The translations under genes were made by a program, and so were the position numbers. A stretch of 64,000 bases of DNA from positions 224,001 to 288,000 of the forward strand of contig CP147779.1 of assembly GCA_037308085.1 (NCBI GenBank), in the 5' to 3' direction. Each line of letters begins with the position of its first letter. Position 1 is the stretch's first letter. The DNA comes from Promethearchaeati archaeon SRVP18_Atabeyarchaeia-1. Lineage in GTDB: Archaea; Asgardarchaeota; Atabeyarchaeia; Atabeyarchaeales; Atabeyarchaeaceae. Shown piece by piece: positions 1-64,000 of the stretch. The notes beneath the pieces were generated by a model. That model saw nothing but the letters and a program-made list of their open reading frames with translations. It ran no database searches and was not told the DNA's origin.

Positions 1-1
1 A

Positions 2-508
<507 letters not shown>

Positions 509-599
509 TTCGAGAGTTCAAGGCAACTCAGGATTTATACCGATCTTTGATCTCCACCTTCTGTGGGACAACCGTAGAATCCTTCGCAGGAGACTTCAT

Positions 600-1490
600 T
601 TGAAAGTCAAAACCATCTGTGCTGCTTGCCTCCTACACCGAGGGGTCAGAGAAATCGAGCTTACCGACTCCAGCCCAGAAGTCAAGATGCAAGCTATCAA
701 GAAGCTTTTCGAGTTTCTGTCAGAGAACTTCTCGAGAAATTCGGTTTCAGCGATCCTCGGAACTGAGAGAGATCGGATAATAAGAAAGGAAACAGGTTGC
801 CCTGACCCGTATAAGAAGAAGAAGGCTCTATCAAACGAGTACGCGTTGAAACTGCTTCCAGAAATAAGGAAAGCCCTGGATTCTGAGCAAGCAGGATACG
901 GGAGATTCAGAAAGGCTTGCCTTGCCGCGATAGTGGCGAATTCAATTGAGTTTGACATGCTCGAGCACGATCAGCGACTTGAAGATTTTCCGAGACTTCT
1001 TGCGAGATCTGAAGAAGAACTGAAAATAGATGAAATCAGGGAGATCTATTCGAGAATCAAGAAATCGAAGAGAGTACTTTACCTTGCAGACAACGCGGGG
1101 GAGATAGTAATAGATTCTCTTCTAATCGAGGAGATCATGAAGTTGGGTCCAAGAGTTGTTGTCGTCGTGAAGGAAGGCCCCGTACTGAATGACGCGTTGA
1201 GGGAGGACGCAATACTGGCAGGAATTCCAAAGATAGCAGGCGACGTGATAACTACGGGAACTGATTCCGTGGGGCTTGTACTCTCACAAGCATCTGAGGA
1301 ACTGAAGCAGTGCGTAAGTGAATCTGACTTCATCGTATCAAAAGGAATGGGAAACTATGAGACTATGACTGAGGAGAAAATCCGAGGAAAATGCATTGCT
1401 TACCTGCTTAGGGCAAAGTGCAGCTCGGTGGCTGAGGACCTTGCTGTTGAAGGCGGGTCGAATGTTGCGAAGCTACACTGCTGGGATTAG
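600..1490 (+). CDS. ARMT1/DUF89 damage-control phosphatase
   Basis: N-terminal CxxC, DPY, YLADNAGE, DA, SKGMGNYE motifs. Confidence 0.9.
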   Translation: MKVKTICAACLLHRGVREIELTDSSPEVKMQAIKKLFEFLSENFSRNSVSAILGTERDRIIRKETGCPDPYKKKKALSNEYALKLLPEIRKALDSEQAGYGRFRKACLAAIVANSIEFDMLEHDQRLEDFPRLLARSEEELKIDEIREIYSRIKKSKRVLYLADNAGEIVIDSLLIEEIMKLGPRVVVVVKEGPVLNDALREDAILAGIPKIAGDVITTGTDSVGLVLSQASEELKQCVSESDFIVSKGMGNYETMTEEKIRGKCIAYLLRAKCSSVAEDLAVEGGSNVAKLHCWD

Positions 1491-4400
1491 CTAGAGAGTT
1501 GACGTTTTCGTTGGCTCTTCCGGCGAATAATAGTTCGGAGGCGGACCCTCTTCCAGTCTTTTCCTCTTGCCCCGACTTAGAAGTAGGATCACAAGTAAGG
1601 GAACCGCGACTGCAGCAACCAGTACTGCAAATATCACCTCTACTGGGAACAGCGGCGGTTGCGCCTGGAGTACGTACACCATAGCGTAGTCTGCTGCGTA
1701 CGCGCCATTTGAGTCCACGAAGAGGATCAGGATAAGGAAGTAATCATCTATCAGGCTGAGAGTGGTATGCGTGCCAGGGAGAGTAACAAGGCCTGATTCC
1801 GGTATTAGCAAGCTGCCTTGGAAAGAGCCGGTCATACTATTGTACGGAATTGGAGACACAATGAGTTCCGAATCTACGAGTCCAGGTATAATGTAGAGGT
1901 CATAATCGAAGAGGATCGCATATGCTTTCATGTTGGTGACATTGTCTTCGACACTGGAGCCTCTGATCACGATAGACAGTGCGTCACCCGCGTACACTGG
2001 CAGAACAGAGAATTGTAGGGAGTGGCCTACTGGCGTCCTCAGCTCGATGAGCGGATGCGTATCTATCGTAGTGGTCGCATTATCTATCTCAGGGTCTATG
2101 CTTGCAACCATGATGAGGCCAACCGAGTTGAATGTGGAGGTGTGGCCTGCGCTGTTCGCTGATATCCAGTACGTGTAGACGTCAGTTGTATTGCCTGTAG
2201 AGGGGAGGTACTTAGCGACGTAGTAGACTGTGCTATTGACCTGACTTGCCCTCAGAGAAACGTATGTGAGCGGCTTGTCATTGGCGAGATAGAAGTTGCG
2301 TGATCTAGTCAAGTACACTGTGACGTTCGAATCAGGTTGCTCCAAGCCTGATACGGCAATCGTGAAGGTCACACTGTCATTGTGACGCAGTATTATTGGA
2401 GTGCCATCCGGGAGGAGGCTCCGGTAAATTACGGGTAATTGATTCTTGTACGCCGGATTGTTGTAGGTCGAAAGTGTGATGTTCAGAATGTCTGGTGGCG
2501 TGTTGACGACCTCAACGTAGAATATCCTATCAATGTTCAGCCCTCCTATTATTGTCTTGGCATTCACGCTGAACTTGTAGAATCCTTCAGCTTCCAATTC
2601 GACGGTCATGTTGTAATAGATACCTGCGATGTCGCTCTTTAACTCAATAGGAATCATCGACCCGTTGTCGGCTATACATGCCAGAGTAGAGGAAAGCAAC
2701 CCACCTGTAGTTCTATTAGTCACTGTCACTCCGATCTGAAGTGATTCACCAGTTCTTACCCTCGGACTGGACACTATTGTCTCTAGCGAGGCATTCACTT
2801 TTCCTAGTAGCCAGTCGAAAATGTTCTCAGCAAGCTTCAGGTTTCCGGGATATGCTGCGCTGGTAAGGTAATCATCCGTGGCGAACCATATGCCCCCAGA
2901 AGCGACTACACGGCCGCCCTCTGGCACATCACATGCAGCTAGAGTCGCGAGTGTGCCATACTCTGCTGGAGTAAATGCAATGGGGATTGCGGGGCTGCTA
3001 ATGGATAGCGTTGAGCCGTAACCGTACAGGTAGCTTGTGAGACCGCTTGTTACCGGGTGACTTGACAGATCTGTGATGACAATATTCGAGGTGATCACCT
3101 TGGCGAACACTAAATCAGTGTACTTAGAGACAAGGTTTTGAGCAAATTCTACTCCATATTTGGCTGTAATCTCATTGACTTTCTCGGTCGCCATGTCTGG
3201 GTAATCGGTGCCAAGCACTAGCAAAGAACCATTGTTGTCGACGAATCTCTGGATCGCGTTGGTCTCCTCTGAGCCAAACATGATCTTCGGGTCCGTCAGG
3301 ACAAGGACATCGTACTGACTGATTTTCGAGTAATCTATCGGCTCGTTATTCTCGTAGGTACTATATCCGCGGGATCTCAGTGTTGTGGCAAGCTTGTAGA
3401 GAACGCTCATAATCGAGAAGGCCGAGTCTGTGTGGAACAGATCGAAGTATACTCGACCCTTCGGATTTTCGACGCTGAAACTAACTGTGATATTCTGACC
3501 GGGGACGAACTCGTGGGTAGTAGTGTTTTGGAACCCTATCTGGGCTACGTATCGTCCTAGAGCTGCATTCACGGGTATCGAGACATTGACGTATAGACCT
3601 GTGAAGCCAACTATGTTTGCCAAACTTGTGTTGCTCAGATTGATGAATGAGGTCGCATTGCCAGATACCGCGATATTCAGATTTGCTGTGAAGGCTGTCA
3701 GCACAGTTGCACCCAGCTGCAGTGAGTCGCCAAGGTACCCGACAAAGTATGGCGGATTGATCAACTGTCTCGGGTAGACACTGAGAACCGGATAGTGAAG
3801 CCTGTTCCCGAACCCCACCAAGTATGTGTAGGCCGCAGAGACATCTATTAGCCCTGCTCCTTGAGCGTTGGCATCTGCCCCCAAGCTGTTAGCAGTATGC
3901 ATTAGCGCAATTCTAACCGTTGTAGGAATTTCCACCTTGAGCTGTGATGGCAAGGCTGTTCTATTCAGTAGGCTCAGACCAGAGGCACTTAGGAGCAAAG
4001 CGGCAGCTCCTGAAACAAATGGTGTAGCTGCGCTCGTGCCGTCCATTTTGACGTAACCGCCATATGAGATGCCGAGGCGGTAGGCATAGAGAGAGACAGA
4101 GGAAAGGCTAGCCAATGTGGACCAAATACCCACGCCAGGTGCCAGCACATCTGGGTACGGCCGACCATCCAGCGTTGGTCCCCTGCTACTGAAAGAGGCG
4201 ATGGAGTTGCTTTCGTTGTATGCTCCCACAGATATGGCGAGCCTCGCTGCTGCAGGAGTCTCGCCGGTTGAGTAATATGGTCCATTGTTTCCAGCTGCAA
4301 CCACCACGACCACACCACTTCTGGCAGCGCTATCGACTGCCAAGCTGAGGGGATCGTCTGGATCAGCTGAGCCTCCACCCAGTGACAGACTGATCACATC

Positions 4401-5225
4401 CGCGCCATTGCCAACAGACCATTGAATCGCCGCGATTATTCCGGCAGTGAATCCCCTGCCAAAACTGTCTATGCACTTTGCGTTGAGCAGTTTTGCCATC
4501 GGGGCAACACCTCTGTACTCTGGATTCAATACACCAGAGCCGGCCGCGATCCCAGCCACATACGTTCCATGCCCAAAGTCGTCTCCAAGGTTCGTTTCAT
4601 TGTCTAGATAACCGTAGATAGTGTTCACAAATGACTGGCTTGCTACGACCTTCCCCGCCAAGTCGGGGTGTGTAGCATCAATTCCGCTGTCAGCAACTGC
4701 TATCTTGACGCCAGAGCCGTTTGCTACGTTCAATGGTGGAAGGTCTATGGCACTAATCCAAGGCGATGTACGGGATACAGTGGCAATTGTGCCTGATGTC
4801 CCGTTTAGAGGGATAGCCATGATTTCCTTGTTCAGGTATAAGCTACGGATTTCCTTGACCGAAACAAGCCCGCTGATAATGCTGAGGGGCCCTTTAACGA
4901 CGGCGGCTGGTATTACGTTGAATGTGCTGATCAGCTTGAGACTTCCGCCAGCCCCAATTATCTTTCCTACGGAGTTCATATCAACTCCGTCTCTAAAGAC
5001 CACAATTACCTCAATGTCCGCACTTGACTGATGGTCAATCAGGCCTTTGAGCAGAGGATCTACTTTAGCGACAGCGGGCTGTAAGTCAGAACTCACCGTC
5101 TGCTTTTGTCCATTGGAGGTCAGACTAGGCGCTCTAACTATCATTGTCGGAGCGATAATAACCGCCGATATCATTAGAGCAGCCAAAAGGCGCATGGAAT
5201 AGTGATTGACAGTCCTCTCGCTCAA
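1491..5225 (-). CDS. Membrane-anchored S8 subtilase with DUF4350/GIFT-like domain (site-1-protease-like architecture)
   Basis: Signal peptide, propeptide, catalytic triad VADSG/GHGT/GTSAATP, VYFDLFH...YDVLVL..GGSLLVLG module, C-terminal TM helix; start probably 5225 or 5195 rather than 5429. Confidence 0.85.
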   Translation of the reverse strand: MSERTVNHYSMRLLAALMISAVIIAPTMIVRAPSLTSNGQKQTVSSDLQPAVAKVDPLLKGLIDHQSSADIEVIVVFRDGVDMNSVGKIIGAGGSLKLISTFNVIPAAVVKGPLSIISGLVSVKEIRSLYLNKEIMAIPLNGTSGTIATVSRTSPWISAIDLPPLNVANGSGVKIAVADSGIDATHPDLAGKVVASQSFVNTIYGYLDNETNLGDDFGHGTYVAGIAAGSGVLNPEYRGVAPMAKLLNAKCIDSFGRGFTAGIIAAIQWSVGNGADVISLSLGGGSADPDDPLSLAVDSAARSGVVVVVAAGNNGPYYSTGETPAAARLAISVGAYNESNSIASFSSRGPTLDGRPYPDVLAPGVGIWSTLASLSSVSLYAYRLGISYGGYVKMDGTSAATPFVSGAAALLLSASGLSLLNRTALPSQLKVEIPTTVRIALMHTANSLGADANAQGAGLIDVSAAYTYLVGFGNRLHYPVLSVYPRQLINPPYFVGYLGDSLQLGATVLTAFTANLNIAVSGNATSFINLSNTSLANIVGFTGLYVNVSIPVNAALGRYVAQIGFQNTTTHEFVPGQNITVSFSVENPKGRVYFDLFHTDSAFSIMSVLYKLATTLRSRGYSTYENNEPIDYSKISQYDVLVLTDPKIMFGSEETNAIQRFVDNNGSLLVLGTDYPDMATEKVNEITAKYGVEFAQNLVSKYTDLVFAKVITSNIVITDLSSHPVTSGLTSYLYGYGSTLSISSPAIPIAFTPAEYGTLATLAACDVPEGGRVVASGGIWFATDDYLTSAAYPGNLKLAENIFDWLLGKVNASLETIVSSPRVRTGESLQIGVTVTNRTTGGLLSSTLACIADNGSMIPIELKSDIAGIYYNMTVELEAEGFYKFSVNAKTIIGGLNIDRIFYVEVVNTPPDILNITLSTYNNPAYKNQLPVIYRSLLPDGTPIILRHNDSVTFTIAVSGLEQPDSNVTVYLTRSRNFYLANDKPLTYVSLRASQVNSTVYYVAKYLPSTGNTTDVYTYWISANSAGHTSTFNSVGLIMVASIDPEIDNATTTIDTHPLIELRTPVGHSLQFSVLPVYAGDALSIVIRGSSVEDNVTNMKAYAILFDYDLYIIPGLVDSELIVSPIPYNSMTGSFQGSLLIPESGLVTLPGTHTTLSLIDDYFLILILFVDSNGAYAADYAMVYVLQAQPPLFPVEVIFAVLVAAVAVPLLVILLLSRGKRKRLEEGPPPNYYSPEEPTKTSTL

Positions 5226-5648
5226 AACCTTCTCCCCGCCTCTGAGAGTTGATTGACCACTTGCCCATACAAATCTGGCGCTTACAATAATCGAGCCATA
5301 AAGCCCACATCCTTCAGGGATGGGATGAATGGCGGACTTGAATAGTGAAGCACCTGTTTTGCTAAGTGTGAAGCAGGTAATATATTCTTTCCTCTGGGCA
5401 ACAGCCACATCCAGGTCGCCAGAGAGCACATCGAGGAGCAGGAAAAGGTATGGCGAAGAACGAGGCTATCAGGGCAAGCTTAGTCCGTGAACCACGAAGC
5501 CAACACCCTTTGAGGAGTTGGTAGCTCGCCTAATCAGAAGTTCTTATGAAGGCAATAACGACCGCCGACCGCAATTATGGAATAGTAGGAGACTCATAGT
5601 CAAACGGTGATCGATATCTGACTATCGTTCATGCGCCGCAAGTTTGCG

Positions 5649-6785
5649 CTACACTGTCTCAATTGGGAGTCTATTCAACACTTCCTGTGCAGAATCATTG
5701 ACGAGCACCGTCTCCTCTAGTTTTATTCCCCCGATCTCGCGAACTAGAGTTTGAACCTTGATGCACATGACCATCCCTGGCTTGATGAGGCGAACCTCAT
5801 TCTCGAAGATCCTAGGCCACTCGTAGAGTTCTAAGCCAATCCCATGCCCAGTGACATCAGTCCCACCTTCGGCAGAAAGACTCTTCAAGAAACTCTTGAT
5901 TGAGCCTACCATATCCGAGGATGTCGCGCCTGGCCTTATTTGCTCGATTGTTTTCGCCAAGATCTTTCTAGATAGCTCAAAGGCCTTCCTGTGTTTCTCA
6001 GCAGGTTTTCCAGTGTATATTGTCCTTGCGACATCCGAGCAGTACTCGTTGTAAATGGCTGAGATGTCTATTGCGACAAATTCGTCCGCATCTATATTTC
6101 TCTGCTTGGCTGACGTCAGTTTCTGTCCACTTCTTGGTCCAGAGGCAATCATGCTATCGAAGGCTGTGCGTCTTGATCCAGCTTTCCTCATTGTCCGTTC
6201 GACTTCTGCAGCTACCTCCAACTCAGTCACGCCAGGTTGTATCAGCTCTATGGCTGTTCGGATTCCTCTCTCGGTGATCTCCAATGAGTCACGGAGAGTC
6301 TCGACTTCCTCGTAATCCTTGACTGAACGAATGTCAAGCAGATCCTCCGAAATGTCTTTGAACCCTGTTTTCTCAAGTCGGCTCCTTAGGATTTCGAACA
6401 CGCTAACTGAGACTTGTGAGAATTCCATTCCTATCGTGGCAGAGGAAAGATTGCCAGCCTGAACTAGGCGCTGAATCTCTGCCGCCAGCCCTTTCGAACC
6501 GAATGGCTCATCGACGCTGCTCTCTGATGGGCTTGGAGCATAGTAGCTTATGTTCTTGATCCAGGATGACTCTCGTGATCTTTCGATCTCAGGTGAGGGA
6601 AGAATCAAGCTGGGTTCCCCTTCGTAAGGCAGAAGCAGCGTGGCGGGAGTACCCCCCATCATCGGGGAGAACCCTGAGACGTAATACACGTTGCTAGGGC
6701 TCATCAAAAGCAGCGCATTCAGCCCTTTACGTTCCATGACCTTCCGCAACTTGTCTATCCTTGCGGGAAACTCCCGAATCATCAA
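5649..6785 (-). CDS. Xaa-Pro aminopeptidase/prolidase family (M24)
   Basis: Creatinase-like N domain, YCSDVART, GHGIGLE, GGIKLEE. Confidence 0.9.
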   Translation of the reverse strand: MMIREFPARIDKLRKVMERKGLNALLLMSPSNVYYVSGFSPMMGGTPATLLLPYEGEPSLILPSPEIERSRESSWIKNISYYAPSPSESSVDEPFGSKGLAAEIQRLVQAGNLSSATIGMEFSQVSVSVFEILRSRLEKTGFKDISEDLLDIRSVKDYEEVETLRDSLEITERGIRTAIELIQPGVTELEVAAEVERTMRKAGSRRTAFDSMIASGPRSGQKLTSAKQRNIDADEFVAIDISAIYNEYCSDVARTIYTGKPAEKHRKAFELSRKILAKTIEQIRPGATSSDMVGSIKSFLKSLSAEGGTDVTGHGIGLELYEWPRIFENEVRLIKPGMVMCIKVQTLVREIGGIKLEETVLVNDSAQEVLNRLPIETV

Positions 6786-6951
6786 GACATTCTCTCCTTA
6801 TTTCTAGAGAAACCAAGTTCGTTCAAATACTTTGCGGAGATTAAAGGGTCAGCGGCAGATGAGTTCAAGTGGGCGCAATGCAGTAACAATTAATTACGGG
6901 ATGCTGTACTCTCTATTGAAGAGCCCGTTGAACAAAGAGGCATGAACTTGT

Positions 6952-7443
6952 ATGAGCGAGCCGGTCACTGTGACGGTGAGGATCCCTAAGGAGCTAGTCA
7001 AGGAGCTGGACGCGAAAGTCGAACCGAGATACAGATCTGAGTACATCAGGCAAGCCATAATGGACAAACTAAAGAGCGGGCCAGCCGAGTCGCCTACAAG
7101 AGGCAGAAATGATGAGATAAATGAGCTCAAGGCTAGGATATCGGCTTTGGAGAACGCTATCAGGGGTTTGGGCAAGAAGGGTTACGAGGCACAAGTTCCA
7201 GCGCTCTTGGAAGTCATCGCCCTTGACGAAACGGACAGGAAGATAATCAGCTATCTTGTTGAACACAAGAGTGCGACAACAAAAGAGTTGGAGAAAGTAG
7301 TAAATCTGAGAAGAAGAATGATACTAGAACGGACAAAAGAGATTGAGAATAAGTACGAGGAGAAATTCGGCAAGCCTTTCCTAAAGTTTGTGCGTGGGAA
7401 AAGAGACGGGAAAAGACAGGCTTGGTGGCTTGCCGACTCATAG
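6952..7443 (+). CDS. Ribbon-helix-helix + coiled coil + winged-helix DNA-binding protein
   Basis: N-terminal TVTVRIP..LD...RSEYIRQAI (RHH); C-terminal DETDRKIISYL wHTH-like segment. Confidence 0.7.
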   Translation: MSEPVTVTVRIPKELVKELDAKVEPRYRSEYIRQAIMDKLKSGPAESPTRGRNDEINELKARISALENAIRGLGKKGYEAQVPALLEVIALDETDRKIISYLVEHKSATTKELEKVVNLRRRMILERTKEIENKYEEKFGKPFLKFVRGKRDGKRQAWWLADS

Positions 7444-7486
7444 TCGAGAGCTTCGTGCAGGAGCTTCGTGTTGTCACGCTATAGTG

Positions 7487-7577
7487 GGGCCCGTGGCCTA
7501 GTCAGGATAGGGCGTCGGCCTCCGATCGATTGGGAGACAGCCGATGGTCGTGGGTTCAAATCCCTCCGGGCCCGCCA
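7487..7577 (+). tRNA. tRNA-Arg(CCG) with 13-nt intron at 37/38 (7526-7538), CCA encoded
   Basis: Acceptor GGGCCCG/CGGGCCC, anticodon stem TCGGC/GCCGA, BHB central helix CTCC/GGAG with bulges GAT and ACA. Confidence 0.95.
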
Positions 7578-7653
7578 CACAATCTGGTTCTTCTATTGCG
7601 ACCAGTTGCAGAGCCCTTCTTCGAAACCTAAAGCCCTTAGCCTTGTCACAGAT

Positions 7654-8139
7654 TCAGACTGGCTTGGGTGGATATCCCACTAGAGGCGGTTCGATGTTCA
7701 TTTGCCAGAGGAGCGCGATCAGTTCGCCTCGGTGAAGAAGCTCCTCTTCGAACACGTGAACCAAGATGTCTTCTGTGGTGATTTCCGCCTCCCCTTTTCC
7801 GTGAACTTTCAGCTTTTCAGACAGCATCCCTAGGGACAGCGATTCGAGGTAGCTCCGCATTCGCTTTTCTACTTGCTCCATGTAAGTTCTTACGTCGTCG
7901 TAACTCTTGTATTCCTCAAATCTCTTCTTCGAGCAGAGGTTCTGCTTTTGAAGGAAGTCCAGCCAAAAATCAATCGCGTTCAGAGTGTGAATGAATATAT
8001 TTCTAATTGAGTGAAAGCTGGCCTCTCTGTTCTTCGTGAACTCTTCCCAAGGGAGCCCAGTGAACTTTTCGAAGAAGGCATGCCTCTCTATTCTGTTGTA
8101 CTCCAAGAGCTTGTTGACATCAACCAATTGGATCACCAA
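7654..8139 (-). CDS. DinB/YfiT family protein
   Basis: SIRNIFIH...W and ILVHVFEEELLHRGEL motifs. Confidence 0.85.
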   Translation of the reverse strand: MVIQLVDVNKLLEYNRIERHAFFEKFTGLPWEEFTKNREASFHSIRNIFIHTLNAIDFWLDFLQKQNLCSKKRFEEYKSYDDVRTYMEQVEKRMRSYLESLSLGMLSEKLKVHGKGEAEITTEDILVHVFEEELLHRGELIALLWQMNIEPPLVGYPPKPV

Positions 8140-8353
8140 GATTCATTGGTAGGCGAACCTCACTAATAAAACCCAATGGGATCAATTTGATGGGAGTGCC
8201 GCTTTCCACCCCAGCATCGTGGAGGATTTGGGGCGTTTGGGACTAAAGTTTTATCGGAAAGATAGGCAGAGTCACTCACGAAGCCCGCCAACGAGTTTCA
8301 CCACTCTGGTATGGTCGTCATCAGGGCACAAAGTGAGTATTCAGTAAGATGAG

Positions 8354-10267
8354 GTGCAAAGCTTGATTTCGGAGTTGAAGAATGCTGTCAAATCCCTGCT
8401 AGAAAAAGCGATTTCGAAGGCTGGGATCTCTGTGGAGTTCCCATTGGAAGAGACGATTGAGAAACCCCCTGATCCCAAGCTAGGCGATTTCACCTCAACG
8501 GTCGCTCTCAGACTCGCCAAGCAGATAAGAATGAAGCCAATCGAAGTGGCCAGAAAGATCTACGAAGGCATCCAGATTCCGAGGTCAGGCGGAGTTTTTG
8601 AACGGATCGAGGTCAAACCGCCTGGATACATCAACTTCTTCGTGAAATATCCGAATCTGGCAAAAATGACGATAGAAAGAGTAATTGAGCAAGGAGACAA
8701 GTATGGGTGGAACGAATCTGGTCAGGGCAGAAAGGTTCTTGTTGAACACACCTCAATCAACCCAACGAAACCATTGCATATCGGGCACCTGAGGAACGCG
8801 GTGATAGGAGACATCATTTCCAGGATCTACTCCGCCTGCAGGTGGAAAGTCGAAGTCGAGAACCTGATCGACGACATGGGCAGGCAAGTCGCCGTTCTGG
8901 TTTGGGGTCTAAAGAACAACGTTCACCTAGAAGTTCCTAGAGAAAATGATATGAAGCTTGACTTGTGGTACGGGCTCGTATACTCCAAGGCTGACTCAAG
9001 ACTAGTCGCCGAACCAAGTCTTGAGAAAGAGATCGAAGAAATAATGCGCGAGATGCACGATGAGACAAGTGAGACGTCAAGATTCGCAAGGACAGTTTCA
9101 GAGAAGTGCGTCGAGTCAAATCTCGAGACAACCTCAAGGATGGGCGTCTTCTACGACCTCTTGGTTTGGGAGAGCGACATTGGTCAAGCCGATGTTTGGG
9201 ACGAAGCCTTCCAGAAGTTGAAGAAGAGCCCAGAGCACTTTGGGATCGAAACCGAAGGAGAGTACAAAGGCTGCTTCGTGGCCAAACTAGGTCACTTGGA
9301 GGAATTCAAGGACCTAAAGAGCAGCGACAAGGTCATAGTCAGGTCGAATGGCGTCCCAACCTACATCGCAAGTGACATAGCCTATCAGATGTGGAAATTC
9401 GGGCTATTAGATACGGACATGATGTACAGGTTACATCATGTGCAACCTAGCGGGAGAGCACTCTGGACTACTTCGCCAATTTTGGCAATCAAAGAACACG
9501 AGAAGTTTGCACGCGCAGACAGAGTCGTAAACGTAATAGGATACGAACAGAACTACCTGCAACAGATCATACGTTCATGCCTGAAGTTGCTGGGGCACGA
9601 GAGGGAATCCGACAACTCGATTCACTTATCATACAAGCATGTCGAAGTTGCCGGCGGACGATTCTCGGGAAGATCAGGTAACTGGTTTGGCTTCCACGCG
9701 GACGCCGTCGTGAATAGGACCATGATTCAAGCATATGAGCAGGCCTGCAAGAATTGCCCTGAACTCCCAGAATTAAAGAAGAGAGAGATTGCCGAAATTA
9801 TAGGCGTTGGAGCCGTTAGATACTGGCTGACGAAGTTTAAGCTTGACCAGACAATAATATTCGACTACGACAAGGTAACCGACTTCAACGGCGAAACTGG
9901 ACCATACATCCAGTATGCGGCCGTCAGGGCCAATAGTATTGTCCAGAAGGCAGGTGGAGAGAAGTCAATTGATCTTGGCAGGGTTAATTTTGAGATACTT
10001 AAAGGCGACACGGACATAGAACTTGTCAAGGAGATCATGGCCTTTCCCGATACCTTGGACGAGTGCGTCAGGAGCCACTCACCGAACACATTAGCAAGCT
10101 ACACGTACGGTTTAGCAGTGAAGTTCAACAAGTTCTATGAGAAGCGCCCAGTATTGACCGCCGGAGACGAAGAGAGGAGAGCACGGCTCGCGCTCGTGGC
10201 TGCCTCGAAGCAAACACTACTCAACGCCCTTAGTTTGCTTGGGATACAGGTTCCAGAGCAGATGTGA
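8354..10267 (+). CDS. argS: Arginyl-tRNA synthetase
   Basis: VEHTSINPTKPLHIGHLRN, FSGRSG, GETGPYIQYA, C-terminal VPEQM. Confidence 0.97.
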   Translation: MQSLISELKNAVKSLLEKAISKAGISVEFPLEETIEKPPDPKLGDFTSTVALRLAKQIRMKPIEVARKIYEGIQIPRSGGVFERIEVKPPGYINFFVKYPNLAKMTIERVIEQGDKYGWNESGQGRKVLVEHTSINPTKPLHIGHLRNAVIGDIISRIYSACRWKVEVENLIDDMGRQVAVLVWGLKNNVHLEVPRENDMKLDLWYGLVYSKADSRLVAEPSLEKEIEEIMREMHDETSETSRFARTVSEKCVESNLETTSRMGVFYDLLVWESDIGQADVWDEAFQKLKKSPEHFGIETEGEYKGCFVAKLGHLEEFKDLKSSDKVIVRSNGVPTYIASDIAYQMWKFGLLDTDMMYRLHHVQPSGRALWTTSPILAIKEHEKFARADRVVNVIGYEQNYLQQIIRSCLKLLGHERESDNSIHLSYKHVEVAGGRFSGRSGNWFGFHADAVVNRTMIQAYEQACKNCPELPELKKREIAEIIGVGAVRYWLTKFKLDQTIIFDYDKVTDFNGETGPYIQYAAVRANSIVQKAGGEKSIDLGRVNFEILKGDTDIELVKEIMAFPDTLDECVRSHSPNTLASYTYGLAVKFNKFYEKRPVLTAGDEERRARLALVAASKQTLLNALSLLGIQVPEQM

Positions 10268-10297
10268 GAGAATGTTATGGTTCTGTTACCTCTGCGG

Positions 10298-11513
10298 TTA
10301 ATAGCTGCTTGAGGTGACTTCTCCGCTTCTGCTCCCCGTCTTGTTTAAGGATCGGATCACAGCTACATGGGCGGAGCGATCCAACCTGAACCGCAGGCCT
10401 TCATCCTGGTTTTCCAACAGGTTTAAGCAGGCGTTTAGATGCCGATCTATCCTGCAACACTCTAGGATCTTTGCTTTCGGGTCTACCATGGCCCACCCAC
10501 ATACCGCGCAGACCCTGGAAGTGTTCCAAGGACTCACTTCAACGACTCTGCCTCCCTCCCAGAGAGCCTTGTACTCGATGTAAGTTTGTAGCCTCCTGAA
10601 GCTCCACGAGTTCAGCCTCCGCTTCATCTTCCTGGAGTACTTGCTTACCTTCTGAATTCTACCGTTGAAAATATTGACGCCTAAGACTTTCTTATTAATT
10701 GTCCTGCGGATATGTTTAAGGTCTTCGAGAATAATGCCTTGCTCTCTGGTTTTTGCTTGCTTCACTATGGCTGAGCTCACCTGGTGCAGAATTGTTTTGA
10801 CCTTGTTGTTCTGATTGGTGAACCAGTCTCTCTGTATCTTCTTCGCTACCCGTCTATCCTTCACGTACTTGGCTTGGACCCTTCGCACCCGCCCAAAGTA
10901 TCCGTGCCTAACCTCTGAAACCCTTGATAAGTCATGGCTTTCAAAGACCAATTCTCCGCTTTCATTCACGCCGCCTCCATCGATTGATCGCTCATTCGTG
11001 TCATACGCCACATAACTCTTCGGTTCGGTAGCTTCAACGGTCTTGGAGAAGACCACCGATACCATGCAAGTAGTCAAGGTTATTGAGCCCAACTTGAGCG
11101 TAGCATCCGATAGGAGCCGCGCTGCTCTCTTGTGCAGGGGACGTAGAAGTACTCTCTTGGCTTGATTGGGATTCTCAGGTTGCCGTCAACAACTTTGTAG
11201 GCTTGGTTTCCCAGTTTGGCCGTGAGCTTCGTGGCTCTCGGCACTCGAACATTCTGATGCCTTCTCTTCGCTTTCCGGTAGTTCTTCAAGATGGGGGTGG
11301 CAACCTCGATGGCGGAGAGGCTGTACCAGGTGTGGAGACCGAGACCATTTAGCTGGTGGTATGTCTCGCTCTGCAGTCTTAGCCTGCAGGTCACATTCTT
11401 CTCTAGACCGACGCGGATGCAGTGGTTGACCATGCTCCTGAAGGCTTCAAGGAGACTAAGAACACCGCTTCGAGGCTCGTATGATATCTGCACCCCGCCT
11501 TAACTGCCTGCAT
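10298..11513 (-). pseudogene. tnpB: IS200/IS605-family TnpB (IS1341-like, no tnpA), frameshifted
   Basis: RuvC-I YVAYDTNE, RuvC-II ILEDL, Zn finger TSRVCAVCG..CC, DRHLNA; frameshifts near 11137 (C run) and 11494 (G run). Confidence 0.85.
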
Positions 11514-11645
11514 GGAGCTGAACAACCCAAAACTCTTATTTAAGCTCACCAACCGAAGAGGTAACTGAGCCAATATTATTAAGTGTTGAGCCTACTCCAC
11601 TAGGTACTGCGAATGAGCCTGCTTGCCGCATGCGTCTGGATGTGT

Positions 11646-11740
11646 GGGCCCGTGGCCTAGTCAGGATAGGGCGCCGGCCTTCGACCTTGTTCCTGGAAGA
11701 CAGCCGGGGGTCGTGGGTTCAAATCCCTCCGGGCCCGCCA
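11646..11740 (+). tRNA. tRNA-Arg(TCG) with 17-nt intron at 37/38 (11685-11701), CCA encoded
   Basis: Anticodon stem CCGGC/GCCGG; BHB helix CTTC/GAAG, bulges GAC and ACA. Confidence 0.95.
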
Positions 11741-11921
11741 ACGAGTCTGCGCAATTACGGTTTGTAATACCCTTTGGGGAATTGATTACTGGGCGTCATT
11801 GCGTTGACGTTCTCGAGATTCCTCCTGAAGAAGAATTAAATATGAGGAGGAGTAATCGGTCAAGTGGGGAATCGAAGTTTGTCGTCTCTCTTTTTGGTTT
11901 TGCCAGGGAGGTATTCTTCTA

Positions 11922-13139
11922 ATGCCTAAGATGTCAAAGCTACTTGCAAACATCAAGACATCAGCAATCCGCAGAACTGCTGCTTGGCTTGCACTAGCAA
12001 AAGACAAGAAGGAAATCATAAGTTTCGGCGGAGGAGCACCTAGCCTTCCACCGCCGTCTGAGCTTGTGCAGAAACTCAGAGAAGCCTTGAATGATCAATG
12101 GAAGCCTTTTGCCTATGGTGGGACTCGTGGCACACCTGAGTTGCGCGAGGCAATAGTCAGGGACCTGTACAAGTATGGGAAGGTCCGGCTTGATGGACCT
12201 GACAATATCATAGTAACCCATGGTGGAACAGAAGGCATCTTCGCCGGACTGGGGGCGATTCTTGATCCAGGTGATGAGGTAATACTTGCTGATCCAACTT
12301 ACCTGGGGTATCCCGAGGTTCTTAAGATAATGAATGCAAGGGCAGTCACCTTGCCAGTAAGTGTTGATGAAGGCTTCCAGCCAAAGGTTGAGACCTTGAA
12401 GAAGAAGATCACTAAACGAACCAAGGCCTTTGTGCTGCTCTCACCGGACAATCCGACGGGTCGTGTAATAAGACCTGAAATAGCAAAAGCGATAGTCGAC
12501 CTTGCATGCGATCATGACTTCTGGATCGTTTGCGATGACGCTTACAAGCACACGATCTTCGAGGGTAGTCATACTTGGGCTAGCACACTCCCAGGCGCCG
12601 AGGATCGCACGCTCACAATCTGTAGCTTCTCCAAGGAGGCCTCTATACCGGGACTTAGACTTGGATACTCCTATGGCAGTACGGAAATAATAGATGCGAT
12701 GGAGAAGTACGCGCAGTACCTGTCCCTTTGCCCCGAGAGCCTTGCCCAAATTGCGGTTACGGGTTACTTGGCGGATCCGAAGGCCAAAGATAGATACCTC
12801 ACCGAGGAGGTGATTCCGACCTACAAACAAAGATGTGACGCTATGGGCATGTTCATCGAGAAGTACCTCCCAGAAGCCCGAACATCAAAGCCTCAAGGAG
12901 CCTTCTACTACTTCGTGGACTTCGGAAGTTACTTGAGTGAAGCAGGGTTGAATGAAGAGGAGTTTGTTGACGAACTTAGGTTGAAGAAGAGCGTCATAGT
13001 AATACCGGGAAGAGTCTTCGGAGAGAATGGAAAGAACCATGTTCGGATGACCTTCGTATCTGAGACAGATAAAAGAATTGAAGAGGGAATAAAAAGAATA
13101 AGTAGCTTCCTAAAAGAGAAGTCCGATCAAAAGAGCTAG
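11922..13139 (+). CDS. Class I/II PLP aminotransferase
   Basis: SPDNPTG, DDAY, SFSK..PGLRLG, C-terminal RMTF. Confidence 0.92.
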   Translation: MPKMSKLLANIKTSAIRRTAAWLALAKDKKEIISFGGGAPSLPPPSELVQKLREALNDQWKPFAYGGTRGTPELREAIVRDLYKYGKVRLDGPDNIIVTHGGTEGIFAGLGAILDPGDEVILADPTYLGYPEVLKIMNARAVTLPVSVDEGFQPKVETLKKKITKRTKAFVLLSPDNPTGRVIRPEIAKAIVDLACDHDFWIVCDDAYKHTIFEGSHTWASTLPGAEDRTLTICSFSKEASIPGLRLGYSYGSTEIIDAMEKYAQYLSLCPESLAQIAVTGYLADPKAKDRYLTEEVIPTYKQRCDAMGMFIEKYLPEARTSKPQGAFYYFVDFGSYLSEAGLNEEEFVDELRLKKSVIVIPGRVFGENGKNHVRMTFVSETDKRIEEGIKRISSFLKEKSDQKS

Positions 13140-13168
13140 TGAAGCGGCAGCTGACATCTCCGTAGGCA

Positions 13169-14392
13169 CTAGAATCTGACTGGAGATAGGAGCATGATCA
13201 ATGGACCTTGCTTTAGATTCCTTGACTCTTCTCTGACTTCTTCCGAAATTGTCTTGAGCAGCTGATAATGCTCATCAACACTGTCGACTGCAACATCGTG
13301 GTAGAGCGCAATGGTGTGCAATATTCCTTCTCTGGCAAGAAACTGTATTACTATCGGGTTTATCGAGTACTCGTTTTGACTTGGATTGTTTGGGGTCATG
13401 ACTATTCTTCTGCTTTCGGGGGTAGCTCTTAACTTGGAGGCTGCCCAGGCTATTTGATTCATGGTTTCGAGTTCGCCTTCGTCATTCTTTCCTTCAAACT
13501 GCATTAATGCTCCTCCAAGTCTTCCATGATCTAGTGCTACCCTCGTACGCAAACCTGTCGCTCTTTGCGCCTTGGTCGGCTGCGATTTGAGACACACGTG
13601 CAAAGCTACTTTGTCTAATGAACGAGAATAGTCTTCTACGACTCTTTGGACGGCAACAGAGCACCTTTCTTTGTCGGTTATGCCTCGAAGCACAGGACCG
13701 AAGATTGTTGAGGCGTTTTCCGCTGGTTTTTGGTTGGATGAGGAATAAGAGGATTTGAATCGCTCCTTTATTTCGTCAAGGGATGTGTGATATAAGTGCG
13801 CCGAACCAGACACAGTTAGTACATCACCACGTGCGGAGGACCCGCCATAATGCGCAGCAACTTCCGTTAGGAAGACGGCATAGCTTCCTGAGACATCTTC
13901 AGACCAGGCCCTCGCGATGTCATTGCTCCGAATATAATCTATTATGTTTATTTTCTCGTTCACTTTCTGGAAGGCCACTATGTCGATGCAGGGGGGATTT
14001 GGACTCCTTGAGTCTTCTATTGGATTCCAGAGCTGTGCAAAAGCTACGTTGCCGCTTCTCTTCAAGCTGTCAACTACGTGCTGAATTTGGTTGAACCCAA
14101 ATCTCTTCTTCATGCACCAGCCGTAGGTATAGGTATGCTCCCCTTTTTCGGAGGATGAGTACTGTGGCCAGTACTGGTGTTCGATTACGTCAGGCGACAG
14201 ACCGATGTAGTTCCGCGGAGTAATGGCGCCCGTTCTCCAGTCGGTTAGATGAGCAATCCCGCAGATACATTCTAGTGTCTTTTGCCTTTTCCCTTCAGTA
14301 TACACCATTGAGCCCTTCTCGGAGATAGTGCCGACCATTGAACGCCAAGCCGAGTCGATGTTTCTGCTTCGGGTCATGAACGGACCATACAT
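13169..14392 (-). CDS. Thymidylate-synthase-superfamily protein with two tandem TS-like domains
   Basis: YTYG..NQI, PPC, RSND, SAHLY in domain 1; NQI..SRR..IQF in domain 2; ATG at 14392 follows AGGAGG. Confidence 0.8.
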   Translation of the reverse strand: MYGPFMTRSRNIDSAWRSMVGTISEKGSMVYTEGKRQKTLECICGIAHLTDWRTGAITPRNYIGLSPDVIEHQYWPQYSSSEKGEHTYTYGWCMKKRFGFNQIQHVVDSLKRSGNVAFAQLWNPIEDSRSPNPPCIDIVAFQKVNEKINIIDYIRSNDIARAWSEDVSGSYAVFLTEVAAHYGGSSARGDVLTVSGSAHLYHTSLDEIKERFKSSYSSSNQKPAENASTIFGPVLRGITDKERCSVAVQRVVEDYSRSLDKVALHVCLKSQPTKAQRATGLRTRVALDHGRLGGALMQFEGKNDEGELETMNQIAWAASKLRATPESRRIVMTPNNPSQNEYSINPIVIQFLAREGILHTIALYHDVAVDSVDEHYQLLKTISEEVREESRNLKQGPLIMLLSPVRF

Positions 14393-14435
14393 TCCTTGTC
14401 GCCTCCTTCTAGTCGCGCCTGAGTCAAGCAAAGGC

Positions 14436-15968
14436 TCAGCTTTGCTTGCCGCCACCGAGTACGTCATAGTAGGGGTGCGGTCTGTGAGGGAGTACACCAA
14501 GCGTCTTGTATACCTCATCGGCAACTGCAACTTGGCATGCTGCTACGCTCGGGAAGATCCTTGTGGCATTCTTGATCGGACCATACATGTTCATGTCGAC
14601 TCCGAAAATTGTGGGAAGAGTGTAATCGAAGCTGAACTCAATGTCTTTTCGTTCCAGTTGAATAGAGTGCAGATTATGTATGCCTATGGCTGTGGGAAAC
14701 CCAAGCCGGCTTTTTATAATCCATGCCTTTTCAAGCGCGCTCAACGCGCCTCCGCCTAGCCTTGGGACTCCTGGATCGATAATTGGCCTGTGCACGATTT
14801 CACCGAAGTACTTCAGAATTTGGGCTGCCTTCTTTATCGAATCTTCCGCCGACTCGGTATAGGATAAGCAGATAGCGTACTCTGCCCCTCCTATGTTCTT
14901 GAGAGCATTGTATTCCTCTCTGCTTGGAGCCATGAGAGAGTTGTAGATTACCCTTTTTTCGACTCCTATGTCTTTGGCGATTTTCAAGCCATGGACGCGT
15001 GTGTCCATGGAGCTGGAGTCGATGATAATCGGTGAATCAGTATGGTCGACGGTGAACAGTATGTATCTCTCAATAGCCTCGACAGTCTGTCCGACGATAT
15101 GAACTATCACAGGAATGCTATAGTGGATCGACAGTTCGTCCTGTCGGTATATGAAATCTGCAGCGGCTTTCTGGTCGAAACCCCCTTTTCTCGGTTCTGT
15201 GACGATCTTGTCCTTGGTGTAGAAGATCGTCCCCGCCATGGCTGTAGGATATTCCCCTCTCTGCCCTCCGATCTTTAGTCCGCACAGGTCGTAGACTTGG
15301 GGACTTACCTCAGAAAATGTGAACATTGATCCTAATGAACTTCTTGTCTTCTGCTTGCTTCCCTTGATCTTCTTAACATAGCGGCTGACTGCTTTCTCCC
15401 AGTCGTTCAGTCCCTTTGGCTCAGGGGGAAAGATCGGCTCCATCTTCAGGGAAATTGGGTCCGTTCTTGCAGATAACTCGTCAACTTTCATGCAGATCTT
15501 TTCAAGCGATGTCTCATTGATCATGTCGACGACTAAAACTACTTGCTGTCGGAATCGAGTAACGTATTTCGACGGCTCGTCTCCCCTGAAATAGGTGGGT
15601 AGAAGAGTGGGAATCGTGCCATTGCTGCCTATGACAACATGTTTCTCACTCAGACCGTTCGAATGAAGAGCAATCAACGTTTGTCCGGGTTCGTGACCTC
15701 TAACTCGTTCACCACAGACTAGCAGGTACATGATATGCGGATTAGATATGATATTCTGAACTATCTTTGCTATTCCCTCGTTCTCAGTCTCGCAGAATCC
15801 AGAGATGGCAACTTTTTCGCCTCTGGCTCCTACGATCTTCTTTGGCAAATCATAGGATCCACAAGTCATGACGGCAATCCTCGCATCTGGATTACCGAGG
15901 GAATAGTCGCCCGCCAGCGGTGGCCACTTTCCTTGCTTCTTGGAATGATGATCCTTATCGCTTTCCAT
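14436..15968 (-). CDS. MtrA (corrinoid)-MtrH (methylpterin methyltransferase) fusion
   Basis: WPP..GDY..GNP, ETENEGIAKIVQNIISNPHI..CG..VRGHEPGQ (MtrA); GGQRGEYPTAMAGTIFY, IIIDSS, IYNS, DPG, GIHN, MYGPI (MtrH). Confidence 0.9.
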   Translation of the reverse strand: MESDKDHHSKKQGKWPPLAGDYSLGNPDARIAVMTCGSYDLPKKIVGARGEKVAISGFCETENEGIAKIVQNIISNPHIMYLLVCGERVRGHEPGQTLIALHSNGLSEKHVVIGSNGTIPTLLPTYFRGDEPSKYVTRFRQQVVLVVDMINETSLEKICMKVDELSARTDPISLKMEPIFPPEPKGLNDWEKAVSRYVKKIKGSKQKTRSSLGSMFTFSEVSPQVYDLCGLKIGGQRGEYPTAMAGTIFYTKDKIVTEPRKGGFDQKAAADFIYRQDELSIHYSIPVIVHIVGQTVEAIERYILFTVDHTDSPIIIDSSSMDTRVHGLKIAKDIGVEKRVIYNSLMAPSREEYNALKNIGGAEYAICLSYTESAEDSIKKAAQILKYFGEIVHRPIIDPGVPRLGGGALSALEKAWIIKSRLGFPTAIGIHNLHSIQLERKDIEFSFDYTLPTIFGVDMNMYGPIKNATRIFPSVAACQVAVADEVYKTLGVLPHRPHPYYDVLGGGKQS

Positions 15969-16081
15969 GGCTTAGTTCAGACCTACAGAGAAATATATAA
16001 GTATGCACTTCAACCACCATCTAAAGAGCGTGGGATCCAATAACCTATAACATGGTACCCGGTGGAGAGGAGATCTTAGAA

Positions 16082-16222
16082 ATGCCTGACAGGAAAATGA
16101 AGCAAAACCTCATGGAACTGAAGAGTTTGAGATATAGAGCGCATCCACATCTGTATGACAAGAAGGTTGCCGAGAGGAAAGTACGGCTACGGAAGCTAGT
16201 CAGGCACTTGAAGGAAGAGTGA
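16082..16222 (+). CDS. Small basic hypothetical protein (46 aa)
   Basis: MPDRKMKQNLMELKSLRYRAHPHLYDKKVAERKVRLRKLVRHLKEE, preceded by GGAGAGGAG; fills the intergenic gap; below the ORF-track cutoff. Confidence 0.45.
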   Translation: MPDRKMKQNLMELKSLRYRAHPHLYDKKVAERKVRLRKLVRHLKEE

Positions 16223-16286
16223 TCAAGGGCTGTAACCTGAGGTTCATGTGTCTCTCCAGATCCTTTGTTATGAAGCCCCTTGTTTC

Positions 16287-16988
16287 TCAGTTCTTGCCGA
16301 TTCTTCTGCTTGGAAGGCCTATTGCCCGTTCGTACTCGTACACGGCCCTTGAAGCCACAACCCATGTCTCTAGCATTGATTTGTCTATCGAGATCCTACG
16401 TTGCGCAAGCTTCGTATTTTCTTCTGTCAGATGCCCGTGTGCGAATCCTCCGATTACTATGGCAGGTCTGCTCTCTTCTGACAAGTGGCGCATGGTGTCT
16501 TCGACAGTCGCTGGCTCTCCAATTCTCGTGAACAGAGTCACGCTTGATGGATCAAGTTGTTTTATCAGATTGGGCATAGTGCCTCTTTCGAGCTTGAGAA
16601 GTGGCTTCTCAGAGGATGGAGGAACTTTGCCTGCATCAAACAGCTGGCTCATTAGACCCGTGAACCTATTGTAGACCCTGGGTAAACGAGTAGATGAGTC
16701 AACTGAAATCACATAGTCGTCTCTTGTGTGAATGCAGACTCTCATCAGATTCTCTTTGCAGAGGGGAGAACCTAGGACTGAGAGAAGCGTAATGTGAACG
16801 ATATCTGGGCGCCCTCGCCTAGTTTGATCAGGAAGACCGTTTATTAGTTGGTGATGGATTGAGGCGTCCAACAGCATACTGCTCACCTTCAAGCCCCTCT
16901 TCCTGGCTTGCCTGATTATGATCGGATTAGAGCGGAGTGGTGGAGGTATGACTTCAAGACTAGACTCACCTAGAATAAGGGTTATCAA
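16287..16988 (-). CDS. nep1: Nep1/Emg1 16S rRNA pseudouridine N1-methyltransferase
   Basis: LDASIHH, RGRPDIVH, RLPRVYNRFTGL, IGGFAHG. Confidence 0.95.
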   Translation of the reverse strand: MITLILGESSLEVIPPPLRSNPIIIRQARKRGLKVSSMLLDASIHHQLINGLPDQTRRGRPDIVHITLLSVLGSPLCKENLMRVCIHTRDDYVISVDSSTRLPRVYNRFTGLMSQLFDAGKVPPSSEKPLLKLERGTMPNLIKQLDPSSVTLFTRIGEPATVEDTMRHLSEESRPAIVIGGFAHGHLTEENTKLAQRRISIDKSMLETWVVASRAVYEYERAIGLPSRRIGKN

Positions 16989-17209
16989 ACATTGGTCCCT
17001 CCTTTTGTTGACATGCCGACTCAGTAACACTGATCCTAGATATATCCATGAAAACGCAATGTTACTTACAGAGAGCAACTATTTAAATTAGGTTTCCTAC
17101 ATCAGGTTTGGAAGGGCACTACTGCGCGCGATGATCAGTTTCCTACAATATTCAAACTGAGCGTTGAACGAGGTTGAGTTAAGACTGCGATTGCGCCTCA
17201 GGATCATAC

Positions 17210-17572
17210 TTGGCAACAATGGAGTACGTGACTAAGATGACGAAGAAGTATAGGTCAAGGTCTTCTATGCGGGATAGGTTCCTTTTCAAGGACATTGCCA
17301 AGGACAGGGTAAAGCGACTTCTTTCAATGGCAGAGGAGACTGTTCGAATTAGCCCTAACCTGTCTAGGGAATATGTTTCTCTGGCCATACGAATAGGAAT
17401 GAAATGTAGAGTCCGGCTTCCCAAAAACTGGAAGTGGAGGATATGCAAGGGGTGCAATACGCTCCTGTACCCTGGAGTAAATTGCTCCGTGAGAATCGGA
17501 TCTAGGCGGCAATGTCACCTCATCACGCGTTGTCTGAGTTGTGGCAGAATCTCCAGGAGAAATATCAAGTAG
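17210..17572 (+). CDS. rnp4: RNase P subunit Rpp21
   Basis: DIAKDRV..L, ICKGC..LYPG, CLSCG Zn ribbon. Confidence 0.93.
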   Translation: MATMEYVTKMTKKYRSRSSMRDRFLFKDIAKDRVKRLLSMAEETVRISPNLSREYVSLAIRIGMKCRVRLPKNWKWRICKGCNTLLYPGVNCSVRIGSRRQCHLITRCLSCGRISRRNIK

Positions 17573-17665
17573 GGATCTCTCTTTAGAGACCTTTAGCTAT
17601 AGGCAGATTTATAAATCACGTGCGGCATTGCATTTCTCGAACTTCCCTAACATGAGCTGCTAACT

Positions 17666-17702
17666 GTGATGAACTTACCTGATGATAACATCGACTGGCT
17701 GA
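17666..17702 (+). ncRNA. Candidate box C/D sRNA
   Basis: GTGATGA...CTGA-TGATAA...CTGA with CTAA/TTAG terminal stem, upstream of rps19e. Confidence 0.4.
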
Positions 17703-17728
17703 ACTTAGTATAAACGCGGTGATTATAG

Positions 17729-18190
17729 TTGTCAACCGTTTACCTAGTCCCAGCAAACGATTTCGTAAAGGCTTTGTCAGAGGAACTGAAGAAGGGCTAT
17801 GCTGAGTCCATCAAACCACCACCTTGGGCCGACTTTGTGAAGACTGCTGTCTACAAGACAAGCCAGCCTACACAGCGGGAGTGGTGGTACATTCGTTGCG
17901 CTTCTGTACTCAGAAAAATATATTTGAAGAAAATCATAGGCGTATCTCGCCTAAGGGTTGAGTATAGAGGTCCACAAACGAGGGGTGAAGGACCAATCCA
18001 TTCCAGAAGGGGTGGCGGTTCGATTCTCAGGAAGATGCTACAGGAACTTGAGACTGCCAGTCTTGTCGAGAAGAATGAGTCAAAGGGAAGAAGGCTAACA
18101 CCAAAGGGAGTCTCTCTTCTCGACCGCGTGGCGCACAAGGTAAGGTCTTCTCTGCAGAAGGAAGAGATCCCAGACTTGAAGAAGTACTGA
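17729..18190 (+). CDS. rps19e: Ribosomal protein S19e
   Basis: PPWADFVKT, WWYIRCASVLRKIY, GRRLTPKG. Confidence 0.97.
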   Translation: MSTVYLVPANDFVKALSEELKKGYAESIKPPPWADFVKTAVYKTSQPTQREWWYIRCASVLRKIYLKKIIGVSRLRVEYRGPQTRGEGPIHSRRGGGSILRKMLQELETASLVEKNESKGRRLTPKGVSLLDRVAHKVRSSLQKEEIPDLKKY

Positions 18191-18337
18191 GCAGATACGA
18201 CTTTGCCTGCTTTGGGGCATTGGGCAAACTCCATAAGTCGTTTGCGAATGAGTAATCCTCAAGGAGAGGCAAGGCAGTGGTTTTGAATGTGGCAAGTAAT
18301 GTGATTTGCAATGCTCTGACCTCAGGGGGTCGCTTGT

Positions 18338-18670
18338 TTGGCCGAAGACGAGGATATTGAAGAACTGAAGGAGAAAAGACTACGGCAGCTGCAGCAACAA
18401 ATAGTGGACGCTCGGAAGCAGGAGGAAGCGCGTAAGGAGTTTGAAGCTCAGAAACAATCCGCGCTTAGGCAGATCCTGACGGAAGAAGCAAGAAGCCGGC
18501 TGATGAATATCAAGATGGTCAAACCAGAATTCGCCGAACAACTAGAGATGCAATTGATCCAACTAGCTCAGTCTGGCAAGATATCAGCCCCACTAACGGA
18601 TCAACAGATGAAAGAGATCTTGGCGAAGCTGCAAAGCAAGAAAAGAGAATCCAAGATCTCATTTAGGTAG
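18338..18670 (+). CDS. PDCD5-like DNA-binding protein
   Basis: LRQILTEEARSRL..IKMVKPEFA; conserved position after rps19e. Confidence 0.95.
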   Translation: MAEDEDIEELKEKRLRQLQQQIVDARKQEEARKEFEAQKQSALRQILTEEARSRLMNIKMVKPEFAEQLEMQLIQLAQSGKISAPLTDQQMKEILAKLQSKKRESKISFR

Positions 18671-18794
18671 ATTCCGGGAAGGATCTGCTGAACTCGACAC
18701 TAGTAGGAATATTTAATTACGGATGAAGGCGTAAGTGAGAAATCATCTCCAAAGCGAGAGAGAAACGATAACCCAGGCAAAGGTGATGTCTAGC

Positions 18795-18999
18795 ATGGCG
18801 CGGAACAAACCGCTTGGAAAGAAATTGAGGTTGGGTCGTGCATTGAAGGAGAACAGGTCTGTCCCAACGTGGATTTCCCCTTGAACTCAGGTCGATGAGT
18901 GACTCAGTTTCAGAGGACCATTGAGTTGTGAAGACCAACAGGAAAGTCAGAACGCATCCTGGAAGGAGAAACTGGCGCAGTTCCAGTGTGAAACCTTAG
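18795..18999 (+). CDS. rpl39e: Ribosomal protein L39e, split by a BHB intron (exons 18795-18874 and 18924-18999)
   Basis: Spliced product [51 protein letters not shown] (51 aa); AGGTGA RBS; canonical position between PDCD5 and rpl31e. Confidence 0.95.
18875..18923 (+). other. 49-nt archaeal-type (BHB) mRNA intron
   Basis: CAAC/GTTG outer stem, GTGG/CCAT 4-bp helix, 3-nt bulges ATT and TGA, TCC/GGA inner stem; contains in-frame TGA at 18882. Confidence 0.88.
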
Positions 19000-19020
19000 G
19001 CAAAGGAGATGTGTCCCGAA

Positions 19021-19383
19021 ATGTCATCTGAAAAGGGCAAGCGTGCCGAGAAAGCAGAGTTGGCAAAGGAAGAGGCAAAGCCAAAGTCTATGGTGCCTGG
19101 GGAAACAGAGAGTAAGCCCGTTGCACCTGAGCACATGGAAGAGAGGCTCTACACGGTTCCTTTGGGAAAAACCCGCTATGCGCCGTACTACAAGAGATCT
19201 ACCAGGGCAATCCGCCTGATCAGGATCTTCTTCACCCGACATATGAAAGCTGAGAGAGTTATCATCACTAAGGATCTGAATGAAGCGATCTGGGCTAATG
19301 GGATCAGAAATCCTCCGAGAAGAGTAAAGGTTCGCGCCACAAAAGACGATGAAGGGAACGTCACTGTATATCCCGTTGAGTGA
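19021..19383 (+). CDS. rpl31e: Ribosomal protein L31e with charged N-terminal extension
   Basis: ERLYTVPL, LNEAIWANGIRNPPRRVKV. Confidence 0.96.
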   Translation: MSSEKGKRAEKAELAKEEAKPKSMVPGETESKPVAPEHMEERLYTVPLGKTRYAPYYKRSTRAIRLIRIFFTRHMKAERVIITKDLNEAIWANGIRNPPRRVKVRATKDDEGNVTVYPVE

Positions 19384-19464
19384 AATCCAGACATAACCCC
19401 ATTTCTTCTGCTAAATGTATCTTCCTCAGTATTTACTTTCTTCCCGTTGGCGGTGAGACGGTAA

Positions 19465-20133
19465 TTGTCCGTTGAGCGACTTGACTTCTTAGGCAACCCG
19501 AGTATCGGCGTGTACTCGCTGGCGGGAGAGGCATGTATTCTAGTTCCGCTTGGCCTTCCAGCTAAAACCATGAGAATCATGGAGCGAGTGCTCAATGTCA
19601 AAGCCATTGAGGCGAAGATCTGCCAGACTACTCTGCTTGGAATAATGATCGTGGGAAATTCCAATTCGATGATCGTACCGTATCTAGCCTCAGATGACGA
19701 AATCGAGTTTCTACAGGGTTCTCTGGGCGTCAAAGTATCTAGGTTGACAACCAACCTGACAGCGTTAGGAAACATAATACTGGCGAACGACAACGGCGCG
19801 ATAGTCCACCCAAAGCTTAGGGAGATCACGATGAAGTCTATCGAATCCATCTTGGGAGTCAAAGTGGTAGCAGGGAGGATAGGCGGAACTGGTCTCGTAG
19901 GTTCTTCCGCAGTAGCCACGAATAAAGGTGCGCTTGCCAGTCCGCGTGCAACTGATGAGGAACTTGACAAGATCAGCGAGGTACTGGGCGTCCCGACAAG
20001 CGTCGGCAGCGTAAACCGAGGAGTCACATATGTCAGGTCTGGGCTTATAGTAAATTCCCATGGGGCAATCGCGGGACGAGAAACTACGGGTCCGGAGCTT
20101 GACAGGATAGAGGAAGCCTTCGAACTGATATGA
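19465..20133 (+). CDS. eif6: Translation initiation factor 6
   Basis: GNPSIGVY, ALGNIILAND, GSVNRG, GRETTGPEL. Confidence 0.97.
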   Translation: MSVERLDFLGNPSIGVYSLAGEACILVPLGLPAKTMRIMERVLNVKAIEAKICQTTLLGIMIVGNSNSMIVPYLASDDEIEFLQGSLGVKVSRLTTNLTALGNIILANDNGAIVHPKLREITMKSIESILGVKVVAGRIGGTGLVGSSAVATNKGALASPRATDEELDKISEVLGVPTSVGSVNRGVTYVRSGLIVNSHGAIAGRETTGPELDRIEEAFELI

Positions 20134-20258
20134 CTCAAGTCGAGGGACTCCGGGAAGCCTTAAAAAGAGTTTATGTCACTTCCATCTGTAACCTTTGTTC
20201 AGACATGTTGCTATTCCTTCGAATGATCACAGATAGAATCTGGTAGGTAGAATAAGAC

Positions 20259-20453
20259 ATGGAAGTAAAGACCTATAACATCTCAGGCTTTTTCACAAAG
20301 GGCAGCGTTCGCCAGAGGTTCTCCACACAGGCTTGTGGCACCAAAAAGGAAGAAGCCATAGAAGGAGTATTGTCAGAGATTGGCGGAAGGTTCAAGGTCA
20401 AAAGAACCAAAGTTAACATCGAGAAAATCGAGGAAGCCAAACCAGATAAATAA
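20259..20453 (+). CDS. rplX: Ribosomal protein LX (L18ae/eL20)
   Basis: EEAIEGVLSEIGGRFKVKRTKVNIEKIEE; synteny. Confidence 0.9.
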   Translation: MEVKTYNISGFFTKGSVRQRFSTQACGTKKEEAIEGVLSEIGGRFKVKRTKVNIEKIEEAKPDK

Positions 20454-20549
20454 TGAACTACCTCAAGCATTTCGTTAACATGTGGGAAGAAAACCAGGTA
20501 CCATTCTGAGATTAACTGCTTATTGAATAAGGTGGAGGTCTATTTTCGC

Positions 20550-20981
20550 TTGTCCGAGACTGAGGCGAAGTACCAGAAGCTCTTATCAGAACTAAGGTTG
20601 TCAGAAGATCAGTTGAGCGATGTGCAGTCTCGCCTTGAAATAATATCATCGCAGATACAAGAGCACATCAATGCAGGGGCGACAATGAACAACTTGAAAG
20701 ATGAGCAGGGGCGCGAAGCACTGATCCCAATCGGAGCCCAAGTCTACATTCGAGGATCCGTTAGTGACACGAGTAGGGTGCTGATCGGTCTTGGCGCGGG
20801 GATATCGGTTGAGAAGACCGTTGATTCGGCCAACGCTGAGCTCCAATCTAGAATTGCCAACATGCAGAAGATAATTGTAAGCCTTCGTGATGAATACGCA
20901 AAGCTTGCGGAGAAAGTCAGTACACTGCGAGCTCAACTCGGGGATACCGCCCAACAGATACTGAAAGACAGAGACAAATGA
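20550..20981 (+). CDS. pfdA: Prefoldin alpha subunit
   Basis: Coiled coil-beta hairpins-coiled coil; LIPIGAQVY, VLIGLGAGISVEK. Confidence 0.93.
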   Translation: MSETEAKYQKLLSELRLSEDQLSDVQSRLEIISSQIQEHINAGATMNNLKDEQGREALIPIGAQVYIRGSVSDTSRVLIGLGAGISVEKTVDSANAELQSRIANMQKIIVSLRDEYAKLAEKVSTLRAQLGDTAQQILKDRDK

Positions 20982-21164
20982 GCTGCTCTGGCGCTCACAG
21001 AAGCTCTCATTAGAAAGGATGGGTGTCGATTTGATACAAATTAGAGGTGAACCGCTAGCAGGCGGTCGCACAGTAACCTTTGTTCGCTAGTTCTTCCGGC
21101 GACGGAAAGCAAGCTTGGCTTGCGTTCGTCCATGAGTATCACTGCAGAAGGGGCTCAGAAGCCT

Positions 21165-22082
21165 ATGTTCGACAAATTGAAAGAGGCAGTCGGAAAGTTC
21201 GTCTCCTCGATAGGAAAGAAGGAGCTGAATGAGAAGAGGCTTGATGAGTCTCTTCAGGACTTACAAGTCATGTTGGTTGGGAATGATGTATCCCTGAAAG
21301 TTGCCGAAGCAATTTGTGAGGACGTGAAGAAGAAGCTGCTAGGCGGTAAGGTCAGCCTTCTTGAAAATGTCAGGAAGATCGTTCTCAAAGCCCTCAGTGA
21401 CACAATCACCGACATCCTAGATCAAGGCGGAAAGGTTGACATCATTAAGCTTGCAGATGAGAAGAAGAAAAAGGGAATGCCACTGATCATAATGGCCGTC
21501 GGAATCAACGGTACGGGAAAAACAATTACTATCTCCAAGCTCGCCTACTTGTTTAAGAAGAAAGGTCTTAGTTGTGTTTTGGCTGCTTCTGATACTTTCA
21601 GGGCTGGTAGCATAGAGCAGTTGGAGAAGCATGGTGAGGCAATTGGAGCGAGGGTAATCAAACATAGTTATGGTGCAGACGCTGCATCGGTGGCTTGGGA
21701 TGCGGTCGAACACGCACGAGCGCAACATGTGAATGTTGTTCTTATTGACACAGCGGGAAGAATGCAGACTAACAAAAACCTTCTTGATGAGATGGAAAAG
21801 ATTCATCGAGTCGTAAAACCAGATCTAGTGATTTTCATTGGTGATGCTCTCGCAGGTAACGACGCGGTCGAACAAGCAGATAAGTTTAACCAGAAGGTTC
21901 AGATTGACGGGAGTATTCTGACGAAGGTCGACGCGGATGTCAAAGGCGGTGCGGCCATCTCAATAACGTACGTGACGAAGCGACCAATACTCTTTGTCGG
22001 GGTGGGTCAGAGCTACGGGGATCTTGAGGCTTTTGAGCCAAAGTGGTTCGTTCAGAAGATATTTGGAGTAGGTCAGAAGTAG
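21165..22082 (+). CDS. ftsY: SRP receptor GTPase FtsY
   Basis: GINGTGKT, DTFRAGS, DTAGR, TKVD..KGG. Confidence 0.97.
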   Translation: MFDKLKEAVGKFVSSIGKKELNEKRLDESLQDLQVMLVGNDVSLKVAEAICEDVKKKLLGGKVSLLENVRKIVLKALSDTITDILDQGGKVDIIKLADEKKKKGMPLIIMAVGINGTGKTITISKLAYLFKKKGLSCVLAASDTFRAGSIEQLEKHGEAIGARVIKHSYGADAASVAWDAVEHARAQHVNVVLIDTAGRMQTNKNLLDEMEKIHRVVKPDLVIFIGDALAGNDAVEQADKFNQKVQIDGSILTKVDADVKGGAAISITYVTKRPILFVGVGQSYGDLEAFEPKWFVQKIFGVGQK

Positions 22083-22278
22083 TGTGAAGTTATGTGGTGG
22101 CATCTACCATTATGCCTAGCCGTGAACTTGCTGACCTCAGAATTTCGATTCTGTGAAGTTGAATGAGAATCCTTTCCTGTTGTTTCGGGCTTAATAATTG
22201 GCGAAAAGTGATAGTCAGATTTAATTGAATATCTGTCGTTATTCTCGAACAATGCCCCAAAGAGGGGTCTGAGAGGTC

Positions 22279-23220
22279 GTGTTGGAATTGAACATGAAAG
22301 GCAGACATCTGTTAACCATGCAGGAGTTTAATCGGGAAGAGGTCCACCTTATCCTCGATCAGGCCTATGAATTCAAGAAGAGAAGATATGCTGGCGAGCA
22401 TCTAACAAATATCCTTCAGAACCGATCAATTGCAATGATATTTGAGAAGCCCTCAACCAGGACTCGGGTGAGCACAGAGGTCGCAGTAACAGAACTTGGC
22501 GGCAAATCATTATACCTGAGCGCAAACGATATCCAGCTTACCAGGGGAGAGACAATTGAGGACACTGCAAGGGTTTTGACAAGATATGTCAGTGGCATCG
22601 TGGCGAGACTTGGATCTCATGATACTATCCTTAAACTCGCTGAGAACTCTCGAGTACCAGTCATAAACGCGTTGACCCCAATGCATCACCCAATGCAGAT
22701 ACTTGCAGACTTAATGACAATCAAGGAGAAGAAGGGCAAACTAGAGGGGCTGAAACTAGCGTTTGTGGGAGATGGAAACAATATCTGCCATTCGCTCCTG
22801 ATTGGATGTAGCATAGTTGGCATGAACATAAGCGTTGGAACCCCCCGCGGATACGGACCCAGCCAAGAGATTGTCAAGGTTGCCCAGGACTACGCAGAAT
22901 CCAGCGGGTCAGATATTGCGGTCATAAATGATCCAGTGGAAGCAGTCAAAGATGCTGACGTAATCTATACTGACGTATTTGTATCCATGGGGCAAGAAGC
23001 AGAAGCCCAGGAACGTCTAAGAGCATTCCCACCCTTCCAAGTCAACAGGAAACTGACTTCGAATGCCAGCGAAGGATACATATTCCTGCATTGTCTACCT
23101 GCTCACCGAGGACAAGAGGTCGCAACTGACGTAATCGATGACCCAGAACATTCTGCCGTATGGGATGAGGCTGAGAATAGGCTACACGTTGCGAAGAGCA
23201 CCCTTGCCCTTCTGATATGA
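22279..23220 (+). CDS. argF: Ornithine carbamoyltransferase
   Basis: FEKPSTRTR, HPMQ, SMG, HCLP, ENR. Confidence 0.96.
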   Translation: MLELNMKGRHLLTMQEFNREEVHLILDQAYEFKKRRYAGEHLTNILQNRSIAMIFEKPSTRTRVSTEVAVTELGGKSLYLSANDIQLTRGETIEDTARVLTRYVSGIVARLGSHDTILKLAENSRVPVINALTPMHHPMQILADLMTIKEKKGKLEGLKLAFVGDGNNICHSLLIGCSIVGMNISVGTPRGYGPSQEIVKVAQDYAESSGSDIAVINDPVEAVKDADVIYTDVFVSMGQEAEAQERLRAFPPFQVNRKLTSNASEGYIFLHCLPAHRGQEVATDVIDDPEHSAVWDEAENRLHVAKSTLALLI

Positions 23221-23361
23221 GTCGGGCTAGACCTCCCATAATTTAAATATGCTAACTCCTCTAATACTGAATAATCAGCCTAGTTTCACGTGAACGTTCA
23301 TCAAGCCGGCGTAAAATGACCGGCTAAGAGCAGAAGAAATGAAGTAAAAGGTGATCATGTC

Positions 23362-23538
23362 GTGGTAAGTATAAGAGGATTCATTGCACAATCCAGACGG
23401 ATACTAGCACTAGCCAAGAAGCCGACTGGACACGAGGTAAGGCTTACAACGAGAGTATGCGCATTGGGAATGATACTCATAGGCCTTCTAGCCTTTGTGA
23501 TCCATCTTGTCTTCATCGTCATAGGCTTCCACCCATGA
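23362..23538 (+). CDS. secE: Protein translocase SecE/Sec61gamma (missed by the ORF track)
   Basis: GTG start after GGTGA; RRILALAKKPT..E followed by one TM helix; upstream of spt5. Confidence 0.92.
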   Translation: MVSIRGFIAQSRRILALAKKPTGHEVRLTTRVCALGMILIGLLAFVIHLVFIVIGFHP

Positions 23539-23653
23539 AAAGCGAGCTCGCTAGTCCCAGAACCGACTTCGGCGAGGCTCGTCTCTGCCATGACATAGTG
23601 TGACGTGAAGATTCGATGTTATCCCGATCAGAGAGTAGGAGAACTGATGCTCT

Positions 23654-24178
23654 ATGCCAGAAAAAGGAGACGGCGAAACCACGGTCTTTGTAGTAAGAAC
23701 GACAATAGGACAAGAGAGCAATGTAGCAGCTCTTCTTGAGGCTCAGGCAACGAACCGGAAGCTCCCCATAAGGGCCATCTTGGTTCCTGATGGTGTCAAA
23801 GGCTATGTTTTTGTTGAAGCGTCTGAGCATCGAATTGTAGAGCAAGCAGTTTCAGGGATAGCCCACGTTAGAGGAGGAACAATTGGCAAGGTAACTGAGG
23901 AAGAGATAAATCGCTATCTGGTTCCAAAGAAACCGACAGAGGGTCTTGCCATCAGCGACATCGTCGAGATTACAGGTGGACCGTTCAAGGGTGAAAAAGC
24001 CCGCGTTGGGAAAATAGATGGCGAGAAAGAGGAGGTTGTGCTTGAACTCCTAGAAACGCCGTATAATCCTATACCGGTGAAAGTCAAAGCAGACTATGTG
24101 AGAATAGTAGAGAAAGGACAACCCACCAAAGAAAAGGCTGAGGAGGAAGAGGAAGAAGAGGAAGAAGGGTTTGCTTGA
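23654..24178 (+). CDS. spt5: Transcription elongation factor Spt5/NusG
   Basis: GQE, KGYVFVEA, KOW VEITGGPFKGE; acidic tail. Confidence 0.97.
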   Translation: MPEKGDGETTVFVVRTTIGQESNVAALLEAQATNRKLPIRAILVPDGVKGYVFVEASEHRIVEQAVSGIAHVRGGTIGKVTEEEINRYLVPKKPTEGLAISDIVEITGGPFKGEKARVGKIDGEKEEVVLELLETPYNPIPVKVKADYVRIVEKGQPTKEKAEEEEEEEEEGFA

Positions 24179-24353
24179 AGGTCCATGTGAGGCTCTGCTG
24201 CATTGGGGAAGTAACGAGCGAGATTCTCGCATGGGAAAACCTTTATTATTTCATTGCATAATGAACTACAGTACTTACGCCTATTATTCGTTTACTTGAA
24301 TTGGCTCCACGAAATGTCCTAGGAAAGCAACTACTATATCGATGTGATTAGGA

Positions 24354-24845
24354 ATGGGTAAGAAGGCTACTGTCAGCGCACTAGTCGAAGGCGGAAAAGC
24401 ATCCGCAGGTCCACCTATAGGGCCGGCATTGGGACCAACGGGCGTTAACCTATACCAGGTCGTCCAGAAGATTAATGAGACTACTAAGGATTTCGCAGGT
24501 CTCAGGGTTCCAGTGAAGATAACGGTCGACACGGAAACGAAGGCGTTCGATGTCGAAGTGGGGTTGCCTCCCACGTCCGCCCTGATCCTTCGCGAGGCGA
24601 AGCAACCAAAAGGTAGCGGGAAACCCGGAGAGCAGAAGGTAGCGGATCTAAGCTTTGACCAGATTGTTAAGGTGGCGAAAATAAAGAAGGACTCTCTTAT
24701 GACTACTGACATTAAGAGAGCTGTGAGGGCAGTCCTTGGAACCTGCATAAGTACAGGAGTGACTGTCGATGGCAAGGATTGCAGGGTTGTCCAGAAAGAG
24801 CTACTCGAGGGTAAGTACGATGATCAACTTTCAAAGGAAAGCTGA
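24354..24845 (+). CDS. rpl11: Ribosomal protein L11
   Basis: GGKASAGPPIGPALG, VPVKI, PPTSALI. Confidence 0.97.
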   Translation: MGKKATVSALVEGGKASAGPPIGPALGPTGVNLYQVVQKINETTKDFAGLRVPVKITVDTETKAFDVEVGLPPTSALILREAKQPKGSGKPGEQKVADLSFDQIVKVAKIKKDSLMTTDIKRAVRAVLGTCISTGVTVDGKDCRVVQKELLEGKYDDQLSKES

Positions 24846-24878
24846 TGAAGCTTAACCTGTAACGATCAACATGGCTGA
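24842..24878 (+). ncRNA. Candidate short box C/D sRNA overlapping the rpl11 stop
   Basis: TGATGA (includes the stop codon)...CTGA. Confidence 0.25.
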
Positions 24879-24921
24879 CCATTAGAATTCTGGATCTAGT
24901 TTCTTGGGGGTAAATTGAAGG

Positions 24922-25569
24922 TTGCCAGCAATCGACAAGGAAGCCGTAAACAAAGCATTGAAGAAAATCAGAGAATCTGCGACAAAGAGAAAGTTCAAGC
25001 AGTCAATCGACTTGACTGTTAATCTAAAGGATGTCGATCCTTCTAAACCTGAATCCAAGATCAACCTTGAAGTACCTCTGCCTAAGCCAGTGCCAAAGCC
25101 TGTCAAGATCTGTGCACTCGTATACGGAGACACGGCAGTGAGGGCAAAAGAAGGCGGAGTCGACAAGGTGGTGGAACGTGAAGAGATCGAGTCTCTGGGA
25201 GCTGACAAGAAGAAGGCAAGGAAGCTTGCATCACAGTTTGACTTCTTCATAGCCCGATCCGACATGATGTCACTTATCGGCAAGAACTTGGGACCTGTCC
25301 TTGGACCCAGAGGAAAGATGCCTACGCCCGTATCACCAACTGCTAACTTGGCGCCAGTGATCGAGAGACTGAAACGAGTTGTTAAGCTCAAGATCGGCCG
25401 GGTTCCTAGCCTGCACATGAGAGTGGGCACAGAGACCATGAAGGATGAGGATATAACGGAGAATGTTCAAGCGGTGTTGGATGCTCTCATAGGCAAACTC
25501 GAAAGAGGTGACAGAAACATAAGGTCAGTCTACCTCAAGGAAACGATGGGACCATCAGTCAGGGTATAG
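24922..25569 (+). CDS. rpl1: Ribosomal protein L1
   Basis: RKFKQSIDL, LGPRGKMP, KETMGP. Confidence 0.97.
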   Translation: MPAIDKEAVNKALKKIRESATKRKFKQSIDLTVNLKDVDPSKPESKINLEVPLPKPVPKPVKICALVYGDTAVRAKEGGVDKVVEREEIESLGADKKKARKLASQFDFFIARSDMMSLIGKNLGPVLGPRGKMPTPVSPTANLAPVIERLKRVVKLKIGRVPSLHMRVGTETMKDEDITENVQAVLDALIGKLERGDRNIRSVYLKETMGPSVRV

Positions 25570-25625
25570 ATTTGAGAAACGCTTATAATTGAAACGGAAA
25601 ATGATGTCAAGGGTAGTGATCGCCA

Positions 25626-26432
25626 ATGACTACGGCATCGAGAGATTCAAAGACACATCCAGTAAAGAAGACTCAGCAGGTGGCAGAGCTCACGGGTCTC
25701 ATAGAGCAGTCCAACGTAATCGGCATAGTTAAGATCAGCAACATAGGAACCAGACAGCTTCAAGGCATCAAACGTAGTCTAAGCGGACAGGCTGCAGTCA
25801 AAGTTGTTAAGAACACCCTAGTGAAAAAGGCAGCAGAGAATGTAGATGGTAAGAAGCATGGTATTGAGCTGCTGACACCTTTGTTAAGTGGGCAGAACGC
25901 CTTCATATTCACGAATATGAGCCCATACAAGCTCGCGATGATTTTCTCCAAGAGCAAAGTCAAGGCGCCAGCAAAAGCTGGTAGCATAGCTCTAAATGAT
26001 GTCGTAGTTCCGGCAGGGAACACCGGCTTCACCCCTGGTCCGATAATAAGCCAGCTAGGTGAAGTCAAGCTACCTACCCGTGTAGAGGGAGGATCCATCT
26101 GGATCACCCGAGATACTGTTGTCGCTGCAAAAGGCGAGAGAATATCTCAAACCCTAGCTATCATCCTTTCAAGGCTCGGAATAGAACCCTTTGAGGTTCA
26201 ACTTCGCCTAGCCTCGGCTTACGATAATGGGGAAATCTTGCCTGCTAGTGTGCTCGACCTAGATGAGGAAAAGATGGTCAATGAATTGCGTGAAGCGTAC
26301 AGATCTGCTATCAATCTGTCAGTCTACGCAGGCATAGTCAATTCCGACACAATAACAATGTTTCTAGCCAAGGGTGAAAGAGAAGCCACGGCGATACAAA
26401 AGATGATTGAGGGCAAGGCAGTAGCAAAATGA
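25626..26432 (+). CDS. rpl10: Ribosomal protein L10/P0 (short, no acidic tail)
   Basis: KVVKNTL, PAKAG, PAGNTGFTPGP, LGIEPF. Confidence 0.95.
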   Translation: MTTASRDSKTHPVKKTQQVAELTGLIEQSNVIGIVKISNIGTRQLQGIKRSLSGQAAVKVVKNTLVKKAAENVDGKKHGIELLTPLLSGQNAFIFTNMSPYKLAMIFSKSKVKAPAKAGSIALNDVVVPAGNTGFTPGPIISQLGEVKLPTRVEGGSIWITRDTVVAAKGERISQTLAIILSRLGIEPFEVQLRLASAYDNGEILPASVLDLDEEKMVNELREAYRSAINLSVYAGIVNSDTITMFLAKGEREATAIQKMIEGKAVAK

Positions 26433-26471
26433 TGAAGTGACCGACATCGGCGGGCTATGGATCTGGACTGA
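26429..26471 (+). ncRNA. Candidate box C/D sRNA overlapping the rpl10 stop
   Basis: ATGATGA...CTGA; internal CCGACATCG is antisense to the conserved 23S CGAUGUCGG. Confidence 0.45.
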
Positions 26472-26588
26472 CAGAAGCCAGCGCATCATGATTTCGACCT
26501 TCCCTCCAAAAAACTTTAAATATGAACCGTCTAATCATTCTGCATAAGTTAGCGTCTCTGTTTGAAAGTCAATAAGGTGAAGTTCAGC

Positions 26589-26876
26589 ATGGAAAGCATC
26601 TACGCATCGTTACTCCTGCACAAAGCCGGACAGAAGGTCACAGAAGACAAGATAGAGAAGATACTGCAAGCGGCAGGCGTGAATTTCGACAAAGCAAAGA
26701 TCAAGGCCACTGTAGCAGCATTGGAAGGCATCAATATTGAGGAAGCAGTGAAGACGGCAGCGATCGCGGCGGTTGCAGCACCAGAAGCAGGAACACACAA
26801 GAAGGAAGAAAAGAAGAAAGAGGAAGAGAAAAAAGAAGAAGAAGCGGTTGCTGGGCTATCGGCTCTTTTCGGCTAG
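26589..26876 (+). CDS. rpl12: Ribosomal stalk protein L12/P1
   Basis: [11 protein letters not shown]...[13 protein letters not shown]. Confidence 0.97.
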
Positions 26877-26989
26877 GATGAATATCTCGAGCCCAGAAAG
26901 TGCGTCATTCTTGGCGCCGAGTATCGGTTGCCAGAATTCATTTCTTCTGTAACTATTGCCACAACTTGGCAGGATCCCGACACTCAAGT

Positions 26990-29677
26990 CTAGTCTAGAT
27001 TCTCTGCCAGCTTGAATCCTTTTGCTTCCCTGCTGTTTCCCTCGACGACCTGGCAGAACAAGCCCAGTTCTCTCTTCACGTCAACTTGGTCATTGGTCGA
27101 GACGCCGTAAGCAAACGTGGGTGCCCTAACGATAAGCGCTCGGCCCTCCAATTCCTTCTTGACAAGTCTCGACGCAACGGCGGCCACAATCTTGAGGTCG
27201 TTGACTGATGTCTCAGTGCGCACAATGGCTCCTGTCGCTGATGATGAAGCATTCTTTATCTGAAGGGCAACTACTTCACTTTGAGCCTCGTTCAAGACCT
27301 TATTCTGCTCTCTTTTCTCCTCAAGGTTTTTCTCTACAGTTTTGACAACACTCTCTATTGATGAACCAGTAAGCAAGCTCAGTGCTTTTACTGATTCGTC
27401 GAGTCCTTGAACATAGCTTACAGCAGGTTCGCCTGAAACAAAGTTCAGTCTGACCACGCCGTCTTGGATCCGTTCCGTTGAAAGTATCTTCACCAGTCCC
27501 AATTCGCCCGTTGATGAGCAGTGTGTTCCGCCACATGCCTCCACGTCAAAGCCCTGAATCTCTACGACCCTAATCCGCTTTCCAGGAACCGCTCCCCCTT
27601 GATACAGCCTAAACCCGTACTTATTCTCAGCCTGATCTCTATCCATGATGTTAACGCTGACAGGCCTGTTCTGCATGACTACCTGATTTGCGAGATACTC
27701 GATTCTTTTTTCTTCATCTGGCGACAGCGCTCTGAAATGCGTGATATCCAGTCTTGATTTCTTTGAAGTTTTCTCAGCCCCAGCCTGCCAGACGTGTGGA
27801 CCAAGCACCTCGCGTGCAGACGCGTTGAGCACGTGCGTCGCAGTGTGGTGCCTCATCAATGCTTGCCTCTTTTCCCAGTCAACCTCTCCACGCACCATGG
27901 CGCCCTTCTCAAGTTCTACTGGTCTATTCATCTCGTGCACTATTATGTTGCCATGCTTTATTACGTTGACAACTTTTACGCCACCTATCGTACCTGCATC
28001 GAACTCCTGACCCCCCGATGTTGGGTAGAATAGCGTTCTGTCTAGGACAAGGTACCTGCGATCCAAGACCTCTATGACACGCGCTTTGAATTCTTTTTCC
28101 TTCGGCTGATCATAGTATAGCGGGATCGTTTCGGGTATCTTCAAGGATTCCAGACTGGGAAAAGCGGGAGCAACTTGCTTGCTTGGTTTCGTCTCCTCCG
28201 CTCTTGATGAGTGTTTTTGCTGCACTACTAGGCTGAAGTCCTCAGGTATGGAGACCTGACCTCCCTGTTTCTCGGCGATCTCCTTAACTGTCTCCGGAGT
28301 TATGCCATGAGACTCGTAGAGTTCAACCAAACTGGCTGTGCTTATTGTCTTCTTGGACTTGATTAGTCTCTCAACCAATGCCTTGCCCTTCTCAAGGCTC
28401 TGCGCATATCTCTGAGTTTCCAGCTTGACTATCTCAAAAAGCGAACCTATCTCGTTCAGCTCCGTGAACCACGAACCAAATTCATCAATGTGCCATTGAA
28501 TTACGTCCTCAAGTTTAACATTCATTTTTCTTTCATCGATTAGGCTAAGTGCTCTCCTAAGAATATACCTTAGGTTGTACCCTCCCCCAACGTTGCTTGG
28601 CAGCGCGCCATCATGTATTGCGACTAGGAGAGAGCGAGCATGCTCAGCAATCGAGTAGAGCGATCTAATTGAGCCAACCTCACTTCTCAGGGTCTCGACA
28701 TCGACACCCGCGAATGATGCAGCGGAACGCCACATCTGCTCGGCGTCCTCTATTTCGGTGACATCAAACTTTCCTGCGAAGAGGTAGAACTTCTGTAGAA
28801 CCTCTTGATCAGGTCTAAGCCCCGTTGCATGATAGAGCCGATCCAGAACCTTAGGGAAGACAACGTCGTAACTTGTCGAAGTGCCATTGCAGAGCCAAGG
28901 GTATCTCTCTAGCCCAGTTCCATGATCTATCACCGTTGTCTGCAGTTCCCTTGAACTCCCGTCTGGGAGCTGCTCGAACTGCATGAAAACCTGGTTGCCA
29001 AGCTCCAAGCCTCTAACAAAATACTCGATACTGGGTCCGAAGTTTCCTCCCCCAGCCCACACATCCTCTACGAAGGTGATCTCATTCGCAGGAATGCCCA
29101 GCCCAGAGGTCATCCGCTCGTAGTTGTATCGGATGCATTCGTCCTTGAAGTAAATGAATTTGCCAGGCTTGTTGAAAACATGTTGACCGACCATTATGAA
29201 ACCTGTGTAGTGTCTTCCTGTGAGCCCAACGTTGTCAATGTCATTGAACCTAAGGCAGAACTGTGGTACGATTAGGGGATTCGCGGGAGGGTCGACCTCA
29301 CCTGAGACTACGTGAGGCTGAAAATCGTAGATTGATGCTTCGACGAAGTAGACGTCATCTCTCCAGCGAGCAACAACGGGGTATCTACGTATTGCGGTAT
29401 GCTTGAATTTGGAGAACACACTGACAAACTCATCCCAGCATTCCTTGTATGAGAACCTTTTCTTTGTTGGAGGTGAACCTATGAAGTGATATCCACCAAT
29501 GCAAGATGGGTCTCCGCAGGCGCCTGCATCTGGATTGATCGTCCAGTAGTTATTCCCGCATGCTGGGCATTTCTTGCGAGTGAATCCCAGTTCCTTAAGG
29601 GTCTCGGCTGGATAGAATTTGCTGTAGTCTTTGGCAAAATCTGACTTCAATTGCCTCTTCAGTGACTTCGTGTCCAT
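26990..29677 (-). CDS. alaS: Alanyl-tRNA synthetase
   Basis: RYPVVARWR, WAGGGN, FYPTSGGQ, HHTATH, EACGGTH. Confidence 0.97.
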   Translation of the reverse strand: MDTKSLKRQLKSDFAKDYSKFYPAETLKELGFTRKKCPACGNNYWTINPDAGACGDPSCIGGYHFIGSPPTKKRFSYKECWDEFVSVFSKFKHTAIRRYPVVARWRDDVYFVEASIYDFQPHVVSGEVDPPANPLIVPQFCLRFNDIDNVGLTGRHYTGFIMVGQHVFNKPGKFIYFKDECIRYNYERMTSGLGIPANEITFVEDVWAGGGNFGPSIEYFVRGLELGNQVFMQFEQLPDGSSRELQTTVIDHGTGLERYPWLCNGTSTSYDVVFPKVLDRLYHATGLRPDQEVLQKFYLFAGKFDVTEIEDAEQMWRSAASFAGVDVETLRSEVGSIRSLYSIAEHARSLLVAIHDGALPSNVGGGYNLRYILRRALSLIDERKMNVKLEDVIQWHIDEFGSWFTELNEIGSLFEIVKLETQRYAQSLEKGKALVERLIKSKKTISTASLVELYESHGITPETVKEIAEKQGGQVSIPEDFSLVVQQKHSSRAEETKPSKQVAPAFPSLESLKIPETIPLYYDQPKEKEFKARVIEVLDRRYLVLDRTLFYPTSGGQEFDAGTIGGVKVVNVIKHGNIIVHEMNRPVELEKGAMVRGEVDWEKRQALMRHHTATHVLNASAREVLGPHVWQAGAEKTSKKSRLDITHFRALSPDEEKRIEYLANQVVMQNRPVSVNIMDRDQAENKYGFRLYQGGAVPGKRIRVVEIQGFDVEACGGTHCSSTGELGLVKILSTERIQDGVVRLNFVSGEPAVSYVQGLDESVKALSLLTGSSIESVVKTVEKNLEEKREQNKVLNEAQSEVVALQIKNASSSATGAIVRTETSVNDLKIVAAVASRLVKKELEGRALIVRAPTFAYGVSTNDQVDVKRELGLFCQVVEGNSREAKGFKLAENLD

Positions 29678-29958
29678 GTTTCGAACCAGCATTCATCTGA
29701 TGGTCGAGCGCTTCTGGAAACATCCAGGCTTGGCGACAAGCTGATTCAGAAAAAGGAATCAGCACGTCGTTCTCTAAGGTACTAGACCTTTCCTAATTAG
29801 ATAATAGGACGACTTAATATAGCTTGTCGAGAAGGTTTCACGTCGCCTTGTCCCGCGAGAGGGGAATGGCAAAATTAAAAATGGATTGATGGTCTGATCT
29901 AGCCAGTGTTCATTCGCACGCCGACCATAGCTGTGAATAGGAGAGCTAGAATGAAATC

Positions 29959-30618
29959 ATGATCTTGGGTGACAACTTGGTTGAGGCTGCTAGGGATCTT
30001 CGCTACCTCTTATCGCGCGGTTACAGCAGAGAAGCGTCAGTAAGGTTTGTTGCAACGGGGCACGGAGTCACTCTGGGAGAAAGATACATTCTGATGAGGG
30101 CCGTGTACGACGACGCGGAAGCGGAGAAGAGACGAAGAAAACTCGTCAGCCTCGACGAAATAAGGGGGGAGACGGTCTCAATCGACGGCTACAACCTCCT
30201 AATTACCGTTGAAAGCATGCTTGCCAAGAAGCTACTTGTTCAGTGCGACGACAATATTACTAGGGATGTCTCGGGGGTCTTCGGAAAACACAAGATAACG
30301 ACAGTGACGACGCAGGCACTTAGCCTGATCCTAAGGAAACTAAAGGACCATGCTCCAAAGGAAGTGCGCTTCACATACGATAAGCAGGTGAGTAAGAGCG
30401 GAGAGCTCGCCTCTCAGACGCGGATGATGATGGCAGAATTCGAACTGAAAGGAACAGCTACGACAGCCCTGAAGACAGACATTGCCACACTTGAGTCAGG
30501 AGGAGTAACTGTAAGTAGCGACAGCGTCGTGGTTGACAGAGCAAAGAGAATACTCGATCTCGCCGGAGAACTCGCTCGCCAGGAATCTTACAGCAACATC
30601 CTACGCCTCCCGCATTGA
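29959..30618 (+). CDS. DUF434 family PIN-like protein
   Basis: DLRYLLSRGY, IDGYN, DDNITRD, SKSGEL, SSD. Confidence 0.85.
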   Translation: MILGDNLVEAARDLRYLLSRGYSREASVRFVATGHGVTLGERYILMRAVYDDAEAEKRRRKLVSLDEIRGETVSIDGYNLLITVESMLAKKLLVQCDDNITRDVSGVFGKHKITTVTTQALSLILRKLKDHAPKEVRFTYDKQVSKSGELASQTRMMMAEFELKGTATTALKTDIATLESGGVTVSSDSVVVDRAKRILDLAGELARQESYSNILRLPH

Positions 30619-30688
30619 GGCATTTGAGAAAAAACATTTTAATAGCATCAAGTAAGTAATAACTAGCCTAAATACTGGGTCAATAATA

Positions 30689-30786
30689 GGGCCCGTGGCC
30701 TAGTCAGGATAGGGCGTCAGCCCTCTATGCAGCGGACAGGCAAGGAAAGCTGATGGTCGTGGGTTCAAATCCCACCGGGCCCGCCA
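30689..30786 (+). tRNA. tRNA-Arg(TCT) with 20-nt intron at 37/38 (30728-30747), atypical C33
   Basis: Same body as the other tRNA-Arg genes; stem TCAGC/GCTGA; relaxed BHB CCTC/AAGG, bulges TAT and AAA. Confidence 0.85.
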
Positions 30787-30979
30787 GTCTGTTCTGAGGC
30801 TAAAGGTTGCAGGACAGCTATTTATGCAGAGGATCATCCATATCATCATATGTTTTGAAGAAATCGGAGTCACCTTCCTTCAAGTATGCCAGAGCTGTGT
30901 CAATAGCTGAAGAGTCTAACCTTATTTCTTGTCTATTGTGTAGAGTGACCGTCGCGCGCTTCGCCCCCGTCACAATCGA

Positions 30980-32698
30980 TCAGGTTCTGACCATGCTCCT
31001 GACCTGGGTGAATATCTCTTCCCGAATTAGCTTCTGCAGTTCGTCGAGGCTATTTAGTGGACGTTTCCTCATTATGTTGGAAACTTCTCTCTGGGAGACT
31101 CTCGGCAATGCCTGGAGCAACCTCGGTGTAGCCGTATTTATGTTGAGGGGAAAAGGTACGCCTGTCACTGAACGGTATCCGTGGCTTACGACTGTTGCGT
31201 CAAGCCACTCGTTAAGCTGGACCTTTTCAGGTATCGTCACGAGTAACGGGTATGTTCCGACCTGCCTGGCATGGGTCATTCTACCTTCATGGGTCTCCGT
31301 TCTGACGCGCCGAAGGACCGTTCCAGTTGGAACTAGCCTCCGAAGCATCGGAAGATCCACTTCGGTTCTCATCTTGTCCTTATAGGCAGCGAAAATACTC
31401 TTGTTTCTTCGAACTATCCTATTCCCGATCTCATTCATCCTCGTGCCTGGGAATGGTATTACCTGCCTTATGTTTATCCGTCTTACAAGCAGACCGAGTC
31501 TAAGAATATCCTTCATGAACTCCAAGTTGAGTCTGTAGCTTTCTCTGGTCTCACCCATCAGACCATAGAGGAAGTTAATTCCAGGAAGTAGCTCGGGCAG
31601 CCCGTTGGATCCTCTCACGGCTCCAACCTTGTTGATTAGCTGAATAGCTGACAACACCTGCTCAGGGCTTGCCTTCAGATTGTTCATCTTTATTACGGAA
31701 GGATCGACACTCTCAACCCCGAATGCTGCAACATCACCTGGCGTGTGGTACTTCACTATTGTTTTAGCTATCTCTTCGCATTCCTTGGGATACCTTGCTA
31801 TTACTCCTGGATTTGCATTGTCGATGTGCAGTGTCTCTATATCGGGGCATTCAGATCTAATGCCTCCGAACAACTTCTTCAATGCGTCTGGATTCGGTTT
31901 GGGAAACTCTTCTTCACCAACACCTATGGCCATATAGCTGAATATGTCTGGCTGCCGACCTAGGCGGAAGTGCCTGACCCCTGCTTTGTGAAGAGCCTTA
32001 ACTTCGTCGACGATGTCGATTATTGGTCTGAAGTCTGGCAATCCATAGAGAGGCTCTATGCAGAAGGAGCAGCCTCCTGATATACATCTCGGGCATCCTC
32101 GATAGGTCTCCACTTCACAAATCAGTGTTTCAGGGTAGTTTGGATGCTGCTTGACGATCTCTGCACCCTTCACAGCATATTGCGCTATTTCGTGGGCACT
32201 GCTTCTCTTCACTTCTCTGTCAATCCTGTCTTCATGCAATTTCTCTCTCACTAATTGTGAGACAACGACCTCGACATCGCCATGAGCCACAACATCGAAT
32301 AATGAGGAGATCATCTTGTCAGGTCTTTCAGCAATCTTTCCTCCTTCGACACCGCAACCGAATGTCGCTGCTGGACCTCCTAACACTTTGACGGGTTTAC
32401 TGACCATCTTCATGTAATGAGTGATTTCCTTCAAGTCCCCAGGTGTACCTCCTAAGTACTTCCCTGGCACAGCGACTCCAGCTATGACAACAAGAAGATC
32501 CAAGCGGTTCAATTGGGAGAGTATATCCGATGCGAATCGTCGTGTTTGATCCACAGTGAAGTAGCGTGTTGTACTCTCCGGATTTGAATGGGAAATTGCG
32601 CCTGCCACGTAGCGTGGGTAGGGGGAAAGGTACGGCGGCACCCCCAGACATGCCGGCTCATCAACATAGCAATCAAGTATACCAGCTTTCACTCTCAT
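30980..32698 (-). CDS. Archaeal radical SAM protein with TRAM-like and C-terminal HhH domains
   Basis: DCYVDEPACLGVPPY, RGCPRCISGGCSFC, NINTA HhH. Confidence 0.88.
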   Translation of the reverse strand: MRVKAGILDCYVDEPACLGVPPYLSPYPRYVAGAISHSNPESTTRYFTVDQTRRFASDILSQLNRLDLLVVIAGVAVPGKYLGGTPGDLKEITHYMKMVSKPVKVLGGPAATFGCGVEGGKIAERPDKMISSLFDVVAHGDVEVVVSQLVREKLHEDRIDREVKRSSAHEIAQYAVKGAEIVKQHPNYPETLICEVETYRGCPRCISGGCSFCIEPLYGLPDFRPIIDIVDEVKALHKAGVRHFRLGRQPDIFSYMAIGVGEEEFPKPNPDALKKLFGGIRSECPDIETLHIDNANPGVIARYPKECEEIAKTIVKYHTPGDVAAFGVESVDPSVIKMNNLKASPEQVLSAIQLINKVGAVRGSNGLPELLPGINFLYGLMGETRESYRLNLEFMKDILRLGLLVRRINIRQVIPFPGTRMNEIGNRIVRRNKSIFAAYKDKMRTEVDLPMLRRLVPTGTVLRRVRTETHEGRMTHARQVGTYPLLVTIPEKVQLNEWLDATVVSHGYRSVTGVPFPLNINTATPRLLQALPRVSQREVSNIMRKRPLNSLDELQKLIREEIFTQVRSMVRT

Positions 32699-32868
32699 CT
32701 TCTCCGAATCAGAAAGAACCAGCGGCCACTTACTGATTTACCATTCCTACATCAATCTACTTGCTGCAGTCTTAAATAATCGCGAGGTAACGGTTTCCCT
32801 CGGGCATTTCGTGGATTGCGTTAAGATTCTTTAGCTTGCACAGTCTCCACGACCGAGAGAGCTGACAA

Positions 32869-33777
32869 TCACTTGTGCCTAAGCGACTCTGCGATCGCGT
32901 GCATTTCCGCAATGTCAGGTGCGCTCGAAGAACTGAGGAAGATATGGAGCATTCTGCCACCGGCAGAAGGATATGGAACAACTACTTCGTGGTGCATGGT
33001 CTTCTTTGCCGACCATACGTGCCACTCGACATCGGCGCCCAGCAATTGTTCTTTTGGTTTTGTGAACCTCACTTTTTCACGCTCGTGGTGGTAGCTGGGG
33101 TGGTCGCCGATATACACCCCGAGCTGGGAACTCGGCGCTCCCAAAGGGACCACCTTCTGCAGCCGATAGACTGTAAAATCTAGTCCAGGCTGCGCCGTGA
33201 GCGCATATCCATCGGGGACTAGGGCGGTAAATGCTCCAATCTCGCGCGGGCCGCCTTTGAGGTTGAGCACCTTGTCGCCGGGTGCAATGGTCGCGGCGAT
33301 TGAGCGAGCCAACTTTACGCAACCTGCCGCGTCCGCGCCTGCCTTGCGGTTGACGAAGAACCCGAGCAATTGGACCAAGCCGTCTTCATGGTTCATGACC
33401 ACGGATAGGACAGGGACGGCGGTCTTGTGAAGATCCAGCTTTGCCGGTGAAATGAGGAATCCGCGACTCTCGCGCGCTTCTATCCTAGCGCCACCCATCT
33501 CCCACGTGTCGACCATCTTCTTGACCTGCCTCTCAAAGTCTTTGCTGGCCGTTCTAAGAAGCTCGTATGCCATGACGATTAGGCGCTCGTCGCCCGCATC
33601 CAGCACGACGCGTGACTCTTCCTCCGCTGATTCTGCGGCGGACATAATGTTCTCGTGTCGCGCTTCGAGCTTAGCGCCCGCGGGCATCCGGATCGTGAGA
33701 CGCCCATTCAAGAGCTTCAGCGGCCGATCCACAAGTTCCAGTTGCCTCAACTTGCCTTGAGCCATTTTACACCACAT
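32869..33777 (-). CDS. Hypothetical protein, GC-richer than its neighbours
   Basis: 302-aa ORF filling the gap; no recognised motif. Confidence 0.65.
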   Translation of the reverse strand: MWCKMAQGKLRQLELVDRPLKLLNGRLTIRMPAGAKLEARHENIMSAAESAEEESRVVLDAGDERLIVMAYELLRTASKDFERQVKKMVDTWEMGGARIEARESRGFLISPAKLDLHKTAVPVLSVVMNHEDGLVQLLGFFVNRKAGADAAGCVKLARSIAATIAPGDKVLNLKGGPREIGAFTALVPDGYALTAQPGLDFTVYRLQKVVPLGAPSSQLGVYIGDHPSYHHEREKVRFTKPKEQLLGADVEWHVWSAKKTMHHEVVVPYPSAGGRMLHIFLSSSSAPDIAEMHAIAESLRHK

Positions 33778-33933
33778 TTCATTTTGGATTGGTGATGTTC
33801 GGTATACGTTATTGCTTACTTAAACGTGCCGAGAGTCCTCCTCGCGGAAAAGCTATTCCGAGCCAAGAAAATGCTGCGCCTAGCCTCTCAGACGCTTCGG
33901 TTTCTTCAGCCACTAACCGGAAACCAAGATGTT

Positions 33934-34263
33934 CTACTTCTCCATCGTTCTGAACCGCGGGGGGGCGACTCGCTCCTCCTTGCACTTCGGGCATTTCTTC
34001 GGGCGCCGAGGTTTCTTCAGACTTTTGAATACGAAGCCACATGCCCTACACGTGGGGGGAAACATAATTACGCATTCCCGCCCTCTCGACTCCGCGTAGA
34101 CGCTTTTAGCAATGTGGTCTAGGTCCTCATAGATTGTCTCCACATCAATGCGTTCGCCGAGCAATGCTACTATGTCTTCAACGGAGAGCGGGTTCTTGGA
34201 GTCTTTCAGCATCCGCTGTATCCGTTCGCGCCTGCTTAGCATCAACATAGTGATGAGAACCAT
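33934..34263 (-). CDS. HTH + Zn-ribbon transcriptional regulator
   Basis: RRERI..L, YEDLDHIAKS, CRACGF..CPKC. Confidence 0.88.
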   Translation of the reverse strand: MVLITMLMLSRRERIQRMLKDSKNPLSVEDIVALLGERIDVETIYEDLDHIAKSVYAESRGRECVIMFPPTCRACGFVFKSLKKPRRPKKCPKCKEERVAPPRFRTMEK

Positions 34264-34292
34264 CTCTGCCAGTTTGTGAATGGATCCGTAGT

Positions 34293-35315
34293 CTACTTGA
34301 AGTGCTCATAGCCCTTGGGCTCTATCTTCCTGACTCTGCCCCCTTCGGTCTTCAGGGTGACATGGCGTTCCCTCGTTGCTTCCCCTATCTTGTACAGAAT
34401 CCCTCCAGCTTGCTTTATGGCCTTCTGAGCCGCGTCCCACAATCCATGCTTGACCGTAACTACCAACTCATACTCTTCCCCCCCATAAAGCGCCAAGTCC
34501 AGCGGGTCAAGCCTGTTTTCATCAGCAAACCTGAGTACTTCCCGCGGTATGGGAATATCCTCGACACGGAACCCCACCTTGCTTGATCTTGCGAGCTCGT
34601 GCATAGCCCAAGCTAACCCATCAGAGCTATCTATCGACGAAGAAAGACACTTAGACTTGCCCAGGGCCACTCCCTCAAAGACCCGCGCCCTCGGCTCACA
34701 GACCGCCGCAACCAACCGCCGCCTAATTTTAGCATCAGCACGTTCTCTCCCGAGCAGGAGCTTCAACCCAGCCCCAGTCAAACCAAACTGACCAGTTACA
34801 GCCAACGCGTCCCCCACTGAAGCTCCGCTTCTCCTTACCAAGTTCGACTCCTCCGCGAAGCCAAAGGCCATCCCAGAAACTATTAGATCACCTGATTCAC
34901 CTGTGTCTCCTCCAACGACACATGCTCCAAACCTCTCAGCTTCAACCGAAACCCCGCGCATCAAGCTTAACGCATCCCCGACAAGGTAGCTGCGCGGCAG
35001 CCCCAGCGATATCATTATGCCCGTCGGCTGAACTCCCTTCGCGCCAAGATCACTGAAATTCATGGTTACAGCCTTCCTTCCAACCTGCCGCGGAGTCATC
35101 CCAGGCGGCACGTCCGTGGCGCCAACAAGCATGTCTGCCTTAACAACAACAACTCTGCCGCCCCCCAGTTGCACCGCCGCCGCATCGTCGCCAGTGGGGA
35201 GAGCTTGCCCTGGACAGGGCTTCAATAATCCCAAAATCTTCTTAACCACCGCGCGCTCCCCAGCATCACCCATTGACAATCCCGACAGATTTCTTGGCAA
35301 AACAATCTCCACCAC
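34293..35315 (-). CDS. thiL: Thiamine-monophosphate kinase
   Basis: GDDAA, NFSDLGAKG, GGDT, DSSDGL, GGEEYEL, GYEHF. Confidence 0.95.
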   Translation of the reverse strand: MVEIVLPRNLSGLSMGDAGERAVVKKILGLLKPCPGQALPTGDDAAAVQLGGGRVVVVKADMLVGATDVPPGMTPRQVGRKAVTMNFSDLGAKGVQPTGIMISLGLPRSYLVGDALSLMRGVSVEAERFGACVVGGDTGESGDLIVSGMAFGFAEESNLVRRSGASVGDALAVTGQFGLTGAGLKLLLGRERADAKIRRRLVAAVCEPRARVFEGVALGKSKCLSSSIDSSDGLAWAMHELARSSKVGFRVEDIPIPREVLRFADENRLDPLDLALYGGEEYELVVTVKHGLWDAAQKAIKQAGGILYKIGEATRERHVTLKTEGGRVRKIEPKGYEHFK

Positions 35316-35534
35316 ACGAGGACACTGCTCCCTTCATATTACTTTGGAGGATAAAAGAATTGACCCGTCAGAGATGCTTCGCCGTCAACTAATGTAACAA
35401 TGGTCGGGGTGGAACCATAGGCTCCGTCTTTGCGCAAGTGAATTCGACGCGACGGCAAATTGGAAAAACTTAAAAAGGAAGAAGCCGAGAATCCACTTAC
35501 AAGGACGATAGAAGGTCCCCGAGTCAGAACACGT

Positions 35535-35744
35535 GCGGAGGTAGCCAATCAAAGCCTTTCACGAAAAGGCTGGGCAAGGCCTGGTCAAAGGCGCAGGAAT
35601 GAGGATCGCCATTTATGGCGAGCATATGTCCTGTTCCGTAGGGATTATGATCCGCCGCAGGGTTGGTGGTGGCGGTTAGTCCCGTATCGTGGGTTCAAAT
35701 GCCGGGTTGGAGCCGCAACTCGGCTGAGACTCCCTCCCTCCGCA
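35535..35744 (+). tRNA. tRNA-Leu(GAG) with four introns (35549-35578, 35605-35627, 35646-35686, 35700-35730)
   Basis: Removing four BHB-like hairpins gives an 85-nt class II cloverleaf; acceptor GCGGAGG/CCTCCGC, A73. Confidence 0.9.
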
Positions 35745-36095
35745 TCAGCTCTTCCGAATTCCTGCCTCTGAAGGACTACTGGCGTCCCTGCTGTGTGGCT
35801 GCTGGGCTGGTTGGTCGCCCGCTATTCTCCTTAACGAGGTTTCTCTCTCCTTTCCCTTCTTTGTGAGTCCTCTGTAGATATTGATTCTTCTGTGCCGACA
35901 TCTTCGTGGTAAGGGGTTGCGTGCCTGGAGCTTCGAAATACTGATAGGGGTTGGGCGTATGGAGCACCGTTGGGTAACTGTTATTTACTACACGCGTTTA
36001 TTCTTGAGGTGTCTCAGTCTTCGTGTTTGTTCTGACTACTGCAAGGGTATGACTGGTGGAGAACTGCTTCTGAGCTCGAGGTGCGGAGAGGAACG

Positions 36096-37742
36096 ATGGA
36101 TTTCGAGATAAGGGATAAGGATGTTTGTGGGCGTATTGGCGCGATCAGGACGAAGACTGGGTGCTTCGAGACGCCTGTTCTCTTGCCGGTTGTCAATCCT
36201 TTTGCGCTTAGGGGTCTCTCCCCGTCTGATCTTGAGAAGGAGTTCGGGTGCGAGGCAATAATAACAAATGCGTATCTTCTCTGGAAGCACTCTGCGAAGG
36301 AGTCTTTTGAGCGTGGCGTCCACAAACTGCTTGACTTCTCTAAAAGCATTATGACTGACTCGGGCGCATATCAACTATTAACCTATGGTGACGTGGGAGT
36401 GGAACCGAGGGAAATTGTAGCTTTCCAGGAGAATATAGGGAGCGATATTGCGGTCATCCTAGATGTTCCCACAGGAGGGTATGAGAAACGGGATCGTGCG
36501 GTTTTCACGGTCGACGAAACCATAAGGCGTGCCAAGGAACTGGGAAGCATAAAGAGAAGAGATGATATTCTGTGGGTCGGTCCAGTGCAGGGTGGAACAT
36601 ACCTAGATCTCGTGGAGCACTCCGCTAGGGAGATGGGGAAACTTGGTTTCGATATCTACGCCATAGGTAGCCCTACTCAGATCATGGAATCGTATAGGTT
36701 CGACAAGCTTGTTGACTTGGTGGCTACGGCCAAGTTCAATCTGCCGATAGAGAAACCAGTGCATCTTTTTGGGGCCGGGCATCCTTCGATCTTCTCCCTT
36801 GCTGTGGCACTTGGATGCGACATGTTTGACTCGGCGTCGTATGTTCTCTACGCTAAGGACGATAGGTATATGACTGGCTCTGGAACTCGAAGGCTAGGTG
36901 ATTTGAGGGAGAAGGTCTGCACCTGTCCCGCTTGCCAGAGGTTCGAGTTGAAGGAGATGTTGGCTCTCCCTGCGGATGAACGCTTCACCGTTGTCGCTCG
37001 GCATAACCTCTACCTGTGCTTGAATGAGATTCGGGTGATCAAGCAGGCAATACATGAGGGAAGGCTCTGGGAGCTTGTCGAAGTCAGAGCTAGAACGCAC
37101 CCACGGCTATTGGAGGGGCTGAAGAGGCTGCGGAAATATCGCAGACAACTTGAGAAATATAGCCCTATGGTTAAGCCCCATGCAATCTTCTACGCTGGTC
37201 CTGAATCATTGCTGAGACCAGAAGTAACTAGGCACCTAATGAAAATGAATAGGATATCGGCTCCATTGGGAACCGAGATTCTCGTAATACTCCCTGAGCC
37301 AGACAAGAAACCGTTCAGTAAGTCGAAGCAACAGAGAAAGTACAGAAGAATAATTAGGGAAGCTCTTGGTAGGGGACAGCTGGAGAAGATTCATATTTGC
37401 ACCGTATCGAAGTTTTTCGGTCTGATACCGATGGAGCTTGATGAAACCTATCCACTTGCTCAGCATGAGGCACCAAGAACACCTGATCTGGAATCAAGGA
37501 AAATGATATCACACTCAATCAAATCTTACGTAAGAAAACACAAGTATCGTGCTGTGCTGCTTCACGCTGATCACAAGGTTCTTGGCAAATGTGCGACTGA
37601 TAGTATCCTCAAATTGTGCGTGCAGCTTGGAATATTCGCCCTTCTAACTCCAAGAGAAGCGATTCACCCCAGAAGCAAGCAAGCCCTGGATGAGTTTAGA
37701 CACGCAATTATCGAGGCACAGAGTCACCTAGACGGAGAGTAA
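36096..37742 (+). CDS. tgtA: Archaeosine tRNA-guanine(15) transglycosylase
   Basis: ETPVLLPV, MTDSGAYQ, LDVPTG, VQGG, HLFGAGHP, DMFDSA, CTCPAC..HNL. Confidence 0.95.
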   Translation: MDFEIRDKDVCGRIGAIRTKTGCFETPVLLPVVNPFALRGLSPSDLEKEFGCEAIITNAYLLWKHSAKESFERGVHKLLDFSKSIMTDSGAYQLLTYGDVGVEPREIVAFQENIGSDIAVILDVPTGGYEKRDRAVFTVDETIRRAKELGSIKRRDDILWVGPVQGGTYLDLVEHSAREMGKLGFDIYAIGSPTQIMESYRFDKLVDLVATAKFNLPIEKPVHLFGAGHPSIFSLAVALGCDMFDSASYVLYAKDDRYMTGSGTRRLGDLREKVCTCPACQRFELKEMLALPADERFTVVARHNLYLCLNEIRVIKQAIHEGRLWELVEVRARTHPRLLEGLKRLRKYRRQLEKYSPMVKPHAIFYAGPESLLRPEVTRHLMKMNRISAPLGTEILVILPEPDKKPFSKSKQQRKYRRIIREALGRGQLEKIHICTVSKFFGLIPMELDETYPLAQHEAPRTPDLESRKMISHSIKSYVRKHKYRAVLLHADHKVLGKCATDSILKLCVQLGIFALLTPREAIHPRSKQALDEFRHAIIEAQSHLDGE

Positions 37743-37770
37743 GCGTCAAGAAGCTACCGGGGAATGTTGA

Positions 37771-38442
37771 GTGAAAGAACTAAGGCTAGACCTGCATATT
37801 CATACATGGTACTCAAAGGACGGAATACATCCTCCGAGCCTCATATTGAAAACCGCATTCTCCAAGGGGTTGGATGTCATCGCATTGACGGACCACAATT
37901 CTGTTCGAGGATTAAAGGGGATAAGAGGTGGAGTTCACGGCATCACAATTGTGCCCGGCATTGAAGTGGACACAATCGAAGGGCATGTGATAGGGCTCGG
38001 AATCGAAACCGAGATAAAGCCTTGGCTGACTGCAGCCGAAACGATTGAGCGGATCAGAGACGAAGGAGGAATTTCGGTGATTCCACATCCGTTCGACTAC
38101 CTCCGGCGTGGTATCGGATCAAGAGCCAAGACGATCGGGGCTGATTTAATCGAGGTAATGAATTCCAGATCCAATACGCCTCTTGCTAACTATTGGGCTA
38201 GAAGAACCGCCGACAAAATACACAGCCCGATTACGGCTGGCAGTGACGCACACTTGGCCGAGGATGTTGGAAATGTATTCTTAGCGTTCGACAACGAGGA
38301 AAGTGAACAAAGTGTCGACTCGATTCTTAGGTTGCTGACTTCGCGACGGGGAGCTAAGCCCAGAGTTGTAGGCGGTCTGACGCCCCTGAGTAGCAGAGTA
38401 AGGAAAATAGCTTTGGTGAGACTAAAAAGAACAAGCGGATAG
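37771..38442 (+). CDS. PHP-domain metal-dependent phosphoesterase
   Basis: DLHIHT, TDHN, GIE, PHPF, GSDAH. Confidence 0.92.
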   Translation: MKELRLDLHIHTWYSKDGIHPPSLILKTAFSKGLDVIALTDHNSVRGLKGIRGGVHGITIVPGIEVDTIEGHVIGLGIETEIKPWLTAAETIERIRDEGGISVIPHPFDYLRRGIGSRAKTIGADLIEVMNSRSNTPLANYWARRTADKIHSPITAGSDAHLAEDVGNVFLAFDNEESEQSVDSILRLLTSRRGAKPRVVGGLTPLSSRVRKIALVRLKRTSG

Positions 38443-38460
38443 ACACAGGTTAGAAGAGCA

Positions 38461-39687
38461 TTAGAGCTTTTGAAGCCCCAAATCGATTTCCAGAGTTCTC
38501 CTCTTCTGCTGCGCCAAAGCACTTCTTGCGATCCCGAATTCACTTGCTTTCGCGTCTTGCCTCTTTAGGGCTTCTATTTTGGCCGTGGATTCTATGACGT
38601 TGCTCTCAACATAAACTCCGAGCTCTTTCATTTCAGCAAGCTCATGGAAACCTGCCTCGAACCCCATGGTATCGGCGTCAGGACCCAGAACAGACTCACC
38701 TTTTATCCCTGTGAGGAGAAGTATCGTCCTTATGATTCCATTGAGGTTAGGAGAGACCCGTGCTCCCCAGATTACCTTTGAGCTCGGCGCCATCCTTCTC
38801 GTTACGAGTTCGGCGACCCGGGTAGCTTCTGAGAGAGTCATATCCGCCCCACCTGAGACGTGAACTAGCGCACCGGTCGCCCCTGTGACGACAAGAGAAA
38901 GCAGAGGATTGTTTAGCGCTTCTTCAACTGATTTCTCGGCCCTGTTCTCCCCCTCAGCCTCCCCGATACCTATTATGGCTACACCGCCGACACCCATGAT
39001 TGATCTGATATCAGCAAAATCGAGGTTAATGAGAGACGGCAGCTTGATCGTTTCAGTGATTCCCTTAACCATGGTTGCAAGAACCTCATCGGCGACCGCA
39101 AAGGCCTCTTCAATCGGGTAGTCTGGCGCAACCTCCAGTAGCTTGTTATTATCCACCACTACAACCGTATCCACATGTTCCCTTAGTCTGCTGAGACCTT
39201 CACGCGCCCTTTGGTTCCTAAGTTCCCCTTCGACCTTGAAAGGTAGAGTCACAACCCCTATCACTATGGCCCCGACCTGCTTAGCTATCTCGGCCATAAT
39301 AGGAGCTCCGCCGGTTCCTGTTCCTCCCCCCAAACCGCATGTTACGAAAACCATGTCGGCGCCCTCTAACGCCTGCGAGAGAATCAGGCGACTCTCCTCG
39401 GCGGCAGCAGCGCCTAGCTCTGGATCTCCTCCAGCACCAAGACCACGGGTAGTTTTCTCCCCTATCAATATCTTCCTGTGAGCAGGAACCGAGTCTAGGT
39501 GCTGTTTGTCGGTATTTATCGCAATACACTCCGCGCCTTGAATCCCGAGATGCATCATTCGTTTAACAGTATTGTTGCCGCCTCCGCCAACGCCACAAAT
39601 AATAATCACTGCCTTGCCTGGCTCACGAACACTTGACGCTCTCTCTTCCTTCGCGTGTTTGATGGCATTCTGGATTATCGATTTCAT
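38461..39687 (-). CDS. ftsZ: Cell division GTPase FtsZ
   Basis: GVGGGGNN, GLGAGG, GGGTGTG, INLDFAD. Confidence 0.97.
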   Translation of the reverse strand: MKSIIQNAIKHAKEERASSVREPGKAVIIICGVGGGGNNTVKRMMHLGIQGAECIAINTDKQHLDSVPAHRKILIGEKTTRGLGAGGDPELGAAAAEESRLILSQALEGADMVFVTCGLGGGTGTGGAPIMAEIAKQVGAIVIGVVTLPFKVEGELRNQRAREGLSRLREHVDTVVVVDNNKLLEVAPDYPIEEAFAVADEVLATMVKGITETIKLPSLINLDFADIRSIMGVGGVAIIGIGEAEGENRAEKSVEEALNNPLLSLVVTGATGALVHVSGGADMTLSEATRVAELVTRRMAPSSKVIWGARVSPNLNGIIRTILLLTGIKGESVLGPDADTMGFEAGFHELAEMKELGVYVESNVIESTAKIEALKRQDAKASEFGIARSALAQQKRRTLEIDLGLQKL

Positions 39688-39743
39688 CGACTACCCTCCA
39701 AAGCCGATAATCTCCCCTATTTCCTTGGGCTTTCTGCCTAGGC

Positions 39744-39935
39744 CTACCTTGCAAGGACAGATGCGGTGGCACTTGAGGGGCGTTCCCATAACTCGTTCTT
39801 CAACAGATCCCTTACAGCAATCCGAATTGCCTCTGACCTGTTGGGATAAATTCTCGACCTGACGAGTTCCTCTATGCCCTCGAGGAAAGCTTCTGGTAGA
39901 TGTATTGTTACAAGTCTTAGACCTCGATGTTCCAT
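39744..39935 (-). CDS. cdrS: CdrS-like ribbon-helix-helix regulator upstream of ftsZ
   Basis: LVTIHLP..IEELV...YPNRSEAIRIAVRDLL; conserved RHH-ftsZ pairing. Confidence 0.8.
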   Translation of the reverse strand: MEHRGLRLVTIHLPEAFLEGIEELVRSRIYPNRSEAIRIAVRDLLKNELWERPSSATASVLAR

Positions 39936-40252
39936 AATATATTCTCACCAGAATACTACTTCGTAATACGGGCATATAAGCCTAAGTAATGCGTGTGACA
40001 TCTGCTCGGATTACATCATGACCATCTCCTTATAAACCTATCTTGGATGCTTCATCATGTTCGCGGCATCAAAGATGTCCTGGAGCTTAGACTCGAGAAA
40101 TCGATTTACATTCTGTATAATACCGCACTTTTGAGCCAATTGACTCCTTTTTGGGCAAATTTGAGCCTGAATCGCACGATAATTGTCATCTGGCTCCAGG
40201 TCTGAGCATTGTATTAGTCCTGCGGTTGCGGGCGTATCACCGACGTAATACT

Positions 40253-40555
40253 TTAGCCACCAGATATTGGGGGCAGTATTGCAACCACATCGCCGTCCCT
40301 GACCTGAGCATTGAGACTCTCAGGATTTCTGAGGCTCTGCCCATTGACCATTAAGGAGATCTGCTGTTTTATGGAATCTTGCCCGGGTTCCTCAAATACG
40401 TACCCACTGAAGTCTTTCCCGTACTGCGTTGAGAGCCTTCGGAGAACATCCCGTAACGTCGTCTTCGTTTTCTCCAGTTCCATCTTCTCCTCTCTTTTTC
40501 CGGTAATGTCCCGGAGAGCCGCGAAGAACTTTATCGTTATCTTCGTCGTCCTCAC
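40253..40555 (-). CDS. MoaD/SAMP ubiquitin-like protein
   Basis: KFFAALRDITG...DGDVVAILPPISGG (C-terminal GG). Confidence 0.93.
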   Translation of the reverse strand: MRTTKITIKFFAALRDITGKREEKMELEKTKTTLRDVLRRLSTQYGKDFSGYVFEEPGQDSIKQQISLMVNGQSLRNPESLNAQVRDGDVVAILPPISGG

Positions 40556-40611
40556 CTATTCCTCTGCTCCCTCGGTGCACGCTCCTGCTGGTCTACCTAG
40601 ATGAGGTTTCG

Positions 40612-42153
40612 CTATATCTTTCTGTTGAACATTCGCCAAGTCAAGCACAGTGTCTTGGGGTGGGCTGCCTTACGCTCATCAAGTCTCCTCCTTGATGTGT
40701 TCACGGGTGCGTCGTGTAAGAGGCGCGGGGATTCGTGGGCCTCTCTAACTATTTCCTCCATTGCTTCGGCGAAGTTGTCTAGATCTTCTTTTGTGGCAGA
40801 CTCCGTTGGCTCTACCATTAGAGCTTCCTCGACTATTGATGGGAAGTATATTGTTGGTGCGTGGATCCCATGGTCAAGCAGCCTCTTTGCAACATCCAGC
40901 GTCGTGACTCCAGTTTCCTGTTTGAGTTTTTCACCGCTAAGCACTGATTCATGCTTTCTCGGTTTCTCTCGCAGTGTCGGTTTCAGAACAAGAAGTTTTG
41001 ACAACTTGGACGCTATGTAATTACTGTTCAGGACAGCGATGCTGGCTGCTTCGGCGAGTCCTTCTGCGCCCATTGTGAGTATGTACGTGAATGCTCTGAC
41101 CAGCACGCCGAAGTTGCCATAGAACCCCTTGACTTTTCCAATTGACTGCGGCCGGTCATAATCGAAGTAGTAGTGCTCTCCGTCAAATTCCACGGTGGGT
41201 ATTGGAAGGAATCTCTCCAGCTGCTTGGTCACTCCTACTGGACCAGCTCCTGGTCCTCCTCCTCCATGAGGTGTGGAGAACGTCTTGTGCAGATTGGTGT
41301 GGACAATATCGAACCCCATGTCGCCTGGTCGTATTCTGCCCACGATCGCATTAAGGTTCGCGCCATCGTAGTAGAGAAGCCCACCGGCACCGTGCACCAG
41401 TTCGGCTATTTCCCCAATATCTTCTTCGAAGAGCCCCAGCGTGTTGGGGTTCGTTAGCATCAGACCTGCCGTCTTATCCGATATTGCTGCCTTAAGGGCA
41501 TCGATGTTCATGCATCCTTTCTCGTTAGACGGAATCGTGACTACATTGAAGCCGCCCATGGCCGCGCTTGAAGGGTTTGTGCCGTGAGCCGAGTCTGGTA
41601 CCAAGATATCGGTTCTTTTTCCAAGTTCGTGGTTTAATCGGTGGTATGCTCTTATGATCTGGATCCCGGTGAATTCGCCATTTGCCCCCGCGGCGGGTTG
41701 GACGGATACGCGGTACATACCCATGATTTCTGCTAGCCATTTCTCTAGTTTAAAGATTATTTCGAGTGACCCTTGAACGGTGCTCAAATCCTGGTACGGG
41801 TGGATTTCATTCAGCTTCTCGAGGCCTGCTATCTGATCATTGATTTTTGGGTTGTATTTCATCGTGCATGAGCCGAGCGGATAGAATCCTGAATCTACGC
41901 CGTAGCTCATCTGTGATAGCCTAACGAAGTGCCGTGCAACTTGTACCTCGGATAATTCGGGGAGCGCAGGAGGTTTTTGCCTACGCATAGTGGAAGGAAC
42001 TAGCTTCCCCGGGTCCCCAACAAGCCTTTTCACTTCTTCATCGATTCTAGGTAGTTTGAACCCCGTTCTTCCTTCTTCTCCCATTTGAAAGATGAGAGGC
42101 TCATCCCACGATGCCTGTCTGAAAACACTTTTCTTAATCGTCATCTTGTTCAC
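40612..42153 (-). CDS. gcvPB: Glycine dehydrogenase subunit 2
   Basis: PLGSCTMKYNP, HGTNP, NLHKTFSTPHGGGGPG. Confidence 0.96.
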   Translation of the reverse strand: MNKMTIKKSVFRQASWDEPLIFQMGEEGRTGFKLPRIDEEVKRLVGDPGKLVPSTMRRQKPPALPELSEVQVARHFVRLSQMSYGVDSGFYPLGSCTMKYNPKINDQIAGLEKLNEIHPYQDLSTVQGSLEIIFKLEKWLAEIMGMYRVSVQPAAGANGEFTGIQIIRAYHRLNHELGKRTDILVPDSAHGTNPSSAAMGGFNVVTIPSNEKGCMNIDALKAAISDKTAGLMLTNPNTLGLFEEDIGEIAELVHGAGGLLYYDGANLNAIVGRIRPGDMGFDIVHTNLHKTFSTPHGGGGPGAGPVGVTKQLERFLPIPTVEFDGEHYYFDYDRPQSIGKVKGFYGNFGVLVRAFTYILTMGAEGLAEAASIAVLNSNYIASKLSKLLVLKPTLREKPRKHESVLSGEKLKQETGVTTLDVAKRLLDHGIHAPTIYFPSIVEEALMVEPTESATKEDLDNFAEAMEEIVREAHESPRLLHDAPVNTSRRRLDERKAAHPKTLCLTWRMFNRKI

Positions 42154-42166
42154 CTTTCCTTAAGAT

Positions 42167-43612
42167 TCACTCTTTTCTCAAGTGCGTTTGGCTTTCCTGG
42201 CCTCTTTCTATTCTGTTGGAACCTGCCATGACCTCCTCAGAAGCTTCAACCAGATTCTCTATGTCCGCCTTTGAGTGGATCTCGGTGACGCATAGCAGTG
42301 CAGTATTTCCAAACTCCGGGAACTCCTTATCAATTGGGTGACCACCTTGAATGCCTCTTCTAAGGAGTTCGCCGTTGTAGACGCTTATGGGTTTGCCCGA
42401 TTCATCAGTACTCAACGTGAATTCCTTGAAGTGCGCTCCTTCGATCACCGGCACTCTTAATCCCTTTATCTTGCTCAGTCTGCGGATTGCGTAGTTCGTG
42501 TCTGCAAGGATGAGTTCTCCGAGTTGTCTGAACCCCTTGGCCCCGAGAAGAGAAGAATAGACCAACGCTGCTACCGCACATAGTGCTTCGTTGCTTGTTA
42601 TGTTCGATGTCGCTCTCTCTCTTCGTATATGCTGTTCCCTTGTCTGAAGGGTTAATACGAAGCCAGTGTCATTACCTTCAAGCGTTGTTGTCATACCTAC
42701 GAGCCGACCAGGCACTTGTCTTATCAGCTTCAGATCCTCCCTGCAGCCAAGTATTCCAAGGAGCGGACCACCGAAGCTCATATGGTTACCAAGCGGTTGG
42801 CCTTCGCCTATCGCTATGTCAGCATCGTACTCCCCCGGGGGGCGGATTACTCCAAGCGATGTGGGATCTACCCCAGCTATGAGAAGGCTTCCCCGCTCAT
42901 GAGCTATCTTTGAGATATCATCGACCTGTTCCTCTAAGAACCCGAAGTAGGACGGGTTCTCAACGTATACGGCTGCTACGTCCTCGGACAACTTGTCCTT
43001 AAGAGACTGAAGGGATAGTTGACCCGTTTTCTCTTGTGGCGATATTTCCTCAACTTTTATTCCAGAACCCTCGACATAGGTTTTCAGTACTTTAAACCTA
43101 TCCGGATGTATGATGTGTGGAATCAGAATGATGCTCCTTTGCGTCACCCTTTTTGCAAGCAGAGCCGCTTCTCCAAGTGCTGTCGACCAGTCATAGAGTG
43201 AACTGTTGACGACCTCCATGTCCAGCAACTCAGCCATGACGCTTTGGTACTCAAAAAGAGCTTGCAGAATGCCTTGCGCAATTTCAGGTTGATAGGGCGT
43301 GTACGATGTCAGGAATTCGCTTCGACTGACAATCATATCAACTAGGGCAGGTACGTAGTGAGGCCACACGCCAGCGCCCAAGAAGGTTGGCATCTCGTGT
43401 ATGGTTCTGTTCTTGAGTATGATCGAGTTCAGAATGCGCCGGACTTCAACTTCGGAATGCGAAGATGGCATTCCCCTTAGCTCATGCCTCGGGATGCTTT
43501 TAGGTATATCACGGTAGAGTTCTTCGACGCTCTCGACGCCGATTTCCTTCAGCATCTCTCTCATGATCTTCTCGGAGGAGTTGGGAATATAGGGGTTCGA
43601 ATCAGGGATCAT
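42167..43612 (-). CDS. gcvPA: Glycine dehydrogenase subunit 1
   Basis: YTPYQPEIAQG, LQTREQHIRRERATSNI. Confidence 0.96.
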   Translation of the reverse strand: MIPDSNPYIPNSSEKIMREMLKEIGVESVEELYRDIPKSIPRHELRGMPSSHSEVEVRRILNSIILKNRTIHEMPTFLGAGVWPHYVPALVDMIVSRSEFLTSYTPYQPEIAQGILQALFEYQSVMAELLDMEVVNSSLYDWSTALGEAALLAKRVTQRSIILIPHIIHPDRFKVLKTYVEGSGIKVEEISPQEKTGQLSLQSLKDKLSEDVAAVYVENPSYFGFLEEQVDDISKIAHERGSLLIAGVDPTSLGVIRPPGEYDADIAIGEGQPLGNHMSFGGPLLGILGCREDLKLIRQVPGRLVGMTTTLEGNDTGFVLTLQTREQHIRRERATSNITSNEALCAVAALVYSSLLGAKGFRQLGELILADTNYAIRRLSKIKGLRVPVIEGAHFKEFTLSTDESGKPISVYNGELLRRGIQGGHPIDKEFPEFGNTALLCVTEIHSKADIENLVEASEEVMAGSNRIERGQESQTHLRKE

Positions 43613-43897
43613 GTGTTGTGTGCACCTCTCAGATCTGCTTTTCCGCGGGATAATTCTGCCTCTTCCATTGACATGTCGAGGCGATAGAGTATTTCATCGC
43701 ACCTAGTGGCATAAGGTAGACATTAACCTTTTTTCAGCCTTTTGGGCAATCGTGCCAGATGGAGAAGAGCGGTAGAAGCACTTCCAGAGAGTCATTTGTT
43801 CCATAATATTACTCAGACCTCAATAAAACGGAAGTATTCCAGCACGTAAAGTGCAAAAAGCTTATTAGGTATCGTTATTTCAAATGAGTGTCATCAG

Positions 43898-45721
43898 TTG
43901 TGGTGGGTTTGCACTTTGAGCACCAAGAAGTACGCTGATTTGCTGATAGTGTCATTCATGCTGTGCGTAGTCACTTTCGCTCTTCTTGGAGGGGCTCCTT
44001 TCGCTAATTCTTCGCAAGCTGCTTATGGCTATGGTCACAATGGCCTCGGCAGCAGCAGTCCGCTTCCTCAACATGACATTGGACCTATTGATCAGAACAT
44101 TTCGCTTGTCAACACTCAGGCGATAAGGGTTGTGAGTATTGGAGACTGCGGCTTGGTGACCGTAAACGATACCGTTACAGTCCGCAACAACGGCAGCATC
44201 ACCGCGTTCTACTGGACATTCTACTTTCCCCCAGACGCGTATACGAATCTAACATATGTTGCAGCTTACGGCAACGGGACGAGTCTGAATGTGGTTGCGG
44301 TCCCACCATTCGAGTCATTTGTGGGTATGAGAGCCGATCTCACAGACATAGGCGGGTTGGCTGTCAACTCCTCCATACGTATGACTCTGATTCAGCAGTA
44401 CTCTGGCCTTGTCAAGCCCTATCCAACACCAGGAACGCAACGAGCCTTACTTTACTTCTACAGGTTTCTAGTGTCCCCTTATCTCACGATGAAATACAAT
44501 GTGTCCGTTCGACTCCCAACGTCGGCGACCCCAAGCAATGAGCTGACCGAGATGTACGCCAGCATAGTCGCGCCCTTCAACTGCACTAGATTGGGTTCCG
44601 CATCGGGCGGAAGTTACAACTTTGTGCTCGCTGGCGGGCAGTCTTTAGTAGAAGTTAGCGTTGACCGCGTTCTTGAGATCAGGGCTGATGGGTACATTTC
44701 CGTGACCGAGACCCACCGCGTCAGGAACATCGGTCCTCAGCCTTTCGGAACCATCAGTTTCACTTTGCCACTCACAGTGATTGGCGGAAGTCTAGAGGCT
44801 CGAGACTCATCTGGGCAATTAGATTTGTTATCCCAAGGAAGAATCGTGACGGTGGCTTTGCGCTACTACCTAAGTGTGAACAATAGTTTCACCTACTACG
44901 TGTCCTACAGGACATACATCGATGATTATAGGACATTCGAGAATGGGTTGTATGTGATCCGTATGTCGCCAGTCACCGTCTACAATTCAAGCGTGAGTTC
45001 AGAGACGACGTCAGTGATTTTCCCGTATCGTGATCAAGTGTATTCCGCCAGCAACTCCCCGAGTGAGGTTGGCGTAAAAGGGGATAATATGATAGTCACC
45101 TATGTGTTCCATAACGTCACACCTCTGAACGCCGGTTCGGTTGAACTGAGGTACAGCGAGGATGCTTCACTGGCTTTCTTGCGACCGCTCGTCATATCAT
45201 TGGGAGTCCTCGTAATTGGTTTCGCATATGTAGCCGCCAGGAAGTTCTTCCGCAAAACGGGTCCGACAAGTACTGTAACAGTAACTGGAGTAAAAGAGCG
45301 GGGGCTCTCTCCTATAATCAAGACATTCTGCTCAAACTATGAGGAAAAGACTGCGCTGACCCTTGAAATGGAGAAACTCGCAGAGGATCGGCGGAAGGGC
45401 AGAGTCAGTAAGAGGGCTTACATTGAGCGCGTCCAACTTGGAGGACGGCGCATAGCTTCACTCACGAACAGCATTAATGAGGACAAGAAAAAGCTCATTC
45501 CAGCAAGCAAGAGGTTTGCAGCGATCATAAGGCAACTTGACACATACGAAGAAGAAAGGGAGAACGCTAGAGCAGCTCTCGAGAACTTGGAGCTGAGAAG
45601 ACGACAAGGAAAGGTCTCGGGAGACGTGTACAACAGCCTCAAATACGAGAACACTAAGAAGATCGATAAAGCGACTGCTGGTATCGACAGTCTGATAGTC
45701 CAGTTCCGCCAGGAAGCCTAG
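43898..45721 (+). CDS. Ribophorin I (OST1/RPN1)-like membrane protein
   Basis: Signal peptide, repeated beta-rich ectodomain (VDRVLEI..DG.ISVTET), single TM, cytoplasmic helical bundle. Confidence 0.65.
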   Translation: MWWVCTLSTKKYADLLIVSFMLCVVTFALLGGAPFANSSQAAYGYGHNGLGSSSPLPQHDIGPIDQNISLVNTQAIRVVSIGDCGLVTVNDTVTVRNNGSITAFYWTFYFPPDAYTNLTYVAAYGNGTSLNVVAVPPFESFVGMRADLTDIGGLAVNSSIRMTLIQQYSGLVKPYPTPGTQRALLYFYRFLVSPYLTMKYNVSVRLPTSATPSNELTEMYASIVAPFNCTRLGSASGGSYNFVLAGGQSLVEVSVDRVLEIRADGYISVTETHRVRNIGPQPFGTISFTLPLTVIGGSLEARDSSGQLDLLSQGRIVTVALRYYLSVNNSFTYYVSYRTYIDDYRTFENGLYVIRMSPVTVYNSSVSSETTSVIFPYRDQVYSASNSPSEVGVKGDNMIVTYVFHNVTPLNAGSVELRYSEDASLAFLRPLVISLGVLVIGFAYVAARKFFRKTGPTSTVTVTGVKERGLSPIIKTFCSNYEEKTALTLEMEKLAEDRRKGRVSKRAYIERVQLGGRRIASLTNSINEDKKKLIPASKRFAAIIRQLDTYEEERENARAALENLELRRRQGKVSGDVYNSLKYENTKKIDKATAGIDSLIVQFRQEA

Positions 45722-45842
45722 TGAAAGACTGTTGAGAAGAACTGACTGACGGAATGATACCAAAAAGCTTTTTTAAGCATTTGATGTCAATTCTGACCTA
45801 ATTACAGCGTCACCACTTATGATTAAGGAGGTAACCTGTTTC

Positions 45843-46031
45843 ATGGCAAAAATCAATGTGGATCTCGACAAATGTACAGGCTGCGGGACATGCTCCGAAG
45901 TTTGTCCTCAATCATGCTTCGAACTGGACAGCGAAGCGGGGAAGACGAAGGTCGTCAACGAGGACGAATGCTTGGCATGCAGAGCGTGCGAATCCCAATG
46001 TGAGCAACAGGCCATAAGCATTGAGGAATAG
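45843..46031 (+). CDS. 2[4Fe-4S] ferredoxin
   Basis: CTGCGTCSEVCP and CLACRACESQC. Confidence 0.95.
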   Translation: MAKINVDLDKCTGCGTCSEVCPQSCFELDSEAGKTKVVNEDECLACRACESQCEQQAISIEE

Positions 46032-46171
46032 AAGTCGGGGGCTTGATTCGAGTCAGATAGGGCTACCCCTCTTATTTTCTCCAGCTGAAACTGTCAGTTT
46101 GAACTGCGGACAACTCCATAAGCAGAATTCAGGAAACAATTTTAAGGTGTGAGAATCCTGTATGACTGTAG

Positions 46172-46309
46172 AGCCCCGTGGTCTAGCGACCCCGAGCCAA
46201 CGGTCGTCGGCTCGGGCTAGAAGCCAATGATGGCGGGCTTTGGACCCGTTGACGGGAGTTCGAATCACTCAGATGATTTTTGAGGGCGAGAGTCTCCCCG
46301 GGGCTACCA
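46172..46309 (+). tRNA. tRNA-Gln(TTG) with two non-canonical introns (46189-46222 D-loop; 46265-46292 T-loop), CCA encoded
   Basis: Acceptor AGCCCCG/CGGGGCT; anticodon arm GCGGG-CTTTGGA-CCCGT; BHB helices CTAG/CTAG and TTCG/CGAG. Confidence 0.93.
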
Positions 46310-46492
46310 ACTCTCTTCTTCCTCACTGGTTTCTGCGCTTAGGCGCGGACTAACACTAGTTTTCCAAGCTACTCCTTCCGGATAACCCGAGGAAGCATAC
46401 TTATAGGGGTCAAAGCCAGTTGACTTATCACTCATCCAAGATTCGAGTTTGATTTGAATCCCAGTACAAGGGATCAGAAGTGAGGGAATCTT

Positions 46493-47851
46493 ATGTTAGA
46501 GGGTGATGCGGTTAAGGAGTATTTGAAGCGGACACCGATGTCCAAGAAGCTATTTGAAGAAGCATTGAAGTATTCGCCTGGTGGTGTGAGTCACAACATC
46601 CGCTATTTCCGGCCCTATCCGTTTTTTGTGAAAAGAGCGGAGGGCTCGCGCCTGATAGATGTTGACAATAATGCCTACACAGATTACTGGATGGTTCATA
46701 TGTCTGCCATCCTCGGGCATGCACACCCAGAGATCATTAGAGCCATTTCTCGACAGATCCCCATGGGCTTTCACTATGGGACGGCAAATGAGGTAAGTGT
46801 AGACCTTGCGGAGACGATCTGCAGGAATCTGCCGTCCGCTGAGATGTTGAGGTTCTGCAATAGCGGATTGGAAGCAACTAGTTATGCTGTAAGGCTCGCC
46901 AGAGGTTACACGAGCAAGAAGTATATTGTAAAGATGATCGGGGGATGGCATGGAGGAAATGAGTTGCAGGTTGCAGTAACACCGCCTTTTGACAAACCTG
47001 AATCGAAGGGTATCCTCGATGAGCAATCAAAGTTCATTGTTTCAGTTCCCTTTAACGACATAGAGGGAACTTCAAGTTCTATAAACAAGCTCTCCGGCGA
47101 GATTGCTGGGATCATAGTCGAGCCCGTGCTGGGCTCAGGCGGATGTATCCCTGCTGACCTTGAGTACTTGAAATCTCTGCGGGAGCTTGCCCACGATAAT
47201 GATGCTTTGCTGATATTCGACGAAGTAATAACCGGTTTCAGAGTCGCACTCAACTCGGCGCAAGGTTACTTCCACGTGAAACCTGATCTTACAACATTGG
47301 GCAAGGTGATAGGCGGCGGATTCCCGATAGGTGCGCTGGCCGGAAGGAAGGAAATCATGAATCTCGCTGATCATACCCACGCAACGGGAAAGGGGGAATA
47401 TGTGTGGATTGGCGGAGGGACCTTCTCGATGAACCCAATGTCAATGACAGCAGGTCTTGCCACCCTTAGGTTCCTAATCGAAAACCCGAAGCTCTATGAC
47501 CATATCGGAAGACTCGGAGAAAGGGCCCGCACCGAAGTCGATAGGCAATTCGCCGACCGCGGGATCCCTACAAAGAGTACTGGCATGGGTTCCCTGCTCC
47601 AGACACATTTCCTACGCGAAGAAGGGCTCTGCATGAAGAATGCTGAGGACAAAAGCATTAACACGCTAAAGGAGAAGCAGTCCAAATACCACTTCAGGCT
47701 ACTCGTTAATGGAATCTTCTTCCTTCCAGAACACGAAGGGGCCATCTCCGCTGCGCATAATGAAAGGGACATTGAGAGGCTTGCGGAGGCATCTGGCAAG
47801 ATCGCGGATGAAATGTTAGTAGAAGAGAAGTCCCTCCAGTCACGAGACTAG
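46493..47851 (+). CDS. Class III PLP aminotransferase, glutamate-1-semialdehyde aminomutase-like
   Basis: NSGLEA, IFDEVITGFR, LGKVIGGGFP, GGTF. Confidence 0.85.
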   Translation: MLEGDAVKEYLKRTPMSKKLFEEALKYSPGGVSHNIRYFRPYPFFVKRAEGSRLIDVDNNAYTDYWMVHMSAILGHAHPEIIRAISRQIPMGFHYGTANEVSVDLAETICRNLPSAEMLRFCNSGLEATSYAVRLARGYTSKKYIVKMIGGWHGGNELQVAVTPPFDKPESKGILDEQSKFIVSVPFNDIEGTSSSINKLSGEIAGIIVEPVLGSGGCIPADLEYLKSLRELAHDNDALLIFDEVITGFRVALNSAQGYFHVKPDLTTLGKVIGGGFPIGALAGRKEIMNLADHTHATGKGEYVWIGGGTFSMNPMSMTAGLATLRFLIENPKLYDHIGRLGERARTEVDRQFADRGIPTKSTGMGSLLQTHFLREEGLCMKNAEDKSINTLKEKQSKYHFRLLVNGIFFLPEHEGAISAAHNERDIERLAEASGKIADEMLVEEKSLQSRD

Positions 47852-48576
47852 CGAGCTTTCACTTTCCTTTTTTCTATTTTCTCTGACTTCTCTGTCTTCA
47901 AGTTGAACGGTTTTCCCTCATTAAGTACCTTCTCAGGTATCCTGGCCGACCATCTCGTCAGAAATGCAACATCCTCATCCGCATTCCTCAGGTCGTCCGG
48001 TAATAAGTGGGGTATGGTTTCGATCACAGGATACCATCGCTGGCATTTCTTGCACGTAATCAATGCTTCCTCCACCTCTGTCAGGAAGAAGTACCAATTC
48101 AGCAGGTGTATATCTGGGAGTATCCCCTGAAACACCTTCTTCAGTTCGTCCAAGCTGACCTTTGTTGACGCCGCTCCAAACTGCTTGGCTGTTTTGCCCA
48201 CGGTGTCTGTTACCTTGGCCTTGACTTGTTCAAGAACCTTGGTCGCCGGCGACGCAGTCGCATCGTCTATTGATTGGGCTGAGGCAACCTTCTCGTTGAC
48301 AATTCGCAGGTATTCTGCGAGCGGTTTCTTTTCGCGCGAAAATTCATCTTCAATCTGGAGCTGATCGCCCTCATCCATCTTTACGCATTTCTCCTTCTTT
48401 CCATTGGGGAGAGTCAATATACAGCTGTCCTCAAGAACAGAGAGCTGACGATTCGTGAAGGCCGATCCAACCTTCGAGAAGTCCTTCTGGTCAGTCTCCC
48501 AGTTGAGGATTCTAAGATCCAGTGGATAGTGCTTGCAAATCGGGCAGGCCAGTATGTCAAGAAGCCATATTCTCAT
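47848..48576 (-). CDS. Trm112-like protein with large internal insertion
   Basis: LLDILACPICK...LITCKKCQRWYPVIETIPHLLPD. Confidence 0.8.
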   Translation of the reverse strand: MRIWLLDILACPICKHYPLDLRILNWETDQKDFSKVGSAFTNRQLSVLEDSCILTLPNGKKEKCVKMDEGDQLQIEDEFSREKKPLAEYLRIVNEKVASAQSIDDATASPATKVLEQVKAKVTDTVGKTAKQFGAASTKVSLDELKKVFQGILPDIHLLNWYFFLTEVEEALITCKKCQRWYPVIETIPHLLPDDLRNADEDVAFLTRWSARIPEKVLNEGKPFNLKTEKSEKIEKRKVKAR

Positions 48577-48588
48577 TTTGACCTTTCA

Positions 48589-49752
48589 CTACCTTTCTCT
48601 CTGATGAGATATAGCATTGCCTTGTGTTCTTATGACTTTCTCCCGCCCCACGGTTGAATGTGGCTCTAATCTTACCTCGGAACAAATCAAGGTATCTTCG
48701 CCTATTTTGCAGCCCGCCCCCAGTACGGCGTATCTCTCTATTCTGGTGTTCGAGCCAATCTCACATTTCTCGTCCAAAATGCACTTGTCGAGCGTGACCC
48801 TTGAATGAATCTCTGCTGAGCCTAAAACAGATGCCCCGTTCAAGTTTGACGATTCCCCCACGCTCACTCCGCGCTTCAATACCGTCCCTGGACGCACCGA
48901 TGCGCCCTTTCTAATCGTACACGAGTCCTCGATGTAGGCTGGACCTTGAATGGTGACTCCCTTCTCGAGGCTTGATCCATCCCCGATCCAGACGCGCCCC
49001 TTTATTGTAGCTTTGGCAATATCTGCTGTGGCAGAGATCGAGGTGGAGAGCTTGCTGAGAATCCATGCGGATGCTTCAAGGAAGCCTTCGACGCTTCCAA
49101 TATCTGTCCAGAACCCTTTTGCACGGTACCCATATAGAGGATTGCCTTTTTCCAAGATAGCCGGAAAGACTTCTCCTGCAAAGTCACATTGTCTATTTCT
49201 CGGGATCAGGTCAAGAGCCTCTGGTTCAAGAACGTACAATCCAGTGCTTATCAAATCGCTCTGAGTCTTCTGGGGAGGAGGCTTCTCCTGAAAACCCGTA
49301 ATTCTGTCGCTGCGACCTAACTTTACTACGCCATATTTCCATGGTTGCTTAACTTGAATTACACTCAGGGTTGCGAAAGCTTTTCTTTTCTTGTGGTATT
49401 CCAACTGTCTTGCCAAATCGATGTCCGTTATATTGTCTCCTTGAATCACGGCGAAAGTCTCGTCCAAGAATTGATCAGCATTCTTGACCGAGCCGGCGGT
49501 GCCCAGGGGGGTATCCTCTCTAGGGTACCTCATAGTGACCCCGAATCGTGAACCATCGCCAAAGTAGCTCTTGATCTGCTCCTCAAGGTAGTTAGCGGTG
49601 ACAATTATTTCGCGAAACCCTTGTTTTGAAAGCATTTCTATTAGATATTGTAGGACGGGTTTGGGTCCTATAGGTAGCATTGGTTTGGGTCGTGAATATG
49701 TGAGTGGACGCAGCCTTGTACCATAGCCACCTGCTAGAACCACCGCCTTCAA
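48589..49752 (-). CDS. NDP-sugar pyrophosphorylase with hexapeptide repeats
   Basis: LAGGYGTRLRPLT..PKP, LGTAG, WTDIG, LbH tail. Confidence 0.92.
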   Translation of the reverse strand: MKAVVLAGGYGTRLRPLTYSRPKPMLPIGPKPVLQYLIEMLSKQGFREIIVTANYLEEQIKSYFGDGSRFGVTMRYPREDTPLGTAGSVKNADQFLDETFAVIQGDNITDIDLARQLEYHKKRKAFATLSVIQVKQPWKYGVVKLGRSDRITGFQEKPPPQKTQSDLISTGLYVLEPEALDLIPRNRQCDFAGEVFPAILEKGNPLYGYRAKGFWTDIGSVEGFLEASAWILSKLSTSISATADIAKATIKGRVWIGDGSSLEKGVTIQGPAYIEDSCTIRKGASVRPGTVLKRGVSVGESSNLNGASVLGSAEIHSRVTLDKCILDEKCEIGSNTRIERYAVLGAGCKIGEDTLICSEVRLEPHSTVGREKVIRTQGNAISHQRER

Positions 49753-49832
49753 TCATTTGCCCCCTAACTGTATCTGTCCATGTAGAAGACACTCTGCTAA
49801 TGACATGGTCAACTTGACATGAGAATCAATAT

Positions 49833-50120
49833 TCACGTGCGCCTCTTCCTACTGATTTTGGAGGCTTTTGAATCCGAGGCATTAAGGTTTCTTGAAAAGT
49901 AGAACTTGACCAACAAGTTCCAAGCATAGAGCCAGATGAGGAGTACAAGGCCAGCAACAGCCAATTGGATTATGTTGATTATGAGCCTACCAGGTCCTCC
50001 AACAAACAACTGATCGATGGGTGGTATCAAAGAGTACTCTAGCGCAAAACAGAGAATCATTGTGAACCAGACGATTGAGATGATCAGTAGCAAACCAGCC
50101 ATGTACTTCCAGTTTGTCAT
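49833..50120 (-). CDS. Small two-TM membrane protein
   Basis: Two hydrophobic helices, basic tail; AGGTGA RBS. Confidence 0.7.
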   Translation of the reverse strand: MTNWKYMAGLLLIISIVWFTMILCFALEYSLIPPIDQLFVGGPGRLIINIIQLAVAGLVLLIWLYAWNLLVKFYFSRNLNASDSKASKISRKRRT

Positions 50121-50150
50121 TGCCGATTTTCACCTTTCTGCGCTAGTCGA

Positions 50151-51161
50151 CTAGAAGAACAGAATGACTGTCACTATTGCTAGAGCTGAGCTGAAGATTG
50201 AGAGAACTGACAACGCTCTGACAATCTCGTTTTCGTGCAGTGGTGTACTCGCAACCACCATTCTCGTCAGAGTCAGGGGGGCCCTTGTGTCTGGGTTGGC
50301 GGCTATTCGTTCATCATTACGGAGAAATGTTGGTCTCTGTCTAATCTCTCCTCTTTCAAATAACCTGCCTATGCTTGCCAAGCTGTGGTAGGAATTCATT
50401 ATGAAAGGTATCGCCGCGATGATCGTGACGACCTCAAGTCTGCCGATGATCGCTATAGCCGCGATCATTGATCCAACAGCCAGTGAACCCGTATCGCCAT
50501 CGAAGACCTTTGCTGGATATCTGTTGAAGAAGTAGTATCCTGCTAATGCGCTGACCAAGACTGCCGAGAGAACCATTCCCTCCGTCGATCCCAGAATCAC
50601 AGAGCATATGAGCAGGGCGACTGCCACAGGGATGCATGTGCTTGGCATTGCCCCGTTTAGGACATCTAACATGTTTACACCGTTTGCTGCCATGGCTGTG
50701 CCTACTGGAATCAGCAAGGGGTAGAATATCGGAAGCCTGGTCTTCCCGATAAAAGGAAAGATGGGAAAAGGAGAATAAGTCTGCAGCAAGAGAATTGGCC
50801 AGCAGGCTAGGGCAGTCAAAACTGGTTTAGTCTTTGCACCAAGTCTCTTGAAGTCGTCCAGCAAACCGATTATTGCGCCTGTTCCGATCATAAGCGCCGC
50901 TGAGAGTATCTCTACCTCTATCTCTGGGATAAGAAAAAATGCAAGGCCGCTTCCAATCAGTAGGGCCATTACTATGCCGATGCCGCCCATTTCTGGAATC
51001 TTTGGTTTCGATAGTTTGTGATAATCTATGCCCGTAATGCCAGATCTTTTCAGCTTTCTGATCAATAGGGGCATGGTTGTAATGGTGACCGCGAAAACAA
51101 TCATTGATATGACTGCGGTCACTAGGACCGAATAGATGTCAACTGTTCCTAGTGTATCCAT
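50151..51161 (-). CDS. aglH: UDP-GlcNAc:dolichol-phosphate GlcNAc-1-P transferase (AglH/ALG7, MraY superfamily)
   Basis: GIDYHK..IPEMGG, GLLDD, NMLDVLNG, YPAKVFDGDTG. Confidence 0.85.
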   Translation of the reverse strand: MDTLGTVDIYSVLVTAVISMIVFAVTITTMPLLIRKLKRSGITGIDYHKLSKPKIPEMGGIGIVMALLIGSGLAFFLIPEIEVEILSAALMIGTGAIIGLLDDFKRLGAKTKPVLTALACWPILLLQTYSPFPIFPFIGKTRLPIFYPLLIPVGTAMAANGVNMLDVLNGAMPSTCIPVAVALLICSVILGSTEGMVLSAVLVSALAGYYFFNRYPAKVFDGDTGSLAVGSMIAAIAIIGRLEVVTIIAAIPFIMNSYHSLASIGRLFERGEIRQRPTFLRNDERIAANPDTRAPLTLTRMVVASTPLHENEIVRALSVLSIFSSALAIVTVILFF

Positions 51162-51258
51162 CTCGTCATACCAACCTGTTCACTCTGGTCAACGCAGCTT
51201 GGAATTAATAGGCTATACTCTCTCCACAAATAAAACCATTGCCTACCTTAACGAGACA

Positions 51259-51819
51259 CTACTGCTTTAGTATCTCCCGCAGCGCACTCTCGATTTTGCC
51301 TGCAACTGTCTCAGTTGAATACTCTCTAAGAACCTTCTCTCGACCTTGAGAGGCTTTTCTCTTTCGGTAGGCGTCATCGGTTAGCACCTTGTAGAGCTTA
51401 TCAGAAAAGTCATTGATGTCCCCGACCTTTGCATAGACAACCGCATCTCCGTAGACTGATACTATTGACGGGATCCGGTAAGTAACCACAGGCTTGCCCT
51501 TTAGGAATGCTTCCCCAATTGTTAGCCCAAATCCCTCAAACTCACTTGTTGATATCAGCACATCGCATCCTTTCAGGAGCTGCTCCTTTCTCTTGTCTGA
51601 CACGCTGCCTAAGAAATGCGAGCCCTCAATCTGCCTTCCAGCTTCCTTTGCTTCCGCTAGTAGCGTCCCTTCCCCAATCATGTAGAGTTCGGCGTCTCCC
51701 AGTTTCTCTTTGATTTTCTTGATCACCGCCAGCGCATCTCTTGGCCTTTTGTTTGGCTCCATTCTCGAGATCCATAGTATCTTCTTCGTCATGGCCTCAT
51801 TCCTCGGGGAGTTCTTCAC
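51259..51819 (-). CDS. GT4 glycosyltransferase, C-terminal (donor-binding) domain only
   Basis: ISRMEPNK, EGFGLTIGEA..GKPVV. Confidence 0.85.
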   Translation of the reverse strand: MKNSPRNEAMTKKILWISRMEPNKRPRDALAVIKKIKEKLGDAELYMIGEGTLLAEAKEAGRQIEGSHFLGSVSDKRKEQLLKGCDVLISTSEFEGFGLTIGEAFLKGKPVVTYRIPSIVSVYGDAVVYAKVGDINDFSDKLYKVLTDDAYRKRKASQGREKVLREYSTETVAGKIESALREILKQ

Positions 51820-51824
51820 CGACT

Positions 51825-52442
51825 CTAATCAAGTATGTTGCCAACTGTAAATACCCTTTTAACCTTGAATCTCTTGAGCAAAGCGGAGGTATAACCACTA
51901 ACGGATAGAATGCCGTCGAAGTACTTCAAAATAGAATAGTTGGCAAATATCCTCAGGAGGGTACTGACTTTCTTTCTTAGTGAGGGGGCATAGCTAAGAA
52001 AGAGTCCTACCGTTTCCGGAACATCATGGTGAAACTCAACAACCTTCTTTCCCAGCAACTTCGCCATAACTAAGACGGGGAAAGTTATCGGCCCTGCATT
52101 TACCAAGATGACGTCGAAGCTCTTTGAAACCTTTATCATTAACGGGAGTAGTTTCAACGAGAAGAGAGGGTAACGAATATATCCCGTTGTTTGTGGAACC
52201 TTAATTCGCAGCTCATTACTTCTTCTTCCCAGGATCTCTTCTGTTTTTCCGGTGTTCATTACCAAGAGAATCTTGTCGTTTCTTTCACGTAGTTTTCGGC
52301 AGAGACGGATGAATGTTAGCCTCCCTCCTGCAGCACGAATAGAGTCATCGGATATCGCCAGAATTCTCAATCCGTTATCCAAGTCAGTCAAGACTCCATC
52401 AAACATCTTAGATGTCAGTTGCTTCGGCTCCTCGGAGCACAC
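51825..52442 (-). CDS. GT4 glycosyltransferase, N-terminal domain only
   Basis: RILAIS..AAGG, FDVILVN, VVEFHH, LSVSGYT, VGNILD. Confidence 0.75.
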   Translation of the reverse strand: MCSEEPKQLTSKMFDGVLTDLDNGLRILAISDDSIRAAGGRLTFIRLCRKLRERNDKILLVMNTGKTEEILGRRSNELRIKVPQTTGYIRYPLFSLKLLPLMIKVSKSFDVILVNAGPITFPVLVMAKLLGKKVVEFHHDVPETVGLFLSYAPSLRKKVSTLLRIFANYSILKYFDGILSVSGYTSALLKRFKVKRVFTVGNILD

Positions 52443-53353
52443 TCATCTTTCTCTGCCTGAGCATTCTGTGACTTTGCCCAGAAGATTAGGTCCTCGACCG
52501 ATGGCTCACTCATGGTTACCCCGGTCAGCGAGCTCATTTTGACCAAGTCTCTCAAGATATCGATCTTGTCCTCGTCCTTTTGTACATAGAACGTCACATC
52601 AGAACTGTCAGGCTTTCTTCTGTAGCTGTTGCAAAGAGAGTTGAGAGTCTTGTCGCTTTGATTCGAGCCAAACGATGCCTCAATGGCGGTCTTGAACTTA
52701 AGCTTCTTGATCAAATCATCCACTCCACCCGAGAGAACAATTCTCCCTTCATTCAGAACGATGCATCTATCTATTGTCTTCCTGGCGAAGGACATGTCAT
52801 GGGTCGCGACTAGGGAGACGATTCCTTCCTCGATCATGAGATCAGAGAGAACGATCCTGTTCGCGACGTCGAGGTTGGCCGTTGGTTCATCGAGAAGTAG
52901 AAGCTTAGGATGTCTACCCAACGCGACTGCAACAGTCAGTATGACTCGCTCTCCATACGATAGATACCCCCACCACTTGTTCCATATGTTACTTACTCCA
53001 CATTTCTTGACTATCTCCCGAACTCGCTCAACATCGACTCCGGCTACGCGCCGATAGAAATTCGCTATTTCGGCCGCAGTGAATCTGTCGTGGTAGTTTA
53101 GCTCAGGGGAGACGAATCCTAATAGCCGCCGAACAGCTCGGTCACGCTTGACTACATCCATCCCGAATACTTCACATTTGCCTTCATCCGGTAGAAGCAT
53201 TGTTCCTACTATTCTGAGCAATGTCGTCTTACCGGAGGCGTTTGGTCCCAAAACCCCAAAGATCTCTCCTTCACCTACTTCGAACCCAACGTGTGAAAGG
53301 ATCCTCTTCCCTCCAGCCGTCTTGCCTATGTCATCAGCAACGATAACTGGCAT
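52415..53353 (-). CDS. ABC transporter ATP-binding protein
   Basis: GPNASGKT, LSYGE, LLLDEPT. Confidence 0.93.
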   Translation of the reverse strand: MPVIVADDIGKTAGGKRILSHVGFEVGEGEIFGVLGPNASGKTTLLRIVGTMLLPDEGKCEVFGMDVVKRDRAVRRLLGFVSPELNYHDRFTAAEIANFYRRVAGVDVERVREIVKKCGVSNIWNKWWGYLSYGERVILTVAVALGRHPKLLLLDEPTANLDVANRIVLSDLMIEEGIVSLVATHDMSFARKTIDRCIVLNEGRIVLSGGVDDLIKKLKFKTAIEASFGSNQSDKTLNSLCNSYRRKPDSSDVTFYVQKDEDKIDILRDLVKMSSLTGVTMSEPSVEDLIFWAKSQNAQAEKDECAPRSRSN

Positions 53354-53367
53354 ACGATCATGGCACC

Positions 53368-54210
53368 TCACAATGTCCACAGTGTTCCTCTCTTCTTGGC
53401 AACTCTGACGCCTCTTTTCAGGATGAGATAACCAGCAGCTAACGCTGAAACTGCTATTAGAGGCGCCACAACGAAATATAGCGGCAGGCTGCTAGGCAGA
53501 TTCGGTTTTAGAAGTGCGTAACGGGTCACTGTAAGAAGGTAGTACGTGGGAAGCAAGTACTTCAACACGCTGAAAGGATAGGGTATAACGTCCGTGCTGA
53601 AAGTGAGACCACTAAGGAGGGCAATAGCGTCGTACACTGCTCTCTCCAAAGTTGATATGTGTTTGTAAATGACGTAGAGACCCAGAAACAGTAGAGCGAA
53701 CGCGAAGAAAAACAACCACGATATGACGTACAGAAACACTATGGAAACCAGAGATGCAAAGCTGATCGCTAGGTTGACACCAATAATACCCAAGGTAACT
53801 ATAAATGGTATCGAGAAAAGCAAGGCGTTCAGCGTCTGCATAATCGCGTACCCCAATGCAAGTTCAACGAAGCTTGCACCGTACACATAGAGCGTCAATA
53901 CATTCTTCCGCTGCATATCATAGTAGAAGTCAGAGACCACATTATAGAAGGAGCCTGAAACCGAGACCCACACTATGTAACCACTCAGCAGAAAATACGC
54001 ATAGCTGACCCCCGAGAACTCGGTGCCTTGGATTGACACAAAGACGCCAACCAGAATTGCGTAGAGTGAATCCTTCAGTGATGGGAATAGTCTGTAGAGG
54101 TAGTCCACAGGGTATTTGCTCTGCATTTTCAAATTGCGATGAGTAATCCCCCAGACAACCCCGAGGCGCCTGCGTATAATTGGGAACCAATTGCGCAATT
54201 CACTCACCAC
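53368..54210 (-). CDS. ABC-2 type permease
   Basis: Six TM helices, LSGLTF..LPTYY. Confidence 0.88.
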   Translation of the reverse strand: MVSELRNWFPIIRRRLGVVWGITHRNLKMQSKYPVDYLYRLFPSLKDSLYAILVGVFVSIQGTEFSGVSYAYFLLSGYIVWVSVSGSFYNVVSDFYYDMQRKNVLTLYVYGASFVELALGYAIMQTLNALLFSIPFIVTLGIIGVNLAISFASLVSIVFLYVISWLFFFAFALLFLGLYVIYKHISTLERAVYDAIALLSGLTFSTDVIPYPFSVLKYLLPTYYLLTVTRYALLKPNLPSSLPLYFVVAPLIAVSALAAGYLILKRGVRVAKKRGTLWTL

Positions 54211-54301
54211 TATGAACTGGAACTCTCGGGATGAATTCAGCTAGGGGCATCTTTTCCTAAGAGAGATATCCTTGGATTTAAATATGGGGCTTCCATTCGC
54301 A

Positions 54302-55471
54302 TCATTCTTCTTCTGTGCCTGATATTCGCCTTCTCGTCCAAAAAGGCAACACAGAATCTGGAACCTTCCTTATTATTCTTTGATTCCACAAGCGCTCCCT
54401 CCAGAAGTACCGAAAGTGAGCCACATTCCACAGATAGGCATGAATGGTCGGCCCCAAGGCAGTCGAGCTTAGATCGGGTCTCCATTTATCCGAGAAGCGC
54501 CTTGCTACGGCATTCTTAAGCGCCAATAGAATTCGTCTGAAAATATCGTTCAAAAAGCGAATCACCAGATATCGAGCCAAGTTTCGGTCATCATAATTCT
54601 TTATCAGCATAGCGATCTGATTCTTCTTCTTGACATAGAGGACCTTTGGGAGCCTTTGTCTGTTCATGGTCCTGCCACCGGCATGGTACACAATAGAATT
54701 TGGGGAATAAAGCACCTTGTAACCTGCCAAATTGACTCTCCAGCCAAGGTCAGTATCTTCGTAGTAGATGACGAATTTCGGATCAAATAATCCAACTTGC
54801 CTAACAACATCGGTCTTGATCATAAGAGCGGCTCCTTTGGCGTAGAAGATCTCAAGGTCATCATCATATAGGCGCCGGTCTATTTCCCATGCCCCCCTGT
54901 CTCCACCAGCGCCCATACGGGTTACCATGCCTCCAGCGGAGTCCAGCATTTTGGTGTTGTCCATGCACATTACCTTGCTCTGCAACATTCCGACGCGGGC
55001 ATGCTCTTTCTTGCCCTGCTTGACTATTTCAGTGAGAAACTCTTTGTGGACAGTCGTATCGTTGTTCAATAGATAGATGTACTCAGGGTCAAGGTTCTCG
55101 AGGGCATATCTTGCGCCAATGTTGTTTCCGCCAGAGAAACCGTAGTTCTTCTCATTCTTGATGAGAATTGGGCACGTGCCCCTCTCGGCTTTTTTCATCG
55201 ACTCATCTCGCGCAGAGTCTGCCCTAGTTTTATCGTGTTTGGCGTACGCCAGTGGATCGACAACTGCGTTGTCGACGTAGGGGTTCGACACAACCCTTAT
55301 TCCTGGTCCAGCCCAAGACCTTATTCTCTTTAGTGAGTCATCTTGAGAGCCGTTGTCGACAATAATAACATCATAGTTTGAGTAGTCGATCTTATCCAGT
55401 GACTCCAAGCACTTCAAGGTGTCTTGCCAATTGTTCCAATTCAGAATGATTATTGAAACCCTTGGGTTCAT
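54302..55471 (-). CDS. GT2 glycosyltransferase
   Basis: IILNWN, VDNGS, NYGFSGGNN, LNND, YYEDTD. Confidence 0.92.
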   Translation of the reverse strand: MNPRVSIIILNWNNWQDTLKCLESLDKIDYSNYDVIIVDNGSQDDSLKRIRSWAGPGIRVVSNPYVDNAVVDPLAYAKHDKTRADSARDESMKKAERGTCPILIKNEKNYGFSGGNNIGARYALENLDPEYIYLLNNDTTVHKEFLTEIVKQGKKEHARVGMLQSKVMCMDNTKMLDSAGGMVTRMGAGGDRGAWEIDRRLYDDDLEIFYAKGAALMIKTDVVRQVGLFDPKFVIYYEDTDLGWRVNLAGYKVLYSPNSIVYHAGGRTMNRQRLPKVLYVKKKNQIAMLIKNYDDRNLARYLVIRFLNDIFRRILLALKNAVARRFSDKWRPDLSSTALGPTIHAYLWNVAHFRYFWRERLWNQRIIRKVPDSVLPFWTRRRISGTEEE

Positions 55472-55558
55472 CGTCTTCTTGTCACTGCCCCTTTGCACGT
55501 GCAATCTGCATGAGACATTAGCGTCATAGACTCTTACTGTTAGAAATCTCTCCAACGT

Positions 55559-56629
55559 CTAGCTGACTTCTGAAGCAATAGGCTTGCCCTTTCCGATGAA
55601 GGTTTGATACATCCTATCTGCGCACGACTTGGCGTCAAACAGCTGCAGCACCCTGCTTCTGGCCTTGTGGGAAAGAGCTGCACCCTTATCTGGATTTCTC
55701 GCTACCCATTCAATAGCTCTTGCAATATCCGTCTCAGACTTTTCGTTGATGAGGATTCCGCAATTTCCGATCACGTCAGGAATTGCGCCCGTTCTAGTTC
55801 CAATAACGACTCTGCCGTAGGCCATCGCCTCGATCAAAGCCATACCCAATTGCTCGGCCCAACCACCAACGACTAGGGATGGCATGACGAAGATATTTGA
55901 CCAATTGTAGAATTCGTGAAGTCTATCTCGTTTGACGAAGGGGACAACCTGCAGTTTCCTTCCCAGCTTCAGGTTAGATGCTAATGCCTCAAACTTTGAT
56001 GTTTCTCCTTCTCCAACAATCTTGGCCTCAAAAGGCATCTTTAGATGAGATAGCCCTCTGAGTAAGTAAGTCAATCCTTTCTCCTCAGCCAGTCTACCCA
56101 CATAGAGTATTCGTGGCATATCCCAGGAAGATTGGGTACCCTTGAATCTCAGGGAATCTACTCCAAAGGGTATCACATAGATCTTCGTTGCGGGAAAGCC
56201 GAGGTGGACCCAAACCCTTGCTGTGGAGGGGACAGGCACGACTAGTCTAGTGAGCCTCTTCATAAGCGGCATCACTTTCGCTCGCTTGAGAACAATGTTC
56301 TGGAAAGCATAGGAATACACCTTTGGATGAATCATCGAGATTGCGAAGCTATGCCGGTAGTACACCTCGACTGGCACTACGACATCTGGCCTTGACTTCA
56401 GGATGTGAGCAACCATTCTAATAGCAAGCCTGTTCGGAGAAGATGTGCCAAGCTTGGTTATGTGGTTAAAAGCTATGCCTTCAGCCTCGAATATCCTTCT
56501 ATTCTGGTTATCTCTCGCTGGCGAGTCACCATAACCAACTATCTCGACTTCTGCCATCTTAGCCAGGTACTTGAGCGTATCAACCATCGTTGGATTGAGA
56601 CCGGCAATCGTAACCAAGGCAACTTTCAA
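55559..56629 (-). CDS. GT4 glycosyltransferase
   Basis: YVGRLAEEKG, EQLGMALIEAMA. Confidence 0.92.
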   Translation of the reverse strand: MKVALVTIAGLNPTMVDTLKYLAKMAEVEIVGYGDSPARDNQNRRIFEAEGIAFNHITKLGTSSPNRLAIRMVAHILKSRPDVVVPVEVYYRHSFAISMIHPKVYSYAFQNIVLKRAKVMPLMKRLTRLVVPVPSTARVWVHLGFPATKIYVIPFGVDSLRFKGTQSSWDMPRILYVGRLAEEKGLTYLLRGLSHLKMPFEAKIVGEGETSKFEALASNLKLGRKLQVVPFVKRDRLHEFYNWSNIFVMPSLVVGGWAEQLGMALIEAMAYGRVVIGTRTGAIPDVIGNCGILINEKSETDIARAIEWVARNPDKGAALSHKARSRVLQLFDAKSCADRMYQTFIGKGKPIASEVS

Positions 56630-56737
56630 GATAGTTGGGCCACCTCCTTCTCGATTCGATTTATGAATGCGCCATATACGGTATAATCTGCAGCCAGAGT
56701 GTCTCTGGACAGCTCTGAAGACCATTAGAGATAGGGT

Positions 56738-57889
56738 TCACTTGGCTAGGCGTCTCTTTTTCAGCTCATTCAGGGACTTCTCGAATAGATCGACGGCCCC
56801 CCATCCGTGAGACTTGCCCCACTCCACCAACTCCTCCAATCCATCTCTGAAGGTTACATCTGGCTTGAAGTTCAGCAGCTTTCTGGCGCGGTCAATGTTC
56901 GCATAGCAGTGTCGTGTGTCACCCTTTCTATACTCCTGCGAAACGACTGGCCTCAAGCTCCCTTTCTTGTCATACATTTCGATTAGCATGTCAGCTATCT
57001 CAAGGATTGAGATCGATACCCCTGAGCCTATGTTTACCGGAACGCCTCTGGCTGAACTTAACTCCATTGCTTGAACGTTTGCTTTGGCTACGTCCCTAAC
57101 GTGAACAAAGTCTCTGAGTTGCTTCCCGTCTTCGAAAATATAAGGAGGCGCATTGTTTAATATCCGACTCGAGAAGATTGCGCATACACCAGTGTACGGA
57201 TTTGAGAGCGATTGTCTCGGGCCGTATACATTGAAATACCTTAGCGCAACTGAAGGTAGGCTATAAGTCGAGCCAATGAGCAAGCACATCTCTTCTTGAT
57301 GTCTCTTGGACATTGCATAGATCGACGCTGGCGCAAGGGGTTTATCTTCACTTGTTGGAATTGGCTTCACGACAGATCCGCATGAGGGGCAGACCTGCTC
57401 CCATTTCTTCCTGTTTAGTTGATCTTCGGTTCTGATATTCGGGAAGACTTCACATGAGCACTTCTCACACCAGTATTTGCCTTCACCATAAATGCTCATA
57501 GAAGAAGCAACAACCAGTTTCCTGACCGAACTCTCTCCACTGGCTAGTACATCTAGTAGCAGGGAAGTTCCTCTTGTGTTTGAATTGATGTACCGATCGA
57601 TCTGGTACATCGATTGTCCTACACCAACCTGCGCGGCGAGGTGGATAATAGCTTCAGATTCTTTCAAGAGCGTCTTCAGGACCCTTGCTTCGAGTATGTC
57701 TTCTTTGATGAACCTTGCTTTTGGATTCAAATAGTCTGGAGGCTTTGCGTCTGGACCATGAACTTGTGGCTCAAGCGAGTCAATGACTGTGACTGCATAG
57801 CCCTTCTCCACAAGAAGATCCACGGTGTGCGATCCTATGAATCCCGCTCCACCAGTCACAAGAACATGCTCTATGCCCTTTGCTTTCAT
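56738..57889 (-). CDS. NAD-dependent nucleotide-sugar epimerase/dehydratase with Zn-finger-like insert
   Basis: GGAGFIG, YAMSK, RYFNVYG, CEKC...CPSC. Confidence 0.92.
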   Translation of the reverse strand: MKAKGIEHVLVTGGAGFIGSHTVDLLVEKGYAVTVIDSLEPQVHGPDAKPPDYLNPKARFIKEDILEARVLKTLLKESEAIIHLAAQVGVGQSMYQIDRYINSNTRGTSLLLDVLASGESSVRKLVVASSMSIYGEGKYWCEKCSCEVFPNIRTEDQLNRKKWEQVCPSCGSVVKPIPTSEDKPLAPASIYAMSKRHQEEMCLLIGSTYSLPSVALRYFNVYGPRQSLSNPYTGVCAIFSSRILNNAPPYIFEDGKQLRDFVHVRDVAKANVQAMELSSARGVPVNIGSGVSISILEIADMLIEMYDKKGSLRPVVSQEYRKGDTRHCYANIDRARKLLNFKPDVTFRDGLEELVEWGKSHGWGAVDLFEKSLNELKKRRLAK

Positions 57890-58027
57890 GAGAAGTTCCA
57901 CTCGACCAGAAGTTTTAATATACAATCCTAATTTAGGATAGCTAATAAAAGCCTTTCTCGAAATCGCAAACCCCAAATGCGAAGTGGATGCCAGCAACAT
58001 TGCCTGGTAAGTAGAAGCGAGTCGAAT

Positions 58028-59533
58028 ATGAGTTACAAGGTCTTGGTTGCTAATCTGCCGGGTCTAGTCGAAGAGAGAACTGGACACTTTAGGCATTACG
58101 TCAAGGCGGGGAGCAGATGGCCCTTTACAGCAGGATTTGGCCGAGAAATAGGATACTTACCGTATCCGTTTTTCCTGGGTTACACGAGTGCACTCCTCAA
58201 ACGGGATAGCGAAGCTGAAGTTAAGGGCATTGATGGCGTAGTCGAACATATGACTGACAAAGAGTTTCTTGCGAAGCTCAAGCAAGAGTCTCCTGATCTC
58301 GTAATTGCTGAGGTACCAATACTAACAATGACGGACGATTTAGAGCTACTCAAGAAAATAAAAGAAGAGTTGGGAGCAAAAATAGTGGTCTGCGGTCCTC
58401 AGACCACATCAATGGCTAGGGAGATTCTAACAAATAGTCAACATATCGACTATGTCATGTTGGGGGAATATGAGCTAACTGCGCTGGAACTTGTTGATAG
58501 ACTCGTGAGGAAATCCAGCAATGATGCCCGAACCATAAAGGGACTAGCTTGGAGAGATAATGGGAAAATCATTCTCAATGAGAGAAGACCCCTATTGAAG
58601 GATTTGGACTTCCTGCCTTTTCCTGACAGAGAGGATTTTCCAGGCGATAAGTACAGAGATTTCGCTTTCCTCATGCCATGCATTCAGATGTATTCATCGA
58701 GAGGATGCCCCTTCAGATGCATTTTCTGCGCCGAACGCCAGGTCTTTTACGCGGAACCTACTTACAGAATGCGGAACCCGGGCAAAGTCGTTGACGAAAT
58801 GGAGCTTGTCATCGAGAGGTTCAAAGCTAGGCAAATATACTTTGACGACATGACCTTCACAGTAAGGGGAGAACATGCGACCGGCATTTGCAGGGAAATA
58901 ATCAGACGAAAGCTTGAGATTCCATGGACATGCATGGGAGATGCCATGGCTTCAACTTTCGGCGAACTTGAAATTATGAAGAAGGCTGGATGCATCGGGA
59001 TGAAGTTCGGTGTGGAATCCGCGGTCCCGGAGATCTTGAAGAATATAGGAAAACCTTTGGATCTTGCCAAAGTCCGACAAGTTGTCGAATGGCTTAGAAG
59101 GCTTGGAATAAGAAGCCACGCGACCTACTGCATAGGTCTTCCTGGCGAGACGCTGGAGACCATAAACCAGACCCTGAAGTTCGCATCAAGCCTTGGCTCG
59201 GACTCGTGCCAGATTTCAATGGCCACCCCCTACCCTGGTACACCGTTTTTTGAGCTATGCAAGAAGGAGGGGTATCTCACCACAACGGATTTCTCAAAGT
59301 ATGATGGAACACAGAATGCTGTCATAGCATATCCGAATCTGTCTGCAGATGCTATTAAGAAATCATACGAACTAGCCAAGGAGAGCCTCTTTAAACCTGG
59401 AAAGAGTTTCAGTCTGGCATGGTACATGTCTAGACCAAGAATTGCTTTGAAAACCATCATGTTGAACTATCACAAGAATGGTCTGAAGGGATTGCTGGCA
59501 CTCTTCCGTAAGGGTCTAGGTAAACTTGCCTAG
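58028..59533 (+). CDS. B12-binding radical SAM protein
   Basis: N-terminal Rossmann B12-like domain, GEYE, RGCPFRCIFC, GLPGET, PYPGT. Confidence 0.9.
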   Translation: MSYKVLVANLPGLVEERTGHFRHYVKAGSRWPFTAGFGREIGYLPYPFFLGYTSALLKRDSEAEVKGIDGVVEHMTDKEFLAKLKQESPDLVIAEVPILTMTDDLELLKKIKEELGAKIVVCGPQTTSMAREILTNSQHIDYVMLGEYELTALELVDRLVRKSSNDARTIKGLAWRDNGKIILNERRPLLKDLDFLPFPDREDFPGDKYRDFAFLMPCIQMYSSRGCPFRCIFCAERQVFYAEPTYRMRNPGKVVDEMELVIERFKARQIYFDDMTFTVRGEHATGICREIIRRKLEIPWTCMGDAMASTFGELEIMKKAGCIGMKFGVESAVPEILKNIGKPLDLAKVRQVVEWLRRLGIRSHATYCIGLPGETLETINQTLKFASSLGSDSCQISMATPYPGTPFFELCKKEGYLTTTDFSKYDGTQNAVIAYPNLSADAIKKSYELAKESLFKPGKSFSLAWYMSRPRIALKTIMLNYHKNGLKGLLALFRKGLGKLA

Positions 59534-59599
59534 CTCGATATCAGTGGATTTGCTCAGAACCTGAATTCATCCTACTCTTACCAACTGAGGGAATTCAAT

Positions 59600-60520
59600 T
59601 TGAGGATCTCTGTAATAATACCAGCATATAACGCAGAAAGGTACATTGCAAAATGCATTTCATCCCTCAAAGAGCAGATTGTAAGTCCACACGAAATAGT
59701 GGTTGTAAATGATGGATCCACAGACAGGACGCACATGATAGCAAAATCACTTGGAGTCGTCAAGATCGTGAATCACCCAGTAAATAGGGGAATCGCTGCA
59801 GCCAGAAATACGGGAATAAGAAATTCGACGGGTGACATAGTAGCTTTTATGGACGCAGACTGCATTGCAGGGAACGACTGGTTGGAGAATATTGGAAAAG
59901 ACTACGCAGACCAAGCGGTTGGAGGAGTCGGGGGTAAGGGGATCGAAGCCTCCAGATTTGGAATAGCCGATGAATTCAGATCTAGGTACTGCAGACAATC
60001 CCACGGAAACAAGAAGAGATACGTTCAAATTCTATGGGGTCTCAACATGTCCTTTAGAAGGAATGTAATATCAAGAGCCGGAGGCTTCAATGAATTCTTT
60101 AGGACAAATGGAGAGGACGTCGAGTATTCGCTTAGAGTTGTAAAGACTGGGTACCGCTTACTCTACGATCCAAAGGTAGTTGTCTATCATCTGAAACGAG
60201 ACAACATGTTTTCGATTCTGAGAACAGTTAATCGCAGCTTCAAATTCGGGTACATGGGACAAGTACTAGGAGGAGCCGCGAGTGCCACTCCGCGAAGAAT
60301 GATCGGAAAGGCCAAAGGAATCACCGACAAGTTTCTGTATCGGCTACGCGGAGAGTTGCCCCGTGGAAATCTGGGAATAACCGTTTTGTCCTTCCTATCG
60401 ATGATAGCTGAACTCTTTGGACTAAGGGCAGCTTGGATAAGCCTCAAAAGACGTCAGAAACTTGTACTTAGCCAGAAAACTGGAAAACCAGTTGACTTGT
60501 GCATGCGGTCAGAGTCCTGA
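59600..60520 (+). CDS. GT2 glycosyltransferase
   Basis: IPAYN, NDGSTD, ARNTG, DAD, GED. Confidence 0.92.
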   Translation: MRISVIIPAYNAERYIAKCISSLKEQIVSPHEIVVVNDGSTDRTHMIAKSLGVVKIVNHPVNRGIAAARNTGIRNSTGDIVAFMDADCIAGNDWLENIGKDYADQAVGGVGGKGIEASRFGIADEFRSRYCRQSHGNKKRYVQILWGLNMSFRRNVISRAGGFNEFFRTNGEDVEYSLRVVKTGYRLLYDPKVVVYHLKRDNMFSILRTVNRSFKFGYMGQVLGGAASATPRRMIGKAKGITDKFLYRLRGELPRGNLGITVLSFLSMIAELFGLRAAWISLKRRQKLVLSQKTGKPVDLCMRSES

Positions 60521-60590
60521 GTTTGCCGAACTCGTGGTTTGCATTTAATAGATATCGCAAAGATAATGGTCTCTTAGAAGGATTGATCCC

Positions 60591-61655
60591 TTGACAATAG
60601 AAGAGAAGAGAATCCTAGTTACAGGTGGAGCGGGCTTCATAGGCTCACATGTTGCCGAATTCTTCGCGGACAAAGGTTGCGAAGTGACAGTCTTAGATAA
60701 CCTCTCAAGACACGAACTACTCGGGAAGACCGAGCGCAGCGAAGTCATCCATTACAACTGGGATTATCTTAAGCGAAGAAAAGTAAGGCTTGTGAAAGGG
60801 GATGTTCGAAACGCTGATGATTTAGGAAGACTTTGCAGGAGCGCTGACATCGTAGTTCATGCTGCTGCTCAGACAGCTGTGACAACTTCAGTTGCATCTC
60901 CGGATGTTGACTTCTCGATTAATGTTGATGGAACAGCCAATTTGCTTGAGGCGATCAGAAAACTAAATGACAACGCAACACTCGTTTTCTGCTCGACCAA
61001 CAAGGTCTATGGTGAGAAAGTCAACAACATCCGGGTTTTAGAAGATGAGCGCAGATATCGCTTCGAAGAAGAATATTCAAAGGGAATCGGCGAGGATTTC
61101 GGAGTGGATCTCTGCGGGCACACACCATACGGGTGTTCCAAGCTAGCAGGCGACATCTATGTTCAAGATTATGCTCAAACCTACGGGCTGAAAACTGGTG
61201 TGTTCAGAATGTCGTGCATATATGGTACGAGGCAGTTCGGGATCGAGGATCAGGGGTGGCTTGCGTGGTTCACGATAGCAACTCTTACTGGTAAGCCTAT
61301 AACAATATATGGTGATGGTAAGCAAGTACGTGACGTACTTTTCATCTCTGATCTAGTAAGGGCATACGAAGCGTTTATTGAGCGAAGCCAGCAGCTACGG
61401 GGTGAAGTCTTCAATATGGGAGGAGGACCAAGCAATACGCTGTCCCTGCTTGAGCTCCTGTCACTCCTCAAGGAATTGACGGGAAAGGAAAACAGGATAA
61501 AGTATAGCGATTGGAGACCTGCCGATCAGAAAGTGTACATAACCGACATACGGAAAGCTAAGGAACGACTCAACTGGTCTCCCTCGGTAGCACCCAAGCA
61601 AGGCGTGAAATTGCTCGCCGACTGGGTGACCGCTAATACGGGTATTTTCACTTGA
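60591..61655 (+). CDS. CDP-paratose 2-epimerase (RfbE)-like SDR
   Basis: GGAGFIG, AQTAVTTS, STNKVYG, PYGCSK, EDQGW, WRPADQ. Confidence 0.88.
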   Translation: MTIEEKRILVTGGAGFIGSHVAEFFADKGCEVTVLDNLSRHELLGKTERSEVIHYNWDYLKRRKVRLVKGDVRNADDLGRLCRSADIVVHAAAQTAVTTSVASPDVDFSINVDGTANLLEAIRKLNDNATLVFCSTNKVYGEKVNNIRVLEDERRYRFEEEYSKGIGEDFGVDLCGHTPYGCSKLAGDIYVQDYAQTYGLKTGVFRMSCIYGTRQFGIEDQGWLAWFTIATLTGKPITIYGDGKQVRDVLFISDLVRAYEAFIERSQQLRGEVFNMGGGPSNTLSLLELLSLLKELTGKENRIKYSDWRPADQKVYITDIRKAKERLNWSPSVAPKQGVKLLADWVTANTGIFT

Positions 61656-61741
61656 AATGAGGAGAACAGGTCAATTCATGGAAGTACGTGTTATTTGGGA
61701 CCGTTTGAAATGTCAACATCAGCTTACATGGGAAAAAGCCT

Positions 61742-62548
61742 ATGCTGAAGACCATCTTCAGAAGAGTCACTGGTCTTTATTGGAGATATTGTAGGTGGTA
61801 TGAGGCGTATAAATGGCTTAACGAAGTACGACCATTTTTCCTTCGTGAGGCCGAAACATTCTTGTCAGAAAGAGGCTTTCTAAGGAATGGACAATCAATG
61901 GAGGACCTGCGCCAAAAGTGGCCATCATATGTGGCAGACCTCTTTGACCCCTCATCACCAGCTAGATTCTATCTTGGGTGGAATGGAGATGTTGGAGCCT
62001 CAAATATCCCTGCAAATATCATTGATCAGTTTTCTCGTCCGCACATTGCATATGCCTTGATCAGGCAGTTTGGCAGGAATCATCAATTCAAAGGATCATT
62101 GCTGGATTTTGGGTGTGGCACTGCTGCCGTTTCGCTATCTTGGCAAGTGACATGCGCAAATCAATCGGGTCTCCTATTATCAGATTTTGAGAATCTACCT
62201 AGAGAGTTTGTGAGATACTACATCAAGAAATACCCTAGGTTCAGAAGAGAATTAGTCGACATAGACCTCAAAGAGATTCCTGATTATTCAATTGATGGCA
62301 TTCTATGTATTCATGTTCTTGAACATCTACCCAATCCGACAACTTTGTTTAAGTTGATTAGTAGTAAGCTTAAGACCGGGGGAATATTCATCGTGGAGGC
62401 TCCTTGGGGGGGACATCCGGAGCACCTCAAAGAAGCCCCAACAGACTGGAACGAAGAAGGAGGCAAAGAGCTTCTAAGTACAGAATACACTATGCTGAAA
62501 AAGATGAACCCGTATGTTTCATTATCGGGAGTATACAAGAAGAAATGA
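61742..62548 (+). CDS. Class I SAM methyltransferase
   Basis: LLDFGCG, HVLEHLPNP, LKTGG. Confidence 0.88.
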   Translation: MLKTIFRRVTGLYWRYCRWYEAYKWLNEVRPFFLREAETFLSERGFLRNGQSMEDLRQKWPSYVADLFDPSSPARFYLGWNGDVGASNIPANIIDQFSRPHIAYALIRQFGRNHQFKGSLLDFGCGTAAVSLSWQVTCANQSGLLLSDFENLPREFVRYYIKKYPRFRRELVDIDLKEIPDYSIDGILCIHVLEHLPNPTTLFKLISSKLKTGGIFIVEAPWGGHPEHLKEAPTDWNEEGGKELLSTEYTMLKKMNPYVSLSGVYKKK

Positions 62549-62589
62549 CATTTCGTAGTTCTTCTTTAATTTGTCAAGAAGATGCTTAA

Positions 62590-63040
62590 CTGGCTCTACT
62601 AACATACCGTTCCATCCTTATTTCTGAACATATTTATGAATGGGGTCTCCTGAAACGCCATCATTGGAGCCTATCTGCAGAAAAAAAGTTCTCAGTCTCT
62701 TACATAGTTGAGGATTACTGCTTCATAATCTCTCAGATTTTTGGGGACCCGTTCGTATGCAGCCTGAGGAAAACTCGTTATCAGAAATGAATTTGCGAGT
62801 CGTCTCAGACTGTGCAATACATTTCTAAGCTGTTTCTTGGTTCTTCTCAACATGTTTGGAATCAACGTGCAGAATCTAATGAGTGATAAGTTTCACTCCC
62901 AGACGAAGATCTCCGATCCATCGTGTCTGAAAACAGTTATGTAGTGCATCCAGATGTTATATACTTCAATCTGCCGCTTGATTTGAAGCGGTTTAGTCCG
63001 AGAAATGAAAGCACTCTAACTTCATGTCTCGACCATATCT
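62590..63040 (+). pseudogene. Possible degraded glycosyltransferase remnant
   Basis: Broken frames; fragment VIYFNLPLDLKRFSP resembles the GT4 linker. Confidence 0.25.
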
Positions 63041-63175
63041 GAGCAGGTAATTCTTAGATCCCCAAATTCCCAATCCAAGCGAACAAGAGAGATATTAAGT
63101 GCTTTGGCTCGCAATACCATGCGTAGAAGAGATCCTGCTCAGTTCACATTCAAACTGAAATAGTTAATCAATTCA

Positions 63176-63973
63176 ATGCGGAAGATCTCTATGGGCAATC
63201 CTTTCAGATGGACTTTTGGCGTTGTAGGGAGAAGAAGGCTTTCAACCCTCTTAAGGGGACCACCTCGCCGCGTTCTAGGAAGAGTTTACAGACGCGTCTC
63301 GATCCTCGTAGTCACTCCTAGGCTGAGAAGTCTGGCTAGTCGAGTGAAGGACATTGAAGAAACAGCTGAGCTTGCTTTTTCTTTCAGGCAATATGGCATC
63401 TCGCTGACGCCTCTTCAGGTGAGAGATGAAGTTACAGAGTTTCTCGACTATGTCAAGAGGACCAAACCAATGATCCTCCTCGAGATCGGAACCGCCAAGG
63501 GTGGAACACTGCTCATGCTTACTAGAATCGCCCTTCCTAGGGCAACGATCATAAGCTTAGATCTTCCCAGAGGGTCTTTTGGCGGAGGCTATCCAAGGTG
63601 GAAAATTCCACTTTACAGATCCTTTGCTAAGCAAGAACAGAAGATACATCTCCTCAGAGCCGACTCACATGATTTCCGTACACTTGAGAAAGTCAGAACA
63701 ATAATAGGGAGTCATAAACTAGATCTTCTGTTCATCGATGGCGACCACACCTACGAGGGCGTCAAGAAGGACTTCGAGATGTATTCTCCATTGGTGAGGA
63801 GAGGTGGAATAGTAGCTTTTCATGATATACTTCCTCATGACAAGCTTCATGATCCCATGAAAGAAATCGGTGTTGACAGGTTCTGGAGACGACTCAAGGA
63901 TAATCATAGGTGCTTAGAGATTGTGAAGAACCGAAGACAAGGTTGGGCAGGTATTGGCATTCTGCACGTATGA
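63176..63973 (+). CDS. Class I SAM O-methyltransferase (Methyltransf_24-like)
   Basis: LEIGTAKGG, LFIDGDHTYEGV, GGIVAFHD. Confidence 0.9.
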   Translation: MRKISMGNPFRWTFGVVGRRRLSTLLRGPPRRVLGRVYRRVSILVVTPRLRSLASRVKDIEETAELAFSFRQYGISLTPLQVRDEVTEFLDYVKRTKPMILLEIGTAKGGTLLMLTRIALPRATIISLDLPRGSFGGGYPRWKIPLYRSFAKQEQKIHLLRADSHDFRTLEKVRTIIGSHKLDLLFIDGDHTYEGVKKDFEMYSPLVRRGGIVAFHDILPHDKLHDPMKEIGVDRFWRRLKDNHRCLEIVKNRRQGWAGIGILHV

Positions 63974-64000
63974 GATTGCCAAATCTGCTTCATTGTGGAT

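What the first reader, a model, noticed from the sequence alone, without database searches (positions are those of the whole stretch)
13169..15968. MtrA-MtrH fusion paired with a thymidylate-synthase-like gene: candidate cobalamin-dependent nucleotide methylation system
Seen: two co-oriented genes about 43 bp apart. The first fuses a soluble MtrA corrinoid domain (His ligand retained in VRGHEPGQ, no TM anchor) to an MtrH TIM barrel; no other mtr subunits are in the window. The second is TS-like with the catalytic Cys (PPC, 13988-90), RSND and H-x-Y. Established: MtrH moves a methyl from methyl-H4MPT/H4F onto the MtrA cobalt; TS activates pyrimidine C5 through a Cys adduct at C6. Inference: methyl-pterin to Co-CH3 to pyrimidine C5, a route distinct from ThyA and ThyX that needs no dihydrofolate recycling and could give non-methanogen MtrAH fusions a function unrelated to energy conservation.
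Basis: partly seen in the sequence, partly recalled or inferred. Interest (0 to 1): 0.8.

Follow-up and report, generated by a model that had tools for sequence, protein, structure and literature searches.

The report
B12 methyl relay feeding thymidylate synthase
In five families of Asgard archaea the only recognisable enzyme for making the DNA base thymine is an unusual single-chain thymidylate-synthase relative that always sits directly behind, and is predicted to bind, a vitamin-B12-type methyl-carrier protein, which points to an untested third way of making thymidylate.

Summary
Observation confirmed. The window is from an Asgard archaeon (Atabeyarchaeia-like). A soluble MtrA-MtrH fusion (cobalt ligand His92/Glu62 and pterin residues invariant in 36 homologues) lies 43 bp upstream of a thymidylate-synthase (TS)-fold gene. 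The pair is adjacent in 18 of 18 carrier genomes (5 families) among changing neighbours. No carrier has ThyX, 16 have no other TS and 17 no thymidine kinase. A predicted MtrAH-TS complex scores 0.89 against 0.33 for the best control. Best reading (0.5): methyl-pterin to cobalt to pyrimidine C5, probably on dCMP, supplying dTTP. Chemistry and substrate are inferred only. Against: related archaeal TSs occur without MtrA (115 of 135 genomes in one family), and a distant tandem TS has no MtrAH neighbour. The fusion is published with unknown function; I found no paper linking it to TS. This scan reported the same pair earlier in other genomes.

The parts
14436..15968 (-). MtrA-MtrH fusion gene (510 aa, soluble): corrinoid domain, linker with low-confidence stretch 205-214, MtrH/MtgA-type pterin TIM barrel
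15432..15935 (-). MtrA domain (residues 12-179); His92 (15693-15695) and Glu62 (15783-15785) match His84 and Glu54 of solved MtrA; invariant in 36 of 36 fusions
14496..15299 (-). MtrH domain (residues 224-491); T247, D317, N343, D398, N432 match MtgA S32, D102, N129, D194, N227; H290 replaces D75. Residues 227-339 form most of the predicted TS-docking face
13169..14392 (-). Single-chain tandem TS-fold gene (407 aa), the only TS-fold gene of the genome
13757..14392 (-). Catalytic N-half (residues 1-212): Cys135, R155-S156-N157-D158, family-specific R161, Asp166 (= E. coli Asn177), H199, Y201; no RR pair
13172..13720 (-). Degenerate C-half (about residues 225-407): TS fold, keeps R328-R329 (13406-13411), lacks Cys, RSxD and HxY
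14402..14407 (-). AGGAGG ribosome-binding-like site 10 nt before the TS start, in the 43-bp gap
   Evidence: sequence; function not tested
15994..16000 (-). TTATATA, archaeal TATA-box-like element 25 nt upstream of the fusion's ATG; candidate promoter of a two-gene transcript
   Evidence: sequence; inference, not tested

Best explanation
The two genes encode one methyl-relay enzyme built like methionine synthase but with a TS-fold acceptor. (1) The MtrH barrel binds methyl-H4MPT or methyl-H4F and methylates cob(I)amide on the tethered MtrA domain (follows from Mtr/MtgA biochemistry; residues shown intact). (2) The TS docks on the side of the MtrH barrel (predicted). (3) Its two halves form one composite site in which Cys135 adds to C6 of a pyrimidine deoxynucleotide and makes C5 nucleophilic (residues shown; geometry inferred). 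(4) C5 takes the methyl from CH3-Co(III), returning Co(I) and leaving the pterin reduced (inferred; no direct precedent found). Asp166 makes dCMP the likelier substrate (about 60:40 over dUMP); 5-methyl-dCMP would reach dTTP through kinases and a dCTP deaminase (inferred). The module serves as these lineages' de novo thymidylate source.
For: Adjacent and co-oriented in 18 of 18 genomes with the long TS, across 5 families and 7 genera, and no fusion without the TS among 400 Asgard genomes. Also adjacent in 7 of 7 contig look-ups with different flanking genes, gaps -4 to 43 bp, and in 14 of 14 metagenome loci that have upstream DNA; these sets overlap and are kin. ThyX 0 of 18, a second TS only in G120 and G121, thymidine kinase 1 weak hit in 18, thymidylate kinase 5 of 5. 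Cobalt ligand pair invariant, pterin site invariant, corrinoid reactivator RACo in 16 of 18, Mer above cut-off in 4 of 5, dCTP-deaminase family in 5 of 5. Predicted complex: score 0.89, best of 3 controls 0.33, runs agree in at least 91% of contacts, partner pLDDT at least 89; this mark was reached by 58 of 80 solved complexes and 2 of 110 mismatched pairs, counts only roughly valid here. Asp at position 177 in 33 of 33 homologues against Asn in 131 of 135 scorable other relatives; Asp marks cytidylate enzymes (PMC5175136, PMC13326640). Best structural matches are a dCMP monooxygenase and MilA (Z 21.8, rmsd 2.2, 199 aligned; Z 20.3, rmsd 1.8, 199 aligned) ahead of ThyA (Z 18.3). A separate link: His-retaining MtrA-DUF4346 genes lie beside TS and dcd in two other lineages.
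Against: No biochemical data. Archaeal-type TS occurs without MtrA in family f20 (TS match 115 of 135, MtrA 1 of 135), so the fold needs no corrinoid in general, and most lost folate contacts are shared with those enzymes. A distant tandem TS pair (P0157 with Asp, P0151 with Asn, 43% identical) exists; P0157 has no MtrA or MtrH within 6 kb, so neither the tandem layout nor the Asp is tied to MtrAH, and Asn/Asp can swap. The three-domain MtrA-TS-DUF4346 fusions lack the cobalt His in 29 of 29. In the predicted complex TS touches MtrH, and only one MtrA-side residue (188) is listed; no MtrA-to-active-site contact was modelled. CobS is absent from the own genome and 9 of 18 carriers, so corrinoid would have to be salvaged. 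The dCMP-deaminase family is found in only 2 of 5, and action of these Dcd proteins on 5-methyl-dCTP is untested.
Confidence: 0.5

Rival explanations
1. The tandem protein is a conventional reductive TS (methylene-pterin as C1 and hydride donor, on dUMP or dCMP). MtrAH binds it or shares its operon to manage the pterin C1 pool or for regulation, without passing a methyl to C5.
For: Related archaeal TSs occur without MtrA. Archaeal extracts make dTMP from dUMP with formaldehyde and modified pterins (PMC9931769). D158 (= pterin-binding D169) is invariant. SHMT is present in 5 of 5. P0157 has no MtrAH neighbour.
Against: It does not explain why an intact cobalt ligand and methyl-pterin site are kept in a partner that is never separated from the TS; MtrAH has no other acceptor module; an Arg and an acid replace the folate-contacting L172 and F176 only in this family among those aligned.
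Confidence: 0.28
2. The module makes a modified cytidylate (5-methyl- or 5-hydroxymethyl-dCMP) as an end product for DNA modification or another use, and dTMP comes from an unrecognised enzyme.
For: Asp at position 177 and Asn/Asp at L143 match phage dCMP-modifying enzymes; the best structural matches are cytidylate enzymes.
Against: The pair sits among housekeeping genes, has no relative in viral contigs, and is present wherever ThyX, other TS and thymidine kinase are missing. A polar residue at L143 is general in archaeal TS.
Confidence: 0.1
3. MtrAH passes methyl to coenzyme M, to a core methionine synthase, or into the Wood-Ljungdahl pathway, as suggested in print, and the TS is an incidental neighbour.
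For: Proposed in PMC11291895 (acceptor possibly CoM) and PMC9635834. MtrA is predicted to donate methyl to MesA (PMC7857596). All carriers descend from one clade, so adjacency could be inherited.
Against: The pair survived at least five changes of flanking genes with overlapping or near-touching stop and start codons; the complex prediction passes; core MetE-type genes are missing in 3 of 5 carriers, including this genome.
Confidence: 0.07

Closest known systems
MtrA and MtrH of methanogen methyl-H4MPT:CoM methyltransferase (PDB 5L8X, 5LAA, 9QTP); MtgA of Desulfitobacterium (6SK4)
   Same: Folds (Foldseek E 2e-23 and 1.5e-12), His/Glu cobalt ligand pair, pterin-binding residues
   Different: Fused, no membrane anchor, no mtr operon here, H290 for MtgA D75; predicted partner is a TS-fold protein
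Asgard MtrAH fusion of Valentin-Alvarado et al. 2024 (PMC11291895)
   Same: The same protein family; a 65% identical homologue is from Ca. Atabeyarchaeum deiterrae
   Different: That paper leaves the function open, suggests CoM as acceptor, and does not contain the word thymidylate
Homodimeric ThyA, especially the short archaeal type (NCBIfam TIGR03283)
   Same: Fold, catalytic Cys, RSxD, HxY, RR pair
   Different: Single-chain pseudo-dimer with one composite site; Asp for Asn177; Arg for Leu172; score below family cut-off; fixed corrinoid partner
Cytidylate-modifying TS homologues: T4 dCMP hydroxymethylase, MilA, flavin-dependent dCMP hydroxylase (9IQC)
   Same: Asp at position 177; top structural matches; precedent that the TS fold can change cofactor (folate to flavin, PMC13326640)
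   Different: Those are phage or antibiotic enzymes, homodimers without a corrinoid partner; this one is chromosomal and the sole TS-fold gene
Cobalamin-dependent methionine synthase MetH and core synthase MesA
   Same: Works like: pterin barrel to mobile corrinoid domain to acceptor module; MtrA predicted as biosynthetic methyl donor (PMC7857596)
   Different: The acceptor here would be a carbon nucleophile made by a Cys adduct, not a Zn-thiolate; different corrinoid fold
Three-domain MtrA-TS-DUF4346 proteins (uncharacterised; bacteria and archaea)
   Same: MtrA-fold and TS domains joined; nearest sequence relatives outside the family
   Different: Cobalt His and Glu lost (29 of 29), Asn at position 177 (27 of 27), complete single TS domain, no MtrH

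Membership tests
ThyA thymidylate synthase | TS fold | tested here: met
   AF2 model pLDDT 88, pTM 0.91; Foldseek E 7e-12; Z 18-22
ThyA thymidylate synthase | Catalytic Cys, R166/S167, D169, H207, Y209 | tested here: met
   C135, R155, S156, D158, H199, Y201 invariant
ThyA thymidylate synthase | Asn177 selecting uracil | tested here: not met
   Asp166 in 33 of 33 homologues and 18 of 18 genome copies
ThyA thymidylate synthase | One domain per chain with both Cys and RR; homodimer with two sites | tested here: not met
   RR only in the Cys-less C-half; C-half has TS fold, TM 0.55-0.60
ThyA thymidylate synthase | Folate-contact residues E58, W80, W83, L143, H147, L172, F176 | tested here: not met
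   Replaced or unalignable; mostly also true of short archaeal TS, so weak as a discriminator
ThyA thymidylate synthase | Methylene-pterin as C1 and hydride donor | not testable with these tools
   needs an assay
Methanogen-type TS (TIGR03283) | Score above curated cut-off 174.55 | tested here: not met
   94.9 bits; 0 of 23 genomes above cut-off
dCMP/CMP-modifying TS homologues | Asp at position 177; Ser167/His207/Tyr209 for deoxyribose | tested here: met
dCMP/CMP-modifying TS homologues | Activity on dCMP | not testable with these tools
   needs an assay; Asn/Asp differs between P0151 and P0157
ThyX | Thy1 domain PF02511 | tested here: not met
   no match in the genome
Energy-conserving Mtr complex | MtrA His84/Glu54 cobalt ligand pair | tested here: met
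   H92/E62 invariant in 36 of 36
Energy-conserving Mtr complex | MtrA membrane anchor | tested here: not met
   MtrH follows instead; best hydropathy window 1.2
Energy-conserving Mtr complex | Membrane subunits MtrB-G in the genome | not tested
   not searched; PMC11291895 reports the full complex absent from these lineages
MtrH/MtgA methylpterin:corrinoid methyltransferase | Pterin site S32, D75, D102, N129, D194, N227 | tested here: met
   T247, D317, N343, D398, N432 invariant; D75 position is H290
MtrH/MtgA methylpterin:corrinoid methyltransferase | Corrinoid binding and methyl transfer | not testable with these tools
   no cobalamin ligand is offered for modelling; needs an assay

The most novel reading that the evidence does not exclude
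A third class of de novo thymidylate synthesis: a corrinoid-dependent enzyme that transfers an intact methyl group from methyl-pterin through methylcobalt to C5 of dCMP, followed by deamination, with no dUMP methylation and no pterin oxidation; possibly one branch of a wider MtrA-linked TS group that includes the bacterial and archaeal MtrA-DUF4346/TS operons.
Probability: 0.35. Interest if true: 0.92.

Novelty: categorically new. Interest (0 to 1): 0.76.

Why it matters
Only two routes to dTMP are known, ThyA and ThyX, both using methylene-pterin. A corrinoid relay would be a third, and would add a rare case of carbon methylation by methylcobalt without SAM. It would give a function to MtrAH in non-methanogens, which the literature calls unclear (PMC9635834, PMC11291895), and it makes archaeal TS biochemistry, described as scarce (PMC9931769), testable with two soluble proteins and commercial methylcobalamin. 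Even if the relay is wrong, a natural single-site TS pseudo-dimer with a cytosine-type residue as a cell's only TS is unusual; in that case the class drops to 'new variant of a known kind'.

Tried and rejected
FolA absence as evidence: rejected, since FolA is also missing in 8 Asgard genomes with ordinary TS, and flavoprotein-family candidates for a pterin reductase are everywhere. Interface conservation: predicted interface residues are not more conserved than the rest (p 0.23 and 0.30; the comparison includes buried residues, so it is weak). Direct N-half versus C-half comparison found nothing (BLAST E 19, hhalign probability 0.3); the duplication rests on second TIGR03283 hits, motif alignment, secondary-structure order and the Atlas structure match. 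Polar residue at L143 as a sign of hydroxymethylase: not discriminating. Three-domain MtrA-TS-DUF4346 fusions as proof of cobalt chemistry: rejected, His lost. Pattern scans of genome contigs gave nothing for P0001 or the P0157/P0151 pair; the genome of P0157 is not held, so MtrAH elsewhere in it is unknown. No relatives in viral contigs; phage hits are only distant TS. No RNA holder listed. Sigma-70 promoter scan is at chance level and unsuited to archaea. The tree is the quick version only; the family is one clade (SH-aLRT 98), its sister link to P0157/P0151 is weak (89). Paper searches for MtrA/MtrH with thymidylate synthase, DUF4346, and B12-dependent TS found no description; the library is open-access only. 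No source was found for Dcd acting on 5-methyl-dCTP.

Full report
Observation. Both genes are present as described. ORF A (14436-15968, minus strand, 510 aa) has MtrA at residues 12-179 and MtrH at 224-491, matches solved MtrA, MtrH and MtgA by sequence and fold, and has no membrane segment. ORF B (13169-14392, 407 aa) starts 43 bp later, behind an AGGAGG, and carries Cys135 at 13988-13990, RSND and HxY. A TATA-like element lies 25 nt before ORF A, so a two-gene transcript is plausible; this is inference. The flanking genes (EMG1 family upstream, a convergent aminotransferase downstream) show no evident link.

Organism. Homologues come from Asgard archaea. The genome is one 2.81-Mb contig with two further MtrA-like genes, which fits Atabeyarchaeia-1 of PMC11291895. 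That paper describes the fusion as new, with unclear activity, and does not mention thymidylate.

The fusion is intact as a methyl carrier. His92 and Glu62, equivalent to the cobalt ligand His84 and its partner Glu54 (PMC4915002), are invariant in 36 fusions. The MtgA pterin residues (PMC7154762) are kept as T247, D317, N343, D398 and N432, with His290 in place of Asp75. The model shows two confident domains joined by a low-confidence linker, as expected of a mobile corrinoid domain.

The TS is not an ordinary ThyA. Aligned to E. coli ThyA, the N-half keeps Cys146, Arg166, Ser167, Asp169, His207 and Tyr209 but lacks Arg126-Arg127. The C-half keeps that pair (R328-R329) and has lost the rest. 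The C-half gives second TIGR03283 hits in most carriers, repeats the secondary-structure order and matches TS models at TM 0.55-0.60. In ThyA the RR pair serves the other subunit's site (established; PMC5175136), so one composite site is the natural reading. Position 177 is Asp in all 33 homologues, against Asn in 131 of 135 scorable other relatives. Asp here marks cytidylate enzymes, and the best structural matches are a dCMP monooxygenase and MilA. Ser156, His199 and Tyr201 point to deoxyribose.

Linkage. Of 400 Asgard genomes, 18 in five families carry the long TS, all 18 have the fusion directly upstream, and no fusion occurs without it. Seven contig look-ups show the pair among at least five different sets of neighbours, with gaps of -4 to 41 bp; 14 of 14 metagenome loci with upstream DNA agree. 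The carriers form one clade, so these are not independent origins, but the pair has outlasted repeated rearrangement.

Need for thymidylate. This gene is the genome's only TS-fold gene. ThyX is absent from all 18 carriers, a second TS occurs in two, and thymidine kinase gives one weak hit, while thymidylate kinase is present. Several carriers are single-contig or near-complete genomes. The simplest reading is that this module supplies dTTP. Methyl-H4MPT can be made (Mer; Mch), corrinoids can be reactivated (RACo 16 of 18), and dCTP-deaminase-family genes are present. CobS is missing here, so the cofactor would be salvaged.

Complex. The predicted MtrAH-TS complex scores 0.89 against 0.33 for the best control, with at least 91% agreement between runs and partner pLDDT of at least 89; 58 of 80 solved and 2 of 110 mismatched pairs reach this mark, counts only roughly valid with my own alignments. 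I know of no solved complex of this kind. The contact is between MtrH residues 227-339 and the N-terminal elements of both TS halves plus the linker; the invariant pterin residues are not in it. This supports binding. It does not show methyl transfer, and no MtrA-to-TS active-site contact was modelled.

Mechanism. Most likely (0.5) the pair works like methionine synthase with a different acceptor: methyl-pterin to Co(I) on MtrA, then CH3-Co(III) to the C5 nucleophile formed by the Cys135 adduct. Shown: residues, linkage, absence of alternatives. Predicted: binding. Inferred: the cobalt-to-C5 step, dCMP as substrate, and deamination of the 5-methyl product. Partial precedents are MtrA as predicted donor for MesA and the folate-to-flavin switch in phage TS homologues.

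Limits. Archaeal-type TS occurs without MtrA in family f20 (115 of 135 with TS, 1 with MtrA; Asn-type single domains). A distant tandem TS with Asp has no MtrAH neighbour, and its 43% identical relative has Asn. The widespread MtrA-TS-DUF4346 fusions have lost the cobalt His. On the other side, His-retaining MtrA-DUF4346 genes sit with TS and dcd, once also tmk, in two other lineages, so MtrA-fold proteins are tied to thymidylate genes more than once. A conventional methylene-pterin TS with an associated MtrAH remains the main rival (0.28).

Verdict. A real, tightly conserved and probably interacting module with no description found in the searched literature; the scan's earlier notes report the same pair in other genomes and agree, which is not independent support. 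It works like a MetH-style corrinoid relay ending on a TS fold; it is not a member of ThyA, ThyX or the Mtr complex by their defining features. Interest 0.76; class categorically new on the best reading, new variant if the rival holds.

Noticed in passing
L113:6001-7251 (P0157) and L112:142-1389 (P0151): A second, distant family of tandem single-chain TS proteins (415-416 aa, no Pfam hit) in unidentified, probably archaeal contigs; one has Asp and one Asn at position 177; no MtrA/MtrH within 6 kb of P0157.
   Followed up: partly
L108:5436-8660 and L110:6001-9097: dcd, His-retaining MtrA-DUF4346, an Asn-type TS with KTND instead of RSxD and an insertion, and (L108) tmk clustered together in two other lineages.
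   Followed up: partly
L079:4449-5882 and L080:3847-5184: Three-domain MtrA-TS-DUF4346 fusions in two Asgard genomes (G288, G283); cobalt His replaced by an aromatic residue.
   Followed up: partly
L084:6797-8364 (G000:C1 about 1576800-1578400): Tandem stand-alone MtrA-like genes in this genome, one fused to a 2x[4Fe-4S] ferredoxin, both with the His; similar ferredoxin-MtrA fusions in other Asgard genomes (L088).
   Followed up: partly
L155:2274-5564 and L154:2753-3928: The genome's stand-alone MtrH genes: one follows a lactate-racemase-like gene and converges on mch; the other follows a PfkB kinase.
   Followed up: no
L136-L137 (G319:C1 2502652 and 2520576-2523140): In family f31 (probably Thorarchaeia) an mtrH-mtrA-mtrH cluster next to DUF2114 lies about 19-21 kb from the short Asn-type TS in many genomes; conserved block, not adjacent.
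   Followed up: partly
L085:2237-2857 and L086:5062-5805: Second, divergent short TS in G120 and G121 with KS in place of the RR pair.
   Followed up: no
L083:3255-4481: G306 fusion is 408 aa with about 100 residues missing inside MtrH; deletion or assembly error.
   Followed up: no
L081:1570-3123: TusA-like domain fused to an MtrA domain in G397.
   Followed up: no
window 10298-11493 (-): TnpB/Cas12f-like gene split over two frames, beside a tRNA-like element at 11646-11740 whose anticodon ARAGORN could not assign.
   Followed up: no
L153:2339-4301 (G000:C1 about 2311800-2313800): A flavoprotein-family gene (possible pterin reductase, untested) near a third, divergent dCTP-deaminase-like gene.
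   Followed up: no

Follow-up and report, generated by a model that had tools for sequence, protein, structure and literature searches.

The only gene for ribosomal protein L39e (rpl39e) in an Asgard archaeon of the class Atabeyarchaeia is interrupted by 49 nucleotides that are very likely a true mRNA intron, spliced by the tRNA splicing endonuclease EndA and the ligase RtcB. While the mechanism as such is not new, what surprises is that an Asgard archaeon would apply it to the mRNA of a ribosomal protein, and to those of several other core genes. Introns of the tRNA type that split protein-coding genes are very rare in archaea, and in this case a ribosomal protein gene would need mRNA splicing in a member of the group closest to eukaryotes.

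Interruption of rpl39e

The DNA under study is a window of 64,000 nt (positions 224001–288000 of C1, the one contig of a closed genome of 2,808,651 nt, here called G000). In a six-frame search of this whole genome, the Pfam family Ribosomal_L39 (PF00832) matched at this locus only, and there in two halves (profile positions 1–22 and 20–42 in this search). With this search we could establish that rpl39e is a single-copy gene; an intact second copy was sought in the closed genome and none was found. The reading frame that opens with ATG at 18795 codes for M-A-R-N-K...S-V-P-T-W-I-S-P and is ended by TGA at 18882–18884 (the ORF listed in this frame spans 18735–18884). The second half of L39e picks up at 18925 in a different frame and continues for 24 residues to the stop codon TAG at 18997–18999. 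The frame break had been reported in a preliminary description of this DNA, and all of its coordinates checked out.

We recomputed the consequence of removing the insert that this description had proposed. Excision of nucleotides 18875–18923 does give a 156-nt ORF for an L39e of 51 aa, the same length as the intronless orthologue. The predicted splice junction reads ...CCAACGUGGAU/AGUUGUGAAG..., and the protein across it ...PTWIVVK.... Since 49 nt is 1 mod 3, the insert breaks the ORF both by a stop codon and by a change of frame. The identification as L39e is based on matches of both halves to PF00832 (exon 1 to about profile positions 1–18, E = 1.7e-6; exon 2 to about positions 21–42, E = 3.5e-7) and on the locus, which is the orthologous place in the conserved rps19e...rpl31e–eIF6 cluster (Table 1). 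Codon-usage scoring is uninformative for a protein as tiny and basic as L39e.

Table 1. Features of the rpl39e locus, introns of other protein-coding genes and genes for EndA. Plain numbers are positions in the window; positions with the prefix C1 refer to the whole contig. Introns and cuts are predicted.
Feature	Location	Strand	Remarks
rps19e	17729–18190	+	upstream gene of conserved cluster
gene for dsDNA-binding (PDCD5-like) protein	18338–18670	+	directly upstream of rpl39e
rpl39e exon 1	18795–18874	+	M..PTW and first two bases of Ile codon
outer helix CAAC and 4-bp central helix GTGG, 5' strands	18865–18872	+	MFE fold; all exon bases
5' bulge ATT	18873–18875	+	predicted cut 18874/18875
BHB intron, 49 nt	18875–18923	+	holds in-frame TGA 18882–18884; interior is a hairpin
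inner helix TCC, 5' strand	18876–18878	+	intron; MFE fold
inner helix GGA and central helix CCAT, 3' strands	18915–18921	+	intron; MFE fold
3' bulge TGA	18922–18924	+	predicted cut 18923/18924
rpl39e exon 2	18924–18999	+	third base of Ile codon, then VVKTNRK...VKP, stop TAG
outer helix GTTG and extension (GA, AGACC), 3' strand	18925–18936	+	extension pairs with 18856–18863
rpl31e	19009–19383	+	10 nt downstream of rpl39e
eIF6 gene	19465–20133	+	same cluster
rpl39e intron, G000 (window)			49 nt, 1 mod 3
rpl39e intron, G001			53 nt, 2 mod 3
rpl39e intron, Ga0315306_10036254			52 nt, 1 mod 3
gatE intron	C1:2219068–2219108		41 nt, strict BHB; splits CLLEA/DEEPPH
pcm intron	C1:305604–305631		28 nt; restores TISAPH/MV
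glyA intron	C1:654017–654054		38 nt; restores AEGWPGE/RVYAGC
ahcY intron	C1:488226–488259		34 nt; restores GHPSE/VMDMSF
EndA paralogue	C1:202595–203221	-	
EndA paralogue	C1:623841–624566	+	

The Bulge–Helix–Bulge Motif

The two junctions had been said to fold into a strict bulge–helix–bulge (BHB), the motif of archaeal tRNA introns. Unconstrained folding of nucleotides 18850–18942 returned the hBHBh' motif as both the MFE and the centroid structure, with every helix and bulge as described. In this fold the outer helix pairs CAAC (18865–18868) with GTTG (18925–18928) and is extended by GGUCU (18856–18860) on AGACC (18932–18936). The central helix of GTGG (18869–18872) and CCAT (18918–18921) consists of the pairs G.U, U-A, G-C and G-C, and the inner helix joins TCC (18876–18878) to GGA (18915–18917). 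The two 3-nt bulges are on opposite strands. In 5' to 3' order, the 5' strand has the outer helix, four nucleotides of central helix, the bulge and the inner helix, and the 3' strand has the inner helix, four nucleotides of central helix, the bulge and the outer helix, as in canonical archaeal tRNA introns. The fold energy is ordinary (z = -0.40; 60 of 200 shuffled sequences fold equally well), so that stability alone is no evidence for an intron and the case is made by geometry and by comparison. As to geometry, a strict motif of this kind with 11 pairs turns up in this genome at a rate of about 2e-5 per position and length (15,897 instances, with 137 lengths tried over 2 x 2.8 Mb). The predicted cuts coincide with the boundaries that are fixed independently by alignment to the intronless orthologue.

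By rule, EndA cleaves behind the second nucleotide of either bulge, and this rule was calibrated on a tRNA gene of the same window. In the gene for tRNA-Arg(CCG) at 7487–7577, ARAGORN places a 13-nt intron between A37 and A38. Bases 32–35 (CUCC) of this tRNA form a helix with the intronic GGAG, and GAU and ACA are the two bulges. Each cut lies between the second and third nucleotide of its bulge, and the rpl39e motif shares this geometry. The rpl39e intron resembles archaeal tRNA introns in its hBHBh' geometry and cuts, which are identical in tRNA-Arg(CCG), in the presumed enzymes and in size, but its host RNA is an mRNA.

Two further observations belong here. The three tRNA-Arg genes at 7487–7577 (CCG), 11646–11740 (UCG) and 30689–30786 (UCU) have near-identical exons and differing introns of 13 nt, 17 nt and a greater length, respectively. 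A group I intron, a group II intron and an intein were considered for the rpl39e insert and rejected: the insert is only 49 nt long, where a ribozyme core would take hundreds of nucleotides, has no Rfam match and, unlike the protein-splicing domain of an intein, is out of frame.

Assembly and Annotation

That the insert is a sequencing or assembly artefact in G000 is, in our judgment, exceedingly improbable. The complete 2.81-Mbp 'Atabeyarchaeia-1' genome, very probably the one analysed here, was published with validation by long reads (PMC11291895), a public contig from a separate assembly (Logan SRR28200043) shows no difference anywhere in rpl39e and its intron, and homologous inserts occupy the same site in the genome of another species and in a metagenome contig, as described in the next section.

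Gene calls on the Logan contig list S19e, the dsDNA-binding protein (dsDNA_bind), L31e and eIF6, and rpl39e is absent from this list. We compared the spliced product with 5.8 billion proteins; the best match was the L39e of G002, a genome of the sister genus (92% identity), which one source assigns to Candidatus Atabeyarchaeum deiterrae, and no protein in this collection is identical to the 51-aa product. The prediction that gene callers would miss rpl39e is thus borne out both by an independent gene call that skips it and by the record for this genome, which holds no matching protein. Neither a spliced nor an intronless form of the junction was found in metagenome contigs, and the contigs that code for the neighbours eIF6 and L31e are only long ones of DNA type.

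The consequences of such omissions go beyond one gene. rpl39e, gatE, glyA, ahcY and pcm are all missed or cut short by gene callers in this genome, and split genes that go unnoticed distort completeness estimates, metabolic reconstructions and tables of ribosomal-protein presence and absence. As an intron conceals rpl39e from gene callers here, the absences of L39e that have been tabulated for other archaea may merit a six-frame recheck.

Comparison with Relatives

For comparison we used G001, a congeneric species, G002, a closed genome of 2.76 Mb from the sister genus, and further genomes of the phylum. Among 40 relatives, a split match to L39e occurs in G001 only; G002 and 37 further genomes have one uninterrupted match each, and the remaining relative, an incomplete genome (77% complete), has none. 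Of 400 genomes surveyed across the phylum, 376 contain a match to L39e, and it is split only in G000 and G001. Other Asgard genomes with two matches are unsplit, having a full-length gene together with either a weak match or a second full copy. A third carrier of the insert, the metagenome contig Ga0315306_10036254, came to light when metagenome contigs were scanned with the exon flanks.

The L39e of G002 is uninterrupted, 51 aa long and identical to the predicted spliced product at 47 of 51 positions (92%). When the two genes are aligned as DNA, what is missing from G002 is exactly the predicted intron: G002 reads ...TGGAT/AGTCATGAAG, and the window reads ...TGGAT, the 49 nt and AGTTGTGAAG. 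The junction TGGAT/AGT that the EndA cut rule produces in the window is therefore the junction that stands in the DNA of G002.

The three introns share one site, and their interiors cannot be aligned. In all three carriers the MFE structure is the hBHBh' motif, and splicing gives an L39e of 51 aa. On the intron side, the central helix has CCAU in the window but CCAC in both other carriers, which turns the G.U pair into G-C. To the inner stem UCC/GGA of the window corresponds UUCCC/GGGAA in both others, so that both strands have changed and pairing is kept. The insertion and the compensatory changes for which relatives were compared were thus found in both G001 and Ga0315306_10036254, though the number of sequences is three and much of the motif is made of exon bases that are also under coding constraint. 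All three carriers have the same exon bases in the outer helix (CAAC/GUUG) and in the 5' strand of the central helix (GTGG); in G002, which lacks the intron, the outer-helix bases read CTAC/GTCA and can pair at only two of the four positions.

The divergence of the interiors bears on whether the intron has a second role. In the window, the interior folds as a hairpin and holds GAUGAGUGA-like bases, which would suit an intron that also encodes a functional small RNA of box C/D or K-turn type, like some archaeal tRNA introns. We consider such a role very unlikely, as the interior is unconserved in the two other carriers and the intron has no match among the C/D families of Rfam, even with a limit of E <= 10.

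The carriers are well-separated lineages, as can be judged from their neighbouring genes: S19e, the dsDNA-binding protein, L31e and eIF6 are syntenic in the relatives and 65–83% identical. For rpl39e in the spliced frame, pN/pS (uncorrected) is 0.12–0.23 among carriers and 0.06–0.12 against G002, with pS of 0.34–0.73 overall and 0.34–0.45 among carriers. These ratios indicate that, ever since the intron was gained, purifying selection has acted on both exons in their joined register. They are difficult to reconcile with a pseudogene, in which the insertion would have inactivated rpl39e throughout the genus, L39e would be dispensable and the BHB-like fold would be fortuitous. A published table indeed lists some archaeal groups (Korarchaeota, Caldiarchaeum) as lacking L39e (PMC3082918), so that the gene need not be essential, and a pseudogene would also agree with the unexceptional fold energy and with the failure to find the spliced form in metagenome contigs or in the protein collection. 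Yet in three diverged lineages both exons are still open and stand in the register demanded by the splice rule, and neither exon has a further disabling mutation, even though synonymous sites of the carriers have diverged as far as stated above. Moreover, the interiors of the inserts have diverged past alignment while the ends that form the motif were kept with compensating changes. We regard a pseudogene as very improbable on these grounds.

The lengths of the three inserts speak to a different kind of explanation, in which the gene is functional and the insert is dealt with in translation, by frameshifting, by bypassing (hopping) or by separate translation of two half-peptides. Ribosomes bypass about 50 nt in gene 60 of phage T4, the insert in rpl39e is short as well, and exon 2 has a start-like GTG at 18928. 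However, inserts of 49, 53 and 52 nt differ in how they shift the frame (1, 2 and 1 mod 3), so no single frameshift explains all three, and the frame of exon 1 stops inside the insert in both G000 and G001. We know of no precedent for a 51-aa protein that is split into pieces of 29 and 23 aa. What is conserved is the BHB geometry, whose cuts give the exact orthologous junction and which also accounts for four other broken genes; translational recoding is, in view of this, scarcely a credible account of the insert.

For the intron, the simplest history appears to be a gain in the host genus after this genus had split from its sister genus.

Other Split Protein Genes

We scanned the genome for other broken genes with BHB junctions, as had been suggested for this lineage. 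The strict scan demanded the 11-pair motif, an ORF fusion and the motif as MFE structure. It gave five matches, against 0–4 for decoy geometries, and a second scan with the MFE filter gave four, against 0–1 for decoys. The only convincing cases from these scans are rpl39e and gatE. The introns of pcm, glyA and ahcY, whose motifs have short outer or imperfect inner helices, were missed and were instead examined by direct reading. Strict and relaxed scans without the MFE filter stayed at the level of the decoys (686 versus 646–686, 2226 versus 2053–2189, and 421 versus 372–437 matches). Since counts without the filter equal those of decoys and imperfect motifs are lost with it, the scans give no total of mRNA introns. 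So small an excess over decoys also means that the motif alone is weak evidence unless homology defines the junction.

In each of the four genes listed in Table 1 beside rpl39e (gatE, pcm, glyA and ahcY), a conserved protein motif reappears when the cuts are placed behind the second nucleotide of the bulges. In gatE, the insert is present in three of three Atabeyarchaeia genomes, with lengths of 41, 35 and 44 nt that are each 2 mod 3. Its outer helix has undergone compensating changes, and splicing yields the conserved motif (L/V)EAD(E/D)EPPH. Being present in all three, the gatE intron is older than that of rpl39e. By blastn against the genome, neither the rpl39e intron nor the gatE intron has a paralogue, and there is thus no sign of a repeated intron family. 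As the same cut rule repairs at least four core genes in addition to rpl39e, this lineage seems to splice mRNAs routinely.

Other filtered matches, near C1:1,520,000, 2,073,000, 2,356,200, 2,150,800 and 57,700, were set aside, since they look non-coding or like adjacent genes. One of these regions, C1:2150821–2150976, comprises 156 nt and has a BHB at its boundaries, with this BHB as the MFE structure (-65 kcal/mol). Its flanking 'ORFs' look non-coding (Arg/Ala-rich), and it may be an intron of a non-coding RNA or a chance match.

Splicing Machinery and Proposed Mechanism

The genome encodes two paralogues of EndA, each with the domains PF01974 and PF02778. The 209-aa paralogue has its closest match in 3p1z_B, the catalytic subunit of the heterotetrameric enzyme from Aeropyrum pernix (E = 5e-46). 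The other, of 241 aa, is divergent: its N-terminus is extended by a long stretch rich in E and K, its C-terminal domain is divergent as well, and it is probably the structural subunit. Together the two probably fit an (alpha-beta)2 heterotetramer. Two EndA paralogues have been reported for 44 of 60 Asgard genomes (preprint 10.64898/2026.10.13.758758). The ligase RtcB is encoded as well (C1:1025457–1026764; E = 2e-175).

In Atabeyarchaeia and Freyarchaeia, 92–95% of the tRNA genes contain introns, with BHB motifs that include non-canonical ones (PMC11291895), and this tRNA census was extended by a 2026 preprint (10.64898/2026.10.13.758758). ARAGORN finds only 22 tRNA genes in the 2.8-Mb genome, most of them with introns, which fits heavy interruption. 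Some of the 'introns' that it reports (660 and 1569 nt) are implausible, and standard tRNA finders fail on this genome.

From these components we propose the following course of events, in which cleavage and ligation in vivo, like the subunit composition of EndA, are inferred. The gene would be transcribed within the cluster of rps19e, the gene for the dsDNA-binding protein, rpl39e, rpl31e and the eIF6 gene. In the transcript, the exon sequences CAAC-GUGG-AU and A-GUUG would pair with each other and with CCAU of the intron, forming in succession a helix, a 3-nt bulge, a 4-bp helix, a 3-nt bulge and a helix. EndA, probably as (alpha-beta)2 heterotetramer, would cut after the second base of each bulge, and RtcB would ligate the exons and probably circularise the 49-nt intron. 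The outcome would be the 156-nt ORF and a 51-aa L39e, while unspliced mRNA could yield no more than a truncated peptide of 29 aa. Given that the only copy of rpl39e is interrupted, its mRNA would have to be spliced before translation.

Relation to Known Systems

The BHB intron in the pre-mRNA of cbf5 is reportedly the subject of work by Watanabe in 2002 and Yoshinari in 2006. As of 2009, the intron in cbf5 of Crenarchaeota (Desulfurococcales and Sulfolobales) was the only confirmed BHB intron in an archaeal mRNA (Yokobori 2009; PMC2738675). The rpl39e intron is very probably of the same kind, in a new gene and a new phylum. Both are short BHB introns within the ORF of a gene related to RNA or translation, both would need the tRNA splicing endonuclease and a ligase for removal in a host with two EndA paralogues, and both are specific to certain lineages and lead to a gene that callers mis-predict. 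They differ in the host gene and in the host, which for rpl39e belongs to the Asgardarchaeota (class Atabeyarchaeia), so that the two are of one kind but not of one intron lineage. Furthermore, the gain in rpl39e appears to be recent, at the level of a genus, whereas cbf5 introns are distributed at the level of orders, and the genome with the split rpl39e has at least five introns of this type.

A second point of reference is the eukaryotic HAC1/XBP1 mRNA, which is cleaved by IRE1 and ligated by Trl1 in yeast or RtcB in animals as a regulated stress switch. There, as proposed for rpl39e, a protein endonuclease makes two cuts in an mRNA that are defined by stem-loops, a tRNA ligase joins the ends and the frame of the product is changed; the endonuclease and the RNA motif, in contrast, are different ones. 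RtcB and XBP1 are both mentioned in PMC8718801. Splicing of cbf5 mRNA has been demonstrated experimentally and that of HAC1/XBP1 mRNA responds to stress, whereas splicing of rpl39e mRNA is predicted from sequence.

Introns in protein-coding genes go unmentioned both in the description of the Atabeyarchaeia genomes (PMC11291895) and in the preprint on Asgard tRNAs (10.64898/2026.10.13.758758). A full-text literature search, which does not cover every journal, turned up no description of an rpl39e intron, nor any of BHB introns that split protein-coding genes in Asgard archaea. This agrees with the preliminary description, whose authors knew of no described intron in an archaeal rpl39e. Its central reading, that this lineage splices the mRNA of rpl39e, held in every part that could be checked by comparing sequences.

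Conclusion

With an intron that the host genus has in three lineages and its sister genus lacks, rpl39e provides a datable case. It can show how an intron enters coding genes and how codons of the exons are bent to keep a splicing motif.

Tentatively, we can also envisage that BHB introns are still spreading in Atabeyarchaeia, into any tRNA or mRNA whose exon bases are able to complete the motif, with rpl39e as a recent acquisition at the level of the genus and gatE as an older one at the level of the family; we hold this to be possible, with the odds somewhat against it. If it is true, the supply of L39e and of several core enzymes would depend on the capacity of EndA and RtcB, and the output of ribosomes and enzymes could be coupled to the tRNA-splicing machinery. 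These archaea would then offer a living case of a protein-only splicing system that colonises protein-coding genes with introns.

Follow-up and report, generated by a model that had tools for sequence, protein, structure and literature searches.

The DNA analysed here, called the window, is a stretch of 64,000 nucleotides (positions 224,001 to 288,000 of contig CP147779.1) from the genome of Atabeyarchaeia-1, an Asgard archaeon of wetland soil. Between thiL (34293-35315, minus strand) and tgtA, the gene of the tRNA G15 transglycosylase (36081-37742, plus strand), lies a tRNA-Leu(GAG) gene of 210 nt on the plus strand, at 35535-35744 of the window and 259535-259744 of the genome. Both neighbours keep the same position in the relatives examined. 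The gene consists of five exons and four introns, all read on the plus strand. Exon 1 (35535-35548) holds tRNA positions 1-14, with the 5' strands of the acceptor stem and D-stem, and is followed by intron 1 (35549-35578, 30 nt) at site 14/15. Exon 2 (35579-35604) holds positions 15-37 with the anticodon GAG at 35601-35603, and intron 2 (35605-35627, 23 nt) lies at the canonical site 37/38. Position 38, the 3' strand of the anticodon stem and most of the variable arm make up exon 3 (35628-35645); intron 3 (35646-35686, 41 nt) sits at the 3' foot of that arm. The end of the variable region, the 5' strand of the T-stem and the T-loop up to position 59 form exon 4 (35687-35699), and behind intron 4 (35700-35730, 31 nt, site 59/60) exon 5 (35731-35744) supplies positions 60-73 with the discriminator A73, CCA not being encoded.

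The introns account for 125 of the 210 nt (59.5%) and the spliced product is 85 nt long. ARAGORN reads the spliced form as tRNA-Leu(gag). Its fold is a complete cloverleaf of class II that has the anticodon GAG, A73 as discriminator and a U50-U64 mismatch. The preliminary description of this DNA had given four introns, an 85-nt product and an intron share of about 60%, and all of this, including every coordinate, agrees to the base with a re-reading of the sequence and with ARAGORN on the spliced form. The codons CUU and CUC make up about 43% of the Leu codons in a rough count over long ORFs.

About 60 nt upstream of the gene an A-rich box resembling BRE/TATA (35462-35476, plus strand) is seen in the sequence and is a possible promoter. 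A sigma-70 promoter and terminator scan found nothing, such models not being applicable to archaea, and four sequencing runs inspected over window positions 30000-40000 had zero coverage at the gene, which has no bearing on its expression. Intron 1 directly precedes G15, the target of the adjoining TgtA, and the modification of G15 would be expected to follow splicing. In the same neighbourhood, amid core archaeal genes, a 302-aa ORF without NCBIfam match (32869-33777, minus strand) was possibly acquired horizontally.

Junctions, motifs and the precursor

We wrote a spliced aligner without any knowledge of the BHB motif, which avoids circular boundary calls. Aligned to the intron-free tRNA-Leu(GAG) of Geocrenenecus (78/85 identical), the gene gives exactly the same four introns, and the same boundaries came back repeatedly when Leu tRNAs without introns from other Asgard genomes served as references. 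The limits of introns 1 and 3, which had at first been drawn partly from the tRNA consensus, are recovered here independently of the motif. The unspliced gene is detected by neither ARAGORN nor Rfam, and ARAGORN with relaxed score and long introns allowed returned 657 calls that were mostly spurious. In a spliced-alignment scan of the whole genome two references gave the locus scores of 75 and 100, against 30-55 for the remaining Leu and Ser tRNAs and a maximum of 21-23 in the reversed genome. The scan covered both strands and found no further Leu(GAG) gene in the genome, so that the proposal of another gene supplying the function, raised beforehand as a possible refutation, finds no candidate.

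Only intron 4 has a canonical hBHBh' motif (a 4-bp central helix, two 3-nt bulges plus one outer helix or more), with 4/4 central pairs and a 9-bp intron helix. The three others have 3/4 central pairs each and belong to the relaxed class, and the claim that three of the four motifs carry a mismatch in the central helix therefore stands. In intron 1 the mismatch is A-A, the exon helix is lacking, and a 7-bp stem comes after an intron helix of 2 bp; in intron 2 the mismatch is A-G and both outer helices are present; intron 3 has an A-G mismatch and no exon helix. In introns 1 and 3 the mismatch is purine-purine and lies at the end beside the 3' bulge in all three Atabeyarchaeia genomes, which also agree in lacking the exon helix at both introns. 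At boundaries set independently of the motif every intron has at least 3/4 central pairs, and the register of introns 1 and 3 is kept in the orthologues. The intron hairpins have z values of -1.8, -3.5, -0.6 and -2.9 in order; introns 2 and 4 exceed shuffled sequences in hairpin stability, which introns 1 and 3 do not clearly do.

For each intron the register defined by homology was the best or equal-best among the seven tested. In introns 3 and 4 the register can also be moved rightward by one base; the mature RNA stays the same, but the central pairs drop to 2/4. A shift of intron 2 by +1, which gives A38, was rejected, as the exon helix is lost and G38 of both orthologues contradicted. Relaxed BHB motifs are frequent by chance. 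Of random genome placements, 2.1% have at least 3 central pairs and at least 2 intron-helix pairs, as all four introns do, a criterion chosen after the data had been inspected.

In the computed fold of the precursor the acceptor stem is closed. Intron 1 is the partner of the D-stem 5' strand there (about 0.55), and intron 3 that of the variable-arm 3' strand (about 1.0); in the computed ensemble the central helix of intron 2 is unformed and that of intron 4 is present at only about 0.25. As introns 1 and 3 occupy strands of the D-stem and the variable arm, these arms could presumably form only after splicing. An alternative 7-bp helix without bulge is energetically preferred in intron 3, but the cut that it implies yields no tRNA and it was discarded.

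Orthologues, intron history and the rpl39e insert

Atabeyarchaeia-1 (G000) was compared with G001, which has the same genus label, and with G002, Atabeyarchaeia-2; these two are the only other genomes of the class, and the comparison covers the three clean orthologues. Both relatives carry the gene next to thiL and tgtA; it is conserved, single-copy and syntenic. In the G001 orthologue only site 14/15 and the variable arm are interrupted, and splicing gives an 85-mer identical to that of G000. The G002 orthologue has introns at 14/15, in the variable arm and at 59/60. Exons 1 and 3 are the same in all three genomes, and the G002 mature tRNA differs at 2 of 85 positions, a compensating change in the T-stem, while the flanking proteins are only about 67-78% identical. 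The exons are near-invariant and the intron hairpins change, yet the BHB register is kept.

Intron 1 has a counterpart of 22 nt in each relative, at the same site and with the same 3' helix strand, and intron 3 one of 32 nt, at the same site and with a conserved basal stem and a variable apical hairpin. Judged by these features, introns 1 and 3 are homologous in the three genomes, which they have in common from before their split; in both introns the motif-building ends are conserved and the apical hairpin is variable. Intron 2 is found only in G000, the junction being joined in the DNA of G001 and G002. Intron 4 is absent from G001, and the 34-nt intron at 59/60 in G002 differs from it in sequence except for the end constrained by the motif. 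Junctions 2 and 4 consequently exist ready-joined in the DNA of relatives, and junctions 1 and 3 are uninterrupted in many intron-free Leu tRNAs of other archaea, so every intron is precisely absent from some relative.

Intron 2 is most simply explained as a recent gain, and intron 4 as either one loss or two gains. A TgtA tree left its four Atabeyarchaeia rows unresolved, and the polarity of gain and loss is for that reason taken from the GTDB genus labels only. The identities of the flanking genes and introns 1 and 3 partly favour a grouping of G001 with G002, under which the distribution of intron 2 could be one loss. The earlier suggestion of highly active intron gain fits introns 2 and 4, which vary between the relatives; it does not fit introns 1 and 3, shared by all three genomes.

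A metagenome scan brought up a fourth syntenic copy on Ga0315309_1000091 (L091, about 11760-11940, minus strand), in the order thiL-tRNA-tgtA-PHP-ftsZ. Exon 1, a 33-nt intron at 14/15 and exon 2 are preserved in it; the 3' half, with mismatches and additional bases, is not cleanly spliceable. It could be a decaying copy, a misassembly or another arrangement of introns.

The window holds one more insert of this kind. The gene rpl39e (18795-18999, plus strand) carries 49 nt at 18875-18923 with a canonical BHB motif (4/4 central pairs), and removal gives a frame of 51 aa. It had been thought plausible that intron gain of the kind seen in tRNA-Leu(GAG) was the source of this intron, and in its strongest form the idea is that of mobile copies spreading among tRNAs and mRNAs, as in Thermoproteales transposition, one of which seeded rpl39e. 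About 90 tRNA introns in the genome, a canonical motif in an mRNA and the presence of introns 2 and 4 in some relatives but not in others would suit it. The sequences themselves do not. Local-alignment scores of the four introns against the rpl39e intron are at the level of shuffles (P 0.47-1.0), as they are against the 88 predicted tRNA introns of the genome (P 0.23-0.88), these statistics being approximate and based on doublet shuffles. Against the whole genome there is no match beyond 13 nt exact, the rpl39e insert is also unlike any tRNA intron of the genome, and the mark of the Thermoproteales type, related introns in different host genes of one genome, was not found. In the preprint of Goswami et al. 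[quoted passage not shown] We find such transposition highly unlikely: recent copying is largely refuted, old copying followed by decay is possible, and a tRNA intron as donor of the rpl39e intron is not supported by the alignments. A shared enzyme for the rpl39e and tRNA introns is likely.

Splicing enzymes and the status of the gene

Atabeyarchaeia-1 encodes RtcB and two EndA paralogues. The alpha paralogue (209 aa, genome 202592-203221, minus strand) has EndA alpha of Aeropyrum pernix as its best solved match (PDB 3P1Z, E 5e-46), and its Y147, H155, K186, R179, W206 and K64 align to Y125, H133, K164, R157, W183 and K44 of that enzyme. The catalytic triad, R157, W183 and the loop lysine K44 consequently all have equivalents in the Asgard subunit. 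In A. pernix K44 lies in a Crenarchaea-specific loop that confers broad specificity for relaxed motifs (PMC3241643). In the second paralogue (241 aa, genome 623841-624566) the catalytic His is missing, and it is apparently a structural (beta) subunit; it is longer than its A. pernix counterpart and divergent. A further difference from the A. pernix enzyme is Lys as the equivalent of R46. A catalytic paralogue with triad and loop Lys beside a non-catalytic one is the make-up of an (alpha-beta)2 EndA, and the enzyme is likely of this type and of broad specificity. The expectation that relaxed motifs would go together with a heteromeric EndA is in this way borne out, with an enzyme known, and an architecture read, from sequence.

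For transcription, cleavage, order of removal and enzyme architecture we infer the following pathway. The 210-nt precursor would be transcribed and, with its acceptor stem closed, would present four non-overlapping BHB or relaxed-BHB junctions. EndA would cut twice at each of the four introns, the crenarchaeal-type loop lysine serving the relaxed motifs. RtcB would then ligate the exons, and end trimming and the addition of CCA would come afterwards.

Two other readings of the gene have to be weighed against this. It could be a pseudogene disabled by its insertions, with CUU and CUC read by extended wobble, for instance of tRNA-Leu(UAG). This would go well with three imperfect central helices, the U50-U64 mismatch, the degenerate look of the L091 copy and the failure of tRNAscan-SE (in the published table), ARAGORN and Rfam to find the gene. 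We give it next to no credence, as the exons equal those of G001 and differ from those of G002 only by the compensating pair in a neighbourhood where proteins have diverged far more, every insert lies in BHB register, and the genome has no other Leu(GAG) gene. It is very improbable, too, that splicing is confined to introns 2 and 4, with insert 1, insert 3 or both either staying in the RNA as enlarged arms or being taken out by some pathway that does not involve EndA. Introns 1 and 3 invite this thought by their 3/4 helices, their lack of an exon helix and hairpins near shuffle stability; their 3' ends, however, are paired with strands of the D-stem and variable arm in a register common to all three genomes, their retention would destroy the D-arm and the variable arm, and exact removal restores the 85-nt length common to intron-free relatives. 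The loop lysine of the EndA is, moreover, one shown to permit cleavage of relaxed motifs (PMC3241643).

We are confident that the gene is the real, functional and single-copy tRNA-Leu(GAG) of Atabeyarchaeia-1, with four cis-spliced BHB introns. Its anatomy, junctions and uniqueness are shown, as are the presence and key residues of the enzymes; that it is transcribed and spliced is likely.

Multi-intron tRNA genes missed by annotation

Valentin-Alvarado et al. (2024, PMC11291895) found 92-95% of the tRNA genes in these genomes to carry introns. Four introns are tabulated there for Leu(GAG), Arg(TCT) and Ile2(CAT) of Freyarchaeia and for Trp(CCA) of Atabeyarchaeia-2, and four tRNAscan calls for Lys(TTT) of Atabeyarchaeia-1 itself (PMC11291895 Supp. 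Data 4). These multi-intron genes come from the same genome and lineage as the four-intron Leu(GAG), which the table omits: the Atabeyarchaeia-1 list skips from 254689 to 270172 and has no Leu(GAG) row, so the gene is unannotated there. Its entries at 231487, 235646 and 254689 agree with tRNA coordinates in the genome analysed here. The Atabeyarchaeia-2 orthologue is tabulated with three introns, two of them at 14/15 and 59/60 (PMC11291895); the middle one is published as 271279-271320 (37/38), and our alignment puts it at 271297-271328 in the variable arm. Asgard tRNA genes have been found to contain an average of 2.2 intervening sequences and as many as five, in a census limited by its own statement to genes detected by tRNAscan-SE (bioRxiv 10.64898/2026.10.13.758758), and the Leu(GAG) gene is because of this limit probably outside it. 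BHB association, repeated gains, the lack of copying between tRNAs and an EndA of two paralogues are common to that census and our gene.

The tRNAs of Thermoproteales and of Cyanidioschyzon merolae have up to three introns (PMC3728597, PMC4090602), likewise at non-canonical positions, with relaxed BHB motifs and splicing of EndA type, and ordered removal has been shown in C. merolae. Compared with these the Leu(GAG) gene has one intron more and no sign of copying of the Thermoproteales type. When first described, its four introns were measured against the three of Thermoproteales; the Asgard benchmark already stands at four (PMC11291895) and up to five (bioRxiv 10.64898/2026.10.13.758758). The gene is therefore no record and leaves the known upper range of tRNA fragmentation unchanged. 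By every testable feature it belongs, as an unannotated case, with the Asgard tRNA genes that carry several BHB introns, and it closes a gap in the tRNA set published for a reference Asgard genome.

Whole genes, and not just single introns, escape the standard annotator. Six more tRNA genes of Atabeyarchaeia-1 that are absent from the published table were predicted with a BHB bonus in the aligner, some of their boundaries being uncertain: Ile(TAT) (36840-37086, plus strand) and initiator Met (463981-463772, minus) with five predicted introns each, Ile(GAT) (447828-448040, plus) with four, and Ser(CGA) (637349-637150, minus), His (464422-464248, minus) and Asp (about 508574-508402, minus) with three each. 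All six spliced forms pass ARAGORN, that of Asp at relaxed score. With these six and Leu(GAG) the genome has 46 tRNAs plus Sec, a complete set without redundancy in which each anticodon class is represented once.

One predicted relaxed form, in which the first central pair is mismatched and the exon helix is missing, recurs in three D-arm introns that directly follow position 14 or 15: those of Ile(GAT) (447843-447877), initiator Met (463966-463926) and Leu(GAG) (intron 1). The final two introns predicted for initiator tRNA-Met (463841-463782, minus) are parted by an exon of 4 nt, and their removal is on that account probably ordered.

It is not far-fetched, though we would put it at somewhat less than even chances, that a whole tier of Asgard tRNA genes is missed entirely by standard software (7 of 47 here, predicted to have 3-5 introns each), in which case the published intron burdens for the lineage are too low. 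The same idea takes in the form of introns 1 and 3 (a conserved 3-bp helix with a purine-purine mismatch and without exon helix), which is predicted for the D-arms of Ile(GAT) and initiator tRNA-Met as well: it may be a recurrent substrate of Asgard EndA and may dictate in which order splicing and modification take place. How the introns arrive is a question named as open by the preprint (bioRxiv 10.64898/2026.10.13.758758), and the orthologue series with two, three and four introns around a near-identical mature tRNA is a natural test set for it, as well as for the specificity of Asgard EndA and the order of splicing.

The tRNA set also bears on the decoding of AUA. We found no tRNA-Ile2(CAT) in Atabeyarchaeia-1 and no TiaS (PF08489) in the three Atabeyarchaeia genomes, two of which are single-contig, while TiaS is present in three other Asgard genomes; the Freyarchaeia TiaS as query gave no tblastn match in Atabeyarchaeia-1. 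G000 and G002 do have tRNA-Ile(UAU), which is probably the reader of AUA, as described for ARMAN archaea (PMC3239211). Going by gene content, this is probably a eukaryote-like switch, and we found no paper noting it in the Atabeyarchaeia lineage.

Some published tRNA identities look mistaken when all introns are removed. In Atabeyarchaeia-1 the 'His GTG' at 366350-366156 looks like Val(GAC), the 'Pro TGG' at 808245-808089 like Thr(GGT) and the 'Gly ACC' at 2474261-2474399 like Thr(CGT), and the second 'Leu CAG' of Atabeyarchaeia-2 (C1, 2410455-2410592) also looks like Thr(CGT). Within the window a tRNA-Gln(TTG) gene (46172-46309, plus strand), with introns in the D-loop and at 59/60, is missed by ARAGORN and Rfam and is present in the published table.
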